The notes below the pieces were generated by a model. The model was not told the origin of the DNA. It saw only the letters and a list, made by a program, of their open reading frames with translations, and searched no databases. 64,000 nt of DNA, from contig DCQT01000033.1 in the NCBI GenBank assembly GCA_002323535.1, positions 31,663 through 95,662 of the forward strand. The letters run 5' to 3'. Source of the stretch: Bacteriovoracaceae bacterium UBA1511 (GTDB lineage: Bacteria > Bdellovibrionota > Bacteriovoracia > Bacteriovoracales > Bacteriovoracaceae). Shown here piece by piece: positions 1 through 64,000 of the stretch (position 1 is the first letter of the stretch; each line of letters begins with the position of its first letter). The position numbers were made by a program, and so were the translations under genes.

Positions 1-524
1 AAAATTTCCGCCCAAGGTACTCTGCTATTTTTCTTTGCAATTTCTTGTGAAGCCTTAAGACCTTCGGGGTATTTATCATTAATTTGTTTAATGCCTATGG
101 TGATACCAAAATAGAAGCCTTCATCTTTTCCAAATATTAAGTCGACAGTCACGTTATCACTCATTGTAGGGATATTAATTTTTAAGAGCTCTTCTGCTCC
201 TACCCAGGATGGAAATGAGTTATTTCCAGGCAGTGTGGTTATTGGGTCAAAGCCGTCCCAGATATCACCGGTAAATGTAGTAAAATCTGCGATTAACTCA
301 ACAGAAAAGTCATCATTTTCTGTTTTCGGGTAGAGATTCACTTCACCATATTCTTGCTCTTGAATAATTATGGGAAAGTTGCCACTGAAGGGAAGTCCAT
401 AATTTTCAGAGATAGTTGTTTTTGAGATTACTTGATCACTTTCAAAAGAAAGCTCATGGTCTTGGATTAACTTTTTACATCCGACGAGATTGATCGCAAG
501 TGCAATTATTAATAATACTTTCAT
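1..524 (-). CDS. Lipoprotein of unknown function, N-terminal part only (ORF runs off the left edge)
   Basis: Hand translation of the minus strand from ATG (comp. 522-524) gives MKVLLIIALAINLVGCKKLIQDHELSFESDQ..., open down to base 1. LVGC lipobox. GGAGG (comp. 532-536) lies 7 nt upstream. Absent from the ORF track because there is no in-window stop. Confidence 0.55.
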   Translation of the reverse strand, partial: MKVLLIIALAINLVGCKKLIQDHELSFESDQVISKTTISENYGLPFSGNFPIIIQEQEYGEVNLYPKTENDDFSVELIADFTTFTGDIWDGFDPITTLPGNNSFPSWVGAEELLKINIPTMSDNVTVDLIFGKDEGFYFGITIGIKQINDKYPEGLKASQEIAKKNSRVPWAEI

Positions 525-699
525 AGGTAAACCTCCATGTTTAAACGGGAATATTGTTTCATCAATAATATGTTCATGAAATGGAAAAATACTTACATTT
601 GAGAGTGTAATTCCTGGACATTTACTGGTGTTTAGCTAGAAAAATTGATTTTAATGTATTATCAAAGCTTGATCACCAATTAAGACCTAGGAGTCACTG

Positions 700-1794
700 A
701 TGTCAATCAAAGCAGGAATAGACCAAATTACACATATTTTGGCCGTTGGAAGCGGCAAGGGTGGGGTAGGAAAGTCCACTGTGACTACAAACCTTGCAAG
801 ATCTCTTGCTTCAATGGGGAAAAAAGTAGGTCTTTTAGACGCGGACTTGTATGGGCCAAGTCAGCCAAAAATGATGGGTGACCACTCCGCTCCCAAGGGC
901 GATGGTAGTATTATCATTCCCGTGGAAAAGGATGGGGTAAAATTCGTCAGTATGGGTCTTATGAACCCCAGCGGAAAGGCACTTATAATTAGGTCTCCAT
1001 TGGCGATTAAAGCAATTCAGCAGTTTCTACTTGGAGTTGCTTGGGGAGAGCTTGATTATTTACTCATTGATTTACCTCCTGGGACAGGAGACATTCAGCT
1101 AACGCTTGCTCAACAAGCAAAGCTCTCTGGGGCGATCATTGTAACAACTCCTCAACAAGTCGCTAGCGAAATCGCTAAAAAAGGTCTTGAGATGTTTGAG
1201 ACTGTGAATGTGCCTGTAGTAGGAATTATTGAAAATATGAGTGGTTATAGTTGTCCAAAGTGTGATGAGGTCACTCCTATATTTGGCGAAAATGGAGGGA
1301 AGATATTATCAGAGAAGTTTAACGTTCCACTACTTGGCAATATTCCTCTTGATCCTATGATTATGATGGACGCGGATAAGGGCGAGATGAACTACGGCGA
1401 AGATCTGCCTCATATAAGGAAGTTTAAAGAAATCACGAGTAATCTAGATACTGAGCTAACCAAAGCTCAGGAGCAATCAAAGCTATATGAAACAGAGGAA
1501 ATGAATATTACTGACTTGGGGATAAAAATCTCTTGGAGTGATGGGACAACTGTTGAACTTGATGCCCATAAAGTTAGGCTTGAGTGTCCATGTGCGAGCT
1601 GTGTAAACGAACATACTGGTGAGAGGATGATTACATCAGAACAAATTCCTGCGAATATAAAAGTGCTTGGACTTAGTCCTGTCGGAAGGTATGGGGTAGC
1701 GATTAATTTTAGTGATGGCCACAAGACGGGAATTTATAAGTTTAAAACTCTCAAAGAAATGAGCTCCTCAAGCGAAGAGTCTTTTTCTGTTTAA
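700..1794 (+). CDS. apbC: Mrp/NBP35 (ApbC)-family Fe-S cluster carrier ATPase fused to a C-terminal DUF971 domain
   Basis: Deviant Walker A GSGKGGVGKST, LLDADLYGPS, LLIDLPPGTGD and a CPKC motif. C-terminal ~90 aa WSDG..VRLECPCASCVNEHTGER..FSDGHKTGIYKF matches the DUF971 signature. Confidence 0.9.
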   Translation: MSIKAGIDQITHILAVGSGKGGVGKSTVTTNLARSLASMGKKVGLLDADLYGPSQPKMMGDHSAPKGDGSIIIPVEKDGVKFVSMGLMNPSGKALIIRSPLAIKAIQQFLLGVAWGELDYLLIDLPPGTGDIQLTLAQQAKLSGAIIVTTPQQVASEIAKKGLEMFETVNVPVVGIIENMSGYSCPKCDEVTPIFGENGGKILSEKFNVPLLGNIPLDPMIMMDADKGEMNYGEDLPHIRKFKEITSNLDTELTKAQEQSKLYETEEMNITDLGIKISWSDGTTVELDAHKVRLECPCASCVNEHTGERMITSEQIPANIKVLGLSPVGRYGVAINFSDGHKTGIYKFKTLKEMSSSSEESFSV

Positions 1795-1813
1795 CGCACT
1801 TAATGGGTAATTT

Positions 1814-2425
1814 ATGAAAAAATTAGAAATATTGGCCACTCCCTTTGAAGATAAAGATTTATGCCGATTCACTTTAGCGGAAACTCTAGTTGAAAGTGGT
1901 AGTTTTTCTATTCGTAAAGGAGTCAAAACAGACTCAAAGCTTGTAAATAAGGTTTTTGAAATCGAAGGGTTATCTGAAGTAACCGCAGAGTCAAACTATT
2001 TGATCGTAAGAAAGAATTCGGATCAGACATGGAGAGATTTAGGACCTAAGGTGGGCGCTGCACTTCGTGTTGCTCATACTGAGGGGTATTTAAGTTTTCC
2101 TTCTGAAGTATCGACTAGTAATTCAAGTGAAGGACCTAAAGTTAACGAAGAGTTTTTTAAAACAGAGCTTGGAAAAAAAATATGTCAAACTATTGAACTT
2201 AAAATTTCACCAAGTTTAGGAGCTCACGGGGGAAGTGTCGTGCCGGTTGATTTCAAAGAGGGTGTCCTTTATCTAAGTTTTTCTGGTGGTTGCCAGGGAT
2301 GCTCACAGGCGTCAGTCACAGTGAGGGACGGGATCCTTAGAGTTTTAAAAAACGAATTTCATGAAGTTAAAGAGGTTGTAGATATAACTGATCACGGGCA
2401 AGGAACTAATCCATATTATAAATAA
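1814..2425 (+). CDS. Nfu/NifU-type Fe-S cluster scaffold/carrier protein
   Basis: C-terminal GAHGGSVVPVDFKEGVLYLSFSGGCQGCSQASVT carries the NifU C-domain CxxC. Starts 20 nt after the Mrp gene, same strand. Confidence 0.85.
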   Translation: MKKLEILATPFEDKDLCRFTLAETLVESGSFSIRKGVKTDSKLVNKVFEIEGLSEVTAESNYLIVRKNSDQTWRDLGPKVGAALRVAHTEGYLSFPSEVSTSNSSEGPKVNEEFFKTELGKKICQTIELKISPSLGAHGGSVVPVDFKEGVLYLSFSGGCQGCSQASVTVRDGILRVLKNEFHEVKEVVDITDHGQGTNPYYK

Positions 2426-2458
2426 AAAAAAGCCCGTATTAAATACGGGCTTTTTTTT
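2424..2458. terminator. Bidirectional rho-independent terminator between convergent genes
   Basis: A-tract, GCCCGTA (2432-2438), 5-nt loop, TACGGGC (2444-2450), then T8. Sits between the stops of the Nfu gene (+) and the lysine-rich gene (-). Confidence 0.8.
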
Positions 2459-2476
2459 ATTGTTTTATTTGAAGAC

Positions 2477-2974
2477 TTATTTCTTTTTAGCAACTTTCTT
2501 TGAAGAGGTTTTCTTTACAGTAGTGGCTTTTTTCTTAGGAGTGACCTTCTTGGATGTTTTCTTTTTTGCCACTTTTTTTGCCGCTTTTTTTGTCGTTTTC
2601 TTTTTGGAGGCAGCTTTCTTCTTTGTCGCTTTTTTCTTTGTCGAGGTTGGTTGACCTGTAGCTTTTCGAATATGTTCTTCGACAGTTCTTTTCATTTTCT
2701 CAAGTTCATCAAGTTGATTTTTGAAAATCTTTTTGGTCTTTTCAATTTCCTCTTTGAAAAACTTTTCCATGCTTTTAACTTCTTGCTTATAACTCTTTTT
2801 AATTTCGTTAATAGGCTGATTGAGCATGGCTTCGATTTGTTTTGTTCTTTTAGCTCTTAATTTTTGCATTTCGCTCAGAACTTTTTTTACATCATCTTTT
2901 TTTGCGAGAGCTTGAAAATTCTCTTCAATCTTTTTAAATGTTTTTTGCAGTTTCTTTTTAACAATATTACTCAT
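2477..2974 (-). CDS. Lysine-rich histone H1-like / nucleoid-associated protein with coiled-coil N-terminal half
   Basis: C-terminal ~60 aa of KKKATKKKAASKKKTTKKAAKKVAKKK repeats. The N-terminal half is charged and helical. Confidence 0.6.
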   Translation of the reverse strand: MSNIVKKKLQKTFKKIEENFQALAKKDDVKKVLSEMQKLRAKRTKQIEAMLNQPINEIKKSYKQEVKSMEKFFKEEIEKTKKIFKNQLDELEKMKRTVEEHIRKATGQPTSTKKKATKKKAASKKKTTKKAAKKVAKKKTSKKVTPKKKATTVKKTSSKKVAKKK

Positions 2975-3092
2975 AATCAGTCTCCAGCTATGATTTTATC
3001 TAAACATAACTCTGTTTTGGGTTTTATGCAATAGGTTAATTTGTTGTGAAAACTTTACAGTGCTTAATGTCGTGTTTGATTTACAAAAAATA

Positions 3093-3120
3093 TTGACGTA
3101 GTCTTGTTAGGGTAATAATT
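3093..3120 (+). promoter_or_regulatory. Candidate sigma70-type promoter for the XRE regulator gene
   Basis: TTGACG (3093-3098), 16-nt spacer, ATAATT (3115-3120), about 25 nt upstream of the ATG at 3145. Confidence 0.35.
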
Positions 3121-3144
3121 TATAGGCGTTAAAGGCGGTCTCGA

Positions 3145-3393
3145 ATGGATCTTGAAAATAAACTTAAAAAGGTGAGAAAATCTCAAAAGGTCACGCAGCT
3201 AGAACTAGCACAACAGGTAGGCGTAAGTAGGCAATCGATCTATGCCATAGAAGCTAGTAAGTCAGAGCCAAGTTTAAGCCTTGCCTTGAAAATCTCTAAG
3301 GTATTATCAGTACCTGTTGACGAAATTTTCTGGCTTTCAGGTGAAAAGCACACTGGTCTGGGTGAAGAAATTTCACCATTTACTATTTTTTAG
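3145..3393 (+). CDS. XRE-family helix-turn-helix transcriptional regulator
   Basis: KVTQLELAQQVGVSRQSIYAIEASKSEPSLSLALKISKVLSVPVDEIF is a typical Cro/C1 HTH. Confidence 0.85.
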   Translation: MDLENKLKKVRKSQKVTQLELAQQVGVSRQSIYAIEASKSEPSLSLALKISKVLSVPVDEIFWLSGEKHTGLGEEISPFTIF

Positions 3394-3495
3394 TCATAGC
3401 AGTGTTATATTTTTGAGGTTTTAGTAATTTTTTGCTAGATTCGCGGCAATATTTAATTTAACTTAATAATTCGGCTTTAAACTTAGGGATTTTTA

Positions 3496-3705
3496 ATGAG
3501 CAAGCATTCAAACATTGAATTAAAAATAAAAGATGGTATTCCAGCGGAAAAGGTTATTCGTAAATTCAAGAGGTTATGCGACCTGTATGGGGTAACAAAA
3601 GAATACAGGAAGAGAAAGGAATATCAAAAGCCTTCAATTAAAAAGAAGGAAAAGCTTAAGGCATCTGAAAAAAGAAGAAATAAGTCCACTAGAAGAAGCT
3701 TCTAA
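3496..3705 (+). CDS. rpsU: 30S ribosomal protein S21
   Basis: 69 aa, basic. EKVIRKFKRLCDLYGVTKEYRKRKEYQKPSIKKKEK matches the bS21 pattern. Confidence 0.9.
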   Translation: MSKHSNIELKIKDGIPAEKVIRKFKRLCDLYGVTKEYRKRKEYQKPSIKKKEKLKASEKRRNKSTRRSF

Positions 3706-3713
3706 CAACTATA

Positions 3714-4343
3714 CTAAATAATTGATTTAATAAACCTGACAGATGTATCCACTGCCTCTGTCAGGTTTTCTTTTATTGTTTTTCCTGATTTCTTACGTGG
3801 CTTTAAGTCGTGGTCACCATCAAAATAAAACTCTATACCAATACTCTTTTTAAGCGCTTGATTTTTAAGCCACTCTTTTTTCCCAAATGGGTCACGATCC
3901 CCTTGATTAATAAGAATTTTTGAATAAATGGAGTTATTTAGGGCTTCAATCCTGGAGGTATCTTCTTTTCCTGGTGAGCAAAATGGGAAACCAAAGCAGA
4001 TGACTCCTTTTGCCTCTAATATATCAGAACTAGTGCAAACTCTTGAGCCCATTGATTTTCCTCCTAAAAATAAGTCACCTTCAACCTCTCCATGGGAGCG
4101 GCAGCTTGATATGACCTCTTCCAGATGTTTTAGAAGTTTAGGCATTCTATCTGGTGGAAATTTTTTGTTCTCGGTGAACCTTCTTTCCATGTAGGCGAAG
4201 TTAAATCTTATAACCTTGATATCCCTCTCTGTGAACAGGTTAGCCACAGTGGTCATCCACTCCGAGTTCATTGGCGCGCCGGCGCCATGGGCAAATAAAA
4301 GGGTTGAAATAGGGTTCTTTGGGCGATTAATCATTAAGTTCAT
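3714..4343 (-). CDS. Alpha/beta-fold hydrolase (KANL3/Tex30-like, COG3571-type)
   Basis: LLFAHGAGAPMNSEWM, nucleophile elbow GGKSMGSR, GDRDPFG and GDHDL. Confidence 0.75.
   Translation of the reverse strand: MNLMINRPKNPISTLLFAHGAGAPMNSEWMTTVANLFTERDIKVIRFNFAYMERRFTENKKFPPDRMPKLLKHLEEVISSCRSHGEVEGDLFLGGKSMGSRVCTSSDILEAKGVICFGFPFCSPGKEDTSRIEALNNSIYSKILINQGDRDPFGKKEWLKNQALKKSIGIEFYFDGDHDLKPRKKSGKTIKENLTEAVDTSVRFIKSII
3734..3775 (+). terminator. Rho-independent terminator of rpsU, overlapping the 3' end of the convergent hydrolase gene
   Basis: ACCTGACAG (3734-3742) pairs with CTGTCAGGT (3758-3766), followed by TTTTCTTTT. Confidence 0.6.
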
Positions 4344-4459
4344 GGAAAACAGATTATCGCCTTTGGGTTAATGCGAAAACATTTTAAAGGGTTAGGTAGG
4401 CAATAAGATCTTACAACTGGCTTGCAAATCAAAGGGGATTTAGATTATAAGTACCCGAA

Positions 4460-4909
4460 ATGAAAATCGCTACAAATCATATTTCTTCATCAAACTCCAA
4501 GTTCAAGCTTGGGCACCGTGCTTTTGATCGAATCGGGCTATTCTTGAGTGTTTTGTGTGGTGTTCACTGTCTTTTAACACCATTTATTCTGGTTTCAGCT
4601 CCTTGGTTATCAAATATTATTGGTAACGAGACCTTTCATGTGGTGATGTTATCTTTTGTCATCCCCGTTGCTGTCTTAAGTATTGTTCAAAATAATGGAG
4701 TTAAGGGAAAGGTTCTTAAAGTGATGCTCTCTGGAATATTTCTTCTCGTTTTGGGTGTGTTTGTTCACTATACTCATCATACACATGGTGAGAATCATTA
4801 TCTTAAGGACTTTGTACTTGAGAACTTATTTACAATGACAGGAGGGGCATTGTTGTTTTTTGCTCACCTTAAAAAGTTAAAAAATTGTCGTTGTACTCAT
4901 TCTCACTAA
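4460..4909 (+). CDS. MerC-like metal-binding membrane protein
   Basis: Four hydrophobic segments. LCGVHCLLTPF resembles the MerC-family Cys motif. His-rich loop HYTHHTHGENH and C-terminal CRCTHSH. Confidence 0.45.
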   Translation: MKIATNHISSSNSKFKLGHRAFDRIGLFLSVLCGVHCLLTPFILVSAPWLSNIIGNETFHVVMLSFVIPVAVLSIVQNNGVKGKVLKVMLSGIFLLVLGVFVHYTHHTHGENHYLKDFVLENLFTMTGGALLFFAHLKKLKNCRCTHSH

Positions 4910-6366
4910 TCTAGCTTAATTTTTGAGGATAATTCGCTCCATAGGAGATTTTTATCTCTGGCGCGGATTTTTAGACTCGTAGTCTGTTCAGCAAGCTTTT
5001 TTCCAGTATTAATAAGAATGTTTCCTAAATTATTTTTGACAATAAACCCTTGTTGATCATTTCGCTCATTAATGCGGTAGTTTTTTTCACCTTTTTTAGT
5101 TTGTAAAACTACTTCGATACTTAAATAATTTTGGTTCTCAAGGCTTATTGCAACTCCTCTTCTTGTTTTTTTTACAAAGTTTAATTTAGGAGTATCTGGT
5201 TTTTTTGAGTCATAGTTAAGAGAGTAGCTATCCACTAACTTTGTCTTGTTGAAGTTTTGATCATACGAGAAGTATTTATGAGTAATTTTATTTTCAGTAA
5301 TATCAAAAATAGACCAGCCTGCACTAGAACTGTTGATCATCATATGATCATAATCTTTACTTGATCTTTTCCAATAATCAATTTTTCCTCCAAGAGGCCC
5401 AGCAATTATATTTGTTACATTATTGTTTGGATAATGTCCTCTTGAATAGGCGTGGGTGTGGCCGTTGATAATGATGATATGCCCAGCAAAGTCCTCTGAG
5501 AACCTCTGTACCACTTGCTCTATTTTTTTGGAGTACGCTTTTTCTCCCCTCGGCCAAACCTCGGAGAATGCAGGGTGGTGATATTGAATGAATATAAATT
5601 TCATTCCTTTATCTTTAGCGTTGTTAAGAGTGAGATTTAACCACTCTAGTTGAGATCTTTTTCTTCGTCCAAATGTACTGGATAAAGTAATAAAACGACT
5701 TGTAAGCTGATCAAAATACTTAGGGTCATCATCATCTTTACCATTATAAAAGTAATTCCAGAAAAACTTCGAGTTATACTCATGGTTTCCGATTGCAGCA
5801 ACAATAGGGACTCTATTAAGGATATTTCTTAATGGATAAAAAAATTGTTTTTTCCAGAGTGAATGTCTGTAACCTCTTTGAACAAGATCTCCTGGAAATA
5901 GAAAAAATGCCACGGGAGATACCTTTCTTTGCTCACTTTGAAAAAAAACTTCAGGAAGAATAGATTTATTTACAATATCTTCACTTAATTTATTACCTCT
6001 CTGTGAATCACTAACTAGGATAAAGGAAAAGTTCTTATTTTCAGAAGATCGGGTATTAAATCTAAATATACCTGTGCTTCTTGAGTCATTCTTTAATTCA
6101 TAGAAATAAGTTTCACCAGGGGAAAGGTTATCGGCTATAACTCTGAAAAGTCTCAAGGGCTTTTTCCCTAGCCTGTATTTTGTGAAGATATGCTCAGGCT
6201 GAAAGGATAGCACTGAGTTATTTGGCCCTGACAAATTTAACTGATAGTCATCTGCAGACTCCCAGCGTATCTCAACACTACTTTCTGTTAGTCTTAACAA
6301 ATAGGGAAGAGGGGATGAGAAAGCCGTGGAAATTAATAAAGAAATAAATATAAAGTACTTTAACAT
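4906..6366 (-). CDS. Secreted metallophosphoesterase (purple-acid-phosphatase-like)
   Basis: Signal peptide. Calcineurin-like motifs GDLVQRG, GNHEY, YHHP and NGHTHAYSRG. Confidence 0.85.
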   Translation of the reverse strand: MLKYFIFISLLISTAFSSPLPYLLRLTESSVEIRWESADDYQLNLSGPNNSVLSFQPEHIFTKYRLGKKPLRLFRVIADNLSPGETYFYELKNDSRSTGIFRFNTRSSENKNFSFILVSDSQRGNKLSEDIVNKSILPEVFFQSEQRKVSPVAFFLFPGDLVQRGYRHSLWKKQFFYPLRNILNRVPIVAAIGNHEYNSKFFWNYFYNGKDDDDPKYFDQLTSRFITLSSTFGRRKRSQLEWLNLTLNNAKDKGMKFIFIQYHHPAFSEVWPRGEKAYSKKIEQVVQRFSEDFAGHIIIINGHTHAYSRGHYPNNNVTNIIAGPLGGKIDYWKRSSKDYDHMMINSSSAGWSIFDITENKITHKYFSYDQNFNKTKLVDSYSLNYDSKKPDTPKLNFVKKTRRGVAISLENQNYLSIEVVLQTKKGEKNYRINERNDQQGFIVKNNLGNILINTGKKLAEQTTSLKIRARDKNLLWSELSSKIKLD

Positions 6367-6448
6367 TTGATAAACATCCTTGTTCAGAGATAATTTTAAG
6401 AAGACTTAGACAGATGATAAAGTTAGAAATTGATAAGGATGGAAAAAT

Positions 6449-7207
6449 ATGTTGAGTGTTTATCTTGGTTTATTTGTTTTTTTTCAGATTGGCTTTCTGT
6501 TTTACCTTTTTAACAAGAAACTTCATACGGTTGACCTCTTATGGGGTCTAGCTCATGGGGTGGTTGGCTTGGGAGCCTACTTCTTCATAGATAAATCGTG
6601 GGCAGGTGATGAGCTGGCTTTTTTAGGACTGATTTTAGGGTGGAGCTTTAGGCTTTATGTTTACCTACTAATAAGAAACTGGGGAAAGCCAGATGACCGT
6701 CGTTACCTTGAACTGGCGTCAAAGTGGAGAGGAAGCATCTTTTTAAACGCTTATTTCAGAATCTTTTTTGTTCAAATGATTTTGTCTGGAGTTACCTCTT
6801 TATCGATATTGCTCGGGCTAAGCTCAGATTATAAAGGAAGTTTTCAATTATTATTTTTTGTCGGTTTTTTCGTAAGTATTTTTGGCCTGTTTTATGAAAC
6901 TGTGGCGGATCTTCAGTTGTACTTCTTTAAGAAAAGTAACCCAGGTAAAAGGCTTTATGGAGTAGGACTTTATAAATTTTCGAGGCACCCCAATTATTTT
7001 GGAGAAATCCTTTTTTGGTGGGGAGTTTATGCTATGGCATTACACATAGGGGCACCATGGTGGGTGGTTGTATCCCCAATCACAATTAATTGGCTGATTG
7101 TTAACTTTTCAGGAGTACCATTTCATAAAAAGAAGTCAGATGATCAAAATTTTAATAATTATCTAAATTCAACCAATGCGGTAATTCCAAATTTTTTTAA
7201 AGGTTAA
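6449..7207 (+). CDS. DUF1295 / steroid 5-alpha-reductase-like membrane protein
   Basis: Polytopic. YKFSRHPNYFGEILFWWG is the family signature. Confidence 0.8.
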   Translation: MLSVYLGLFVFFQIGFLFYLFNKKLHTVDLLWGLAHGVVGLGAYFFIDKSWAGDELAFLGLILGWSFRLYVYLLIRNWGKPDDRRYLELASKWRGSIFLNAYFRIFFVQMILSGVTSLSILLGLSSDYKGSFQLLFFVGFFVSIFGLFYETVADLQLYFFKKSNPGKRLYGVGLYKFSRHPNYFGEILFWWGVYAMALHIGAPWWVVVSPITINWLIVNFSGVPFHKKKSDDQNFNNYLNSTNAVIPNFFKG

Positions 7208-7212
7208 TTGAT

Positions 7213-7845
7213 ATGGGAAAATTTTATTCAAAAGATTTCGACGAAATGGAAAAATTTTATCGAGCTAAATTTATCAATTCACTATCAGGTATAAAAAGTG
7301 CAAACCTTGTAGGAACAGTGGATGAAAACGGCCAAGAAAACCTCAGCATTGTAAGCTCAGTCGTTCATATTGGAGCTAATCCCGCATTGATGGCAATTAT
7401 TTTTAGACCAGCGACAGTGCCAAGGCATACATTTGAAAATATAAGAGACACGAAAGTCTTTACAATAAACCATGTTAAATCAGATTTTTTTAAGAAGGCT
7501 CATCAAACCTCAGCAAGATATGAAAAATCAATGTCAGAGTTTGAGGCAGTTGGTTTGAATACTGACTACGTCGAAGGGGTTGAGGCTCCATTTGTAAAAG
7601 AATCTCTTTTGAAAATTGGTCTAAAGTTAAGAGAAATTATCCACCTTGATATAAATAAAACGGAACTCGTTATTGGAGAGGTCATGTTTGTTGACGTCGC
7701 AGACAATTATATTGAGGAGGACGGGTACATAGATATAGAAGCTTTAGGCAGTGTAGGTGTAACTGGTCTAGACTCTTACCATGAGCTAAAAGAGGCAACC
7801 CGACTTAGCTACGCAAAGCCGGGCCAGGAAGTTAAAGAGTTGTGA
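7213..7845 (+). CDS. Flavin reductase-like (FMN-binding split-barrel) domain protein
   Basis: ANLVGTVDENGQENLSIVSSVVHIGANPALM resembles the flavin-reductase-like domain. Motif-level call only. Confidence 0.55.
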   Translation: MGKFYSKDFDEMEKFYRAKFINSLSGIKSANLVGTVDENGQENLSIVSSVVHIGANPALMAIIFRPATVPRHTFENIRDTKVFTINHVKSDFFKKAHQTSARYEKSMSEFEAVGLNTDYVEGVEAPFVKESLLKIGLKLREIIHLDINKTELVIGEVMFVDVADNYIEEDGYIDIEALGSVGVTGLDSYHELKEATRLSYAKPGQEVKEL

Positions 7846-7848
7846 AGC

Positions 7849-8802
7849 CTACGCCGTGACCGGCTTCCCAATAAAATTTACGCCTTGTCCAATCTCAGAA
7901 AGTGCATCAAATACGTTCGAATATAAAAACTCATGGCCTAGATCACTTAATGCCTTTGCTTTTATATTTTGAGAGTCAAGGATTATTGAGGACATTTCAC
8001 CGAATATCAGTTTCAACATTTGGGGAGGGACAGGGAAAAGAGCGGGTCTACCAACTGCTTGAGCGAGTGCTTTTGTAAATTCTTTATTGGTGGTTACTTC
8101 AGGGGAGACAGCATTAACAATGCCTTTGTAATTTTCATTGCCAATTGCTTGGATGTAAATATTTACTAAGTCTTTTACATGGATCCAACTCATTATTTGC
8201 TTGCCGTTTCCAATAGGGCCTCCGCCACCAAGTTTGAAAACAGGAAGGAGTTTCTCTAGAGCACCTCCTGTGCTTCCGAATACCACACCAACTCTGGTTA
8301 TCAGTGTCCTTTTGGCTTTGGTTAATTTATTTGCCTCGGTCTCCCAATCTTCACACACCCTTGATAGAAAACCTTTTCCATGAATTGAAGATTCCTCTAA
8401 TTCATCTGGTAAGTTAGCTTCATAAATACCGACAGCACTGGTGGAGATAAATAGATCGAGGTCGTTTTTGAGATGTTGCTCTATTCCTCTAACTAAGTTT
8501 CTTGTACCAAGAATTCTTGAATTATAAATTTTATCTTTTTGATCATCAGACCATCTTGCGGCACTAATATTTTCTCCGAGTAAATTGATTACAACATCAA
8601 TTGGATTTCCACTGATTGTAGTAAAAGCTTCTTGAGGAGTAGGTTCCATTAGAGGGTTCCAGGCAACGAACTTCACGTCTCGCCTCATTTGATATTTTTT
8701 TGTGTTCCTTGTTACTACGACTACTTCATGGCCGTTTTTAAGTAATTCTTTTTGTAAGTATTTACCTACAAATCCTGTGCCGCCGGTTATAAGTACGTTC
8801 AT
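7849..8802 (-). CDS. TIGR01777-family NAD-dependent epimerase/dehydratase (YfcH/SDR39U1-like, with DUF1731)
   Basis: MNVLITGGTGFVGKYL Rossmann motif. C-terminal PALFPVPPQMLKLIFGEMSSIILDSQ..LGHEFLY is DUF1731-like. I prefer the start at ATG 8802 rather than the ORF-track 8862. Confidence 0.85.
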   Translation of the reverse strand: MNVLITGGTGFVGKYLQKELLKNGHEVVVVTRNTKKYQMRRDVKFVAWNPLMEPTPQEAFTTISGNPIDVVINLLGENISAARWSDDQKDKIYNSRILGTRNLVRGIEQHLKNDLDLFISTSAVGIYEANLPDELEESSIHGKGFLSRVCEDWETEANKLTKAKRTLITRVGVVFGSTGGALEKLLPVFKLGGGGPIGNGKQIMSWIHVKDLVNIYIQAIGNENYKGIVNAVSPEVTTNKEFTKALAQAVGRPALFPVPPQMLKLIFGEMSSIILDSQNIKAKALSDLGHEFLYSNVFDALSEIGQGVNFIGKPVTA

Positions 8803-8992
8803 GTGAATACCTTTGAATTTAGTAATATTCTTAATTATATCTAGGCTAGGTTTAGTTAACAATAAACGCAGGCTAGACCTAAAGAAAAAATTTTAGATAA
8901 ATTTTATTTAATTAATTTCAGTCACTTAGCTTTTCTCCACAAGAGATAATTTTGAATCTCATATTAACCCTTAGGTCTGTCGATAAGAATTA

Positions 8993-9364
8993 ATGCTCAA
9001 AAATATTTTTACAATATTACTTCTTCTCTCCTTGAGTAACCTTTATGCAGAAGATTACTTTTTTAAAGGGGTTCGTGTGCCTTTGGACAAGCATGGAGAT
9101 TATGCACTCATTTCGAAAGAGTGTGTCAATTGCATGGCAAAGAGGGCACTAAAAGAAATTACACCGATGGAGAACTATGGAATTATGGCAATTGGTGCGC
9201 CGGGTGCAAAACTTTGCATGAGTATTGAGGGAGCTAAATATGAAATATTTGACTCTAAGCTTGGGCAGCAGGGGTTTTGTTTATTCTCTGATGGAAGTTA
9301 CGTGGATACAGATGGTTTAATGTATTTTTCAGACCCTTCGAATAAAAAAAAGATAGATAATTGA
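8993..9364 (+). CDS. Small secreted Cys-containing protein, DUF333-like
   Basis: Signal peptide. GAPGAKLCMSIEGAKYEIFDSKLGQQGFCLFSDGSYVD resembles the DUF333 pattern. Ends 10 nt before the next gene. Confidence 0.4.
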   Translation: MLKNIFTILLLLSLSNLYAEDYFFKGVRVPLDKHGDYALISKECVNCMAKRALKEITPMENYGIMAIGAPGAKLCMSIEGAKYEIFDSKLGQQGFCLFSDGSYVDTDGLMYFSDPSNKKKIDN

Positions 9365-9374
9365 GGAGTAAGGG

Positions 9375-11588
9375 GTGTTAAGAATATTCTTTATCCTTCT
9401 TGTTTTTTGCTCTAGGCAGTCAAATGCACAGCTCTCTTGTCGAAAAAGACCAAATGGAGAAGGGGTTAGATTAGATGTGTCCAGGGATAAGGAAATGGCG
9501 CCAAAGGACAAATCTGGAAGCTCAATAGATGGGTCATTAAAAGGAGCGAAAGTAACATCCCAAGGGTTCATTGGTTCTTGTGCTGGGCATAGTACCTCTT
9601 TACTGATTAAGGCGGCACACCCTGATAAGCCGCAGGTCATTCCCGAGTTAATCCAGGCATGTGACCAGTCGAAGTATGGCACCATTGATGGGAATAACCC
9701 AATGGTTTTGATAGGCTGCCTCGCAAAAAACCCATCAAGAAAATATTGTCCACTAAAGGCAGATATTCCACTGGATGAACAAGTTAAAATTAAGTCAATT
9801 CAGGCATCACGCTCAAAGTTCATGAGCTTATCTCTGCCAGACCAGACAAAAGTAGAGGAGGCACTTAAGAAAGTTTATTTTCAGTTGAACACTGGAATGT
9901 CCTCTGAAACGGCCACTTTATTTTGCGCTAAAAATTTTATCTCATACCTTCCTGAAGGGACGACAGACTCTGAAAGTCTGGGGAGAGATCCTTCGATCTT
10001 ATTAAGGCTCAGACATTACAAGAACCTATTCAAGAACGTCAGTGATCATTATTCAAATATAAATGCCAAAGGTTCAAAAACAAGATTTATAAAATATGAC
10101 ACTGTTCCTTCTAACGAGGTCGAGCAAAATCAACAAATTCAAGAGTTGGCCAAAATGCAAGCTGAAATATCTAATAGGCTTGAACACTGTAAGGCATTTT
10201 CTTGCGCTCCTGGAAATATCAGAAATATAGAGAAGAGCTTCTATTCTTTCAAAAAAAGCATAGATGAATTTAAAGAGTTTCAAAATGATAACAAAGTACA
10301 CCGAGGAGGTTTTTTTGGGCCTTCAGAAGAAAAAGTAAAAGCTTTTAAGCAAAAGGTTTCAACAATTAGAAAAAGTCTCGCTGGATTAGAAAATAGTATT
10401 GTTGCCGAGGGAAAAGGGGTACATAAGGTAAGTCTCGATGTTGCTTTGGTAAAAGCAAAGATGGACAAAACAGAAAACCCTGAATCACGAAAAAATTTGC
10501 TGCGGTATAAATCAACATTAGTTCAACTAGCTGCAGTACCAGTGCCGAAAAGAAGGAGTGAGAAAATTAGATTTCGAAGAAGGTTGAAAGCAGCTTTTAA
10601 AACTACTGCGCAAAAGTTTGGTTTAATTGAAGAAGCTGTTGAGGAAGATTACAAAATAGTAAGATCAAAAATTAAAAAAGGATGTTCGATTGATAGTCTT
10701 GAAGAGATGATTGATGTTTTTCCTATCATTTGTAAAAGCGGAGAAAAGGATGAGTTTTTTGAAAAAGTTAGAAGTGTTTTAAGCCCATTATTTGCCTACC
10801 ATCGGCCACATCGATCGTTTGACCCTTCAATAATATTAGATGTGTTCAAAACTAAAAATGTAGACGCATATACAAGTCGCATCACTTGTGAAGATTCGGA
10901 AAAGTTTAAAGTTCCTATTAAGTCTAAGGACTTTGAATACTTAGATCTTGGGGACTTTTCAAAAGTCCCTAAATTTGAAAAAGCTTTGAAGAATGCTCTA
11001 GTGAGGAAAATTTTAAGAGAAAAAAATCCAAAAATTATTAAGTATATTAAGAAAATTTTTGGATCAAATAAGAAGTTAGTGAAGTGCTTGGGGAAAGATA
11101 CCTCTAAAGCTTGCGCCGCCGCGTTTGATAAAATTGACGTTCATGTTTTGAACAGTTACACCTCAGAGTTCTACCCCAAAATTGTAACAAAAATTCATAA
11201 TAAATACGCAAAAGCATTAAATAAAAATAAAAAAAAGGTTCTCAGGGAAAAGTTAATGTCTCTCAATGAAAATAAACCTGCAGTGCTAGGCATATGCTCA
11301 AGTGTTTTGCACAAAGATCACCGTAGGCCGCCTGCGACTGCCGTATCTACAGGTAATGCAAAAGTTGATGAGAAAAATTGTGGAGCTCACGCATTAACAG
11401 TGATTGGTTACAGGTGTAACAAGGGCAAAGTCGAATATTTATTGCAAAATAGTTGGGGTGTTCGTGCATGTAACCAGTATCGAAGATCTCGTGAAATTGA
11501 GTGTCGCAATGATAAAGACCAAGGTAAAATTTGGATTTCAGAGGGCTTACTATCTAAGGGCGTACTCAACTTGACCCAGCATAAGTAA
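9375..11588 (+). CDS. Secreted papain-like (clan CA, C1-type) cysteine peptidase with a very large insertion between the catalytic motifs
   Basis: GTG start and signal peptide. SQGFIGSCAGHS matches papain QGxCGSCWAFS (Gln63, Cys69). CGAHALTVIGY..EYLLQNSWG matches GGHAVxxVGY..KNSWG (His672, Asn692). Confidence 0.7.
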   Translation: MLRIFFILLVFCSRQSNAQLSCRKRPNGEGVRLDVSRDKEMAPKDKSGSSIDGSLKGAKVTSQGFIGSCAGHSTSLLIKAAHPDKPQVIPELIQACDQSKYGTIDGNNPMVLIGCLAKNPSRKYCPLKADIPLDEQVKIKSIQASRSKFMSLSLPDQTKVEEALKKVYFQLNTGMSSETATLFCAKNFISYLPEGTTDSESLGRDPSILLRLRHYKNLFKNVSDHYSNINAKGSKTRFIKYDTVPSNEVEQNQQIQELAKMQAEISNRLEHCKAFSCAPGNIRNIEKSFYSFKKSIDEFKEFQNDNKVHRGGFFGPSEEKVKAFKQKVSTIRKSLAGLENSIVAEGKGVHKVSLDVALVKAKMDKTENPESRKNLLRYKSTLVQLAAVPVPKRRSEKIRFRRRLKAAFKTTAQKFGLIEEAVEEDYKIVRSKIKKGCSIDSLEEMIDVFPIICKSGEKDEFFEKVRSVLSPLFAYHRPHRSFDPSIILDVFKTKNVDAYTSRITCEDSEKFKVPIKSKDFEYLDLGDFSKVPKFEKALKNALVRKILREKNPKIIKYIKKIFGSNKKLVKCLGKDTSKACAAAFDKIDVHVLNSYTSEFYPKIVTKIHNKYAKALNKNKKKVLREKLMSLNENKPAVLGICSSVLHKDHRRPPATAVSTGNAKVDEKNCGAHALTVIGYRCNKGKVEYLLQNSWGVRACNQYRRSREIECRNDKDQGKIWISEGLLSKGVLNLTQHK

Positions 11589-11624
11589 CCAATCTAAAAA
11601 ATCGAGTAAAAAAGATACTAACTA

Positions 11625-11652
11625 TTGAAAATAACGTACATTCAGTTATAAA
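11625..11652 (+). promoter_or_regulatory. Candidate sigma70-type promoter of the polyamine operon
   Basis: TTGAAA (11625-11630), 16-nt spacer, TATAAA (11647-11652), 30 nt upstream of the ATG at 11682. Confidence 0.35.
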
Positions 11653-11681
11653 TTATTCTTGCAACTTTATGGTGAGATATT

Positions 11682-12620
11682 ATGGTTTTTGAGGGATCAG
11701 AAAAAAAAATCGAAGTAATTGTTAGTCCAGGCGTTGGTGACTTAAGGAAAATGGGAAAGTCTTTTTGGGCAAGAATAGTTTCCAAATGTGACGCTGAAAT
11801 TATATCCGAAATTAAAAACAACCAAGTACATGCCTACCTTCTTTCAGAGTCCAGTTTGTTTGTATGGGAATATTCATTTCTAATGATTACGTGTGGCCGA
11901 ACATCGTTAATAAATTCTCTTATTGAGGTATGTCTGGAGTTTGGAAAAGAAAATATTGAAGACGTGATTTTTCAGCGAAAAAATGAGTATTTTTCTCACA
12001 TGCAAAAAAGTGCGTTTTATGACGACGTAAAAAAAATTGATTCTTTAAAGCCATCAAAAGCTTGGCGACTAGGAAATATTGATGGGCACCATAACTTTGT
12101 TTTTAATTATTCAAAAAACGGAAAGTGGGACGCTGGAGATAAAACATTTGAGCTTCTTATGTACAACTTACCAACTCAGGTAGGGGAGCTTTTAAGAAAG
12201 CAAGGAGTCAGCGCTAAAAGTGTTAGGGATTATTTAGGAGTTGAATCTCTTTTTCAAAACTTTACGATTGATGACTGGGTATTTGACCCATACGGATATT
12301 CTTTAAATGCGATTAGAGACGATTATTACTACACCATTCACCTCTCTCCTGAGGAAAATGGATCATATGTTTCATTGGAGACGAATGATTCAACGCTTGA
12401 GGGGCAAAATATAATCTCTCATTTCTGTGAAAGGCTTAGGCCAAAGAGTTTTGATGTGATTAGTTTTAATTGGCATGAAAGTTATGATTCTGAAATTTAT
12501 CAGCTCGTTGACTCTTGTGAGCAATCTTTGGAAAATGGTTTGGCGGTTAAATTTTGTCAGTATGTTGATACCAAAAACATAAAAAGCTCCAATGGGTATT
12601 TATTATTCGAGCACAAATAA
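11682..12620 (+). CDS. S-adenosylmethionine decarboxylase proenzyme, eukaryote-type (class 2)
   Basis: FEGSEKKIEV, AYLLSESSLFV (pyruvoyl self-cleavage site, human YVLSESSMFV), TCGRT, FDPYGYSLN, and YTIHLSPEENGSYVSLETN (human TIHITPEPEFSYVSFETN). Confidence 0.9.
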   Translation: MVFEGSEKKIEVIVSPGVGDLRKMGKSFWARIVSKCDAEIISEIKNNQVHAYLLSESSLFVWEYSFLMITCGRTSLINSLIEVCLEFGKENIEDVIFQRKNEYFSHMQKSAFYDDVKKIDSLKPSKAWRLGNIDGHHNFVFNYSKNGKWDAGDKTFELLMYNLPTQVGELLRKQGVSAKSVRDYLGVESLFQNFTIDDWVFDPYGYSLNAIRDDYYYTIHLSPEENGSYVSLETNDSTLEGQNIISHFCERLRPKSFDVISFNWHESYDSEIYQLVDSCEQSLENGLAVKFCQYVDTKNIKSSNGYLLFEHK

Positions 12621-12629
12621 AGGATTTTT

Positions 12630-13484
12630 ATGCATTCAAAACTTTGGATTGAAGAAAAACATGAGAATTTTTCACTAGGTTTTAAAGTTAATAAAGTTTT
12701 ATTTTCTGGAAAAAGTGATTTTCAAACAGTTGATGTGGTTGAAACAGAGCAGCTGGGAAACATGCTTTTGAATGATGGCCTTATTATGTGCACGGAAAAA
12801 GATGAGTTTGTGTATCATGATATGATCGCGCACGTGCCGTTATTTGTTCACCCTACCCCTAAAAAGGTTTTAGTCATCGGGGGTGGTGATGGCGGAACGG
12901 CTCGAGAGGTTTTAAGGCATCCAAATGTAGAAAAATGCGTGATGGTTGAAATTGATAAAATGGTTGTTGATGCTTCAATTGCGCATTTGCCGATAACGTC
13001 TTGTGTCTTTGATAATCCAAAACTTGAACTTCACATTGATGATGGCCTGAAATTTGTTAAAGAAACAAAAGAAAAATTTGATGTAGTTTTAGTTGACTCG
13101 ACTGATCCTATTGGCCCGGCGCAGCCTCTATTTGGAGAAGAATTTTATCAAGATATATATAATTGCCTAAATGACGATGGAATTGTTGTGTCTCAAGGAG
13201 AGTCACCATTTTATGAAGTACCGATGCAAAAAAAGTTAATGGGTATTATTAATAAAATATTTCCCATCTCAACCATCTATAATTTTTCAAACCTAACTTA
13301 TCCTGGAGGGCTTTGGTCATTTACATTTGGTTCAAAAAAGCATCATCCGATTAACGACTTCAAGTCAGAGCGGGTTAGCTCTTTTGATGGAGAGTTTAAG
13401 TATTATAACCAGCGAATTCACCCAGGGGCTTTTGCTATACCAAGCTTTATGGCAAAAGAGCTTGAGGGATTAATTAAGGATTAA
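12630..13484 (+). CDS. speE: Spermidine synthase
   Basis: FQTVDVVET, VLVIGGGDGGTAREVLRH and VDSTDPIGPAQPLF. Confidence 0.95.
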   Translation: MHSKLWIEEKHENFSLGFKVNKVLFSGKSDFQTVDVVETEQLGNMLLNDGLIMCTEKDEFVYHDMIAHVPLFVHPTPKKVLVIGGGDGGTAREVLRHPNVEKCVMVEIDKMVVDASIAHLPITSCVFDNPKLELHIDDGLKFVKETKEKFDVVLVDSTDPIGPAQPLFGEEFYQDIYNCLNDDGIVVSQGESPFYEVPMQKKLMGIINKIFPISTIYNFSNLTYPGGLWSFTFGSKKHHPINDFKSERVSSFDGEFKYYNQRIHPGAFAIPSFMAKELEGLIKD

Positions 13485-13487
13485 AAA

Positions 13488-13940
13488 ATGCGTTATTGGT
13501 TAATGAAAACCGAGCCAGATGTCTTTTCGATTGATGATTTGAAATCACAAAAAACGACTCCTTGGGAAGGTGTGCGAAACTACCAAGCGAGAAATTTCAT
13601 GCGTGATGAAATGAAAAAGGGCGACTTGGTTTTAATTTATCATTCAAATGCAAAACCTCCAGGGGTCGCAGGCGTTGGTGTTGTCTCAAAAGAAGCGTTT
13701 CCAGATCATTTTGCCTGGGATAAAAAAAGTAAATACTACGATCCAAAGTCTCCTAAAGAAAATCCACGATGGATGATGGTAGAAATTAGATTTAAAAAGA
13801 AATTTAAAGAGATTCTATCTCTGGCAGAACTTAAAGAGACAAAGGGACTGGAGGATATGCTTATTTTAAGAAAGGGAAATCGTCTTAGTATTACGCCCGT
13901 TGAGAAGAAGCATTACGAACAAATAATAGGAATGAGATAA
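13488..13940 (+). CDS. EVE (PUA-like) domain protein
   Basis: MRYWLMKTEPDVFSIDDL..WEGVRNYQARNFMRDEMKKGDLVLIYHSN..PGVAGVGVV. Confidence 0.85.
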   Translation: MRYWLMKTEPDVFSIDDLKSQKTTPWEGVRNYQARNFMRDEMKKGDLVLIYHSNAKPPGVAGVGVVSKEAFPDHFAWDKKSKYYDPKSPKENPRWMMVEIRFKKKFKEILSLAELKETKGLEDMLILRKGNRLSITPVEKKHYEQIIGMR

Positions 13941-14485
13941 TGGATCAAAAAAAACTGGAAATGATAAAAGATTCAATAAGAACAATCCCAAATTTTCCAA
14001 AACAAGGAATTTTATTTCGTGATATTACAACTGCACTTCAGAGCCCTGAGTCATATAAGGCGATTATCTCTTTGTTTGAGGAAAAGTTAAAAAAAATAGA
14101 GTTTGATGCTATCGCTGGTATTGAGTCTCGTGGATTTGTCTTCGCCTCGGTGCTTAGTTATTTATTTAATAAGAAATTGATTCTTATTAGAAAAAAAGGA
14201 AAGCTTCCTTGTGAGGTAATAAGGCAAGAGTATCAATTAGAGTACGGGACAGACGAGCTTGAAATCGACCCTACTGCAATAAATGAAAACGAAAAGGTCA
14301 TACTTGTGGATGACCTTCTTGCGACAGCGGGAACAATTTTAGCTGCTCAAAAGTTAGTTCATCGTTGCGGGGGGCAAACTCCCCTCGGGCTTTTTGTTAT
14401 TGATCTTCCTGAGCTCGGAGGAGCGAAAAAATTAGAGGAAAATAAACTTCCTTTCATTTCTCTCATAAATTTCGAAGGCCATTAA
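13940..14485 (+). CDS. apt: Adenine phosphoribosyltransferase
   Basis: FPKQGILFRDIT, GIESRGF and the PRPP loop VILVDDLLATAGT. The start overlaps the EVE stop (TAATG). Confidence 0.95.
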   Translation: MDQKKLEMIKDSIRTIPNFPKQGILFRDITTALQSPESYKAIISLFEEKLKKIEFDAIAGIESRGFVFASVLSYLFNKKLILIRKKGKLPCEVIRQEYQLEYGTDELEIDPTAINENEKVILVDDLLATAGTILAAQKLVHRCGGQTPLGLFVIDLPELGGAKKLEENKLPFISLINFEGH

Positions 14486-14486
14486 T

Positions 14487-15995
14487 TTATTCTGCTTCTA
14501 GCTCTGGCTTTTTAAGGCACAAGTAATTAAAAAATGGAAATACCTCATCTTCTGTATCTGTATAGCTAGAAGCTTCTAAGTCCTCTCGGGTGAACTTAAA
14601 TATGCTTACTTGATTGTCCTGTGAGTATTGTGGTTTGTAGCAGACAAATTCATTTTCTTTTAGCAGTCTGACAAAACCATTAGGACTAAATACTCTTGTA
14701 CTGGTGTATATATTACCGCCAGAATCCATTAAGCTTCGCTCCTCATCTTGTTCGTTCTCAGATAAAGCCTCTTCATGGTCCATGTCCAGGTCATCCAATA
14801 AGTCGTCTCCTATACTAGCAGCCTCACCTAGGCCCTCTGGTAATGTGGAATTTACTTGGGGGACAGAGCTTTCAGATTGTGCTTGGTTTTGGCCGGTTCC
14901 TACTGGTGGTAAATTCATGCCAGGCATACTTGAAGCGGTTATGTCAGAGGCATTTAGAGTGGGTATATTAAATAATCTTTCTTTCTCGGCTTTTTCTTCT
15001 AAAGTTAATGCCTTTCCCTTTTGAGCTTTATGCTTGTCAGAGTTTTTATTTAGTGTTTTTGCCTTTGTGGCTTCTTTAGACTTTTCCTGTTCCGGTGATT
15101 CAGTGCTTAATTGCTCTTGAGGAGAAGTTTGTTCACTCGTATCAATCATCCCACATTCTTCTGGACTTCCTATAAATGGTGAGCTGGACCTATAATTTAG
15201 GACAACAAAATGATGAAAACTTATATTAATCAATGGATCTCTGGACGCCAGTGAGTACTTAGGTGCAAGTGTTGTTTCCTCTATAACACATACGCATTGG
15301 TTTCTTTTTTCTTCGCAAAGTCTCTCTTTCTCAACTCTTTCCTTGAGCTTTCCATCTTTTACGATGTGTGTAGTTTGTCCCTGAATCCGCATATCCTGGA
15401 AATAGGGGATTAGCTTTTTGAGGATGTCCTTATCTTTTACTCTTTGCTTATTAAGGTTATAGACTTCTCCTGTTTTCTCATTGAGTTTATAATTCGCTAG
15501 TTTCATTTCTTTAAACGGTTTATTCGCTTTAGAAATAGTATCTTGAAATGCGCAAACAAGTTGATTGTAAACATTGTTAATATTGTTTTGTTTAAAAAAT
15601 TTTCTTAATTGCTTACCAAGTTCGTTTTCAAGTTTCTTCTTAATAATTTTATTAGTTTTTCTAACAAGATAATTTTGATCTTTTGAGATACACCACCTTG
15701 AATAAATATGTGGCAAAGTAATTCTGATTCCTTGGGCATCCTCATCAATTTGTATTTTTTTACTAACCTTAGAGACATGTAGAGTGAGAGTCTTATTCTC
15801 TTTTTCTAAGGCCAATTCGATTAAATGAGTGGGTGAGTTTTTTGTTTTAAGCTTTCTGATAGTTTTTGTTAGGCAACCTGTAATTTGTTTGTCCTTTGAA
15901 ATCCCTTTGTCCAGTAAGAGCTTATGTGCATATGAATTTGAGCAAGTAAAAGTTATTAAACTCGCCAAAATAGCATGCTTAAAATAGCGCTTCAT
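14487..15995 (-). CDS. Secreted protein of unknown function with an acidic Ser/Glu/Asp/Gln-rich low-complexity region
   Basis: Signal peptide MKRYFKHAILASLITFTCSNSYA. GGGAGG lies just upstream of ATG 15995, which I prefer over 16007. No recognisable domain. Confidence 0.6.
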   Translation of the reverse strand: MKRYFKHAILASLITFTCSNSYAHKLLLDKGISKDKQITGCLTKTIRKLKTKNSPTHLIELALEKENKTLTLHVSKVSKKIQIDEDAQGIRITLPHIYSRWCISKDQNYLVRKTNKIIKKKLENELGKQLRKFFKQNNINNVYNQLVCAFQDTISKANKPFKEMKLANYKLNEKTGEVYNLNKQRVKDKDILKKLIPYFQDMRIQGQTTHIVKDGKLKERVEKERLCEEKRNQCVCVIEETTLAPKYSLASRDPLINISFHHFVVLNYRSSSPFIGSPEECGMIDTSEQTSPQEQLSTESPEQEKSKEATKAKTLNKNSDKHKAQKGKALTLEEKAEKERLFNIPTLNASDITASSMPGMNLPPVGTGQNQAQSESSVPQVNSTLPEGLGEAASIGDDLLDDLDMDHEEALSENEQDEERSLMDSGGNIYTSTRVFSPNGFVRLLKENEFVCYKPQYSQDNQVSIFKFTREDLEASSYTDTEDEVFPFFNYLCLKKPELEAE

Positions 15996-16172
15996 TTCTC
16001 CTCCCATTGAAGATATGAATCTAGCAGCAAGTTTTAGGCCAGTGTCAGAAACATATTTTATTGTTTTAAATGTTTATGACTGACTAATATTTCTACAATG
16101 ACTTTGAACCAAGTTGGCCTTTTAAGGTCTTTGTTCACTTGATTTTCTATTTTAATATCCCGATTTAAGGCG

Positions 16173-18650
16173 ATGAGGAATTTTAGGTACCCGTTGATTA
16201 TTTTAGCTATCCTGTCCATTATCGCCTTTGCATATTTCAATGCGAGTGTTCGAACTTCTGATGGGCGAAATGTTAGGGCCGATAGCTTTGAGCTGCCCTC
16301 GTTGAATAGTTTTTTTAGTGTAGTAGATCAAGGGAAATTAAGGAATGAGTTTGATGAGGTCCTTGCTGGAAAGGCAGTAAGGAGTGGTGACATATACAAA
16401 CGTTCAAAAATTTTTCAGTGGAAACAGGGAGTAAGTTTTTCCCCAGATCAGTCCTATCGATTTTTGAGATTTAAATTATTTGATGATGTGGATTTAGTTT
16501 TGTCTGGAGATTCGCTTGAAAAGTTAGGAGAAAATAGATTCTTTTATTCTGCAGAGATTAATGGTGGAGAAGGAAGGTTAAGATTATCCTATTTCAACGG
16601 TCACGCTATTGGAAGCATTGATCATTTGGGGAAGTTTTATGAAATTAAAATGTACGGAGATGGTAATTTATATGTAACAGAGGTTGAAAGAGAACCGTTT
16701 GAGTGTGATGAGAGCTCTAATGATAATCATCAACAAACGGAAGAGGCACCTCTAGAAAAAAGTGTAAATGAAAGTAGATTGAGTCCCAACAGAAAAAACA
16801 GTGGGCGAGTTTCGCGAAGCATAAGTAGAAGAGAAAACAAAAAGTCTGCAGGAAATATTCAACCTGTAGTAACGGCCAACAATTTAGTTATGGTGCCCTC
16901 GACGATAAGCTCATCCTCTACATTGTTAAATAGCAGTGGTTCTAAAAAGCTCATTGCAAATCTCAACGAGGATTTTAAGGGGGAGACTCTTGTCAGTCTT
17001 TTTGAGGAGGTTCCATCTTCGATACCTAATAATTTATACAATTTTTCTGATCAAGGGGAAAACAAACTAAGAATTTTAATTTTATACACAGAAGAGGCTA
17101 AAGAAGAGTTAATCTTGGATGCTCCCTCCTCTTCTCTTAACGAAACTAATACTGGTATTGAGATACAAAATAAATTAAATAACCACTCACTATCTCTCGT
17201 TAATAGTGCAAATGATACATTAATTAATAGTGGAGTTAGTATAAGACTTGAGTTAGTTGAAGTTGAATCCTTTCCGGCAATAGCTCAAGGATATATCTTA
17301 GGTTCTGATGGCCTAAAAGGTTTGACTGAAGAGCTAGAAGAGGAGGGGTCTTACTATAATTCTTTAATGGAAAAACTAAAGTGTGATAGACCTGGGTGCT
17401 ATTTTGATAATAAATATGGGGTTGTGATTAATGATGATCCGAATGATGGTGAGAAAGCAAAGATAAACTTTGGGCTGTACTGGTGGCCTACTCGGGCGAA
17501 CTATTACTTAGAAAAATCTATGAGTGTTGGCAACAATCAATCACTAAGTGTTCAGTTTGGCTCAGAAATTCGAGATCTTAGAGAAGAAACCAAAGCCGAC
17601 GTGGTGGTTTTGATAACGGGTGATTTTGATTATTATCCTGCTAATTTACAAACAGATGGAGCTGGTAATTATATTTCTTGTGACCCCTCTAATCACACTT
17701 GCGATAAGCTTTGTTTACGTTCTGGTGTCGAGGGAGGTTGGTATTATGATAATGATGAAGAAGTAAAGTTTGTTGAGCCTGGCCAGGGGATGTGCCATTC
17801 TGGTCGATCAAGGATGAACGGACGAGCACTTGGAGTGAGTACAGGTAAAGAAAAAGATGTGAGGACATCAGTTTTTTCCATGGAGTTTAGTTCTGGTGAA
17901 CAAACATTTATTCATGAGCTCGGGCACGTGCTAGGTTTATCTCACAACATTGAAGCAGAGTGTGAATACAATCTTGAGAGCTGTAATAAAAACGATGCGG
18001 CATATCGTGGTGAGGTTAACACGAATGTCATGACGGCAACTATTATGTCTTACGCTAATACTTGTAGACGTATGGGCCTCAGTGATGAAAAGTGTGAGTG
18101 GATTAAAATCTTTTCCAACCCATTTTACATGCATAAAGGGAGCCCGATGGGTGGTAATCTAGGGACAGAGAACCCTAGTTTTACTGCTTGCGCTCTGGAA
18201 ATGATGAAAGGTCATTTCACTAATTTTTATGAGTATTGGTCAGGAGAAAAGGAATTTGTTGAAATCCAAAGGACAACTGTTTGTGATGATGAACACTCTG
18301 AGGTCATTCAGGCTAACATGACAAATCTTTGTAATGGAGAAACGATCAGTGGCTCAGACATGCTAGAAAATAATATCAACAAGCTAATGTCCTTTGATGG
18401 ATGCACAATTATTGAAGGGGATTTAATTATTGAGGGGCAGGTTGCTAGTGCTTTTAGCTCTTTAAATAATTTAGGTTTAAACCCATTCAGGGAGCTGAAA
18501 TCAATTAGTGGAAAATTATCTATTATTGATACAAACCTTAATGGCCTTAATTATTTTGAAAACTTAGAAGAGACTGGGAGCGTCGAAATTGAAGGGAATG
18601 ATCAGTTAAATGTTCCTACTGAAGTGGATTCTTTAATTCACTTTCCCTAG
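16173..18650 (+). CDS. Secreted metzincin zinc metalloprotease with a C-terminal Receptor-L-domain/LRR-like module
   Basis: Signal anchor. FIHELGHVLGLSH is HExxHxxGxxH (17913-17945), with ATIMSYA as a candidate Met-turn. The last ~110 aa read CTIIEGDLIIEG..LKSISGKLSIIDTNLNGLNYFENLEETGSVEIEGNDQL. Confidence 0.8.
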   Translation: MRNFRYPLIILAILSIIAFAYFNASVRTSDGRNVRADSFELPSLNSFFSVVDQGKLRNEFDEVLAGKAVRSGDIYKRSKIFQWKQGVSFSPDQSYRFLRFKLFDDVDLVLSGDSLEKLGENRFFYSAEINGGEGRLRLSYFNGHAIGSIDHLGKFYEIKMYGDGNLYVTEVEREPFECDESSNDNHQQTEEAPLEKSVNESRLSPNRKNSGRVSRSISRRENKKSAGNIQPVVTANNLVMVPSTISSSSTLLNSSGSKKLIANLNEDFKGETLVSLFEEVPSSIPNNLYNFSDQGENKLRILILYTEEAKEELILDAPSSSLNETNTGIEIQNKLNNHSLSLVNSANDTLINSGVSIRLELVEVESFPAIAQGYILGSDGLKGLTEELEEEGSYYNSLMEKLKCDRPGCYFDNKYGVVINDDPNDGEKAKINFGLYWWPTRANYYLEKSMSVGNNQSLSVQFGSEIRDLREETKADVVVLITGDFDYYPANLQTDGAGNYISCDPSNHTCDKLCLRSGVEGGWYYDNDEEVKFVEPGQGMCHSGRSRMNGRALGVSTGKEKDVRTSVFSMEFSSGEQTFIHELGHVLGLSHNIEAECEYNLESCNKNDAAYRGEVNTNVMTATIMSYANTCRRMGLSDEKCEWIKIFSNPFYMHKGSPMGGNLGTENPSFTACALEMMKGHFTNFYEYWSGEKEFVEIQRTTVCDDEHSEVIQANMTNLCNGETISGSDMLENNINKLMSFDGCTIIEGDLIIEGQVASAFSSLNNLGLNPFRELKSISGKLSIIDTNLNGLNYFENLEETGSVEIEGNDQLNVPTEVDSLIHFP

Positions 18651-18714
18651 GCTCAATAGGTAGAAATTTGAGATTTGGATTCGGTGTTTGCAGTAAATGT
18701 CAGCGCATTTCGGT

Positions 18715-19071
18715 TTAAATTAATCCCATCTTTTTGCCTTGCTCATAAAGCGCGGCTTTTTCTTCTTCACTCATGTTTTGAAATTTATTCATGAGTTCAC
18801 TTTGTTGTTCAGGACTCATTTGACTCATCATTTCTTGGGCTTTTTTAAAGAGATTTCCTTTATCCGTGTCCATGCTAAAGATAATTTTCTCTCCGCTCGT
18901 TTCAGTTTTTATTCCAAGGGTTTTGAGTTCTTCACGAACCTTGTTGAAATTCACGCCGGCTTTATCCGCCTTCTCGTAAAGAGCTTCTAGTGGAAAAGCG
19001 ACTTTTTTTTCAGGAAACCCATTTGCGGTGAGATTTTTTTGTACTTTTTCTAAAAATGATTGCTGAGACAT
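18715..19071 (-). CDS. Hypothetical cytoplasmic protein (118 aa)
   Basis: Clean ORF with AGGAG 6 nt upstream. No signal peptide and no recognisable motif. Confidence 0.55.
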   Translation of the reverse strand: MSQQSFLEKVQKNLTANGFPEKKVAFPLEALYEKADKAGVNFNKVREELKTLGIKTETSGEKIIFSMDTDKGNLFKKAQEMMSQMSPEQQSELMNKFQNMSEEEKAALYEQGKKMGLI

Positions 19072-19077
19072 GTAAAA

Positions 19078-19113
19078 CTCCTAAATTGATTAATTACTAG
19101 TTCAATTTAGGAG
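19078..19113 (-). terminator. Perfect 12-bp hairpin between the 923-aa gene and the 118-aa gene (terminator and/or SD-sequestering element)
   Basis: CTCCTAAATTGA (19078-19089) and TCAATTTAGGAG (19102-19113), 12-nt loop. On the minus strand the stem is followed by TTTTAC-ATG, and its 3' arm contains the AGGAG of the downstream gene. Confidence 0.45.
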
Positions 19114-19148
19114 CTTATTCAAATTTTTTTTAACTATAGAGGGTGTAT

Positions 19149-21920
19149 TTAAAACCGTGGGGTGAATGTTCCTCGTGATCTTGCGTTCCTCGAGCCCATA
19201 GCCCCGAAGATTTGGTTAAACCTTCTTTGGTTCCTGTGATTACATGAATTATATCTTTCTATACAAGACGAAAGCCTTTGTTGATTTTGCCTGATGTATT
19301 CATTAATCGGGCTGGTCATAGAATCTTGTGGTTCTAGTAAATCTGTTAGCAAATAAGATTCTCCAGTAACTTCAATGCAGCTCAAGTAATTACCAAGGCA
19401 TGAATTTGCTGTGGCTTTTGCTAGGTCTAGGTTTCCTTCAAAGCGAATGTATCGAAGCTTACAAGTTGGATCATTACCACAATAATAATCTAAGCAGCCT
19501 CCAGCAGAGTTATGCCGCCTTGAAATATAACTTGATAGGCTATCGTTATCTTGGCCACCATTTTCATCGAATAGACTACTGTGATTTCTTCCATCTTCCA
19601 TCCACCAATCAAAAACCTCTTCAGGGGTGAGGTCGTATGGGTATAAGTCTGCAAGTACTTCTGGTGATTCACAATAATTTTTCACACATGAAAATGGGTC
19701 TTCTTCTCCTGCTTGCTCAAAGAGTATGTCCAAGTCATCATATCGACAAGAAAATGAATGTGCCTCTAATGAGGAGGAATTATCACTAATAGAGTAATTT
19801 CTCTCAGGAGTACTTTCATGTTGATTTTCATCTAAACCTTCTTGCGGGGTCGTTTCTGGGCTTTCTTGTTGTTCTCTACCTACAGGCTTTGAAACATAAG
19901 TACCACCAACTCTAAAATGAGATTTTTCGGTTGGTTCGTAATCAAGTTTAAGTGTCCAATCACCCAAAACAGACCAACTATAAGCTCTTTTGTTTGCGGC
20001 AACCTTAGGTGCCATGGATGCATCAAGCGAGTCACTTTTAAGGTACTCTTTTACGATAACTCCAAATTCATTATTTGCGAGATCTAAATGGTGAAGACCG
20101 TCGTTCTCAAAAGGTGTGTCATTGAAAACCTTTGATCTACCAACTATTGTTAAAGCCTTACCATAAAAAAGTAAGGAGTTTGAATTTTGCATTTTCCCGT
20201 AATGAAAAGAGTTGTAGGGTCTATTGTTAAAACCTGGTTGTGTTGTAAAGTTACAACCACTATGAATTATAAAACTTGGAGGTACGTCACGGAGTGTCTC
20301 ACTGTGGTAGATACTTTTCATCAGGAAAAAATTTGCGTACCCATTCACGTGATTTCGTAGGGAGACGCGTTTTATATTATAACTTTCATCATTCCACCAA
20401 TTGTAAATTTGATCACCTATTCTCAAGGTCAATGCCTCGTTTATTTGTTGTTCAATTATACTCATATAATTGTTCTCTAATGGTTCGGGTATTAAGTATA
20501 GGTTTGGAATTTGGTAATTAAATGTGCTAGACCTACTACTTGAGTGAGCGACTATTGATCTTAGCCTCATTGGTTTTTTAAGAAAATCTACATAATCAAT
20601 CAAATTTGCATTTTCCGGGCCGGAGACAGGAGCATCAAAGCTAGCATCCGCACTATGTGCATGATTTGTGGTTTCTTGTGAACTAAAGTCCTCTGCGGCA
20701 ATACCACCGCCCCTATAGGGTGTATCAGAATCCCCGCCATTCCTGAATTTATGATTGTGATCTAAATACTCAATGAGAAGCTTTCTTTCTAGATCTTTAT
20801 CCTGATTGAATCTGATGTCTGTATCGCTTGAGACTTCCACTGGTCTTCCATTTTCTCCCCCGTGATTATCTCTTGGTGTGAGAGAAATTTGTTTTGGATT
20901 AATCCTTGAAATCATTATTTCAGGTTGTGCCATTGGGTTTGGATTTCTTAAGTCTTCACTGGTTGCTTCCAGACTTAAATGTCGTTTGGAATAGGTGAGG
21001 GCTTTTGGAGAAATAACTCTTTCCCCTGTTATTCTTTTATAGGCATTTAATAGGCGTTTTTGACGTCTTGTAAGACCAGTCTGCATAAAGTCTGCATCGT
21101 TAACGAGGAAGAAATCTTCGAAGTGTTTGACTCCAGTCTCTGTTGTTGAAAAAACAGTATATTGATTATTTTTATGCCAGTCATTACCATAAATTCTTGA
21201 CGGTATGCCTTTGAAAAATGGTATCGCAGTTCTTGGTTGAAAATATAAATTTTCCCAATTCCCATCAAGGTCACTAAGAATAATATCAGAATTTGCAGCT
21301 CGAACCTCTGGGACAATTCTTAACCAACCGCGTTCATTTGTTTGAACCCCACTAATTTGAGTTTCTGCTTCTTTTCTCCAAATATAACGATGAATAATTT
21401 GGGTCTCTGGAAATGAGCCGATTAGTAAAGCTCCCTCAAAATTTCCGCGACTAAGAGTGTGAATATCTTTAAACATTCTTCTAAGCGCTAAAACAATTCT
21501 TCCATCTTGGTGAGTTCCTCCATTATATAAATCAGTCACAATAAAGTGCACATCTTTACCTTCTCGTTCGAGATCTTCTCTTAAATTATCAAAGCGCTTT
21601 TCAAGGTTAAATAAATTATAGTCTCTTGATGAAGTCCTCTCATGATCCAAAAGTCTTTTCTCAACCAGTACTATGACAACAGGTCTAGATCCGTGAAGAA
21701 GATTTTCTTTTTGTTGATACTTTCTAGTGTATTCCTCGGAGATATCATTCAGTTCCAGCTCTGAGGAGTAGTACATTTTAAGATCGTTAATTTCATTCGT
21801 ACCATCATTGTTAATGTCGAAATTTTTATACTGATTAATAACTGCCTTTAGCCTTGATGAACTCGCAGCCAAAGATACTGTTGAAAAAAGAGTAAATAAA
21901 ATTAATAGAATAAATTTCAT
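19149..21920 (-). CDS. Large secreted protein of unknown function (923 aa) with a C-terminal Cys-rich module
   Basis: Signal peptide MKFILLILFTLFSTVSLAASS. One DxNxDG Ca-loop-like motif (DINNDGTNEIND). The C-terminal ~150 aa carry repeated C-x3-Y-x(0-2)-C pairs shared with the 858-aa protein. Confidence 0.7.
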   Translation of the reverse strand: MKFILLILFTLFSTVSLAASSSRLKAVINQYKNFDINNDGTNEINDLKMYYSSELELNDISEEYTRKYQQKENLLHGSRPVVIVLVEKRLLDHERTSSRDYNLFNLEKRFDNLREDLEREGKDVHFIVTDLYNGGTHQDGRIVLALRRMFKDIHTLSRGNFEGALLIGSFPETQIIHRYIWRKEAETQISGVQTNERGWLRIVPEVRAANSDIILSDLDGNWENLYFQPRTAIPFFKGIPSRIYGNDWHKNNQYTVFSTTETGVKHFEDFFLVNDADFMQTGLTRRQKRLLNAYKRITGERVISPKALTYSKRHLSLEATSEDLRNPNPMAQPEIMISRINPKQISLTPRDNHGGENGRPVEVSSDTDIRFNQDKDLERKLLIEYLDHNHKFRNGGDSDTPYRGGGIAAEDFSSQETTNHAHSADASFDAPVSGPENANLIDYVDFLKKPMRLRSIVAHSSSRSSTFNYQIPNLYLIPEPLENNYMSIIEQQINEALTLRIGDQIYNWWNDESYNIKRVSLRNHVNGYANFFLMKSIYHSETLRDVPPSFIIHSGCNFTTQPGFNNRPYNSFHYGKMQNSNSLLFYGKALTIVGRSKVFNDTPFENDGLHHLDLANNEFGVIVKEYLKSDSLDASMAPKVAANKRAYSWSVLGDWTLKLDYEPTEKSHFRVGGTYVSKPVGREQQESPETTPQEGLDENQHESTPERNYSISDNSSSLEAHSFSCRYDDLDILFEQAGEEDPFSCVKNYCESPEVLADLYPYDLTPEEVFDWWMEDGRNHSSLFDENGGQDNDSLSSYISRRHNSAGGCLDYYCGNDPTCKLRYIRFEGNLDLAKATANSCLGNYLSCIEVTGESYLLTDLLEPQDSMTSPINEYIRQNQQRLSSCIERYNSCNHRNQRRFNQIFGAMGSRNARSRGTFTPRF
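19432..19498. repeat. 67-nt segment matching 24714-24780 in inverted orientation
   Basis: Hand alignment gives 55/67 identical with no gaps, including an exact 22-mer (19477-19498 versus 24714-24735). Encodes CLDYYCGxDxTCxLRYIRFEGN. Confidence 0.7.
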
Positions 21921-22396
21921 TATATTTTCTCCCGGTGATGATATAGCGTATGTACCAATAAAGAGACCATTTTATAGAAGTAAATTCAGGTGCTTACATT
22001 AGCATTTGTGTAAAGTGTAAATTGTTTAAATATGAGTATTTTTTATTTAGAATTAAAAGATTCTTATACCCAAAACTGGGTTTTCCCAATCCTTAGATGT
22101 TAATTACACTTGGGAGCCGCATTAGCGGTGTGTATTTTTTGATAAAAAATTAAACACTCAAAATTTCCATTTTGAGCAAACTAAAAATCTGATTTTTTAA
22201 ACTAGGGACATTGACTTAATTTATAGAGCTTAAGTGTCGAATTTCTTAATGGAAAAATAAAAACGATAAAGTTTAAAAGGATGCATAAATACGTTAACGG
22301 AAATGAGACTTTCCTTTTTTTTAGACTTTCAAAATAGATGACCTAGAGTGCGAAGATGAAATTACCGAAATCGTTTAAAGTGTTGAGTGCCAAAAG

Positions 22397-23038
22397 ATGA
22401 GAAAGAACAAGTTAATTATTTTACTACTTTTTATTTCAATAGGCGCAGTAAGTGCAGTTTTTTTCAATGCTAAAATGAAAAAAGGAAGGGATAGTTTTTT
22501 CAAAAGAGTGAGCGAGAAGGATATAAATTTTTCCATTGGCGAATTGTTAAGGTGGGAAAAAGGAACAATTAGTAATGAGGAGAAAGGACCCAGGGCCTTA
22601 AAGTTTTTAAAGAAAAATGTCTCTCAAGTAAGATCTGTCTTGCTTAAAAGACTAAATAGAAGAAAGTCATTAGGGTATGAGGTATTAGATACTCTATCTG
22701 TTATTGACCGAGTTGGAATGGATGAAGCGTTAAGACGAGAAGTATTTCAAATTATATCTAATACAAAAGAAAGCAAAAAAAAAGGCCATCACTCAAGCCT
22801 CTCTACACAAGACCACATTCGCTTAAAAGGGTTAGAGCTACTATACAAAGAAACAAAAAGTGGGAGAAAAGACTCAAAGCGGATGCTTGTTGATTTACTT
22901 TTAAAAAGAGATTTCCCTAATAAATACAAAATAAGTAACTTTTTACTCAAAGCGAATGGGAGCAAACGACGGGCGCTTCAAGTTGAGCTGAAAAAAGTTT
23001 TACCAAAAGAAGAGCACTATCTTCTTTTTAGAAAATAA
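22397..23038 (+). CDS. Membrane-anchored basic protein of unknown function (213 aa)
   Basis: N-terminal hydrophobic segment LIILLLFISIGAVSAVFF. Ends 3 nt before the 858-aa gene. Confidence 0.5.
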   Translation: MRKNKLIILLLFISIGAVSAVFFNAKMKKGRDSFFKRVSEKDINFSIGELLRWEKGTISNEEKGPRALKFLKKNVSQVRSVLLKRLNRRKSLGYEVLDTLSVIDRVGMDEALRREVFQIISNTKESKKKGHHSSLSTQDHIRLKGLELLYKETKSGRKDSKRMLVDLLLKRDFPNKYKISNFLLKANGSKRRALQVELKKVLPKEEHYLLFRK

Positions 23039-23041
23039 ATA

Positions 23042-25618
23042 ATGAAAGGTTATATTTTTACATTTTTGTTATTCTTTAGCGCATCTATGAATTTATATGC
23101 GGGCCACTCCATTACTTATTCAGACAAAACGTACCCATGCTTTAGTTCAGATGGAACATTTAATTTATACAACAATGTTAGAAGGTGGAGTCGGGAGGAT
23201 TTTCTAATTGGTGGAAATGAAGCAAGGGAAGGCAAAAATTGTTATGGAGCGGGAGCTATTCCTCCTTGGGCACCTAGAATAGCTTATGAGGGATTGGATG
23301 CAATATTTTATCCTGTATGTCGGGAAAGTTATGCTCAAAGAATCGACCCTTATAAACATGGTATTATTTATTACCAAGAAGAAATTTGCCCAGAGGGCAC
23401 TCTTGAAAATTCGGTTTTTAGAGGTTTTTCACTAGATGAAGATTCTTTTTTCGTTGGATTAAATGCCGAGTATCACCGCTTACATGTTCCGTATCGGGCA
23501 ACTTCCCGCCTATCTCAACTAGGCTTTAGTAACCGTTGTGATCTTTTTCACCCAAAGACAAGATTGGCCGGATCAGTTTATTTATTGAAACAGCTTTCAT
23601 TGAATCAAAATTTGTTTGGAGGTCTACACGAGGATTGGAAACCTTATACTTATAATTTAGTGAATGAATCAGGGGGAGTCGAAAGAGAATGTGATGGAGG
23701 GTATTCAGCAGTTGCTACTCACTATGTGCATCAAATTACACTTTGGGAGAACTTTTTTTATTCAAATCATGTTGCCCACAACGCGAGTACGCTCTCTCAT
23801 GAAGGTCAGCATGAGATAGAGTCTCATATTTGGTGTGATCGCAGCGATAGAGGCTTCCAATGTGATACCGGTTATGAAATGTATAATGAGAGCCTGTTTG
23901 ATTTAGGAGACGATGATACAAACGCCTATACAATTTCTACTTGGGTTCAAGAGGATTTAATTAAATCTTTTAAAGTTTTAAATAATAGCACTAAACAGGT
24001 TATTCGATTTTATGACAGAGGAAGACCCAACCCTGGGTATAAATGTATCATGAGGCCTTTGCTTGAAGGATCTCTTGGGTTTTATGCTTTCAATTTTGTC
24101 TCATCAGATAATAAGGGATTCAATATTCCAAAACCTACTTATGAGTATGCGACCTACCCAGAAATGATGAGTGACTTAAACCCTTCCTGGCGTTGTGATG
24201 AGTACCTTTGTGATCCTGCAGACTATGTTTACCTTCCAGGCTTCGATACAAATCTAAGCTGTAATGAAACTCTTAACCGAGATAACATTGAAGTGAACGC
24301 TCATAATAGGATGGTCTGTGATCCGAATAGAGATATTGCAATCGATTATCGAGAAAGAATTATGAATGGATCGCAAGAGAATCACCAAAGTATCTATAAC
24401 AATTATTACAATACTATAATGCGAGAAAAAAGAGCGTGTGCTCCAATAACTCAAGCGCATGTAAGTAACTATTGTGATGAAAGAATTGCTGATGTTAATG
24501 ATGTAGCGATATTGGATGAATATGGTTATATGGAAAAATATTCTCGAAGTGGGGCAGACTTTTGCGTTCGTCGATTTTGTGAGCAAGACGATGTGGTTGA
24601 AAAAATTTGGGGAGAATACAGTGGTGAATATTTATACAACTGGTGGACTGGACTTGATCGAAGTGATGAGGAACTTCTTGAAAGGATTCAAAATACGTCA
24701 GGGGTGGGGAGGAGCTGCTTAGATTATTATTGTGGAGATGATTTAACCTGCATCCTTCGTTATATTAGATTTGAAGGAAATACAGAGTTAGTAAATGAAG
24801 ATTTGAATGAGTGCACAGAGACTTATTTGAGTTGCATTGAAGAAACGGGTGAGGATTTTAGACTGGAAGATTACCCGGAGTATATTATTTCAGAGGAAGC
24901 CGAAAAACCAAATTTAGGAGGATTAACAAGTTCCATTAGTGATGAGCCTGAAGAAGGCCATCTTAGTTCATTTGATCGCTTAAATCACTTTGCCTGCCTT
25001 GAGGCCTATAGAATGTGTGAGGTCCGAGAGGTCGCCATTAAAGGAAAGATATTGGCGAGCTTATATAAAGAAAGGGCCGATTCACTTCCATTTCTTACGA
25101 GAGCTCGAGGCGAAGAAAAAATAAACCCAAGTGATTTTATCTCTCCGCGATTAAGAAAATCTAGTAAGCAGTATTTTACAGATGAGTTACTTCACCATTT
25201 AGAGGGTTTAAATAAAGATCCATATAACTTTGAAAATTTAAAAAAGTTTAACTATTGGTACTCAATGCCTGAAAATAAATCAAGTTTTGCTCACTTTATG
25301 CCCGAGGGATTTTTAAGTATGTATGGAGAGGAATATTCTGAATACATAGCGGGGCCTTGGATAAAAAGTTTTTCGCCTTTAAGTAGAAAAGATCTAAGCA
25401 AGGTGAGCCCAGAGGTTTCTTCTTTGCTTAAAGAAAGAGATAAACTAAGTAAGCTGCTGGCGCATTATTCAGGAAAAAATATTAGATTTATTCTTTTGAA
25501 TGCGTCAAAAAAATTACCAAAAAAGAAGTACTTGTTTCTTCTTCGAAAGCTTAAAAAGGCAAAAAATCTATCCCAAAAAATAAAAGCTCTAAAGGCATTA
25601 ACGATAAAGAAAAAATAG
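23042..25618 (+). CDS. Large secreted protein of unknown function (858 aa) carrying the shared Cys-rich module
   Basis: Signal peptide. The module at about 24563-25018 is homologous to the C-terminus of the 923-aa protein. Lys-rich C-terminal tail. Confidence 0.7.
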   Translation: MKGYIFTFLLFFSASMNLYAGHSITYSDKTYPCFSSDGTFNLYNNVRRWSREDFLIGGNEAREGKNCYGAGAIPPWAPRIAYEGLDAIFYPVCRESYAQRIDPYKHGIIYYQEEICPEGTLENSVFRGFSLDEDSFFVGLNAEYHRLHVPYRATSRLSQLGFSNRCDLFHPKTRLAGSVYLLKQLSLNQNLFGGLHEDWKPYTYNLVNESGGVERECDGGYSAVATHYVHQITLWENFFYSNHVAHNASTLSHEGQHEIESHIWCDRSDRGFQCDTGYEMYNESLFDLGDDDTNAYTISTWVQEDLIKSFKVLNNSTKQVIRFYDRGRPNPGYKCIMRPLLEGSLGFYAFNFVSSDNKGFNIPKPTYEYATYPEMMSDLNPSWRCDEYLCDPADYVYLPGFDTNLSCNETLNRDNIEVNAHNRMVCDPNRDIAIDYRERIMNGSQENHQSIYNNYYNTIMREKRACAPITQAHVSNYCDERIADVNDVAILDEYGYMEKYSRSGADFCVRRFCEQDDVVEKIWGEYSGEYLYNWWTGLDRSDEELLERIQNTSGVGRSCLDYYCGDDLTCILRYIRFEGNTELVNEDLNECTETYLSCIEETGEDFRLEDYPEYIISEEAEKPNLGGLTSSISDEPEEGHLSSFDRLNHFACLEAYRMCEVREVAIKGKILASLYKERADSLPFLTRARGEEKINPSDFISPRLRKSSKQYFTDELLHHLEGLNKDPYNFENLKKFNYWYSMPENKSSFAHFMPEGFLSMYGEEYSEYIAGPWIKSFSPLSRKDLSKVSPEVSSLLKERDKLSKLLAHYSGKNIRFILLNASKKLPKKKYLFLLRKLKKAKNLSQKIKALKALTIKKK
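24714..24780. repeat. 67-nt segment matching 19432-19498 in inverted orientation
   Basis: Partner of feature 19432-19498: 55/67 identity by hand count, with a 22-nt exact run. Confidence 0.7.
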
Positions 25619-25632
25619 GCGAACATTGATTT

Positions 25633-26349
25633 ATGACTGTAAAAAAAACCAGATTCGCCCCAACGCCCAGTGGTTACTTACATCTTGGTAATGTTTATAA
25701 TGCTCTAGCGTGCCAAAAGTGGGCAAAAGAAAATAGCGCAAAACTTGTTCTTCGAATTGATGATATTGACCGGGCGCGGTTTCGAATTGAATACCTTGAG
25801 GATATTTTTAAAACCATGGATTGGCTTGGGATCGAATTTGACGAAGGGCCTAGTGGGGTAGAGGACTTTTTAAAAAACTACTCCCAGCACACAAAGCTTG
25901 ATCAATATAAAAAATATCTCGAACCCGTCTCTCAAGATACCTTTTCCTGTGAGTGCTCAAGAAAAGATTTACTTGGTACTGATCACTACCCCGGAACATG
26001 TAGAGAAAAAAATTTAGCGTACAAAGAAGACTTAAACTTAAGACTTAAACCCATGGATGTGATCATTTATAAAAAAGATCTTCTTCCTAGTTATCACTGG
26101 AGTTGTGTCATTGATGATTATGAAATGAAAATAACTCACCTCATCCGCGGGGAAGACTTAATTCCATCAACCAACATTCAAGAAAAATTAAGAGAGAAGT
26201 TAAATCTACCAGCTATTTCTTCAACCCATCATCCTCTTGTCACTGACAAATCTGGACAAAAACTTTCTAAGTCCACACTGAAAAATGGGGGGCCTTTGAA
26301 AACGATTATTAGTAAAAAGTCGTTATATAAAAAATTAAAAAACAAGTAA
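25633..26349 (+). CDS. gluQ: Glutamyl-Q tRNA(Asp) synthetase (short form)
   Basis: RFAPTPSGYLHLGN (HIGH-like), LRIDDID, Cys cluster CECS..YPGTCR and KLSKS. Confidence 0.85.
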   Translation: MTVKKTRFAPTPSGYLHLGNVYNALACQKWAKENSAKLVLRIDDIDRARFRIEYLEDIFKTMDWLGIEFDEGPSGVEDFLKNYSQHTKLDQYKKYLEPVSQDTFSCECSRKDLLGTDHYPGTCREKNLAYKEDLNLRLKPMDVIIYKKDLLPSYHWSCVIDDYEMKITHLIRGEDLIPSTNIQEKLREKLNLPAISSTHHPLVTDKSGQKLSKSTLKNGGPLKTIISKKSLYKKLKNK

Positions 26350-26354
26350 TACTT

Positions 26355-28025
26355 TTAACGGGCACATTGTTGACCCGTTATATGGTCAATAATAGATTGC
26401 CTATCAATCCCTCTGGCACTAAATTCTGCAGAGTTATTAATGAGGTTGTCCAAACGTGTGGCGCTAGTTGGATTATCTGTACTTCCTATTGACCTTAGAT
26501 AATTGTGGATTAAGTCTAAAGCATTTTCGTCAGTAAGTATTTTTTCTTTATTTTCAGTTGCACTTAAAAGCTGATCAAAAAACTCTATCGGATCACCATA
26601 ACACCGACCGGTTCTTGTGCATGTATATAAACCGGGATCATCCGATCCAAACTTAACACCGATCTTAGTATTTTCCAGGAGCAATTGTAATTGCTTTGCT
26701 ATTTTTTCTGGTTCATTCTCTCCAAGTATTTTGTATGTACTTGGCTGAAAAGAAATGTTTACACGACCTGGAAATAGTTCAGATAAAAAATTAATATTAT
26801 CCTCTGTCAGAGTCATACTGTGATTTACTGTAATCTTTAATTTTTTTCCACTTTGATTATCAACGTAAGAAAGGTTACTGAAAAATTGTTTAATGATTTC
26901 AGGATCCTGTAGATGCTCTCCTTCAAACATATGAAATGAAATAACAGGGTTTTCTTTTTGATCAACCCACCTCACTAATGCATCTCTTAGTCTTTTTTGA
27001 CCTTCTAGACCTTCTTGAGTTGAACTATCTAGACCTTCTTGAGTTGAACTATCTAGATTACTCCAGGAAACTTGACTTGTAAGCAGAGTAGCTCCCGGCT
27101 CATCATACTCTTTTGTGCTTGTGAACAAATCTATCTCGTCAGCATTTAGTGGAATGGTTTCTCCTTCCTTTAAATTGTAAAAATTTACTTTGTGAGATAC
27201 TTTCAGATTAATATTATTATTTAAAAATATATTTTTTAATTCTCTTATTGCTGCTTCATTACCTGCTTGGTCAATGAGTAGATAATCCATGTTGGCCATC
27301 ATGATTGTCATTGAAGAATGTCCTTGATTTGCCCACCTCTTCGAAAAGTTGTCCCAAATTTCTTTGATTTTTAAAGATGTTCCATCTATAATAACATCTT
27401 GATCTATAGTTTTAATTACAGCTCTTCTTGTTTTATGCATTCCTGGAAAAAGATCTCTACGAAACTGGGCAACTGTTGGGTTTGTATTCATCGCGAATTT
27501 CTCAGACCAAGAGAAAAGATTTCTATAATTTGAGGAAGAGAATTCCTCGACAGTCGTTCCTGTTAGTAATTTAAATTTTTCATCAAAGCTATTTAATAGA
27601 TCTTTTAATTTTTCTACTTGCTTGTCATTAAGTATGGCAAATTTTTTCTCTCTATTTGTTGGATTTGTAATCCTTGTTTTCCCGTGTTTTGGGTCGTCAC
27701 TTAGCTCTTCCATTAGGACTTGAAATTTTTTTTTAAAATTTTCTAAATCACAATTTGAGGAATAACCCCTTTGATGTTGATTTAAGCATAGCACCTCGTT
27801 GATGATACCGCGTATTTTTCCATCCTCTATATTTGGGGCGAATACCGCTAAGATTGCTTGATGATCTCTCATCGCCTTAGGATGATTTGCATGTTCAAGA
27901 AGAAAATCTTTTCCATTTTTCACAAGATCTTCTGGGCTTTGAGTTGTTGAGACATGGATATGGTCGCCTGCACTGTGTGCAAAAAAGTGAAAGAATGTGA
28001 TAAACGCAAAAAGTATAATTTTCAT
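26355..28025 (-). CDS. Secreted adenosine-deaminase-family (amidohydrolase) protein with a long insertion
   Basis: Signal peptide. HIH (27954-27962), HMFEGEH (26913-26933; H-x-x-E as in ADA HAGE), VNHS, ISFQPSTY (ADA CPWSSY) and GSDDP (26634-26645; ADA TDDP), in ADA order and with ADA-like spacing in the C-terminal half. I prefer the start at ATG 28025, preceded by GGGAGG. Confidence 0.5.
   Translation of the reverse strand: MKIILFAFITFFHFFAHSAGDHIHVSTTQSPEDLVKNGKDFLLEHANHPKAMRDHQAILAVFAPNIEDGKIRGIINEVLCLNQHQRGYSSNCDLENFKKKFQVLMEELSDDPKHGKTRITNPTNREKKFAILNDKQVEKLKDLLNSFDEKFKLLTGTTVEEFSSSNYRNLFSWSEKFAMNTNPTVAQFRRDLFPGMHKTRRAVIKTIDQDVIIDGTSLKIKEIWDNFSKRWANQGHSSMTIMMANMDYLLIDQAGNEAAIRELKNIFLNNNINLKVSHKVNFYNLKEGETIPLNADEIDLFTSTKEYDEPGATLLTSQVSWSNLDSSTQEGLDSSTQEGLEGQKRLRDALVRWVDQKENPVISFHMFEGEHLQDPEIIKQFFSNLSYVDNQSGKKLKITVNHSMTLTEDNINFLSELFPGRVNISFQPSTYKILGENEPEKIAKQLQLLLENTKIGVKFGSDDPGLYTCTRTGRCYGDPIEFFDQLLSATENKEKILTDENALDLIHNYLRSIGSTDNPTSATRLDNLINNSAEFSARGIDRQSIIDHITGQQCAR
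27005..27057. repeat. Perfect 24-bp tandem duplication (2 copies plus a 5-nt partial), in frame within the CDS
   Basis: CTAGACCTTCTTGAGTTGAACTAT at 27005-27028 and 27029-27052. Encodes LDSSTQEG twice. Confidence 0.95.
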
Positions 28026-28027
28026 TT

Positions 28028-31000
28028 TTACCTCCCACACGCTTTTTGCAATGATTTTATTATTTCTTCATCTGAGAAGAATTTCAATGCTGGGTTTTCT
28101 TTTCGTAGTTTTGAAATTCTTCGACTCATTGATGAACCTTCACCTGCTTCTAAAATCTTTTTAATTTTTATTAAAGCTTTCTCTGCAGTAGACACGCGAA
28201 CAGATGTTTTCAATTTTTCTAGCTCACTGGCCAATTCGCTGTTAACAGTTCTTTCAGGATTACTTTCGATTATTTCTTCGATAAGTCTTACTTGCGCTTT
28301 GATCCTGGATAGTTCTTTTCTATTTGCCTTAATAACCCGATAAGGCAAGGCCATTGCTGAATAGAAGGCACCAGGTATTTTTGCACCAGTTTGAATAACA
28401 GCATCTGAGACCTGCCGAGTTCTCGAAAATGGTTTCAAAAGATCTAGATTGTGCTCGATGATTTCTAAAGCTTTAGGTGCATCTTTGAAAATCTCTCTCA
28501 TTGACTCTAAGGCGATTTTTTCCGTTCCGCCTTCCGCTGCAGCTTTCATCTGTTTGACAAATTTATTTAAATTTTCACCATCAAGCGCTTCTAAAAATTC
28601 CCTTAATGCTTCTTCATTTTCAAACAGTCCCCGAAGAAAACTTCTCTTTGGTCTAAATCCTCTTGTCCACCCAGACCTAAGAGCGTCTATTATTTCAGGG
28701 TTGTCTGTGAGAAGGTCAAACATTTTTCTTCTTAATGCTTGGTCCTGTATATCCTCAAACCCTAGTTTTCTTATCATCTCCATTCTGTTTTTTTGGAGCA
28801 TATATTTTGAAGGATTTTTTAGGAAACTTGTTGGTTTCCCGGACATATTTGAAATCCGTCGAAGATCAGAATCAGTAAACTCTTCTAATTTAAATAACTC
28901 TTTGTATGTTGCTTTTAACTCATTCTTCGCAGCTGATGATGCCGCTTCAATCGCCTCTTTTGACGCATTAGAACCAACTAGTCTAGCAAGGGTTTTATTT
29001 GCTTTTTGAAATTTTCTATAGTGGGCAACTTCTTTTATGTCACCAAGAAAGCCAAGAGCAAATAATGGAACCATTGCCATTTCCATATTTGAATCTGAAA
29101 TAGCAGCATCATGTCGCTCATACATCTTAGTTAAGTCATCAATTGAGCAAGATTTATCGCCTTTATACAAGCAAGACAAATAGGACTGAAGTTCTCTAGT
29201 TGTTTGATATCTTTTTCCAAGAGAGCTATATAAATACCAACCAGTACAAATCGCGTCCCCAACAGCTCCAGCAACCTTTGCTGGTGGAGGGGCCATTGTT
29301 AGTGCACCAGCTGCTAAGCACGTTCCCATGACAATTCTCTCCACAACTTTATCAGCATCAAGATCCGCTTGTTCTTTTGCCCTCTCTTTGTTTAGTAAAC
29401 AGCTTCGAACCTCCTCTAGACCTGGGTTATCTGATATAAAGTCTTGTCCAACTTTTCCCTCAAGTAATCTAAGAAATTTATTTTGTTCCCCATCCTGGTC
29501 TTCCTCATTTTTACAAAGCTCCTTAAGTTCTTTGTCTAAAGCAGTGTAGTTCTCTTCAAACTCTGATTTTTGACTTATTTCAACACTACTAAACGGTTTT
29601 TCGTAATATCCGCCGAAAATGTTCCCACTATGTCTATATTTTACTTTGCAATTAGCAGGTTCAGCAGTGAAAGATGTACTGAATGGATCTTTATAAAACT
29701 TCACACATGTTTTTTCATCACCAGTTGCAAGTGAAAGTGAAATTGATGGATCCAAATTATTAAGGTCTTCAATACTAATTTCACCTGCACTAAACAGACT
29801 CGTTTTGCCCTCAGAAGGTTTTAGTCCAACACCTAATGCAGGAAACCTGGTTACAGTCTTCGCAATTGATTCCATTACGAGTCTAAATTCCTCTATTTCT
29901 TGTTTTGCTCGCTCAGCACTAACTTTAAAATCTCGTGTTTGCCTTCCTCCTTCGCTTGAGCACCACTCTCTTAAATTACCTCGGCCAATAATCGTTTCAC
30001 TGTCGTATGTTGGAATCGCTAATTGATCGGAGGGAAATTCGCTAGTATATCGGTCAACGGGAAGGCATATCGCGTATTTTCCTATACCTGTTATTAAGGT
30101 CTCAGCAATTGTTTGTCCTGTCTTAAGTAACCCTGGTTTAAATTTTTCATATTTTTTGTAAAGTTTGTGTGCTCTTTTGATCTGAGCTTGAAATGATTCC
30201 TTAATCTCTTTTAATTCTGTAGTGCTTAATTTTTCAGGTCGCTTGATACCAAGCTTTTTGCATTGGAACTTTTTATCTCTTGGCGCTTCTGAATAAAACT
30301 TGGAATCAAGGTTTGGACAATTTTCATTATTTGTTTTTAATCTGATAGAGATTGTTTTTAATGAACTCCCTTCAATCGTGTATAGATTATTTTTGTACTT
30401 TTTAATCTTTTTTATATAGTTTTCGTCATTAATTCTAGGTGTTAGTGATTTATTATTGATGACAGATCGACAGATCGCTTTGACTTTTTCAATTTTAGTT
30501 AAGTGTTTTATTGAGTCTTTTATAAAATTCTCTGAGTCGTAAGACTCTGGGTTACTTGCAATTTTCTTAATGACTTTTCCTATCCTTTTTTGAGCGTAAG
30601 GGTTTTTACATCTTCTGTTCTGGCAGTTGTCTGTGATACCACCTGGTTCTGATGTTTGAATGTCACATTTTACCTCGTCTTGTGATTTTGACTTTATCGA
30701 TAACTGTTTTGACCTAGAGGTTATACAGTGTCCTTTGTCTTTAGTTACTTTAAAGTCTCTTGGACACCTTCTTATTTTTGGGTGAACTATTTGATTATTC
30801 CTATTTGTCCGCCCCTCAATTTGTAGAGCTCCACGTCTCGAACCAACAACTTTTAAAAATGCATGTCTTGTTGTTGGTGGTATGACCTGGTCTAATTTAA
30901 CTCCCGTGCTTTTGGCCATTGCTAATAATTCTCTTCTGGACAGAGATGTTTGGAGACAGTCCATTCTTTTTTCAGGTAATTTTGTCATGCACACAGCAAA

Positions 31001-33352
31001 TTTTTTCTTAAGTGTGTGATTAACTTTTCTTGTTTCTGGGTCATAAAAACCCTGTTCATGATTTTGTTGTTCGGTAAATTTAATCAAATTGGAGAATGCT
31101 TTATAATTGCTTAATAATCTACATTTAGGATTATTTTTATCATTGTTACATTTTTCTTTGATCTCAGAAATTGCTAAATGAGATTCATAGGAAAAGCATT
31201 GAGTAGCGTATTTAGTAATTAACTCCTCCTCAAACCCAGTTCTTGGTTTTCCCTTGTAATCTTTACTCGCTTGAATTGCCTTAATTCGATTTCTTTGACC
31301 GATAGGAGCGGTCCTTACAAACTGTGGGAGACTTTTGAATGTAGCAGACTTGAATAGTTCTTGTCTTGCTTGACCACATGACAGCTCACTTACATCACAA
31401 GAGCTCGTCGGCTGCCTTTGGCACATGGCTTCCTCATCCTGCTTAATAAAATCTGAAATCTGTTGCAACGTTTTAGCTGGATAGTAACTAAGCTTTGGAA
31501 ATCCTTTTGCACACCTGGTTATGTAACGTTCTTGGTTAAATGTAAGGTCTGTTGACCTAACTCGGCTCATTCTAGACTTTCGATCGCTATAAACATCAGA
31601 CCTTGCTTCCCTTCTCTGTACTTCCGTCTTTTCGGGTGAGTATGCGTCTGTTGCAATTGGATTGTCTTTATTCTCTGTGTACTTAATTATAGGATTCAAA
31701 TTATAACTTTTACAACTTGGATTCTTTTTTAAAGCCTGTGCACTGCTTTGAGTCATCCTATCAGCATAAGAATATTGAAACGGTGAAAGGCTCCTTTGAG
31801 CACCTTTTTCTTCAATTGATTTAACTGAAGATATAACTGCTTTTTGAAGTCTGTATTTTTGAAAATCATTCAACTGTGATACTTGAACGCAAATTTTCTT
31901 GGGTAGTTGATCTAGTTTGGAGATGTAGAATTTTGTGAGTTGGGTATTACCTAAACATGACTTAATTTTGGATACTTCTTTTTTTTGTGCCGGGTGTAGA
32001 CACTTTTTTTGCTTGTTTGTCTTTGTAATTCTTAGTGTGGATACTTTTGCTCGTTCGCAAAATTTTAAGTCGGGAGAATGCAGTTGCGGTTTTTCTTTAC
32101 TTAATGGAGGGATTATCAGAGGTAGGGGGAATTTTGCATCAGACTTAATCTCAATTTGATACTGATCCTTTAGAGATTTAAAAATTATATCCTGATAGTA
32201 ACCGGCCATTTCTGGAAAACCTTTCCCTGGAGTGATAACTATTTTGGGCTTTTCCCCCTGAAGGGTCGATAACTTTATGTATGGTGCTAACCTCTGGATA
32301 AGTTTATTAAAATATTCGTTCTCCTCCGGGTTCTTGATTCTGCTTCTACCAATAGCTTTTTGCAATACTCCTGCTGCAACCTTCTTAGAGGCACAGCCCC
32401 AAACGCTAAAGCCTGAGCCGTATTCAAAAGGATTTTCCTCTGAGCAAGAATGAGGATCACAAAAACTTTTTGTTTTAAACTTTAAGCCTTGAAATTCAGA
32501 AAATGTGAGGTATCCACATCGGTTCTTAAGAGATTTACCTTTTAATTGTGATAAGTAATCACTCAGGCGAGGGCAGTTACAGTGGTGTTCACTTAAACAC
32601 TGTTCTGCAAATCCTTCTGCAAAAGGGATTCTTATATCCCTATCCCTCCATAAGTCATCCAGTCGACTTGTAACAGATGAGTGTGAATACTTAAGCCCCT
32701 CTTTTACACCTAATGTTAGAACTTGCTCAGGCACCTTCCTTTTTTTACATCTTAGGACTGTAAATTCTTTTTTTTGAAAAAGCTGAGATTTGTATATACC
32801 TTTGTCGGTTGTTGCTTTTGTGTACCCGTACAGTTTAAGTAGTTTTCTTATTATAACTTCGGGCATGTGGTCAATTTTCGAGTCCAGAAATTTTCTTAAT
32901 TTCTTGAATGATTTCGGGGTGAATATGCTCTCTGTAGATAAAAGTATTTCGCGCTTAAGCCTCAGGTAATTACTTATACTTCTGTGTCCCTGGTAGCGCG
33001 AATTATTTACAATTTCAGAGAAGATTGACTTAAATGGCTTGAGATAATCTTTGACAAGTTTAGTTGAGAGATTTTTAAGTCGTGCTGTTTTGTTGGCATC
33101 ATAATCGTTTTTATTTTTAATTACTTTAAATAACTCAATCTTTTCAAAGTCATCATCTTTTTGTTTTTGGGAGCATCTTTTGTAATCAACTAATACTCTT
33201 CCTCTAAGTATTGATGAGGCGGGTTCTGGCTCTCTTCGTGCTCTTTGGTCGCTCTTGTAGGACTCTATCTGTCGCTTGCAGGAATACTCACCTTGAGCGT
33301 AAGAGCTTGCAGTTATTAAGCAAATCAATGTAAAAAAGAAGTATCTATTCAA
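28028..33352 (-). CDS. Giant secreted Cys/Lys-rich protein of unknown function (1774 aa)
   Basis: Uninterrupted 5.3-kb ORF. TTG start, then signal peptide NRYFFFTLICLITASSYA. About 1250 aa are basic and Cys-rich, followed by a Gly/Ala hydrophobic segment and a ~450-aa Cys-poor helical tail. I recognise no family motif. Confidence 0.8.
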   Translation of the reverse strand: MNRYFFFTLICLITASSYAQGEYSCKRQIESYKSDQRARREPEPASSILRGRVLVDYKRCSQKQKDDDFEKIELFKVIKNKNDYDANKTARLKNLSTKLVKDYLKPFKSIFSEIVNNSRYQGHRSISNYLRLKREILLSTESIFTPKSFKKLRKFLDSKIDHMPEVIIRKLLKLYGYTKATTDKGIYKSQLFQKKEFTVLRCKKRKVPEQVLTLGVKEGLKYSHSSVTSRLDDLWRDRDIRIPFAEGFAEQCLSEHHCNCPRLSDYLSQLKGKSLKNRCGYLTFSEFQGLKFKTKSFCDPHSCSEENPFEYGSGFSVWGCASKKVAAGVLQKAIGRSRIKNPEENEYFNKLIQRLAPYIKLSTLQGEKPKIVITPGKGFPEMAGYYQDIIFKSLKDQYQIEIKSDAKFPLPLIIPPLSKEKPQLHSPDLKFCERAKVSTLRITKTNKQKKCLHPAQKKEVSKIKSCLGNTQLTKFYISKLDQLPKKICVQVSQLNDFQKYRLQKAVISSVKSIEEKGAQRSLSPFQYSYADRMTQSSAQALKKNPSCKSYNLNPIIKYTENKDNPIATDAYSPEKTEVQRREARSDVYSDRKSRMSRVRSTDLTFNQERYITRCAKGFPKLSYYPAKTLQQISDFIKQDEEAMCQRQPTSSCDVSELSCGQARQELFKSATFKSLPQFVRTAPIGQRNRIKAIQASKDYKGKPRTGFEEELITKYATQCFSYESHLAISEIKEKCNNDKNNPKCRLLSNYKAFSNLIKFTEQQNHEQGFYDPETRKVNHTLKKKFAVCMTKLPEKRMDCLQTSLSRRELLAMAKSTGVKLDQVIPPTTRHAFLKVVGSRRGALQIEGRTNRNNQIVHPKIRRCPRDFKVTKDKGHCITSRSKQLSIKSKSQDEVKCDIQTSEPGGITDNCQNRRCKNPYAQKRIGKVIKKIASNPESYDSENFIKDSIKHLTKIEKVKAICRSVINNKSLTPRINDENYIKKIKKYKNNLYTIEGSSLKTISIRLKTNNENCPNLDSKFYSEAPRDKKFQCKKLGIKRPEKLSTTELKEIKESFQAQIKRAHKLYKKYEKFKPGLLKTGQTIAETLITGIGKYAICLPVDRYTSEFPSDQLAIPTYDSETIIGRGNLREWCSSEGGRQTRDFKVSAERAKQEIEEFRLVMESIAKTVTRFPALGVGLKPSEGKTSLFSAGEISIEDLNNLDPSISLSLATGDEKTCVKFYKDPFSTSFTAEPANCKVKYRHSGNIFGGYYEKPFSSVEISQKSEFEENYTALDKELKELCKNEEDQDGEQNKFLRLLEGKVGQDFISDNPGLEEVRSCLLNKERAKEQADLDADKVVERIVMGTCLAAGALTMAPPPAKVAGAVGDAICTGWYLYSSLGKRYQTTRELQSYLSCLYKGDKSCSIDDLTKMYERHDAAISDSNMEMAMVPLFALGFLGDIKEVAHYRKFQKANKTLARLVGSNASKEAIEAASSAAKNELKATYKELFKLEEFTDSDLRRISNMSGKPTSFLKNPSKYMLQKNRMEMIRKLGFEDIQDQALRRKMFDLLTDNPEIIDALRSGWTRGFRPKRSFLRGLFENEEALREFLEALDGENLNKFVKQMKAAAEGGTEKIALESMREIFKDAPKALEIIEHNLDLLKPFSRTRQVSDAVIQTGAKIPGAFYSAMALPYRVIKANRKELSRIKAQVRLIEEIIESNPERTVNSELASELEKLKTSVRVSTAEKALIKIKKILEAGEGSSMSRRISKLRKENPALKFFSDEEIIKSLQKACGR

Positions 33353-33359
33353 TAGATAC
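33341..33359. promoter_or_regulatory. Perfect 9+1+9 palindrome centred on the start codon of the 1774-aa gene
   Basis: GTATCTATT-C-AATAGATAC. The TTG start (comp. 33350-33352) lies at its centre. Confidence 0.4.
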
Positions 33360-33384
33360 TCTTCGGTAGAAGAAGGGTAATTAA

Positions 33385-34683
33385 TTAGGGATTTGGAAAC
33401 CTCAATAATTTAGGCTTATGCTCACTACAGCTATATAGATTTTGTTTACGGTAAAACTTTTTACACCCAAACATTTTAAATATTCCTGGTTCCCTTAATA
33501 AAATTTCATTTAGTCTAAAACTCCCAGAGGGATGAACCCCGTCATCTTTAGTGCCGCATAGTATTTTGTAAGAGGAGGTGAGTAATCTAAGTTTTTTCAT
33601 TTTGCTATAGCTTCTATTTTCAAGCTCGCGTGAGATAGAATCAGCGGCGAAAATGTCGGCCATAATTTCGTCTTTGTAGTCGATAAGGATTCCTTTTGTT
33701 AACCATGACCCTGGATAATGATTGGCCATACAAAGTATTGTTTCAGACGCTCTTTTTGGAGAAATCACCATATGTTTTTCATGGCCAAAAAGATGTCCTA
33801 ATTCATGAGTGATGACCATTAACATTTTAAAAAATATCTCATCTCTGTGGTCTTCAATATTTTCTTTGTTGTATATTTCGGCCATGAAACTTGGACAAAA
33901 AGTAACAGGGATATTGTGAGGAAGTTCACTTAATTTTTGACCTGGCACGAATGCACTTCCAAAAACTCCATAATACGTGCAGTTTCGAATAAAGCCATCT
34001 CTTGCAAAGTCATAACTGTCTTTAAACCTTGCTTCTGCTTTTGGGTTCAAACTAAAAAGCGGTTTGATGCGGTTTAAAAGTTCTAAGGCACTTTTAATTT
34101 TTTCTTCTTTTTGTTTTCCACTATATTGTTTTGATAAATGGTTTTTTATACTTGTTGAAAATGTTTCAATTGATGAGTTGAAAATATCTTCTAAAAGATC
34201 TTCTTTTGGTTCTATAATATCACTAAGGTGTTGTTGTTGTCGTTGATAGTACTCAGCAAATAGGTTTTCTTTTAGCTTAATTACTTGCTCTTCTTTTTCA
34301 AGATATTTATTTAAAACTGTATCTAGTTTAGAGTTGATTTCACCCCATCCACAAGTTTTAGGTATCTCTTCTTGTGATCCACATCTGTTGAACATTTTTA
34401 TATCAAAATCAAAAAATTGGCTTGTATCTAATTCATTTATTCCGTGAATTTTGAAGAGATCAACACTACTTTCGATTGTCTCGTAAAAGGGCTTTAGTGC
34501 AATCCTTCTTATACTTTTTTGATTGCTTTTGAAGTTTTTTGAGTCGCAAATAACACTTGTTGGGTTTTTACAAAATTTTTCAAAAATAGGATCTTCTAAT
34601 TCTTTACTAGACTGACAGCTCTCGCTTCTCAAGGCCGCATTTATTAGTAGCGTGCTTAATATTAAAATTAATTTTGTTTTCAT
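33385..34683 (-). CDS. Secreted zinc metallopeptidase-like protein (HExxH), family unassigned
   Basis: Signal peptide. MLMVITHELGHLFGHEKH (about 33775-33807). Several Cys residues. Confidence 0.65.
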   Translation of the reverse strand: MKTKLILILSTLLINAALRSESCQSSKELEDPIFEKFCKNPTSVICDSKNFKSNQKSIRRIALKPFYETIESSVDLFKIHGINELDTSQFFDFDIKMFNRCGSQEEIPKTCGWGEINSKLDTVLNKYLEKEEQVIKLKENLFAEYYQRQQQHLSDIIEPKEDLLEDIFNSSIETFSTSIKNHLSKQYSGKQKEEKIKSALELLNRIKPLFSLNPKAEARFKDSYDFARDGFIRNCTYYGVFGSAFVPGQKLSELPHNIPVTFCPSFMAEIYNKENIEDHRDEIFFKMLMVITHELGHLFGHEKHMVISPKRASETILCMANHYPGSWLTKGILIDYKDEIMADIFAADSISRELENRSYSKMKKLRLLTSSYKILCGTKDDGVHPSGSFRLNEILLREPGIFKMFGCKKFYRKQNLYSCSEHKPKLLRFPNP

Positions 34684-34718
34684 TCTTGATCCCCTCTTTA
34701 GTTATTGGGGCAAGAATG
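34681..34718 (-). promoter_or_regulatory. 5'-UTR hairpin enclosing the SD and AUG of the zincin gene
   Basis: The minus strand reads CATTCTTG-CCCC-(12-nt loop)-GGGG-AT-CAAGAATG. This is a 12-bp stem with a 2-nt bulge, and the 3' arm ends in the start ATG. Confidence 0.4.
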
Positions 34719-34805
34719 AATCCAAAACTTTGTTTTAAAGTTTAGTGCTTTAAACATTTTCATCTGTCTAATTTTTAGACGATGCAGTTTTTAACTTTTA
34801 TATTT

Positions 34806-35693
34806 TTAGAAGTGCCAGGGGAATTGATCAAATTTCTTCTCTCTTTTTTCAAGAAAAGACGTTCTCCCTTCCTCTGCCTCAGGTGTTCCATAAGCAAGTC
34901 TTGTCGCTTCTCCCGCAAAAACCTGTTGGCCCACAAGTCCATCATCAATTAAGTTAAATCCAAACTTAAGCATTCTCATCGCTGTAGGTGACTTTTTCAT
35001 CATTTCACGTGCCCAGTTTACAGCTTCTTTTTCTAAGTCTTTGTGTGGAATAACGGCATTGGCCATTCCCATCTCAAATGCTTCTTGCGCAGAGTAATTT
35101 TTACCCAAAAAGAATATTTCTCGCGCGCGTTTTTGTCCTACTTGTCTCGCTAGATATGCACTTCCATAGCCACTGTCAAAGCTCGCCACATCTGGGTCAG
35201 TTTGTTTAAAAATTGCATGCTCTTTTGAAGCCAAGGTTAAGTCACAAACAACATGAAGACTGTGGCCACCGCCAACGGCCCAGCCTGGAACAACGGCCAT
35301 AACAACTTTAGGCATGAAGCGAATTAAGCGTTGAACTTCTAAAATATGTAGTCTTCCCAGTGAATGATCAGGTTTTCCGTCTTCATATTGATAGCCATCT
35401 TTTCCTCGAATTCGTTGATCGCCGCCTGAACAAAATGCCCAGCCTCCATCTTTTTCGCTCGGGCCATTTCCGGTGAGCATAACGACACCTACATCCGTCC
35501 ACATCCTCGCGTGATCTAGGGCGCGATAGAGCTCATCTACTGTTTGTGGCCTAAAGGCATTTCTACATTCAGGTCGATTGAAAGCAATTCTGACCAATCC
35601 GAGATCTTTATGACGATGGTATGTGATGTCGTTGAAGTCAAACTCATCAACGTCAGACCATTCAGATTCATTAAAAATTGGGGATATACTCAT
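34806..35693 (-). CDS. menB: 1,4-dihydroxy-2-naphthoyl-CoA synthase
   Basis: Crotonase fold: RPECRNAFRP, FCSGGDQRIRG, VPGWAVGGGHSLHVVCDLT and EGRTSFLEKR. I prefer the start at ATG 35693 (GGAGA 5 nt upstream) over the TTG at 35708. Confidence 0.93.
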   Translation of the reverse strand: MSISPIFNESEWSDVDEFDFNDITYHRHKDLGLVRIAFNRPECRNAFRPQTVDELYRALDHARMWTDVGVVMLTGNGPSEKDGGWAFCSGGDQRIRGKDGYQYEDGKPDHSLGRLHILEVQRLIRFMPKVVMAVVPGWAVGGGHSLHVVCDLTLASKEHAIFKQTDPDVASFDSGYGSAYLARQVGQKRAREIFFLGKNYSAQEAFEMGMANAVIPHKDLEKEAVNWAREMMKKSPTAMRMLKFGFNLIDDGLVGQQVFAGEATRLAYGTPEAEEGRTSFLEKREKKFDQFPWHF

Positions 35694-35817
35694 TACTTTC
35701 TCCATCAAACGATATTGTATTTAAAAAATACGAGAGATGTCTGGTTTTAGTCAACTAAGAAGGGTGGACTTTTCTCGACAAGAATTCTATACAATAGCGC
35801 TTAAAAGCGGGAATATC

Positions 35818-36522
35818 ATGAAATTTGAAACGACATTTAATAATTATTTCGGAAAAGAGTTAGCAAAAACAGACGAGCCAGAGGAAAAGCTTAAAGAGCT
35901 TCTCGCAAGATTGGAAGGCAGGACCTTAGAGCTCAATTCTGCCAGAAAGAAGATGTCGGCCGGTTTTGGACAAGTCCTTCAGGCATTAGCGGAAGCTTAT
36001 CCAACACTTGATTTAAATGATCCAAATCTAACTGATACTCCAAACAGAATGGCGAGAGCATTACTTGAAGTTTGCTCAGGACTTGGTGCTGTTAACTCTG
36101 ATGCGATTACAACTACCTTTCCTGCCGAAGATTATAACGATGTAATTCTTCTAAAAAATATTGATTTTACATCTTTATGCTCACATCACTTTTTTCCCTT
36201 CTCTGGGGTTGCCCACGTTGGTTATTTACCAGACCCTAAGATTGGATCAAAGGTTCTTGGGCTCTCAAAACTTGCTCGAATCGTGGACATTCACTCTCAG
36301 AGACCTCAGTTGCAAGAGAGACTCTGTCAAGATGTGATGAAGGCATTAAAAGAAGAGCTGCGTCCTGCTGGTGTTATGGTTGTTGTAGAGGCTGCCCATG
36401 GTTGTCTCAATTGTCGTGGAGCCAAAAAAATTAACGCGTCGATGATGACTAGTAGCGTTTATGGAAAGTTCAAAGAAGATATTAAGCTTCGAGAAGAATT
36501 CCTCGCACTTATTCGTGCTTAA
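35818..36522 (+). CDS. folE: GTP cyclohydrolase I (FolE type 1)
   Basis: TDTPNRMARAL, CSHHFFPFSGVAHVGYLP, GLSKLARIV, RPQLQERL and EAAHGCL. Start chosen at ATG 35818; the ORF-track start at 35737 is also possible. Confidence 0.9.
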   Translation: MKFETTFNNYFGKELAKTDEPEEKLKELLARLEGRTLELNSARKKMSAGFGQVLQALAEAYPTLDLNDPNLTDTPNRMARALLEVCSGLGAVNSDAITTTFPAEDYNDVILLKNIDFTSLCSHHFFPFSGVAHVGYLPDPKIGSKVLGLSKLARIVDIHSQRPQLQERLCQDVMKALKEELRPAGVMVVVEAAHGCLNCRGAKKINASMMTSSVYGKFKEDIKLREEFLALIRA

Positions 36523-37001
36523 GAGTTCGCAAACTTATCTAGTTTTTCACCATCAAGTCGATAAATGATCCACTCATTTTGAGGCTTTGCTTCTATTGAA
36601 TCATAAAAATCGATGCTTGGTTTATTCCAATCGAGGACAACCCATTCCAATCTTCTAAAGTTTCTTTCTTTTGTTATTTGAGCTAGTTGTTTTAATAAGG
36701 CGATGCCAGCCCCTTTTCCCCGGTGCTCTGGAAGAACGAATAGGTCTTCTAGGTGAATTCCCGGTCGCCCTTCAAAGGTTGAGTAAGTAGGAAAAAATAA
36801 AGCAAAACCAACAGGAGTATTGTTTATTTTTGCGAGTAGGCATTCGGCATAAGGTCTTTCACCAAAAAGGTTCTCTTCAAGATCTTTGTCCGTCATTTTT
36901 ACTGTGTGAGAGAGTTTTTCATACTCGGCAAGATCAAGGATAAACTTTTTTATATAAGAAAGGTCCTCTTTCTTTGCAAAAGTGACAGATAGGTTAATCA
37001 T
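36519..37001 (-). CDS. GNAT-family N-acetyltransferase (diamine/spermidine acetyltransferase-like)
   Basis: LEDLFVLPEHRGKGAGIALLKQLAQ is the acetyl-CoA motif A. 160 aa. Confidence 0.8.
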   Translation of the reverse strand: MINLSVTFAKKEDLSYIKKFILDLAEYEKLSHTVKMTDKDLEENLFGERPYAECLLAKINNTPVGFALFFPTYSTFEGRPGIHLEDLFVLPEHRGKGAGIALLKQLAQITKERNFRRLEWVVLDWNKPSIDFYDSIEAKPQNEWIIYRLDGEKLDKFANS

Positions 37002-37013
37002 TTAAAAATCGCT

Positions 37014-37583
37014 TTATTTAAGGTTATACCTTTCTCTATCACAGATATTTTTTATTTCGTCAGGAATTTTTGAGCTACGAGCACAATCTTCATAGAATTG
37101 AATAATTTTTTGTTGGTGATCAGGTTGCACTTTATAAATTTTTGCCATTTCAACAACAATTGCTCGCGCCATCTCAGGATCCTCTGAGATTTCTTCCAAA
37201 GCCGCTCCTAAAAATTCAGAGAAGTCCTCATCAGACACCTTTTCTGAGTACTCCTCGAGGTCTTGTTCGTTGTAGTCATCTTCGTCACTTTCTAGTGTCG
37301 TCTCAAGGAGTTCCTCACTGTTCAAAGCGATTTCTTCCTGGTTATTCTCGTCGATATTTTTAGGAACTTGCTCACCAATTTGAATTGATTCATCTTCCAT
37401 TGGTACTTCAGACCCTGATTCATGTTCGCTAGAATCTCCAAGTTTTGCATCAAGTTTCTCTTGGAGAGCTTGGGCTCTTTCATCCATCACTGGGTTTTCA
37501 TCCATCAATGGAGTGTTTTTGTTAACAAAGTAAATGCCTAGGGCAAATAATCCAATGAATAATATAGGCGCTACGTATCTCAT
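37014..37583 (-). CDS. Membrane-anchored, highly acidic protein of unknown function
   Basis: N-terminal TM segment VAPILFIGLFALGIYFV, then a Glu/Asp-rich region. Confidence 0.55.
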   Translation of the reverse strand: MRYVAPILFIGLFALGIYFVNKNTPLMDENPVMDERAQALQEKLDAKLGDSSEHESGSEVPMEDESIQIGEQVPKNIDENNQEEIALNSEELLETTLESDEDDYNEQDLEEYSEKVSDEDFSEFLGAALEEISEDPEMARAIVVEMAKIYKVQPDHQQKIIQFYEDCARSSKIPDEIKNICDRERYNLK

Positions 37584-38203
37584 GTATTCAATTCTAAGAT
37601 CTTCCCAGAAAAATGTCTTCTATTTTTTAAGCTATTAACAGATAAAGCTTTTAAATTCTTCTCTAAAAATTCTGCTTGTGAGTCTCCCTCAAGGCTCTCA
37701 ATTACTTTTCCCATGGATTCATAGGTACACAAGAAGTTTGGCTTTGGTTGTTTTCTACAATGGTAATTAGATATGTAGTTTTTTTCCTCAAGTTTAACGC
37801 ATTGGATATCTTTTAGTTTATCCTCTCTCTTATGCACTTTCTTTGCTTGATTCCAGCTACCATCGGGAACAATAAAGTGAAGCTTTTCTCGTGGAATTTC
37901 TTTAAGCTCACTAACACTTATTGCATCTTCTGAGGGGAATAAAAAGTATGTCTGTTTATCAATCGGAATAATACTGTCCCAATCAAGTGGGTTGTTCAAG
38001 TCTCCTCTGAGGTGAATTTTACAATTTGGGAGAGTATTTTTTGCTAACCTTCCAGTATTACTCGAGAGGTAAGACTCTCTTTTATGCATGATAATACTCC
38101 ATGACAGTTTGGAGCTGACAGAGACCAGCTCATCGCAGAAACAACTTATTTTCATACTCCAGCATCTTGGGCAGCGATCGTGTTTGTTTAGTTTGTTTGT
38201 CAT
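37580..38203 (-). CDS. DTW-domain protein (tRNA-uridine aminocarboxypropyltransferase family)
   Basis: CPRCWSMKISCFCDEL Cys cluster. IVPDGSWNQAKK is a DTW/DGTW-type motif. Confidence 0.8.
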   Translation of the reverse strand: MTNKLNKHDRCPRCWSMKISCFCDELVSVSSKLSWSIIMHKRESYLSSNTGRLAKNTLPNCKIHLRGDLNNPLDWDSIIPIDKQTYFLFPSEDAISVSELKEIPREKLHFIVPDGSWNQAKKVHKREDKLKDIQCVKLEEKNYISNYHCRKQPKPNFLCTYESMGKVIESLEGDSQAEFLEKNLKALSVNSLKNRRHFSGKILELNT

Positions 38204-38291
38204 ATGCTCATTTGTTAACTTGATTTCTTCATAGTTTCCATAAAATTAATACAATTCATGTCTTCTATGTAAATTTATCAGGCTTTGTTTC

Positions 38292-38319
38292 TTGACTTAA
38301 GCTGGCTAAGTGTTAATTA
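38292..38319 (+). promoter_or_regulatory. Candidate strong sigma70-type promoter in an intergenic region with no long downstream ORF
   Basis: TTGACT (38292-38297), 16-nt spacer, TAATTA (38314-38319), followed by GGAGG (38333-38337). Confidence 0.3.
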
Positions 38320-38524
38320 TTCAGCCATTAGTGGAGGCTTGATTGAAAAGACCAGTCAAATTAAATGAAGTATTTTTTGTCAAAGGAAAGACGCTCTTTC
38401 CGATTAAAGGGCAGAGTAAATTATTTTCATTTCTAGCTGCTGAAAAAGCAATGAGTGCCAGTAGGTCGAAATCAAAGGTAAAGACCCTGAAGCCTGCTCT
38501 CGTAAAAAAGAAAAAGTAGTTAAA

Positions 38525-39751
38525 CTATTTCTTACAATACAAAGATTCTACATTTTTTAACGCACTTTCTTTAGGTAAAAAGAAATAAAGGTTTGCTGGG
38601 TGACGCATTTTTCCTGCTTTCATTTTCGCCTTTTTCCCCCGTCCCCAAAATAGGTCTGCTCTTCCTGGCCCTTTTATAGCACCTCCAGTGTCTTGGGCAA
38701 AAACGAAGTGCTCTGACCTTGGAGAACTTTTTGTTAACTTCTCCGGAGGAATACCTGGAAGTGGGTAGGAAATATGCGCTAAAAGACCAAGTGGAAAGTA
38801 TCGATCATCAACCGCTATTGTTCTAAGGTCTGTTACATCCGCGCCGATGGTCGTTTTGGATCTACCGTTAAGTTTTTTAAAAAAAACGTAACTTGGATTT
38901 TTTGAAAATATATTTCTAGTATACTTTTTTCCCTCTTTTCGAAGGACTTCTTCAATTTTTTGCATACTCATATCTTCAGGTTTAATTTTGTCCTTCATAA
39001 ACTTTCCAATTGCCTCGTACTTTCTTCCATTTTGGGCGGCGTATCCAAGCCTTATCTCCTCCCCGGATGAGAGCTCTACGATACCTGACCCCTGAATATG
39101 CAAAAAGAAAGTATCAATTGGGTCCGCGTAGGCAATTTCTAGTCTTTTATTTCTTAAGGCACCTTTGAAGTCAATTTCTTCTCTTGATGGTAGTGGGGTG
39201 ATCTGCTTTTGTCCGATATCATTCACTGTAACTTGGGCGCTCATACTTTTCTTTGGAATAAAGTCTAGTCCATAATCCTCCGACATAAATTGATTGAGTT
39301 TTATTTCAACCAGGTTCTTTGGAGGAGAAAGTATTGCTGTTGAGTATTTTTTAGTTCTTTTTTTCGATCCTTTTAAGACAGGTTCATAATAACCAGTCAT
39401 AAGTATTTCTCCCCATCGTTCTTTTCCATAAACTGTATATGGGTCGAAGTTATTTTTGATAAATTGAATCAGCCCATCTTTAGAACCAGAGCAGGACTTC
39501 ATGGCCTGGAGGCTTTTGATATATAGGCTTTTAGAAACAGTCATTTTCCCAAGTTTAAGGTTTTTTTTGTTTGATTTTTTCAGAGACTTTATTGTGTTAT
39601 TTAGTGCTAGGTTGAAGCTGCTAGTAGATTCTTGGTCAACAAAGTCATTCTTCTCGGTAGGGCGTAAGGCGTTTTTTGGGCTTACCTGAACGCGGGCGCA
39701 TGAATATAAAAAGTAAAAAGCCAGTAAGACAGTAAAACGTTGATAACTCAT
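38525..39751 (-). CDS. mltA: Membrane-bound lytic murein transglycosylase A
   Basis: Lipoprotein-like N-terminus (LYSCA). MltA and 3D-domain motifs GYYEP, IAVDDRYFPLG and FAQDTGGAIKGPGRADLFWG. Confidence 0.85.
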   Translation of the reverse strand: MSYQRFTVLLAFYFLYSCARVQVSPKNALRPTEKNDFVDQESTSSFNLALNNTIKSLKKSNKKNLKLGKMTVSKSLYIKSLQAMKSCSGSKDGLIQFIKNNFDPYTVYGKERWGEILMTGYYEPVLKGSKKRTKKYSTAILSPPKNLVEIKLNQFMSEDYGLDFIPKKSMSAQVTVNDIGQKQITPLPSREEIDFKGALRNKRLEIAYADPIDTFFLHIQGSGIVELSSGEEIRLGYAAQNGRKYEAIGKFMKDKIKPEDMSMQKIEEVLRKEGKKYTRNIFSKNPSYVFFKKLNGRSKTTIGADVTDLRTIAVDDRYFPLGLLAHISYPLPGIPPEKLTKSSPRSEHFVFAQDTGGAIKGPGRADLFWGRGKKAKMKAGKMRHPANLYFFLPKESALKNVESLYCKK

Positions 39752-39860
39752 TAAAACTCACCTGTTTATTTTGGCCAATTCTACATTAATGCGATGCACT
39801 TGCAAAAAAATACACAGATTTGTATCTTGCACAATTGAGCTTTAGAAGAAAGGAGTGTTA

Positions 39861-40616
39861 ATGAGTTTGTTGTTTAGATCGATGTTCTTTGTTCTAATTA
39901 CTCTTGAATTCGCCCATTCTCAAGGATTTAACAAGTCTATTTGCTTTGATAAAGATTACAGGTACTTATCTAACGACCCAAGAGTAGGAAGAGTGCAAAA
40001 GCCAGAGGGGAAAAGTGGCTGTACTGCAACGATGATTGGAAGGGCATGTGCGATAACTGCTGGCCATTGCCATAAAAAATATCAAGACCTTCATTTCAAT
40101 GTTCCTCTTTCTTCAAAAGAAGGAAAAATGAATCTTTCAAGACCTGAAGATGTGTACTCAGTTGTAAAGGACTCCATTGTTTACTCAGAAAAGGAAAAAG
40201 GTGATGACTATGGGGTCTTTAGACTGCAGGCGAACCAAATAACAGGAATGTACCCAGGGGATGCCCAAGGCTTCTATTCAATAAGGTATTACCCTGCATC
40301 CGCAGGAACGTATATCCGAGTTGTGGGCTTTGGTGCTGATCGGGACGAAGGGCATGAGGAGCGTAATTATGCTCAGCAGACTTCTTTTTCCAACATTAAT
40401 GAAGTCGAAAACACTTTTATTACCTACCAGGCCGATACCTGGGGAGGTTCATCAGGCTCTCCTGTAATTGACCTTAATAACAGAATTATAGGCATTCATA
40501 CTCATGGCGATTGTGACGTAGAAGGTGGAAGGAATTCTGGAACATTAATATACAATAATCACCGTTTAGTGCAGGCAATCCAGCAATGTTTAGAGTGGGA
40601 GCATTATAACCTCTAG
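39861..40616 (+). CDS. Secreted trypsin-like (S1) serine endopeptidase
   Basis: Catalytic triad contexts TAGHC, DDYGVF and DTWGGSSGSPV. Signal peptide. AGGAG lies 5 nt upstream of ATG 39861. Confidence 0.85.
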   Translation: MSLLFRSMFFVLITLEFAHSQGFNKSICFDKDYRYLSNDPRVGRVQKPEGKSGCTATMIGRACAITAGHCHKKYQDLHFNVPLSSKEGKMNLSRPEDVYSVVKDSIVYSEKEKGDDYGVFRLQANQITGMYPGDAQGFYSIRYYPASAGTYIRVVGFGADRDEGHEERNYAQQTSFSNINEVENTFITYQADTWGGSSGSPVIDLNNRIIGIHTHGDCDVEGGRNSGTLIYNNHRLVQAIQQCLEWEHYNL

Positions 40617-40683
40617 CCTTGTCTAGCATGTATCAAGTTCTCGTGTTTTTGTTTGTCTAGGTTTAGTGGTACTTTTACTAGAT

Positions 40684-41199
40684 ATGACAGATGATAAGAA
40701 AGATACTCCTAAACCATTAATTGTCACTGATGAACATATCCAAAAGCTCAAAACGCTTTCGATAGAAAACCCAGGTTTATCTGAGTTTGCCGCGAGCATT
40801 GGATCCGGTGTTGTTGCTCCGTTGAAAGAGAGTGCAATTAGAAAAAGCTCTCATCAGTCTATGATGGAGCAACTGAATATTCAAATGGCCCAAATACTAG
40901 ATCAAATTAAATTACTTGCAGAACAGGTTGATGATCTTAAAAAGAGAAAAGAAATTTCTGAAGAAATTTACCTCTCAAAGATTACTTTTGAGCCGGTAGT
41001 TGGAAATGAATATTACCTTTATTATAACAACGATGAGCAAAGAAAGTTTCTCTCAATGATATCACCAGAAGAGTGGGGAAAAAGTGCTGATCACCTAAGA
41101 TTTATTGCTAAAGTTAAGCTACTTGGAGATAAAACTTGGAAGGTTATTAATGAAAAGAAAAACGAAATAGTTAAAAAAACAATAGATGACTTATTTTAA
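40684..41199 (+). CDS. Hypothetical protein (171 aa)
   Basis: Clean ORF with no recognisable motif. Start uncertain (GTG 40666 or ATG 40684). Confidence 0.5.
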   Translation: MTDDKKDTPKPLIVTDEHIQKLKTLSIENPGLSEFAASIGSGVVAPLKESAIRKSSHQSMMEQLNIQMAQILDQIKLLAEQVDDLKKRKEISEEIYLSKITFEPVVGNEYYLYYNNDEQRKFLSMISPEEWGKSADHLRFIAKVKLLGDKTWKVINEKKNEIVKKTIDDLF

Positions 41200-41666
41200 T
41201 TTTGGCAATTTCTAACTTTTTTTAAAATATCACTGTGATTTAACTCCAACTCTTTTCCTACAACTTCTACAATTCTAGGAAACTTTCGAAGCACATTAAC
41301 TAATTCACAAATACTGTCGCTCGCTTTCGACTCAGTGATATCATTGAATTGCTTAACATTGTATTTTGTCTCATAAAAGAGTTTAAAAAATAACTCATCA
41401 TAAGTGAGTTTTACCTTCTTTCCAGAGAGGGACACGAGTCTTTCGCCTACTTCCTTATCATGTATTGAGAAGTTCCAGGTGAGTTGATCTCCGCTGCCTA
41501 AGTCAAGGGTACCTTCATAGGTAGAATAAATGATCCCTTTTTTCGAAAGTTTCACGAGTGTTCCAGAGCGAACGCCTTGAGAGTAGGGGATTGTGACTAG
41601 TCCATAAGATAAACCGGCGAGGACAAGTAGGGATAATAATAAAACTAATGTAATTTTTATTTTCAT
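41196..41666 (-). CDS. Membrane-anchored hypothetical protein (156 aa)
   Basis: N-terminal TM segment ITLVLLLSLLVLAGLSYGLV. No recognisable motif. Confidence 0.5.
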   Translation of the reverse strand: MKIKITLVLLLSLLVLAGLSYGLVTIPYSQGVRSGTLVKLSKKGIIYSTYEGTLDLGSGDQLTWNFSIHDKEVGERLVSLSGKKVKLTYDELFFKLFYETKYNVKQFNDITESKASDSICELVNVLRKFPRIVEVVGKELELNHSDILKKVRNCQN

Positions 41667-41713
41667 AAATAGATGTTAATAAATGCACTAACGTTATGAC
41701 TAGCTAGAATAAA

Positions 41714-42670
41714 TTATTCTTCATTCAGAAGGCTTTTTATTTTTGCCTTCTCCCACAAAATTTCTGATTTAAACACGTTTTCAACGAATTCTTGAAATAC
41801 TCCAGGAGTAAAACTGGGCGATAAGCTATAGAGTTTTTTCTCTAACTCTTTTTCAACCTCACCAAGATGAGAATACCTTTTTCTATAATTTGAATGGAGC
41901 ATTTTTAAAACGATTTCTTGAAGCTCATGATCAATTTCAGAATTAAAAAACCTTGGTAAAGGAACTTCGCACGCATCAATTTTCTTCAAGACTTCAATGT
42001 AGTTTTTCCCAGTGAAAAGCTTCTTGTTAGTGAGAAGTTCCCAAAAAATCACCCCAAGAGAAAACTGGTCGAATCGATGATCATAGTATTTACCATGTAT
42101 GTATTCAGGAGGCATATAAGCAGGTTTACCTTTATATTCACCCTGTGAGGTTATATTGATATTTGTTTTTGCTTTGGCAACTCCAAAGTCAATGACTTTT
42201 ACTCGTCCATTGTATGTAACCATTATGTTTTGTGGAGAGATATCTCTGTGAATAATAGGATTTTTTAATTTCTTAAAAGAGTCTATATAGTTATGAGCAT
42301 AAGATAATCCCTTACACGATTCCAGAATTAAGTATAGAACCTGAGGGATGTTCATATACTTTTTTATTTTATCCGATTTTTTTTGAAGCTCTCTAACTGT
42401 CTTGCCTTGAATATATTCCATGACAAAAAACACTTGATCTTCGTCTTCATAGTAGTCGATAATTTGTCCAATATTAGGGTGGCTCAAAGGAAATGTAACC
42501 CTTAACTCATCTTCGAATTGGTCTTGTACTTTCTTTGTTTTGATGAGCTTCTTTTTAATAGTCTTTAATATGACTAGTCGCTTGAGCCCTTCTTTTATTT
42601 GAATCGCCCTATAGATTTCACCAAAGCCTCCAGTTTTTAATAAATCAAGGCTTTTGTACACAGGTTTCAT
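41714..42670 (-). CDS. Hanks-type serine/threonine protein kinase (kinase domain only)
   Basis: GGFGEIY, VILKTI, HRDISPQNIM, DFGVAKA and PAYMPPE. Confidence 0.9.
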   Translation of the reverse strand: MKPVYKSLDLLKTGGFGEIYRAIQIKEGLKRLVILKTIKKKLIKTKKVQDQFEDELRVTFPLSHPNIGQIIDYYEDEDQVFFVMEYIQGKTVRELQKKSDKIKKYMNIPQVLYLILESCKGLSYAHNYIDSFKKLKNPIIHRDISPQNIMVTYNGRVKVIDFGVAKAKTNINITSQGEYKGKPAYMPPEYIHGKYYDHRFDQFSLGVIFWELLTNKKLFTGKNYIEVLKKIDACEVPLPRFFNSEIDHELQEIVLKMLHSNYRKRYSHLGEVEKELEKKLYSLSPSFTPGVFQEFVENVFKSEILWEKAKIKSLLNEE

Positions 42671-43185
42671 TTTTTTAATAAGCCCTTAACAAGAAGGTAG
42701 TTTTTAACTTCGTTCATATTTACATGACAATAACCAGTAGGATTTTTAACCAAGTATTTTTGGTGATACTCCTCTGCATTCCAGAAATTCCTGATAGGCA
42801 TAAACTCAGTTGTGATTTTGTTTTTAAAATCCTCTCTGTTTTTGAAGTAGTCTTTAATTTGATCGTGGACTAATTCATTGCCCCTGTCCCAGTAAATACC
42901 AGATCGATACTGAGGTCCTATATCATTTCCTTGTCCATCCAGTTGAAAAGGGTCATGGATTTTGAAAAATAGATCTAGTATTGAAGAAGTATTTGTTATT
43001 TCTGGATTAAAGCTCACTGATACGGCCTCCGTGTGGCCGGTGGTTTTCGTACAGACTTCTTCATATGTAGGATTATCAATATGTCCTGCACAGTAACCAG
43101 TTACAGTTTCTTCAACTCCAATCATAAAATCTAGTGCCGTTTGAACTCCCCAAAAACAACCACCAGCAAGATAGATTTTATGCAT
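42667..43185 (-). CDS. msrA: Peptide methionine (S)-S-oxide reductase
   Basis: LAGGCFWGVQ, GHTEAV, DPFQLDGQGNDIGPQYRS and EYHQKYL. Confidence 0.95.
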   Translation of the reverse strand: MHKIYLAGGCFWGVQTALDFMIGVEETVTGYCAGHIDNPTYEEVCTKTTGHTEAVSVSFNPEITNTSSILDLFFKIHDPFQLDGQGNDIGPQYRSGIYWDRGNELVHDQIKDYFKNREDFKNKITTEFMPIRNFWNAEEYHQKYLVKNPTGYCHVNMNEVKNYLLVKGLLKK

Positions 43186-43192
43186 AATACCC

Positions 43193-43843
43193 TCAGTATA
43201 TAAATTGCGTTTTTACCTCATCAAAGACTTTTTGTGCCCAGCCATAAGCCTGAGACTTACCTTCCGTCCCCCAATAGTGTAACCCATCACTGCCTTTACT
43301 GGGATATTTAGTTACCTTATGACTTTCAAAGATCTTACATCTACCTTTAACGACCTCATTAATTATGCGGTAGAGCCTCGGAAGTCTTTCAGGCATTTTC
43401 CTTGTGTCGGGGGGTCCGACCCAAAGACACTTTTTAGAAAAAATTTCAGTGTGATCAAGAAGATTTCGGATATCCCTACGCATGAATTCGTCGGATGAAT
43501 GAGTGTAGTTGGCACCAAGGGCAATTATAATAACATCAGGATCTAGTTTTTGGGTTATATTTTTTATTAAAGGTGTTTCTTTAGACTTACCGCTTTGTCG
43601 TCTTCCATTTTGGTCTTTGAAAAAATACCCACATTTTGTTTTTCTTCCATTAAAGAACCATTTTGCTACTGATCCACAAGAAGCAATCGTGCTAACTTGG
43701 TTGAATTCGGTTCTCAAAAGTTTATCTAGCTTTAGACCAAAATGTCCGACCGAGTGTGAGTCCCCCATGAAAAGTACAGAAGAGCTGAATGCATTAATCG
43801 GAAGAATTGAAAAAATAAGAAAGGTGATCGCTTTTTTTTTCAC
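43193..43843 (-). CDS. Secreted SGNH/GDSL-type hydrolase
   Basis: Signal peptide. FMGDSHS (block I), GANY and DGLHY (DxxH). Confidence 0.7.
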   Translation of the reverse strand: MKKKAITFLIFSILPINAFSSSVLFMGDSHSVGHFGLKLDKLLRTEFNQVSTIASCGSVAKWFFNGRKTKCGYFFKDQNGRRQSGKSKETPLIKNITQKLDPDVIIIALGANYTHSSDEFMRRDIRNLLDHTEIFSKKCLWVGPPDTRKMPERLPRLYRIINEVVKGRCKIFESHKVTKYPSKGSDGLHYWGTEGKSQAYGWAQKVFDEVKTQFIY

Positions 43844-44430
43844 TAAATGCTCCAGTTAAGAGTTGACTCAACTGAATCCCTTTTTCCTATAAACTGTAGC
43901 TGGAAGCCTTTTGTTATATCTACTTTAACTCGTGTACAGATAACCCCCTCAGAGACAGCAATTTGGTTTTTTCCATAAAGACCGGTAAACAAGGTTTGAT
44001 AGTTACGAACTGTTCCTCTGGAAGGGGTCGTAGGAACTCTTCGTCCTAAATTATCTACAAGAAAAATATTCCAATTTTTAATATTATTATTTTTTGTAAG
44101 TCCAATTTTATTTATGTTGACCTGAAGGCAATTTTTTTCGAATGAGTATTTTTGACTGCGAAGCTTATAAAGAAGCTCTGTCTCTTCCTTTTCAAATCCT
44201 CTGATTTGAGCAATATTGTTGACGTCAATTTTGATCATTGTCTCACTGATCGGGAATGCCTTAAATTCGTAGTCTCCACCTTGCTCATAAGAAATTTTAG
44301 TTAAGCGTGCTTCAAGCTCCTCTTTTGTGTCGGCGAGGGTGTCTCCAAAACTTATGAGTTCTCTGTCAGAAGGAGTTGATGAACATGAAATTATTAATGT
44401 TAGTGATAACAGACTGATTAAATAAGACAT
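43843..44430 (-). CDS. Lipoprotein of unknown function
   Basis: LTLIISCSS lipobox. Its stop overlaps the start of the SGNH gene by 1 nt. Confidence 0.55.
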   Translation of the reverse strand: MSYLISLLSLTLIISCSSTPSDRELISFGDTLADTKEELEARLTKISYEQGGDYEFKAFPISETMIKIDVNNIAQIRGFEKEETELLYKLRSQKYSFEKNCLQVNINKIGLTKNNNIKNWNIFLVDNLGRRVPTTPSRGTVRNYQTLFTGLYGKNQIAVSEGVICTRVKVDITKGFQLQFIGKRDSVESTLNWSI

Positions 44431-44496
44431 TTAACTTCCTTATAAATGTTTTCTCTATGATATTACAAAAACTTAGGAGGGTTCAACTGAGAGAAA

Positions 44497-44859
44497 TTAA
44501 TTTCTGCATTCCTCACAATCGCTAACTTTTTTTAAACGATATTCATTTAAGTACTTATAAAATAATTTTAATCCAAATTTGCCCAGCTGAGATTGGTATA
44601 CGGGTTTTGCTTTTTTCGTCAGGTTGATTGCATTGAGAATTTCCTCTACTGCATCTTCACTGCTTTTTACCTGACCTTGTTGGTCTATAATATGAATCGT
44701 TCTTCTACAGTCCCAATAGTTTAAGTCAGGAAAATCAGAATAAATTTGATCGTTCTGAATCGGGTGAAAAATAAGCTGTCTGTCCGTATCAAGAAGAGAT
44801 AGAGAATATTTTATATTTCGACAAATTTTGCAGTTTTGGTCATAAAAAACTTTGATCAT
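44497..44859 (-). CDS. DCC1-like thiol-disulfide oxidoreductase (DUF393)
   Basis: MIKVFYDQNCKICRN is an N-terminal CxxC in the DUF393 context. Start at ATG 44859 preferred over TTG 44877. Confidence 0.55.
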   Translation of the reverse strand: MIKVFYDQNCKICRNIKYSLSLLDTDRQLIFHPIQNDQIYSDFPDLNYWDCRRTIHIIDQQGQVKSSEDAVEEILNAINLTKKAKPVYQSQLGKFGLKLFYKYLNEYRLKKVSDCEECRN

Positions 44860-44988
44860 TGTTTTACAATAGTACAAATATCACGGCACTCAAAGCCTGA
44901 GTGTAAAGGTTCTACTAAATATTGCCTAATTATCAATGCAAAGCCCGTTTTGTATAATGTAAATTAAGGCTAATTTCTTGGGACTTTA

Positions 44989-46470
44989 ATGAAATACTTA
45001 TCACATACACTAATTCTAATTTTCCTAGCATCTTGTGCATCTAATAACGATGTCAATAGAGACTTAGACTCCGCAGATCAAATAGGTGACATTATAAGTA
45101 GTGGTGGAACGACGAAGGTTCGATACTTTTCACTTTTTGACGATGAACCAAAATCTAAAGATGTGAAAAAAGTTTTTAAAAGGTACGAAAGTCTCACCTT
45201 TAAAAAAGACATTATGAAAAACTCCACAGTTCAGTGGTGGATAAATTATTATGTAACTAAGGATAGAGACCGTTTTCAAAGAATGTTGAATCGAGGGGAG
45301 AGGTATAAGGAAGTTGTGCAAACGATTTTATCTGAAAATGGTTTGCCGGAGGATCTTTATTATCTAGCTTTTGTGGAAAGTGGCTTTGTTGTAAATGCTA
45401 AAAGTAAAGCAAGTGCGCAGGGTGTTTGGCAATTTATGAAGGGCACAGCGAAGCAGTATGGACTGGTTGTTGATAATTACATGGATGAACGAAATGATCC
45501 TATTAGGGCGACTGAGGCTGCATCAAAGTATCTTAGAAAACTATACAGTGCCTATAATTCATGGGAGTTAGCATTTGCAGCATATAATGCTGGAGAGTAC
45601 AGAGTACTAAGTTCAATTATGAAGGCAGAGGACAGGGACTTTTGGAAACTATCAGATAAAAAAATTCTACCTAAAGAGACAAGGAATTATGTTCCAAAGA
45701 TATTGGCCGCAAGATATGTGGCAAAGAACTGGATGCGTTACGGCTTCTCAAGACCAACTAGTGGAGGTGATAGTTACCCTGACTTGGAGTCTCTTGAGGT
45801 CCCGTCACCAATTAAACTTAAGACGGTTTCAAATAAGCTAGGAGTACCACTTGAGGATCTTAAAAAGTTTAATCCACATCTTCACAGAGGAGTAATATCA
45901 CCGAGGGTTTCTAGTTATGAACTTTGGGTTCCGTCCAGATATTACTCTTTGGCCAGAGACCGTAAATATTTGTTGAAGTCCGAGAGAATTAGAGTGAGGG
46001 GAATTGCTTCAAAAAATAGCAATAAAAAAAATTACTACAGAGTAAAATCAGGAGACTCTCTCAGTGCTATTGCTGAAAAGTTTGGTACATCAATGAATCA
46101 CCTAAAAGCGATTAATAACCTTTCAGGTTCAAGAATCCTTGTCGGCCAAAAATTAAGAGTGACACAAAAAAGCTACTACTCGTCGAACTCAAAAGAAGTA
46201 TATAGAGTTCGAACAGGCGATACATTATCTAAAATTTCTCAAAAATTTAATATCAGAATTTCTACGTTGAAAAAGCATAACGATCTAGATGGGAACAAAA
46301 TCTTTGTCGGGCAATACCTTAATTTGAAAAAGAAGAGCTATCACAAGGTTCAAAGTGGAGATAGCTTAGCGTCTATCTCGAGAAGGTATGGAACAAGTAT
46401 TAGGGAATTACGCAAGAAAAATAAACTTCGTTCAAGCACTATATACATAGGGCAAATGCTAAAGATTTAA
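44989..46470 (+). CDS. MltD-like lytic transglycosylase with three LysM domains
   Basis: Lipobox LASCAS. SLT motifs YLAFVESGF, GVWQFM and AYNAGEYRV. Three LysM repeats (YRVKSGDSLSAIAEKFG.., YRVRTGDTLSKISQKFN.., HKVQSGDSLASISRRYG..). Confidence 0.85.
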   Translation: MKYLSHTLILIFLASCASNNDVNRDLDSADQIGDIISSGGTTKVRYFSLFDDEPKSKDVKKVFKRYESLTFKKDIMKNSTVQWWINYYVTKDRDRFQRMLNRGERYKEVVQTILSENGLPEDLYYLAFVESGFVVNAKSKASAQGVWQFMKGTAKQYGLVVDNYMDERNDPIRATEAASKYLRKLYSAYNSWELAFAAYNAGEYRVLSSIMKAEDRDFWKLSDKKILPKETRNYVPKILAARYVAKNWMRYGFSRPTSGGDSYPDLESLEVPSPIKLKTVSNKLGVPLEDLKKFNPHLHRGVISPRVSSYELWVPSRYYSLARDRKYLLKSERIRVRGIASKNSNKKNYYRVKSGDSLSAIAEKFGTSMNHLKAINNLSGSRILVGQKLRVTQKSYYSSNSKEVYRVRTGDTLSKISQKFNIRISTLKKHNDLDGNKIFVGQYLNLKKKSYHKVQSGDSLASISRRYGTSIRELRKKNKLRSSTIYIGQMLKI

Positions 46471-47219
46471 TTATTCTTAACTAATTTTGGCGGCATGGTT
46501 GTTTGTTTTTGAGAGGCTTTTTTATGTCCGTGAAAATCTCTTTTGAAATTTAGATTGTAGTTATCTTCAATCCTGTCACATAGAACCTCAATGTGATGTA
46601 GTCCAAGAAATTTTTTTAAAGTTTTTGAGATAGACATGGCCATCAAACAAAATAATACGCTTTTTGAGGCTCCAATCATGTTTTCTGAGAAGTGATTCAA
46701 AGTGAGAATACCATTGGTGTATAGTTCATTTTTGTCAGCTAAAAATATACTATAACCATTTATTATATAAATTAATGAAAAAATCACTCCCAAAATAAGG
46801 TAACTCCACCCAACCACTTTGAATAATTGTTTGATTTCAAATGTGCTTTTTAGGTATTTGTCCTCGAAGTTCTCTGAAAAATGAAAAAGTCCATGAGTGA
46901 GTTTGATGTATTTTATTTGATGAACTACGTCTTCTTTATATTTTTGCTTAAGATCAGTCTTAAAATATTTTTTATAAAGTTTTTCTAAGAGAGATAACTT
47001 TGATTTTTGGTATTGAATATTGGTCAATATAAAAACCTCTGATAATAAATCACTTGGAGACTTGCTCTCAATCTCTGTCTTTAGTTTCAAATCAAGCTGT
47101 TCATCAAATATATTTAGGAACCTTGATTGTATAAAAATGTTTAAATGCATAAAGCTCGTTAACGCAAAGTCGAAAGAAAGAACGAGGATTATTGTAATTA
47201 AAAATAGAGAGTCAAGCAT
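46467..47219 (-). CDS. Integral membrane protein of unknown function (250 aa)
   Basis: One N-terminal and two C-terminal hydrophobic segments. Overlaps the upstream gene by 8 nt. Confidence 0.5.
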   Translation of the reverse strand: MLDSLFLITIILVLSFDFALTSFMHLNIFIQSRFLNIFDEQLDLKLKTEIESKSPSDLLSEVFILTNIQYQKSKLSLLEKLYKKYFKTDLKQKYKEDVVHQIKYIKLTHGLFHFSENFEDKYLKSTFEIKQLFKVVGWSYLILGVIFSLIYIINGYSIFLADKNELYTNGILTLNHFSENMIGASKSVLFCLMAMSISKTLKKFLGLHHIEVLCDRIEDNYNLNFKRDFHGHKKASQKQTTMPPKLVKNN

Positions 47220-47757
47220 CGTTGCCCTCGTAGTTTTTTCTGACAGGCTTTTTTCCGGAGATTTCTTGCTTCATCATCAATTGAAAACCAATAAAATCAT
47301 CAAAGCACTTATTCATAAAACATATATAGGGTGACTCGATAAGGTGAACTTCATTGTTGTAATCATGCTTAACTTTTTGAATTTTCCATTTCTGTAAAGC
47401 AACCTTAGAGTTTGAATAAATCTCAATTTCTATATCATTTTTTTGCATCTCTAGAATTAATTTTTCAACTCTCGTTTTTAGTCTCTTATCCTTTGTGTCA
47501 AAAAAGAAGACACCCTTTTTGGGGTTTTGATACACAAGATTTGGGAACTTTAAAAAGTATTTTGAAAACTGAATTTTTGTGTCAGGTAATGTCTTGAAGT
47601 TAATAAAATAATTAATATTTTTTTTCTCATCGCTTGCAGCGAGTCTGTTTAGATATTTTGTTTGCTCGCCAATGACCACCACGGAGCTCAAAAATATTAT
47701 TCCAACTAATGCTGAAAGTAGGAAAAATAAATATCCAGTTATTTTACTTTTATCCAT
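47212..47757 (-). CDS. Single-pass membrane protein of unknown function (181 aa)
   Basis: N-terminal TM segment GYLFFLLSALVGIIFLSSVVVI. Confidence 0.5.
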   Translation of the reverse strand: MDKSKITGYLFFLLSALVGIIFLSSVVVIGEQTKYLNRLAASDEKKNINYFINFKTLPDTKIQFSKYFLKFPNLVYQNPKKGVFFFDTKDKRLKTRVEKLILEMQKNDIEIEIYSNSKVALQKWKIQKVKHDYNNEVHLIESPYICFMNKCFDDFIGFQLMMKQEISGKKPVRKNYEGNDA

Positions 47758-47841
47758 ATTGAACTAGTCGGTTATTGGTTTGAAAGTGTGAGAACTTTTT
47801 TCTGGTTTAGTGTAAAATAAAAAAAGTTTAAATCAGAGGTA

Positions 47842-49365
47842 ATGATGGGTTGTCAGAAATTAATTACTAAAAAACAAAAATCATTAGATTTAAATAATGA
47901 ACTCACATGTTTTTTAAATGCCTTCAAAAGAGGGGAGAAAGTACAGTATATTATTGCACCCTCTATGTCTTTTGATAGAAAGTTACTTCAGGGAATTGAG
48001 GGAATAGAGCATTATGAACTCAGAAGTTTTTGGGAAATTCTAAGAGTAAAAAGAAAAAATACCTACGTGACCTTTGTATCTAGCGAGGATGTATCTGAAG
48101 TTTTATTTAATCACTTCGTTGAGGTTTTTAATTTGTCTAGTGAAGAAATCTCTAGAGTTTCATTTGTAAAATGTCCGAGAGTAAAAGGTGAGTTGAGTTT
48201 ATCTAAAAACCTATTAATGAATCAATCATGCATTCTAGATATTAAAGAATCACTCCAAACAAACAATGTTATTTTAGAGGCATTTGTAAGAACTGAAGAT
48301 GAGAGGTTGCTCGCTAAAGCTTTAGGAGTACCTACTTGGCACAACCATCCTCAAATGGACTATTTTCATACAAAAAGTGGCAACAGGTTTATTGTTGGCG
48401 ATGATGCTCAGATGCCAGTTGGCTTTTCAGACCTCTATTCAAGAGAGTCTGTAATAAAAGCCCTTATCAAACTTAGAAATAAAAGTGTTTGTGATTCATT
48501 TATGGTCAAGTTGAACTATGGTGTCAGTGGCCAGGGAAACATGAAAGTAACTATTGATAAAGAAAGTTGGGACAGTTTAAGTGATCTTGATAAAAAATTA
48601 GCAGCAGAGAAATCTTTTATAAATGGAGATCTCTTTAATAAGTCATTGAGTCTAGAGTCTTTTGAGCAGAGGATTATTGAGGAGGGGGTAGTTGTTGAGG
48701 AGTTCGTTAAAGGTCGAATAATTGATTCTCCTTCTGCTCAAGTTATGGTGACTCCAGAGAGAGTTGAGTTGATATCAACCCATAAGCAGATTTTAGATTC
48801 GCATGGGCAGAAGTTTATCGGTGGAGAATATCCATGTGCCCACAGTTATAGAAGTGAGGTATCCGAGGTTGCTATTCAAATAGGTAAGAAGCTTAAGAAT
48901 TTAAATGTATTTGGGGTTACGAGTATTGATTATTTGATTTCGGAGTCTAATGGGGAGATGAAGTGCTTTGTTATTGAATTAAATCTGAGAAAAGGTGGAA
49001 CAACACATCCTTTTATGCTTTCAAATTTTGCACTTCAAAACGAAGGCAGTTTTAGGGAAGGGGGGTTAATTGATAAGAACAATGTTAGTTATTCTTATCG
49101 GTCCAATGATAACTTTTACCCTTGTAAAGAGTTTGTTTCAGATACCTCTGATATTATTAACCGCGCCAAAAGAGCCTCTATCCTCTTTAGTCGTAAGAAA
49201 AGTAAGGGTGTTATTTTTCACCTTTTAAATGGGTTCTCTGATTCGGGGAAAGTAGGGTACACAGTCATAGCACCTTCTAAGGTTGAAGTTGAAAACTATG
49301 AAAGCACGTTAAATCAAGTGCTTGGAGCCATGTATACTGAAAATGCTCAAGAGGTTTCTGGGTAG
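47842..49365 (+). CDS. ATP-grasp-fold protein (PGM1-like peptide-ligase family?)
   Basis: MVKLNYGVSGQGN, VVVEEFVKG, GVTSIDYLI and FVIELNLRKGGTTHPF resemble the ATP-grasp C-terminal core. Motif-level call only. Confidence 0.5.
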   Translation: MMGCQKLITKKQKSLDLNNELTCFLNAFKRGEKVQYIIAPSMSFDRKLLQGIEGIEHYELRSFWEILRVKRKNTYVTFVSSEDVSEVLFNHFVEVFNLSSEEISRVSFVKCPRVKGELSLSKNLLMNQSCILDIKESLQTNNVILEAFVRTEDERLLAKALGVPTWHNHPQMDYFHTKSGNRFIVGDDAQMPVGFSDLYSRESVIKALIKLRNKSVCDSFMVKLNYGVSGQGNMKVTIDKESWDSLSDLDKKLAAEKSFINGDLFNKSLSLESFEQRIIEEGVVVEEFVKGRIIDSPSAQVMVTPERVELISTHKQILDSHGQKFIGGEYPCAHSYRSEVSEVAIQIGKKLKNLNVFGVTSIDYLISESNGEMKCFVIELNLRKGGTTHPFMLSNFALQNEGSFREGGLIDKNNVSYSYRSNDNFYPCKEFVSDTSDIINRAKRASILFSRKKSKGVIFHLLNGFSDSGKVGYTVIAPSKVEVENYESTLNQVLGAMYTENAQEVSG

Positions 49366-49440
49366 AAAAGTTATACCAGCTTTACATCTTCATATTGCGC
49401 TGATAATCGAATCTCTTTCACATTAGTTTAGGGAATTTTA

Positions 49441-50391
49441 ATGAGACTAATTAAGTTGTTGATATTGTTTGTGGTTTCAAGTGTTTCGTACGCTTTAGAG
49501 ACGGATAACTTTCTGGGGGAGATTAACCCGCCAAAGGATAGTTCAGAAATAATTAACGAGTTTGTTAACTCGAAGATCGATAGTTATTTAATAAAAAACT
49601 CAGAGTCTTTGAGGAGCAAGAGCTGCTCTCAGGTTCGAAAGAAAGTACTTAAGTCCTTCAGAGGTTATGTTGTGCACGCAATAGAGGAGTACATCGACGA
49701 GCAAGTTTCCGATGAGTTCGTTTTTCCGCAGAGAGATCACTCTTACGGCGATTATTTTAAAATAAGTATCTACTACAATAAGAAGATTGACTTACTTAAG
49801 CTTAAGCACTTAAGCCGAAACATTAATATCGATGGAATAATTATTGGGAGTGACAAGTTGTCACACTTTATAAGCACTGGAATTAGATACTATTATTTCT
49901 ATGAAAATAAACTTAATGATGGTTACTCAGAAAAAAAAGCCGTGGAGAGAGCTATAAACTATGGCGTCTTTACGGAGAAATCTGTCCTGGGTAAGTTAAC
50001 ATCTAAAGTGTTCTCTCATGCAGACTTAGAGGCGAACTTCCAGGGGTTTTTACTTAACAAGCAGTTTTGCGAAAAGGATAAACCATTTTTAAATTTTGAT
50101 GGGGCATGGAAAAGAACCAGAGACTTCGATATTCGAGAGTATGTTAACCCTTATTGGAGTGAAGTATTCAACCCGTCGTATTATACTTCCTGGAGATGGA
50201 AAATGGTAAGGCCAATAGTGGAAAGAAAGTATTGTGGTCCAGTTATCTCATCCAGAATTAAATCTAGAATTGATTTTTATAATGAAATTGCAGTTGTAAG
50301 TGAAAGTGTTAAGTATATTTCATCTCTTGCTGAAAAAGGAAAGATTCCTGACCGCTCTACTCAGGTTCAGGCTTTAAGTTGTTTTAAATAG
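49441..50391 (+). CDS. Secreted protein of unknown function (316 aa)
   Basis: Signal peptide LLILFVVSSVSYA. No recognisable motif. Confidence 0.55.
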   Translation: MRLIKLLILFVVSSVSYALETDNFLGEINPPKDSSEIINEFVNSKIDSYLIKNSESLRSKSCSQVRKKVLKSFRGYVVHAIEEYIDEQVSDEFVFPQRDHSYGDYFKISIYYNKKIDLLKLKHLSRNINIDGIIIGSDKLSHFISTGIRYYYFYENKLNDGYSEKKAVERAINYGVFTEKSVLGKLTSKVFSHADLEANFQGFLLNKQFCEKDKPFLNFDGAWKRTRDFDIREYVNPYWSEVFNPSYYTSWRWKMVRPIVERKYCGPVISSRIKSRIDFYNEIAVVSESVKYISSLAEKGKIPDRSTQVQALSCFK

Positions 50392-50482
50392 CTTTTAATT
50401 TCATGATGAATTTTCTATTCTAAAATAAGCGAAACTAAACAAATTTTTGTTATAATATATTTGTCCGACAGGAGGTTGGCGT

Positions 50483-51688
50483 ATGAAAATTGTTTACTCA
50501 AGCTTTGAAGATTTTACTAAAAGAAACCAGTCAATTCTAAATATTGTGTCTGACAAAGATGACCTTAATTTACTGAAGGCCATTTGGAGTGCTCGAGATG
50601 GTGAAATTCTCAAGTTGGAAATGCGCTCCCAAAGGCATAACAAGGAGGTTTCAAAGTTAAATCAGCGTATCTCAGAGCTTGAGAGTAGTGTTGAGAAATC
50701 CTCAGAAAAAATAAGACAATTGGAAGAAACCTTAAAGAGAGCTGAGTTAAGCAGCCTTAATTCCGAGGATAAAGTCAAAAAACAGGAACGTCATATTCTT
50801 GTTCTTGAGAATGATTTAGAAGTTCTTTCTGTTGAGAGTGATCAATTGGAAAAAATTCTTCACTCGAAGGATAAGGAGATTGATCGCTTAGAGTCTTTGA
50901 TTAACAACGAAAGAGAGCACTTTGATCTTCGTGAAAAGAAAAATGAAAAGATGATTGAAAGGAGCGCAAAGCTTGAAGAATCTTTTGAAGCTGATCAACG
51001 TTATATAAAAGAATTAGAATTGAGGGTTGATAAGATTCAAAAACAAAATAACGAACTAAATAAAATTAAAACAGAGTATCAAGATCAATTTCGTGTTCAT
51101 AAAAAGAGGGTAAGTGAAAGTACTAAATTAAGTAATGCGCAAGAAGCAAAAGTTAAGGATTTAGACGACAGACTAAAGAAAAAAGAGACTTTATTGAAAA
51201 GAGCAAGTGAAAAATTAAATGAAATTCAAAACGAATATAATATTTCAATTAGTCGATCGAAGAAATTAGATGCTCAAATTGAGAGGTTGGAAATATTTTC
51301 AAGAGATTTTAAGCAAAAGTCAGATTTGTTGAGTAAAGAAAATGTAGAGATTAAAAAAGATAACGTTGAAATAGTAAATTACTGCGAGTCTTTGAAAAAA
51401 GAGGTCAGAAGCCTAGAACTCTCAAATGAAGACTTGTTTTCAAACCAAAAAGAGCTTGAATCATATATTGATAAACTTCGAAAAAAAGCAAATAGGGACG
51501 AAATTAAGGTCAAGGAACTTGAAAAAGCTCTTGAAGAGGAGCAACTGAGAAAGAAGTTGACCTTAAATGAAAAGCACTTAATTGAAAAAGAACTCCAAGA
51601 TTACAAGGGATTGCTCAGTGAGTTTGAATCTAAGTTAAAAAATCCTAAAAGAGTCTCGAATAGCATTGGAAGGTCTTTGGACCACTAA
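50483..51688 (+). CDS. Long coiled-coil protein (401 aa)
   Basis: Almost entirely E/K/L-rich with heptad-like character (..LESSVEKSSEKIRQLEETLKRAEL..). No signal peptide. Confidence 0.7.
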   Translation: MKIVYSSFEDFTKRNQSILNIVSDKDDLNLLKAIWSARDGEILKLEMRSQRHNKEVSKLNQRISELESSVEKSSEKIRQLEETLKRAELSSLNSEDKVKKQERHILVLENDLEVLSVESDQLEKILHSKDKEIDRLESLINNEREHFDLREKKNEKMIERSAKLEESFEADQRYIKELELRVDKIQKQNNELNKIKTEYQDQFRVHKKRVSESTKLSNAQEAKVKDLDDRLKKKETLLKRASEKLNEIQNEYNISISRSKKLDAQIERLEIFSRDFKQKSDLLSKENVEIKKDNVEIVNYCESLKKEVRSLELSNEDLFSNQKELESYIDKLRKKANRDEIKVKELEKALEEEQLRKKLTLNEKHLIEKELQDYKGLLSEFESKLKNPKRVSNSIGRSLDH

Positions 51689-51703
51689 AAATGGTTTTAA
51701 AAT

Positions 51704-52282
51704 ATGAAAAACACTTTTTTGTTTATACTTTGTTTTTTTTCTTTGTCCGTGATTGCACAGGACCACGCGATAGTAAAAAAAATTAATGGCATCGTAACCA
51801 GCTCTGGCAGAAATCTTTCAATTGGGGATAGGATTAAGATAGGTGAAATTGTTGATGCCTCTGGTAAAGGAAGTTTCGTTGACCTAGAAATTCCTGGAGA
51901 GGGAAAAATGAGACTTGTTGGCGGAGTCATGCGAGTAAAAAAAGTAGAGAAGACTGAATCAATTTATGAGTTAATTAAAGGGAAAATTTTCACATACCTA
52001 AAGCCTGATAAAAAAACGGAAAAAAGACTCAGGATATACACTTCTGAAGGAAGTTTTGCTGTTCGAGGAACTAAGTTTGTGGTTGTTAAGGAAAAAGATT
52101 ATCGCAGTTTCCTGTGCGTTTGTGAGGGCTCCGTTGAAGCTAAAAATAATTTTGGGGTCAATGGAATAGTTCATGAGAATCAAGAAGTTGAATTTTCTGG
52201 AGTGGATCGAGATATAAGAAGTAAAATTAATTCAAGAGATATGAAAAAACTCAGAGCGATGTTTAAAAAAATGGGACTTTAA
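51704..52282 (+). CDS. Secreted FecR-domain-like protein
   Basis: Signal peptide. GSFAVRGTKFVV and FLCVCEGSVE resemble the FecR domain. Confidence 0.55.
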   Translation: MKNTFLFILCFFSLSVIAQDHAIVKKINGIVTSSGRNLSIGDRIKIGEIVDASGKGSFVDLEIPGEGKMRLVGGVMRVKKVEKTESIYELIKGKIFTYLKPDKKTEKRLRIYTSEGSFAVRGTKFVVVKEKDYRSFLCVCEGSVEAKNNFGVNGIVHENQEVEFSGVDRDIRSKINSRDMKKLRAMFKKMGL

Positions 52283-52309
52283 TTATTATCAGCTAAAAGG
52301 AATTATAAA

Positions 52310-53356
52310 GTGGCAAGGAAGCTAATATCATTTAAAAAAATTAATACCATATTTAAAAAAGATGAGCCCATCTTTGATGAGATTGAGAGCTTTGTATCTA
52401 AATACGGTTTAGAGGTTTCACCTGGAAAAATAGATGCAAAAAATTTATCAAAAATAGGGAAGAAGCTTGGATTTTTTAATAAAGTTAAAACATCAAAAGT
52501 AATCAGTCTTTTTACGACTAAGGGTGGTGTTCTAAAAACAACAATTGGTTTGAATGTGGCGAGAGCGGCTGCTATATCTGGTATGAAAACCCTTGTGATA
52601 GGGCTCGATATGCAGGGTGACATGACCAATGCTATTGTTGGGACTCCTTTAGAAGATGAGAAAGAGGATCTTCAGAAAAAACTAGATGAGGAGAATAGCC
52701 TTAGAGGACTTCACGACTTTTATCAAGGCTCATGTCACTTATTTGATTTGATTCAAAAAACAGATCTAGATTGTTTGCATTACATTCCAGAAACCCCTGA
52801 GCTTATCTTACTAAACGATCATATTAACAATTTAAACAGAAGAGAATTTTGGTTGAATGATAAGGTTATATCTAAGCTTAAGCCAATGTATGACCTTATT
52901 GTTCTAGATTGTAGCCCTAGTTGGAATAAACTGACCACAAATGCTCTTTGTGCCAGTGATCTTTTGATCAGCCCCATAGAGTGTAAAATTAATAATTTTA
53001 GAAACCTTCAAATCTTTAATCAGCTAATATCAGAGTTTAAAGAAGACCTAAGAATAAACTTTTACAATATTTTTGTCCCAACAAAATATTCAGCTCAAAA
53101 AAGATTATCGAGAGATATTTTCGATTGGTATCAAGATAATGTTGAACATGTATCTAAATCAAAACTATCAGAGTGTGCTAGTTGTGAAGAGGCGATGGCA
53201 CTTAATAAGAGTGTTCTTGAGACAAAGCCTTCTGCTAAATCTGCGGTTGAGATAAAGCAACTACTATTTGAGATAAATAAAACACTATCGAAAAAAACTC
53301 AACATTCAAGTGATTCATATAATGGAGTAGAACAATCTCATGATTTCGTTAGATAA
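52310..53356 (+). CDS. ParA/SopA-like (type Ia-like) partition ATPase with a ~65-aa N-terminal extension
   Basis: Deviant Walker A KGGVLKTT (52520-52543), LVIGLDMQGD and Walker B LIVLDCSPSWN. GTG start. Confidence 0.8.
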   Translation: MARKLISFKKINTIFKKDEPIFDEIESFVSKYGLEVSPGKIDAKNLSKIGKKLGFFNKVKTSKVISLFTTKGGVLKTTIGLNVARAAAISGMKTLVIGLDMQGDMTNAIVGTPLEDEKEDLQKKLDEENSLRGLHDFYQGSCHLFDLIQKTDLDCLHYIPETPELILLNDHINNLNRREFWLNDKVISKLKPMYDLIVLDCSPSWNKLTTNALCASDLLISPIECKINNFRNLQIFNQLISEFKEDLRINFYNIFVPTKYSAQKRLSRDIFDWYQDNVEHVSKSKLSECASCEEAMALNKSVLETKPSAKSAVEIKQLLFEINKTLSKKTQHSSDSYNGVEQSHDFVR

Positions 53357-53564
53357 AATTGCTAAGAAAAATAAACTAATTGATTCAAAAGGTGGAATTA
53401 AAAAACCATGGGAGAAAAAAGACGAAATTGATATTGCAGTAGATGAGTTAATATTAGAGCAAAGAAAAAGTAAGCCGCGATTCGAAATACCGGAAGCTGA
53501 AAGGAGAACTTTATCTTCTGTCTCGGAATCATTAAAGTTGTTAGGTGATGTATTAAAAATGTAG
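53340..53564 (+). CDS. Small basic/acidic protein (74 aa), candidate ParA partner
   Basis: Overlaps the ParA 3' end by 17 nt, same strand. No ParB/HTH motif recognised. Confidence 0.4.
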   Translation: MISLDKIAKKNKLIDSKGGIKKPWEKKDEIDIAVDELILEQRKSKPRFEIPEAERRTLSSVSESLKLLGDVLKM

Positions 53565-53577
53565 CATGGAGAAATAA

Positions 53578-53730
53578 GTGCCAAAGTCTAAGAGCAGAAA
53601 AAAAAAGTATAGTATAGGGAAAAAAAGTGGTGGTAAGCCAAACAAAAATCTCGGAATATTTAATTTAATCTTACTTGGAGTTGTCGCAGTTAGTCTTTCT
53701 ATTTGGGGAATATCCCAGATAGGGCAATGA
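53578..53730 (+). CDS. Candidate small membrane protein (50 aa), below the ORF-track cutoff
   Basis: GTG start with GGAGA 7 nt upstream. Translates to (M)PKSKSRKKKYSIGKKSGGKPNKNLGIFNLILLGVVAVSLSIWGISQIGQ: a basic head followed by one TM segment. Confidence 0.3.
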   Translation: MPKSKSRKKKYSIGKKSGGKPNKNLGIFNLILLGVVAVSLSIWGISQIGQ

Positions 53731-53801
53731 TTTTTTAATGTATAATTTGTCATTAAATTGCCTGGAGTGCCATAATTGAAGAAAAAACAAAGGGCACATG
53801 G

Positions 53802-54977
53802 ATGAGGCATCTTATTTTTCTTTCCGTATTTTTCTTTTTTATAAGTATAGATTCTCAGGCTGTATTAATTGATTTTCCTCTGGTTAAAAGCATCAAAGAT
53901 ACTTCTTGCGAGCACGATAATATTGACTTCAAAAAAGCGCTTTGGGACTCAGATTTGGCGGAAAAGAGAGCTTACTCCTCTGAGATTACGTCCGATAATG
54001 AGTGTCTTGGAGAAAGCGACCAAGTTTATGTTGAAATTTACTATCAATACAAAAATGAAAAGATCATTTTAAATGAGATTACTGAAAGTAAGTTAATAAA
54101 AATTATCAATGAAAATCGAGTAGAAGAGGACCTTCTTAATTTAATTAGTTGGCTCTTTAATAAAATTGAAAACTTTAAAAAGGATGAGATGACTCAAGCG
54201 TGGAATCAATCCTACGCCAAGAGGATGAGTGAGATTCGAAACCTCATGTCGCCAGAGTTTTCAAGTCGAGATGAAATAAGAAGCCTCTATTTTCAAGACA
54301 ATATATTGATCGACGATTATAAAGAAACGATCTCTCTTTATATGTTTTGCAGAAGAAATAGAAATTACCACTGCTTGTTTTTGGCAAAAGACAAGTTTGG
54401 GGATCCTGTGAAAAAAGAGGATGGAAGTTTATGGTGGCATCCATCCTTAGCAATTTCTTCGAGAGGATTACCCTCAAATGTGGTTAATGGCCAAACTCCT
54501 CAGGGAGTTCATACCATTGACTCAGTAATGCCTGATGCCAACAGACAAATTGCTTTTGGTAAATATCGAAGACTAATTTTAAACTGGGTAAAAGGTGAGT
54601 TTGAAGATAAACCAGAAATGAGTTTTCTTCCTTCGGAATCTAGTGATTCCCTCTGGTGGAGGCAAGCTTCTTTATCGAAAAAAGTAGGGAGAAAAGATTT
54701 ACGAATCCACGGAACGGGAAAAATAAATGATGATCCAACATCTACTCATTTTCCGTTTAGAAAGTCCGCCGGTTGCATAACTCAGCGTGAGGGCTCCTAT
54801 GGTGAGCTTGAGTTTCATGACCAACGCTTACTTTTAGATAAGCTAATGGTGGCTTCCGACTTAGAAATTAATTACGAAAATGAGGAACGTCTTAAAGGTG
54901 TTCTATATGTTATAGAAATTAATAACAAAAACGAGCATGTTGAATTATCTGAGGTTGAAAAGCTTTTATATGAGTGA
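53802..54977 (+). CDS. Secreted L,D-transpeptidase (YkuD)-like protein
   Basis: Signal peptide. LRIHGTGKINDDPTSTHFPFRKSAGCITQ fits the YkuD H(G)T...SxGC(I/V) active-site pattern. Confidence 0.5.
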   Translation: MRHLIFLSVFFFFISIDSQAVLIDFPLVKSIKDTSCEHDNIDFKKALWDSDLAEKRAYSSEITSDNECLGESDQVYVEIYYQYKNEKIILNEITESKLIKIINENRVEEDLLNLISWLFNKIENFKKDEMTQAWNQSYAKRMSEIRNLMSPEFSSRDEIRSLYFQDNILIDDYKETISLYMFCRRNRNYHCLFLAKDKFGDPVKKEDGSLWWHPSLAISSRGLPSNVVNGQTPQGVHTIDSVMPDANRQIAFGKYRRLILNWVKGEFEDKPEMSFLPSESSDSLWWRQASLSKKVGRKDLRIHGTGKINDDPTSTHFPFRKSAGCITQREGSYGELEFHDQRLLLDKLMVASDLEINYENEERLKGVLYVIEINNKNEHVELSEVEKLLYE

Positions 54978-55164
54978 GCTAGTTGAGGGAGTGTACTTTT
55001 CTTGTCCTTATTGTGGTGAGCAAATCTCAATGTCACTAGAGCGTTTTAGCGGAAGTCAGTCTTATATTGAAGATTGTGAGGTTTGTTGTCGTCCTATTGA
55101 AATTTCTTACACAGTAAGTGATGGAGAGGTTTTCTTAAATCAAGTGAGTAGATTGGATGATTAG
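54970..55164 (+). CDS. CPXCG-motif zinc-ribbon protein
   Basis: SCPYCGEQ .. CEVCCRPIE. 64 aa from ATG 54970. Overlaps both neighbouring genes by 8 nt. Confidence 0.7.
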   Translation: MSELVEGVYFSCPYCGEQISMSLERFSGSQSYIEDCEVCCRPIEISYTVSDGEVFLNQVSRLDD

Positions 55165-56155
55165 ATTAATTAATACAATATTGCTGACAATATTTTTATC
55201 TTCTTGTCAGGGGAAAAACTCGGCATCCAGGGAGATATGGATTTATACTTCTTTGTATAAAGATACGATTGCCAAACTTCTCCCCATGCTTAAAAGAAAG
55301 TTCCCTGATGTTGATTTTAAGTTTTATCAAGCTGGTTCAGAGGAAATTGCGGCAAAAGTAAATGCAGAAATTTTAACAAACAATTTAAAAGCCGATGTTT
55401 TAATTTCAAGTGATCGTTTCTGGTATGAGGAGCTCGCAGATAATAAAGCTTTAAGCCCCATTCCTGAGGATGTATGGAGAAAAATACCAAATGATCTACG
55501 ACATCCAAAAAAGTCATATGTTACTTTGAGCTTACCTGTTATGGTTTTATGTTATAACTCGGACACCGTTGATAAAAGTCTGGTACCTGAAAATTTTAAA
55601 GATTTAAGTCATCCAAAATATAATAATTTGTTTTCAACCGGTAGCCCATTGGCATCGGGGACAAACTTTACAACGATGGCCATGCTTCAATATAACTATG
55701 GATGGGATTACTTTAAAAAACTCAAGTTAAATAAAACAATCGCCCAAGGAGGTAATAGCTCCGTTTTGAGGCGAATTCAAAGTAGTGAGCGACCAATTGG
55801 ATGGGTTTTATTAGAAAATGTTCTTCGATTTCAAAAAAAAGATCCTAGGCTAAAGATAATTTATCCAAAAGATGGAGTCGTTACCAATAACAATGTCCTT
55901 GCTTTAACTAATAAAGAGTTTTCTCACCCTAAATTAGACGAATTTGTTCGCTTTATGTTTTCAAAAAATGGTCAAGAACTTATGACAGATAGTTTTATGT
56001 ATAGTCCACTTCAAGAAATCGCGGCCCCAGTTGGTGCCCCTAGTCTTGATTTTATTTTGAAAAACTCTTTTCCTTGGTCCAGGAAATTTATCTCAAGAAC
56101 TACTGTAGATCGCTTAGATCTCAAAGAGGAATATTCCTCAATAATGTTTCAATAA
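55157..56155 (+). CDS. ABC transporter periplasmic substrate-binding protein (Fe3+/FbpA-AfuA-like)
   Basis: Lipobox LSSCQG. Size and context are those of the first gene of an SBP-permease-ATPase set. Substrate not established. Confidence 0.7.
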   Translation: MIRLINTILLTIFLSSCQGKNSASREIWIYTSLYKDTIAKLLPMLKRKFPDVDFKFYQAGSEEIAAKVNAEILTNNLKADVLISSDRFWYEELADNKALSPIPEDVWRKIPNDLRHPKKSYVTLSLPVMVLCYNSDTVDKSLVPENFKDLSHPKYNNLFSTGSPLASGTNFTTMAMLQYNYGWDYFKKLKLNKTIAQGGNSSVLRRIQSSERPIGWVLLENVLRFQKKDPRLKIIYPKDGVVTNNNVLALTNKEFSHPKLDEFVRFMFSKNGQELMTDSFMYSPLQEIAAPVGAPSLDFILKNSFPWSRKFISRTTVDRLDLKEEYSSIMFQ

Positions 56156-56158
56156 ATT

Positions 56159-57826
56159 ATGATGACGTTATCAAAAAAAAATAAATACTCTCTTCTTTTA
56201 ATATCTCTCGCTTGTTTTATCGCTTGCTTGTATCCATATATACGACTCGCAGAAAATACCCTCTCTCTAAACCTTGAAGATAAAGGACTGCTCTTTTCTC
56301 TTCAGAGGGTTCTAAATAACTCTTTGACAAAAAAAGCGATCACAAATACATTTTTGATCTCACTTCTAACATCGGTTTTTTCCGTCATTTTTGCCACTCC
56401 ACTCGCCTGGGTATTGAGTCGGGTTGAAATAAGATTTTCAAAAAAGTGGACAACACTTTTTTCTCTGCCCTATGCTATTCCTCCTTTTGTAGGGGCGATT
56501 GCGTGGATCAACCTTGCCTCTCCTAGCTCCGGCCTTCTTACAAAAATAGTAGGGGAGAATGTCCTGGATATTTACTCCGTGGCAGGCCTTGTTTTTGTTT
56601 TAACATCATTTTTTTATACATATATTTTATTGTCTCTTCTTGGTGGACTTAAAAACATTGATAGCTCACTTGAGGAAGCCGCGAGACTTTCTGGTGCAAG
56701 TGGAATAAGGGTTTTTTTTGATATTTCATTGCCACTTTTATGGCCAAACATAAAAAGTAGCGCTCTGTTGGTTTTTCTCGCAAGTGCCGCAAGCTTTGGT
56801 GTCCCTGCTTTGATTGGCTCTCCTGGGGGAATTTATTTACTAACCACAAGGATCTACATGTTTCAAAAAATGGGATCCCTAAATGGTATTAGTGCTGCGA
56901 GTCTTTTAAGTTTCTTTCTTATCTTTCTTGCTATTTTAATTGTTACTATTCAACAACTCTTAAATAAAAATAACATTGCCTCCGTTGTGCAAGGAAAGTC
57001 TTCGAGAATTTCAAAAATTAGTTTAGGGAAAAAAGAAAATTTTGTTCAGCTGGGTTTATTTTTACTTTTTAGTATTTTATTTTTGATGCCTGTATTGAGT
57101 ATCTTTGCTTCATCATTATCGAAGGTGCAGGGTGTCTTTAGCTTTTCAAATTTAACTCTTGGAAATTTTGGACATCTAATTTTTGAGATGCCTGAATTTT
57201 TAACTTCTGTGAAAAACAGTCTTTATCTAAGCATTTCTGTTGCTTCTATTTCTGTTCTTATTGGCCTTATTTTATCTTATGTGGAGGTTCGAACTAATAT
57301 ATTTGGACGTTCTCTTGTGAGATCGATTCCAACAATTCCATTTTCAACACCAGGAACAGTGCTGGCATTAGCGATATTACTATCGTTTGGAAGAAGGATG
57401 GGAAATATAAGTCTCTATAATACTCTTTTTTTGATTGGGGTTGCTTACTTTGTGAAATACCTATCTTTTGCAGTGAGAACGATAAGTGATGGGATGAGAC
57501 AAATTGATAAGTCTCTAGAAGAATCCTCTGTTTTATGTGGTGCTACCTTTATTCGACGATTGATAGATCTTTGGTTTCCTATTTTACGCCCAATTATTAT
57601 TTCTGCATGGTTTTTAATCTTTATGCCATGTTTTAGTGAATTGACTATGACAATTTTACTTACAGGGCCCGGGCTAGAAACTTTAGGGACGCTATTGTTT
57701 CAACTTCAAGAATATGGGGACTCTGGAGGGGGTGGAGCCGCTTCGCTGTGCGTGCTGCTAATCATTTTTATATTATTAATAAATTTCATTATCAAAAAAG
57801 TTTCCAAAGGAAGTTACGGATTATGA
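56159..57826 (+). CDS. ABC transporter permease, fused double MetI-like domains (FbpB-like)
   Basis: Two EAA loops (LEEAARLSGASGIRVFFDISLP and LEESSVLCGATFIRRLIDLWFP). About 12 TM segments. Confidence 0.9.
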   Translation: MMTLSKKNKYSLLLISLACFIACLYPYIRLAENTLSLNLEDKGLLFSLQRVLNNSLTKKAITNTFLISLLTSVFSVIFATPLAWVLSRVEIRFSKKWTTLFSLPYAIPPFVGAIAWINLASPSSGLLTKIVGENVLDIYSVAGLVFVLTSFFYTYILLSLLGGLKNIDSSLEEAARLSGASGIRVFFDISLPLLWPNIKSSALLVFLASAASFGVPALIGSPGGIYLLTTRIYMFQKMGSLNGISAASLLSFFLIFLAILIVTIQQLLNKNNIASVVQGKSSRISKISLGKKENFVQLGLFLLFSILFLMPVLSIFASSLSKVQGVFSFSNLTLGNFGHLIFEMPEFLTSVKNSLYLSISVASISVLIGLILSYVEVRTNIFGRSLVRSIPTIPFSTPGTVLALAILLSFGRRMGNISLYNTLFLIGVAYFVKYLSFAVRTISDGMRQIDKSLEESSVLCGATFIRRLIDLWFPILRPIIISAWFLIFMPCFSELTMTILLTGPGLETLGTLLFQLQEYGDSGGGGAASLCVLLIIFILLINFIIKKVSKGSYGL

Positions 57827-58548
57827 GTTCTTTAGAGTTAAAAAATATCCAAAAATATTATGGCGAAAATCATATTCTTAAAGGTTTCGACCTTATTGTT
57901 GAAGACGGTGAGTTTATTTCTTTTCTTGGCTCCAGTGGTTGTGGGAAAACTACTTGTTTGAGAATAGTTTCAGGTCTTGAAAATCAAACCTCCGGTGAAT
58001 TAATCATGGGGGGTGAAGTTATCTCTAACCCAGAAAGGAGTATCTTTGTTCGCCCTGAAAAAAGACAAATTGGAATGGTTTTTCAAAGTTATGCTATCTG
58101 GCCTCACATGAATGTGTTTGATAACATCGCTTACCCGCTAAAAATCCAAAAAGTTTCTAAAAACGAAATTCAAACAAGAGTTATGGACACTCTTGGAGTA
58201 GTTGAGCTTGATGGACTTGATCAGCGTATGCCCAATCAACTCTCTGGAGGGCAGCAACAACGAGTAGCGCTTGCGCGCGGCTTAGTGGCCAGGCCAAAAG
58301 TTCTCCTTCTTGACGAGCCTCTTTCCAACCTTGATGCAAAACTTCGTCAAAAGATGAGACATGATATCAGGAAAATCCAGCAAGATTTGAAGATCACTTG
58401 TTTGTATGTAACTCATGATCAGCTGGAAGCGTTTACTATGAGTGACCGAATTGTTTTGATGAACAATGGTGTAATTGAGCAAATTGGAGCTCCTGAGCAA
58501 ATTAAAAACAATCCAGAAACAGAATATGTTAGAGAATTTCTCCAATGA
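57823..58548 (+). CDS. ABC transporter ATP-binding protein
   Basis: Walker A GSSGCGKTT, signature LSGGQQQRVALAR and Walker B LLLDEPLS. ATGA overlap with the permease stop. Confidence 0.95.
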   Translation: MSSLELKNIQKYYGENHILKGFDLIVEDGEFISFLGSSGCGKTTCLRIVSGLENQTSGELIMGGEVISNPERSIFVRPEKRQIGMVFQSYAIWPHMNVFDNIAYPLKIQKVSKNEIQTRVMDTLGVVELDGLDQRMPNQLSGGQQQRVALARGLVARPKVLLLDEPLSNLDAKLRQKMRHDIRKIQQDLKITCLYVTHDQLEAFTMSDRIVLMNNGVIEQIGAPEQIKNNPETEYVREFLQ

Positions 58549-58618
58549 AAAATTACATAATTTCAATATCTTAGGCGTATTTGTTCTGTGGTAAAATTAT
58601 TAAAGAAGGAGGTTTGTT

Positions 58619-59584
58619 GTGTATCTTCCTGATTTATATGATTGTTTCGGACTTGATGATTTAAGGCAAAAACAAGTGTCAAAAGCCTGGAGCATTTCAG
58701 AGTTTTCAAAGTTCAAAACCGTTGACCTAACAAAAAGCTTTGCTCCAATAGATACCAACTTTATTCTATACGATAAATTATCTCCAAATGAGTTATTGGT
58801 TGTAAGTCAGTTTCTAGGGCTGGTCATTAACTCTGCCATCTGTGAGCTTGAGTTAGCGATCGAGAGATCAAAAAAAGAGTGTTATCAAAATATTATCGAG
58901 CGCTTCCCTGTCTCAGTAGAGTTTGAAGAACTCGCTGAAAATTTTTTTAAAGAAGAAAAAAAACACTCAGAGGCATTTGATTTATTTTTGACTAAGTTTG
59001 CTGAAACAACGAAGGTGACTAGGCTCCAAATTAGACAGATTTTACCAACATTAAATGAATCAAAAATAGAGAAATTTTTTCGCCTCAATGGAATTATCGG
59101 TGGGCAAGCACTGTGGCTTGTAACGGCGGCAACAGAGGAGGAGTCCATAGAGGTTTTTAAAAAAATGCGTCCTCATAAAAATGAGATTGATCCATTTTTT
59201 TATCACCTTCACCGTCGTCATTTCGAAGAAGAAACCAGGCACGCCTCTTTTGCTTTTTTAATGTTAGAGTTAATAAATGATCGTTCTAGTTTACCTATTA
59301 AAAAAGTATCTCAGTGTATTGATTTTATTTTAAGTGACTTACTTCAGGTTAGTTGGGTTTTATCAGAGCTCGTAAAAACAGATAATGTTCATAAGCTGAA
59401 AGACTCTCATCCTTTCTATGAAAGTCTTTCAAATGTTCTCCCAAAGATTAGTGGTTATAACATTGCGGAGTTAATTTCTTATTTATTTAAAGAATCTCCC
59501 TTTGTCTCACTTATATTAAACCCTAGGTCAAATAAGGTTTTGAGTAATTATCTTCGTGAGAAGAATTATTTGAGCATTAGGTAA
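58619..59584 (+). CDS. AurF-like diiron carboxylate oxygenase-family protein
   Basis: Candidate ligand pattern E..(EEKKH = ExxH)..E..(HFEEETRH = H-x3-E-x2-H), as in the AurF/CmlI seven-ligand site. GTG start. Confidence 0.55.
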   Translation: MYLPDLYDCFGLDDLRQKQVSKAWSISEFSKFKTVDLTKSFAPIDTNFILYDKLSPNELLVVSQFLGLVINSAICELELAIERSKKECYQNIIERFPVSVEFEELAENFFKEEKKHSEAFDLFLTKFAETTKVTRLQIRQILPTLNESKIEKFFRLNGIIGGQALWLVTAATEEESIEVFKKMRPHKNEIDPFFYHLHRRHFEEETRHASFAFLMLELINDRSSLPIKKVSQCIDFILSDLLQVSWVLSELVKTDNVHKLKDSHPFYESLSNVLPKISGYNIAELISYLFKESPFVSLILNPRSNKVLSNYLREKNYLSIR

Positions 59585-59596
59585 TCAGAGGCATAG

Positions 59597-60373
59597 TTGA
59601 AAATAAGAAATCTAAATATATTCGGTAAAAATAAAAAAGTTCTCTTTAAAAAAGGAACCGCAGGAAAACCTGCAATAATATTTTTTCATGGATTTCCCGA
59701 CAATTACTTTGTTTGGAATGAAGTATCAAAAGACATTGATTCTTCTTTTTTTCAAGTAGGGATTAACCTAGAGGATTTGGCGAACGTTCCTATTGGAGAA
59801 GCAAAACTCTTATTTTTAAGCGTCTTAAAAAAATTAGATCTAAATCTTGGGAATGGTCTTTATTTCATCGGTCATGACATCGGTGGCCCGGTAATGAGTT
59901 ACTTTTCTGAAGTTGTAGGACAGGATTTAAAAGGATCAATTTTTTTAAACTCCTTGGATTTGGCGACATACAAAAAAAATATAATATCTCGGCAAATTCT
60001 TAAAAGCTGGTACGCACTACTTTTTCAAATAAAACCCTATCGCTGGGCAATTAAAAATAACCTTTTATTCGCTCAAAGAATTTTTAAAAAAATTGCTAAA
60101 GGCCATGAAGGAGAGATTTCATTTAAGACGATTGATTTTTATCATACCTTTTTTAATTCCCTGTTTATTAATGATGACATACCCTGTTTAAAAAGCCCTA
60201 CTCTATATATTCTTTCGAAGGATGACCCCTTCATTAAAATACCTTCAAAAAATAAAGTGATGGGGGAGTTGACGATAATTCGTGGAGGGCACTGGGATCA
60301 ATTTATGCGGGACTCAATGGCGGTGAGGTTAATTAATAAAAAATTAAATTCCTGGGAGATGTCTCATGCTTAA
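59597..60373 (+). CDS. Alpha/beta hydrolase, epoxide-hydrolase/dehalogenase-like (Asp nucleophile)
   Basis: IIFFHGFPDNYFVW is the HGxP oxyanion motif. FIGHDIGGPV is G-x-D-x-G in place of GxSxG. TTG start. Confidence 0.7.
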   Translation: MKIRNLNIFGKNKKVLFKKGTAGKPAIIFFHGFPDNYFVWNEVSKDIDSSFFQVGINLEDLANVPIGEAKLLFLSVLKKLDLNLGNGLYFIGHDIGGPVMSYFSEVVGQDLKGSIFLNSLDLATYKKNIISRQILKSWYALLFQIKPYRWAIKNNLLFAQRIFKKIAKGHEGEISFKTIDFYHTFFNSLFINDDIPCLKSPTLYILSKDDPFIKIPSKNKVMGELTIIRGGHWDQFMRDSMAVRLINKKLNSWEMSHA

Positions 60374-61235
60374 TCTCAAAATAAATCAAAAGTTAAATGT
60401 GAACTCAATCCCTGGCCTTAAGTTCATATCAAAAGAAATTAATAAAAGAAGACAAAAGTCCTACTCAGACAAAGAGCTTAAACAATTTTATGAGTCTCAG
60501 AAATTAACGATTGAATCAATTAATGAAGTCGCGAGTCTACTTCGCCCTGGAGTAAGTGAATTTGATGCGGCAAAAATGCTTGATAGCTTACTTCAAAAAA
60601 AAGGAGTTAAGCATTTCCTTCATTATTCTTTTGCCTGGTTTGCAGAAAGAAGTAGTTTTAACAAGATGTCCTCTTACGACGATACATTACCCCGTAGGGA
60701 TATTTTTTTAGAGGAGGAGGATTGTTTTATTCTTGATGCAGCTCCGTATGTAAATGGTGTTCCAAGTGATGTCGGGCTTGGCTTTTGTCCTTCAAAAAGT
60801 AAAGCTTACAACAAATTAGACAATCAATTAAATGAGCTTGAAGAATTAATTCCCGATTTATTCAACGGTGAGCTTAATGCCCAGGAAATTTATTCTCAAA
60901 TTTCTCAAGAGATTAAAAAACGTCATCTCAAAAATGTTCATGAGCTTTACCCTTTTGGTGTGCTTGCGCACAGATTACATCCATCCAAATTATCTAATCT
61001 TCCAAGCTTCATGAAGCCTTTTTCCTGGCAAGCCTACGCAGATATTTTTTCAAGAGGCTTTCTTGAAGAAACTATCAGAGGGGAAAATATTAACTCGCTC
61101 GATGGAGTCTGGGCCATCGAGCCACATATTAGTGATGGAATTAATGGAACAAAGTTTGAGAAAATTCTCGTTGTGCGGGAGGGGAAAGTCTTTTGGCTAG
61201 ACGAGTATTTTTCAACAAAAGGATCGAGGCGATGA
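60366..61235 (+). CDS. M24 (pita-bread fold, creatinase/prolidase-like) family protein
   Basis: FILDAAPYVNGVPSDVG (D..D), LAHRLH, WAIEPHI and KFEKILVV occur in the order of the five M24 metal ligands. Confidence 0.55.
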   Translation: MLNLKINQKLNVNSIPGLKFISKEINKRRQKSYSDKELKQFYESQKLTIESINEVASLLRPGVSEFDAAKMLDSLLQKKGVKHFLHYSFAWFAERSSFNKMSSYDDTLPRRDIFLEEEDCFILDAAPYVNGVPSDVGLGFCPSKSKAYNKLDNQLNELEELIPDLFNGELNAQEIYSQISQEIKKRHLKNVHELYPFGVLAHRLHPSKLSNLPSFMKPFSWQAYADIFSRGFLEETIRGENINSLDGVWAIEPHISDGINGTKFEKILVVREGKVFWLDEYFSTKGSRR

Positions 61236-62014
61236 TTGTATATATAACTGGTTGCTGTGGAGGCATCGGCCAAGAGCTTGTTAAAAAATATATTCAAAAA
61301 AGATATACGGTTGTTGGTATAGATATTAATGAAGAGGCACTAAATAGAATGAGTCTTGACTGTGGCCACCTTTTTTACCCGTCACTTGTCGACTTGGCGA
61401 AAAAGAAAGAGTCTAAGAATGGTTTAAAAAAAGTTATTGAGCAATATGGAATACCAGATGTTTTTGTTCATTGTGCTGGAATTGTCACACTAAAGCCAAC
61501 ATCGAAAGAATCAGAAAAAGAATTCTATCAAGTAATGGAGATTAATTTTTTATCTTTTAAAAGGATATTAGATGTAATTATGCCTTTTATGGAAAAAAAA
61601 GGCGGTGTAATTGTTCCTGTTTCCAGTGTCGCTGGATTTGTTAGTGCGCCTCTTCTTGGAAGTTATAGTGCATCAAAAGCGGCTTTGATATCTTACTCTG
61701 AAGTTGTTCAAAAGGAGTTATCTCTAAGAAATTCAAATGTATCCCTTTGTTTGGTTTGCCCGGGCTTTATTGATACTCCACTAATTAGAGTTGGTGATGA
61801 AGGAGGGTTTCCTGAGTATTTAAAGCCCCTCTTATCTAAGCCCTCTAAAGTTGCTGAAATTATCTCCCAGGCCATTGAAAAAAAGAAGTCGTACATCGAC
61901 CCAACCGTAAGTGGAAAGGTTATTAGTTTTCTCGATCGGATATCCCCAAAGGTCGTGAGTACTCTTAGTAAAAAAGCTTTATCTAAGGGGATGCTTAAAC
62001 TTTTTAAGAACTGA
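61232..62014 (+). CDS. Short-chain dehydrogenase/reductase
   Basis: ITGCCGGIGQEL (TGxxxGIG), VSSVAG and YSASKAA (YxxxK). ATGA overlap with the upstream gene. Confidence 0.9.
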   Translation: MIVYITGCCGGIGQELVKKYIQKRYTVVGIDINEEALNRMSLDCGHLFYPSLVDLAKKKESKNGLKKVIEQYGIPDVFVHCAGIVTLKPTSKESEKEFYQVMEINFLSFKRILDVIMPFMEKKGGVIVPVSSVAGFVSAPLLGSYSASKAALISYSEVVQKELSLRNSNVSLCLVCPGFIDTPLIRVGDEGGFPEYLKPLLSKPSKVAEIISQAIEKKKSYIDPTVSGKVISFLDRISPKVVSTLSKKALSKGMLKLFKN

Positions 62015-62016
62015 TT

Positions 62017-62961
62017 TTAAATATCGGCCCTGATTGCTACTCTTCGTGGTGCAGGATGGCCTTCGACAGTTTTAGTTTTGTCTGTCGGGCTTAAAAAATC
62101 ATCTAGGCTTTGGCCGCCACTCCATGAAGTCACTCTTTGCTCCTCAGATGTAAGAGTTTCATCAAAAATTATATCTATATTTTTGAATTTACACTTTTGG
62201 AGCCAGTTGATGAGGCAACTCGTTGTTGGAATAAACCAAATATTTCTCATTTTTGCGTATCGATCATGTGGAAATAAACAATAGCTATCATCCCCTGGAA
62301 TATTTATTGTCTCCAGGATGAGGGATCCATTAGGACGAAGAGATTCTTTAAGTGTCTTTATTTGTTCGATAGGATTTGGGTGGTGATAGATAATACCCAT
62401 GTGAAAAATTACATCGAATTTTTTCTTAAAATAATGCAGATGTTGATGGCCCAGGAGCTCAAAATAAACAGGCAGGTTTTCTTCTAAGAGGCTTCTTATG
62501 GCCTTGTATTGAAGGTAGCAAGGTAAAGAAGGATCAATCCCTAGTGCCCATTCAGGAGAGTGCTCTAACATTTTGAATAGGAAGTACCCGTTGTTACAGC
62601 CTACATCCAGAATTTTTTTATTTTTGAGTCTAGGAAGAGAACTTTGAAGTCTGTTCCATTTAATATCACTTCTCCACTCACTATCGATTTCGAGTTCATT
62701 AATTTTAAATGGACCCTTTTTCCATGGGATAAAAGATCTCATAAGAGAGGTTATTTCCGGTATATTATTGTACTTTGAGTGAAGTTTTACAAAATGATCG
62801 TCTTTAACAGGTGAGAAGTTTGAAAAGCTTGACAGTTTACCCAGCGCTTCAATCCTTTCAGTGTAGATTTTTTGAGTAAGGTTATGTTTTATCTTTTGAG
62901 TATCTGATTGAAGTATTTTAAAAACTTCTTCGGTTACAATATCTTTTAAGAAATCACTCAT
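62017..62961 (-). CDS. cmoB: tRNA U34 carboxymethyltransferase
   Basis: PWKKGPFKINELEIDSEWRSDIKWNRL and ILDVGCNNGYF, closely matching E. coli CmoB motifs. Confidence 0.9.
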   Translation of the reverse strand: MSDFLKDIVTEEVFKILQSDTQKIKHNLTQKIYTERIEALGKLSSFSNFSPVKDDHFVKLHSKYNNIPEITSLMRSFIPWKKGPFKINELEIDSEWRSDIKWNRLQSSLPRLKNKKILDVGCNNGYFLFKMLEHSPEWALGIDPSLPCYLQYKAIRSLLEENLPVYFELLGHQHLHYFKKKFDVIFHMGIIYHHPNPIEQIKTLKESLRPNGSLILETINIPGDDSYCLFPHDRYAKMRNIWFIPTTSCLINWLQKCKFKNIDIIFDETLTSEEQRVTSWSGGQSLDDFLSPTDKTKTVEGHPAPRRVAIRADI

Positions 62962-62962
62962 T

Positions 62963-63700
62963 TTATTTAATGCATAAATATGAAGCGAAATTATACCACC
63001 TGAAAATCATTTCAGAGTTTTTAAAACCCGCTTCTTGTAAAAGTTTAATTTGCTGTGATGGTGTTATTGGTTTCATCACATTTTCCAAGGCTTCTCTTTT
63101 TTGAGATATTTCTAACTCCGAGTAACCATTTCTTTTCTTGAAGTCATAGTATAAGTCAGTAATCAAATTAAAGTTAAAAGTTTGTTCCGGGTTTATTTTT
63201 TCAGATAAAACAAAGGTACTTCCGGGCTTTAGTGCTTGGTATACTTTTGATAAAAGCTTGCCTCTTTTTTCTGGAGAAATGAACTGTAAAGTATAATTCA
63301 TAACTATAAGATCAGCCGGTTGATCAAAAGTTGACTCTAGTAAGTCTTCATTTCTAATTTCTACCTCTCCAAAAGTACCATCGAGCTTTTCTTTTGCCTT
63401 TTTTACCATTGGTAAAGAGCTATCTATTCCATAGAGCTTTGGTGTTTTTCCAAGTTCGGCAATTTTTTTAGATAATATATTTAGTGTTGTTCCAGTAGAG
63501 CAACCCAAGTCATATATGACTGGAGTGTTGGTTTTTGAGAATATATAATTTGATAAATCGATTAGGATACGATGAATTTCGCTATAAAATGGAACCGACC
63601 TAGAAACCATGTCGTCGAAAACGTCTGCGACACGTTGATTGAACTCGAAGTCCTCAACTCCAATAATTTGTTGGCCAAAAATTTTATCAACACTTTTCAT
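62963..63700 (-). CDS. cmoA: Carboxy-S-adenosyl-L-methionine synthase
   Basis: FEFNQRVADVFDDMVSRSVPFYSEI and IYDLGCSTGTT. Lies 1 nt upstream of cmoB. Confidence 0.9.
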   Translation of the reverse strand: MKSVDKIFGQQIIGVEDFEFNQRVADVFDDMVSRSVPFYSEIHRILIDLSNYIFSKTNTPVIYDLGCSTGTTLNILSKKIAELGKTPKLYGIDSSLPMVKKAKEKLDGTFGEVEIRNEDLLESTFDQPADLIVMNYTLQFISPEKRGKLLSKVYQALKPGSTFVLSEKINPEQTFNFNLITDLYYDFKKRNGYSELEISQKREALENVMKPITPSQQIKLLQEAGFKNSEMIFRWYNFASYLCIK

Positions 63701-64000
63701 TTAAACACCTGGTATTGATGAACTAGTTATCTAAATGAAAGGGGAAAATCAAGAACTTGGGGTGTTTTTATAGGTGATTTGGCGATGTAAATGCACGAAA
63801 AATGGAAAGTGCTGATCTTTAAATAATCTATTAGTAAAGGAGGGTGGTGACCTCATGATTCAATGATAAATCTAGTATAAAAAACCTAGTAGTAAACTCG
63901 CACAATATTTGTATAGGGAAAGAATTAAATTCTTATCCAAATAGGTGAAATTATTCTAAAATATAAGCTTAAACTCTCAATAAACAGGGAAAAAAATGTT

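Follow-up and report, generated by a model that had tools for sequence, protein, structure and literature searches.

Gene organisation of the locus

The window, the whole stretch of 64,000 nucleotides that was analysed, encodes on its minus strand a 1774-residue protein, hereafter the giant protein, which lies between two genes for exported proteins. The features of this locus are as follows:

33385..34683, minus strand: exported 432-aa zincin, upstream and co-directional, with the motifs HELGH, EIMAD and CG..DDG.HPSG.FRLN
28028..33352, minus strand: giant gene of 1774 codons and a stop with a TTG start, recognised as an open frame with four essentially identical public copies
28031..28036, minus strand: GGGAGG Shine-Dalgarno sequence of the downstream gene, formed by the last two codons (Gly-Arg) of the giant gene, 5 nt before the ATG at 28025
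26355..28025, minus strand: exported 556-aa protein, downstream and coupled, with HxH...HxxE...DD motifs that are adenosine-deaminase-like by motif only

The 1774-aa ORF described by the first-pass annotation at 28028-33352 of the minus strand is real and consists of a single frame starting with TTG. This frame is open for only 19 codons 5' of the TTG and contains no alternative start codon there. That the ORF is spurious or decaying and goes untranslated would fit with the non-ATG start codon and with the fact that the gene is annotated nowhere, but this explanation is effectively refuted and is given next to no probability. The 5.3-kb frame stays open in a genome of 36% G+C, essentially identical sequence is found in four independent public assemblies (JGI, NCBI, ENA and Logan), and three diverged full-length clade-A copies are uninterrupted. 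The mature Cys residues are retained almost completely (41 of 43). A comparison of the two closest homologues gives a dN/dS of 0.30 for the whole gene and 0.11 for the block covering the hydrophobic hairpin described below; the gene is under purifying selection. A promoter and terminator scan at the locus gave scores no better than those of shuffled sequences.

The zincin gene is separated from the giant start by 32 nt. The HExxH motif, a downstream ExxxD and a C-terminal D.H.P...FR.N are invariant in 12 members of the zincin family, the profile of which exhibits a weak match to neprilysin (E 0.008) with matching sites, and one member matches Pfam M13 at E 0.085. The downstream 556-aa protein has no match in Pfam (A_deaminase), NCBIfam or the PDB, and it is barely alignable with its counterpart on the homologous contig L002, with H.FEGE as the only common motif. 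The Shine-Dalgarno sequence of this downstream gene lies inside the last codons of the giant gene, which implies that the two are translationally coupled. The order zincin, giant gene, third gene is the same in L002, and the order of the first two is the same in L030, where the contig ends before the third gene. The zincin neighbour is kept in these two loci only, and none of the zincin homologues found elsewhere in the bacterial family adjoin giant genes. The clade-B loci of the giant gene contain neither the zincin nor the hydrolase neighbour, so the three genes are not an obligatory set.

Architecture of the giant protein

The two-part architecture proposed from the first reading of the sequence is real and is kept in both clades of the family. 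The giant protein is divided as follows:

33296..33352, minus strand: signal peptide, residues 1-19, predicted cleavage SYA/QG, from sequence reading and with equivalents in L002, L030 and L039
29807..33295, minus strand: N-terminal body, residues 20-1182, pI 9.7, with 34 conserved Cys and without repeats, from alignment, composition and repeat tests
29573..29806, minus strand: variable linker, residues 1183-1260, carrying a window-specific insertion with the Cys pair C1216/C1235, from alignment A1
29024..29572, minus strand: head of the C-terminal module (C-module), residues 1261-1443, with six invariant Cys, kept in both clades, dN/dS 0.11 in the covering block
29228..29335, minus strand: Gly/Ala-rich helix-PPP-helix hairpin, residues 1340-1375, motif conserved in both clades
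28031..29023, minus strand: helical tail, residues 1444-1774, Cys-free except for C1772, from the Cys map, DSSP and alignment

The N-terminus of the giant protein, MNRYFFFTLICLITASSYA, with cleavage before QG, reads as a type I signal peptide, in agreement with the earlier claim. Once their start codons are corrected, the homologues carry equivalent sequences, namely MKDSKFRFKNFLLYMIIFCAGISNSVRA followed by D in L002, MKLGLKNFFLLMILCWAG in L030 and KSSKALLIAGLILTSFQLFA followed by D in L039, and all full N-termini in the family bear signal peptides. The possibility of a lipoprotein was dismissed, given that C11 is not preceded by a lipobox and is not conserved. No secretion-system tag, beta-barrel or adhesin domain is recognisable in the giant protein. 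Among the genes of the MAG are those for DsbB, four DsbA-like proteins and two secretins.

The description of a Lys/Arg-rich, Cys-containing region of about 1250 aa is borne out by the composition of residues 21-1250, which contain 12.8% K, 6.3% R and 2.9% C at a pI of 9.7. The net charge of the basic body, about +6% of residues, is among the highest of the large exported proteins of the MAG, and the K+R content is at about the 95th percentile of the MAG's own ORFs. The high Lys content is explained in part by the 36% G+C genome. Among the large (at least 800 aa) exported-like proteins of the MAG that were listed, the giant protein has the highest Cys count. Close Cys pairs do exist as had been noted, but the statement that many are of the CxxxxC type was too strong, since only two are exact CX4C pairs (298/303 and 910/915) and the remaining ones are CX1C and CX5-13C.

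The 41 conserved Cys residues, retained at 39% identity, fall by parity into groups of 34, 6 and 1, and the non-conserved ones are gained or lost pairwise within indels (1216/1235 in the window only, 644/652 in clade A only). By parity, this would correspond to 17 disulfides in the N-terminal body, three in the C-module head and one unpaired Cys near the C-terminus. The analysis shows a predicted Sec-exported protein, which would fold in an oxidising compartment and form about 20 disulfides within the chain. Internal repeats, the lack of which had been remarked upon, were found neither by self-BLAST of the giant protein nor in profile-profile comparisons of eight segments against each other (no probability above 1.1%).

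The body, of about 1180 residues, is the fast-evolving module of the two, and the linker is the lowest block of alignment A1, with 22% identity and an indel. Identity in the C-module is 58-66%, versus 13-47% elsewhere in the giant protein, and this module is much better conserved than the N-terminal body. The invariant Cys of its head are located at positions 1280, 1318, 1345, 1369, 1394 and 1402, and the residues invariant in both clades include T1344-C1345, G1365-D1366, C1369, D1438, H1444 and K1447.

The Gly/Ala-rich hydrophobic stretch that had been placed at about 29225-29345 agrees with GTCLAAGALTMAPPPAKVAGAVGDAICTGWYLY, residues 1343-1375 at 29228-29326. It forms part of the hairpin with the motif TC[LM]A[AS]G..T[LM]AP.P......GD.ICTG.Y, in which each arm contains one Cys and about 15 hydrophobic residues and has a hydrophobicity equal to that of the signal-peptide core. 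The head also holds a second short hydrophobic helix at residues 1423-1437. Kyte-Doolittle peaks of the hydrophobic segments are 1.36-1.84 and the crude biological-scale insertion energy is unfavourable, with +4.5 to +7.6 kcal/mol for the best 19-residue windows of the hairpin; the clade-B segments are even less hydrophobic than those of the window. The unfavourable insertion energy does not support a role for the hairpin as a constitutive membrane anchor, and helices of this hydrophobic, Gly/Ala-rich kind may do no more than form the core of a soluble helical bundle.

The tail contains the invariant D1438-H1444-K1447 edge and the basic motif NPEIIDALRSG..RG.R.KRS.LR.LFEN at residues 1551-1580 (28613-28702). 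Its description as Cys-poor and helical holds, with C1772 as the single Cys in the 372 residues beyond C1402 and an AlphaFold model of the C-module that is all helix by DSSP (mean pLDDT 54.9), moderately confident only at residues 1464-1640 (pLDDT 70-88).

Family, distribution and rate of evolution

Searches of protein sets of 5.8 billion and 1.84 billion sequences place the giant protein in a family made up of the window and five metagenome contigs only. Two homologues, L002 (ENA ERZ27275810) and L030 (JGI Ga0233434), are 39% identical to the giant protein and share the gene neighbours of the window. The three clade-B homologues, at 22-33% identity, are L039 and L040 (ENA ERZ28548099 and ERZ28548060) and a fifth on the contig carrying P0007/P0008. 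All five are collinear with the window protein across both modules, with a common Cys framework, hairpin motif and basic motif. In L039 and L040, which are without the zincin and hydrolase neighbours, the reading is split by assembly frameshifts, and one of the two has an additional C-terminal extension of about 400 residues. None of the five family members has been annotated or studied. The description of the giant protein as an orphan stands in that there is no annotated relative; these contigs carry a small unannotated family, so that it is not strictly a singleton.

Profile searches with the C-module or the full-length protein covered 200 genomes of the family Bacteriovoracaceae, every one of the 237 others in the class and 400 from the phylum; no homologue was found, and the only matches were at chance level, with E values of 6e-4 to 9e-3 per genome. 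A pattern scan of GTDB genome contigs likewise gave no homologue. The C-module profile had no match in the 5.8-billion-protein set, probably as a result of a candidate list crowded by common words. The MAG has no paralogues of the giant gene, and no such gene is present at the syntenic place in another genus. By these distributions, the protein family is restricted to a narrow lineage inside a single bacterial family of Bacteriovoracia, a predatory-type class. An SRP54 fragment on a clade-B contig is 83% identical to that of the MAG, and the giant homologue on the same contig is only 22-33% identical, which indicates that the giant protein evolves quickly at short phylogenetic distance and far faster than core genes.

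Searches for known domains and folds

With a match defined as one over the curated cut-off or with an E value of at most 0.001, Pfam, NCBIfam, PHROG and PADLOC provided no hit over cut-off for the giant protein or for either of its neighbours. The best HMM match of the giant protein was FANCI_S1-cap, whose score of 15.9 bits falls short of the cut-off of 28, and Pfam had no match to the clade-B pieces. The RHS/YD, RTX, Ig-like, VCBS and LRR signatures that the first-pass annotation had reported as missing are indeed without a match. Searches of the PDB by phmmer and with three profiles gave only E values of at least 0.12. AlphaFold2 models built from alignments of three sequences, with clade B left out, had a mean pLDDT of 54.9 for the C-module and 37.9 for the N-terminal body, the latter too poor for a fold search. 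For the C-module model, Foldseek gave E values of at least 0.5 and TM-scores of at most 0.15 against the PDB and E values of at least 0.2 against BFVD, with generic long-helix proteins only in both databases; this is a weak fold test because the models are of low confidence, and they are too poor for fold assignment. Clear Pfam or structural matches, proposed at the outset as grounds for abandoning the orphan claim, were thus found in neither clade by the HMM and PDB searches, nor by Foldseek for the C-module.

Several known classes were considered and rejected. A polymorphic toxin (Rhs, CdiA, MafB and similar) does not agree with a C-module that is the most conserved part (dN/dS 0.11) and a protein without RHS/YD or pre-toxin domains. 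An RTX or type I adhesin or an autotransporter does not agree with the lack of repeats, the Sec signal peptide and the all-helical C-terminus, and a Sel1-like or Hcp helical repeat protein was dismissed for want of a Sel1 or TPR match and of profile-level internal similarity. A full-text literature search returned nothing on the giant protein family, which by all of these comparisons matches nothing described. The view that such a protein is unusual for its size is weakened, since large exported domain-less Cys-rich proteins are not rare in this genome or in the class.

Proposed function and alternative explanations

The giant protein is tentatively read as a Sec-exported, polycationic and disulfide-stapled protein with affinity for an anionic target envelope, in which the C-module is the active and possibly membrane-interacting end. 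The N-terminal body would be a positively charged and protease-resistant module that attaches to an anionic target surface (such as prey lipopolysaccharide, envelope or nucleic acid), the C-module would be the working end, and its short hydrophobic hairpin, hidden inside the protein as long as this is soluble, would be capable of engaging a membrane. A charged binder joined to a membrane-engaging module would make the giant protein a secreted or surface-exposed predation or contact factor and not a housekeeping protein, and in the clade of the window it would be made together with the exported zincin and the exported hydrolase-like protein. Its lineage restriction and quick evolution are the pattern expected at a predator-prey interface.

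It is possible, at a clearly lower level of belief, that the giant protein serves as a scaffold or structural component in the periplasm or outer envelope of its producer, where it would be disulfide-cross-linked, comparable in role with the Cys-rich envelope proteins of chlamydiae, and not directed at prey. The Sec signal without a recognisable secretion-system signal, the many disulfides with an unpaired C-terminal Cys that could cross-link, and several further large Cys-rich exported proteins in the same MAG all suit such a role. Envelope building blocks are usually conserved throughout a family, however, and this gene was found in none of the 237 other class genomes or the 400 phylum genomes and is missing from the syntenic place in another genus; its rate of evolution is also far above that of the core genes in these organisms. 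It is unlikely that the C-module works as an enzyme or a toxin through a Cys/His/Asp-type active site (candidates C1345 or C1369, D1438 and H1444) and is delivered by the body. The residues invariant across clades and the lowest dN/dS of any block would be accounted for in this way, but no hydrolase or toxin family is matched by HMM or PDB searches, the all-helical model (of low confidence) lacks papain-like or transglutaminase-like beta elements, and six Cys of even parity fit three disulfides better than a free nucleophile. A small immunity-type gene is absent downstream, and conservation peaks at the C-terminus, the opposite of polymorphic toxins.

The tight, translationally coupled operon, the very high net positive charge and the ordered HxH, HxxE and DD motifs of the adenosine-deaminase superfamily in the downstream protein could also be explained by an extracellular nutrient-scavenging trio, in which the polycationic body captures prey nucleic acids or polyanions beside a protease and a purine-deaminase-like hydrolase. 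This is rather improbable, as neither HMMs nor the PDB back a deaminase assignment, the downstream gene in the window hardly aligns with that in L002, and clade B lacks both neighbours. An integral inner-membrane protein, with a periplasmic Cys-rich part, the hairpin and residues 1423-1437 spanning the membrane and a cytoplasmic tail, resembling a giant receptor or anchor, is very doubtful. The abrupt switch from Cys-rich to Cys-free sequence after three short hydrophobic segments fits this topology, as do the basic residues that follow the hairpin, yet the segments have only about 15 hydrophobic residues each (+4.5 to +9 kcal/mol over 19 residues), hold an invariant Asp, Pro-Pro-Pro and polar residues, and are even less hydrophobic in clade B; the C1394/C1402 pair is moreover placed after the hairpin.

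The binder with a membrane-interacting C-module can be taken further, to a self-contained delivery device of a bacterial predator, though we consider this very unlikely. The body would dock on the prey envelope, the disulfide-locked hairpin would be released, e.g. on reduction or once cut by the co-encoded zincin, and would insert in a prey membrane, and the tail would cross or form a lesion. If true, this would be an independently evolved AB-toxin-like logic in bacterium-on-bacterium predation, built on a fold without known relatives. Predatory bacteria are explored as living antibiotics, and many of their exported proteins have no assigned role. A membrane-active C-module would represent a new family of antibacterial proteins; if it is not membrane-active, it would still constitute a new fold family that usefully marks a narrow marine lineage. 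At present the giant protein is of value as a well-delimited target for structure determination and secretome work.

Comparison with known systems

By analogy only, the giant protein resembles the colicin-type pore formers and the CNF1/PMT/DNT class in having a large N-terminal part followed by two short hydrophobic helices with a tight turn, forming a hairpin within an otherwise amphipathic all-helical region; the giant protein is exported and its conserved part is C-terminal. It differs from them in that it has no sequence or fold match, immunity gene or recognisable catalytic domain, its hairpin arms are shorter and less hydrophobic with one Cys each, and its body is disulfide-rich. The colicin pore-forming domain PF01024 has no HMM match even at E of at most 1, and a colicin-type small membrane immunity gene is absent next door, where the downstream gene encodes the 556-aa exported protein. 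A colicin-type hairpin would have about 40 residues and be able to span a membrane; that of the giant protein consists of two arms of about 15 residues around PPP, with a crude insertion energy of +4.5 to +7.6 kcal/mol per 19 residues.

The exported Cys-rich envelope proteins of the chlamydial OmcB/OmcA type, found in bacteria that are obligate intracellular or host-associated, are a second analogy without homology. Unlike these, the giant protein is largely helical and strongly basic, is three times larger, has a distinct Cys-free C-module and is not conserved across its own family. The likeness lies in Sec export, many conserved Cys, lineage restriction and the lack of an enzymatic signature.

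Gene, start and source genome

The 1774-aa giant protein is a Sec-exported, disulfide-rich, strongly basic protein of two modules, belonging to a very small and fast-diverging family. Its gene opens with TTG, upstream of which just 19 further codons are open, none of them an alternative start. The N-terminus, MNRYFFFTLICLITASSYA/QG, reads as a typical Sec signal peptide. The features of the gene, all on the minus strand, are as follows:

28028-33352 (-), giant ORF, a single 1774-codon frame with a TTG start
Residues 1-19 (-), signal peptide, from the N-terminal sequence
Residues 20-1182 (-), body, 13-47% identity per 100-residue block
Residues 1183-1260 (-), variable linker, 22% identity, with indels
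Residues 1261-1774 (-), C-module, conserved best of all, with block identities of 44-66%

The source metagenome-assembled genome (MAG) measures 1.86 Mb with 36% G+C and is 62.6% complete. The protein is essentially letter-identical in four public assemblies (JGI, NCBI, ENA, Logan), so assembly error is of no concern. A perfect 19-nt palindrome, GTATCTATTGAATAGATAC (33341-33359), is centred on the TTG start; the homologues on contigs L002 and L030, which start with ATG, do not conserve it.

Composition and family

The first-pass annotation described an orphan protein with a Lys/Arg- and Cys-rich body and a helical tail, and this observation is confirmed and its reading supported. Lys makes up 12.8%, Arg 6.3% and Cys 2.9% of residues 21-1250, and the pI of this part is 9.7. 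Internal repeats were absent by self-BLAST and by profile-profile comparison of eight segments (all probabilities at most 1.1%). The Gly/Ala-rich hydrophobic stretch was placed at residues 1343-1375 (29228-29326), and the tail has a single Cys in the 372 residues past C1402. Of the many CxxxxC-type pairs described, close Cys pairs are present; exact CX4C spacing occurs only twice, the others having spacings of 1 or 5-13. Among the MAG's own ORFs, the Lys plus Arg content lies at about the 95th percentile. With 42 Cys after residue 30 the protein ranks first among the large (at least 800 aa) exported-like proteins listed for the MAG, and in Cys density it stands near the 90th percentile of the exported-like set there. 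Elsewhere in the MAG, contig C72 (minus strand, offset 3712) encodes a 1554-aa exported ORF that is basic (net +4.7%) and has 25 Cys, with no detectable similarity to the giant protein.

No match reached the cut-off in Pfam, NCBIfam, PHROGs or PADLOC, and searches of the PDB with the sequence and with profiles returned nothing; the relatives found lie on a few metagenome contigs. A word-indexed search of 5.8 billion proteins gave a single relative, P0004, of 1784 aa and 39% identity, on ENA contig L002, and a pattern scan of JGI metagenomes gave a third copy, on contig L030, that is 77% identical to that of L002. These three copies are referred to as clade A. A HMMER pass over 1.84 billion cluster representatives with a profile of residues 660-1774 retrieved eight proteins, namely the two already known and six short pieces located on three ENA long-read ("pilon") contigs, where many genes are split by frameshifts. 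Six-frame translations of two of the three pilon contigs, L039 and L040, aligned to the family HMM as collinear fragments from model positions ~29 to 1721, which identifies these clade-B loci as full-length distant homologues, not stand-alone domains. Identity in clade B is 22-33%. In one clade-B homologue the C-terminus is prolonged by ~400 further Cys-free residues (L040:10001-12307; residues ~360-768 of the piece P0006) with no Pfam or PDB match, so the tail end of the family varies in length.

Profile searches of species-representative genomes, covering 200 of the same family, every other genome of the class (237) and 400 from the phylum, detected the family in none of them and gave chance-level matches only. 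The only other genome of the same genus is uninformative, since a contig break there cuts the enoyl-CoA hydratase gene next to the locus. A complete genome from a different genus has methionyl-tRNA synthetase and a hybrid kinase after the hydratase; from this absence at the syntenic place, the module appears to be a lineage-specific gain. An SRP54 fragment on L039 is 83% identical to that of the MAG, nearer than in any other searched genome of the phylum. Set against the low identity of the giant proteins, this indicates that all known members fall within one narrow lineage and that the family diverges much more rapidly than core genes do.

Constraint and cysteines

The frame stays open across 5.2-5.4 kb in the three clade-A copies, and dN/dS between L002 and L030, 0.30 over the full length, falls to 0.11 in the block that holds the C-module hairpin. 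Despite 39% overall identity, 41 of the 43 Cys of the mature protein are conserved in P0004. The two that are not, C1216 and C1235, lie together inside an insertion specific to the window, and C644 and C652 are jointly missing from clade B. Such gain and loss in pairs is the behaviour of disulfide partners. The conserved Cys number 34 in the body and six at the C-module head, with a single odd residue, C1772, three residues from the end, a parity consistent with the disulfide reading. Judged from open frames, dN/dS and Cys conservation, the giant is a real, constrained protein. A spurious ORF is effectively excluded.

The MAG also encodes DsbB adjoining a DsbA-like gene, three more DsbA-like proteins and two secretins. 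The organism can therefore fold proteins oxidatively, and the secretins may provide an exit route through the outer membrane.

Architecture and structure models

Motifs of the body that survive into clade B along with the Cys framework are CFEYES, NGF.NP.TG, CP.GF and KAK.IC. The C-module opens with TC[LM]A[AS]G..T[LM]AP.P......GD.ICTG.Y and contains the Gly/Ala-rich hairpin, in which two hydrophobic arms of ~15 residues, each with one invariant Cys, flank a Pro-rich turn. An invariant SC.......SC pair follows; beyond it lie another short hydrophobic helix and the cluster D1438/H1444/K1447, likewise invariant. The Cys-free, basic helical tail holds the almost invariant NPEIIDALRSG..RG.R.KRS.LR.LFEN.

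AlphaFold2 was run on body and C-module with three-sequence alignments from clade A. The C-module model (residues 1260-1774) is all helical at a pLDDT of 54.9, with only residues 1464-1640 reaching 70-88; the body model (pLDDT 37.9) is unusable. Foldseek with the C-module model against the PDB and viral models returned generic long-helix proteins only (E at least 0.2, TM at most 0.18). The family is new in sequence and, as far as one can judge, also in fold.

Neighbouring genes

Downstream of an enoyl-CoA hydratase gene lies a trio of co-directional genes, with the giant in the middle. The flanking members are:

33385-34683 (-), exported putative zincin, 432 aa, 32 nt upstream of the giant gene, with HELGH, EIMAD and a C-terminal CG..DDG.HPSG.FRLN
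ATG at 28025 (-), exported protein, 556 aa, downstream of the giant gene, whose ribosome-binding site GGGAGG is the giant's last two codons, implying that its translation is coupled to the giant's

Of 201 genomes of the bacterial family, 33 have members of the zincin family, elsewhere not adjoining giant genes. Its members are exported, 360-450 aa long and unannotated, with invariant HE..H, E..AD and C..D...H.....R; two paralogues lie in the MAG (C63:3883-5088 and C102:6965-7420). A 12-member profile matched neprilysin (M13) weakly, at the catalytic and C-terminal motifs (E 0.008). The downstream protein has HxH, HxxE and DD motifs in the order of the adenosine-deaminase superfamily, a likeness of motif only, for which HMM and PDB searches gave no support. 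Its translation includes an in-frame duplicated octapeptide, LDSSTQEG LDSSTQEG (27005-27057).

Both the giant (...ACGR, 28031-28039) and the downstream protein (...QCAR, 26355-26366) have a Cys three residues from the end and an odd Cys count. An intermolecular disulfide could join them; as the Gly-Arg codons double as the Shine-Dalgarno sequence, the shared placement may be coincidence.

The order hydratase, zincin, giant and third gene is kept in L002; in L030 it can be followed up to the giant, at which point the contig stops. Between the window and L002, the third genes have little in common beyond an H.FEGE motif. Clade-B loci have neither zincin nor third-gene neighbour, so the trio characterises clade A without being required in the family. 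Instead, the ORF immediately preceding the clade-B giants has sub-threshold matches to F5/8 type C (discoidin) carbohydrate-binding domains (L039:4351-5778, E 0.014; L040:4365-5000, E 0.0007).

Possible function

Large exported proteins that lack annotation are common in predatory bacteria. Our preferred reading, held tentatively at somewhat under even chances, is a secreted or surface factor of predation or contact. The polycationic, protease-resistant body would bind an anionic target surface; the working end would be the conserved C-module, possibly interacting with a membrane. The main competing explanation, a structural role in the envelope of the producer itself, carries appreciably less weight, and the narrow distribution and rapid evolution of the family speak against it. 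A nutrient-scavenging role shared with the two neighbours is improbable, the trio being peculiar to clade A. Least likely is a membrane-anchored receptor with a cytoplasmic tail. The 15-residue hairpin arms match the core of the giant's own signal peptide in hydrophobicity; the best 19-residue windows have insertion energies of +4.5 to +7.6 kcal/mol on a crude biological hydrophobicity scale, and higher in clade B, which is evidence against a constitutive transmembrane anchor. Under the preferred reading, a buried hairpin could engage a membrane conditionally.

A C-module acting as a Cys/His/Asp enzyme or toxin is also unlikely, marginally less so than scavenging. The giant could not be placed among proteins with colicin-type domains, polymorphic toxins, RTX or autotransporter adhesins, or proteins with Sel1-like Cys-rich repeats. 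With single-chain toxins and bacteriocins, which join a binding body to a hydrophobic helical hairpin and a helical end, it shares at most a working likeness. The disulfide-stapled, conserved hairpin module is a well-defined target for structural and membrane-activity work.

Other genes near the trio

Two large exported proteins are encoded nearby, of 923 aa (19149-21920, minus strand) and 858 aa with 24 Cys (23042-25618, plus strand); no Pfam match was found for either. A 238-aa ORF (25633-26349, plus strand) matches class I Glu/Gln tRNA synthetases solely in their N-terminal catalytic part and thus resembles a truncated paralogue of the GluQ-RS type. It runs convergently towards the trio's end, leaving a gap of 5 nt.
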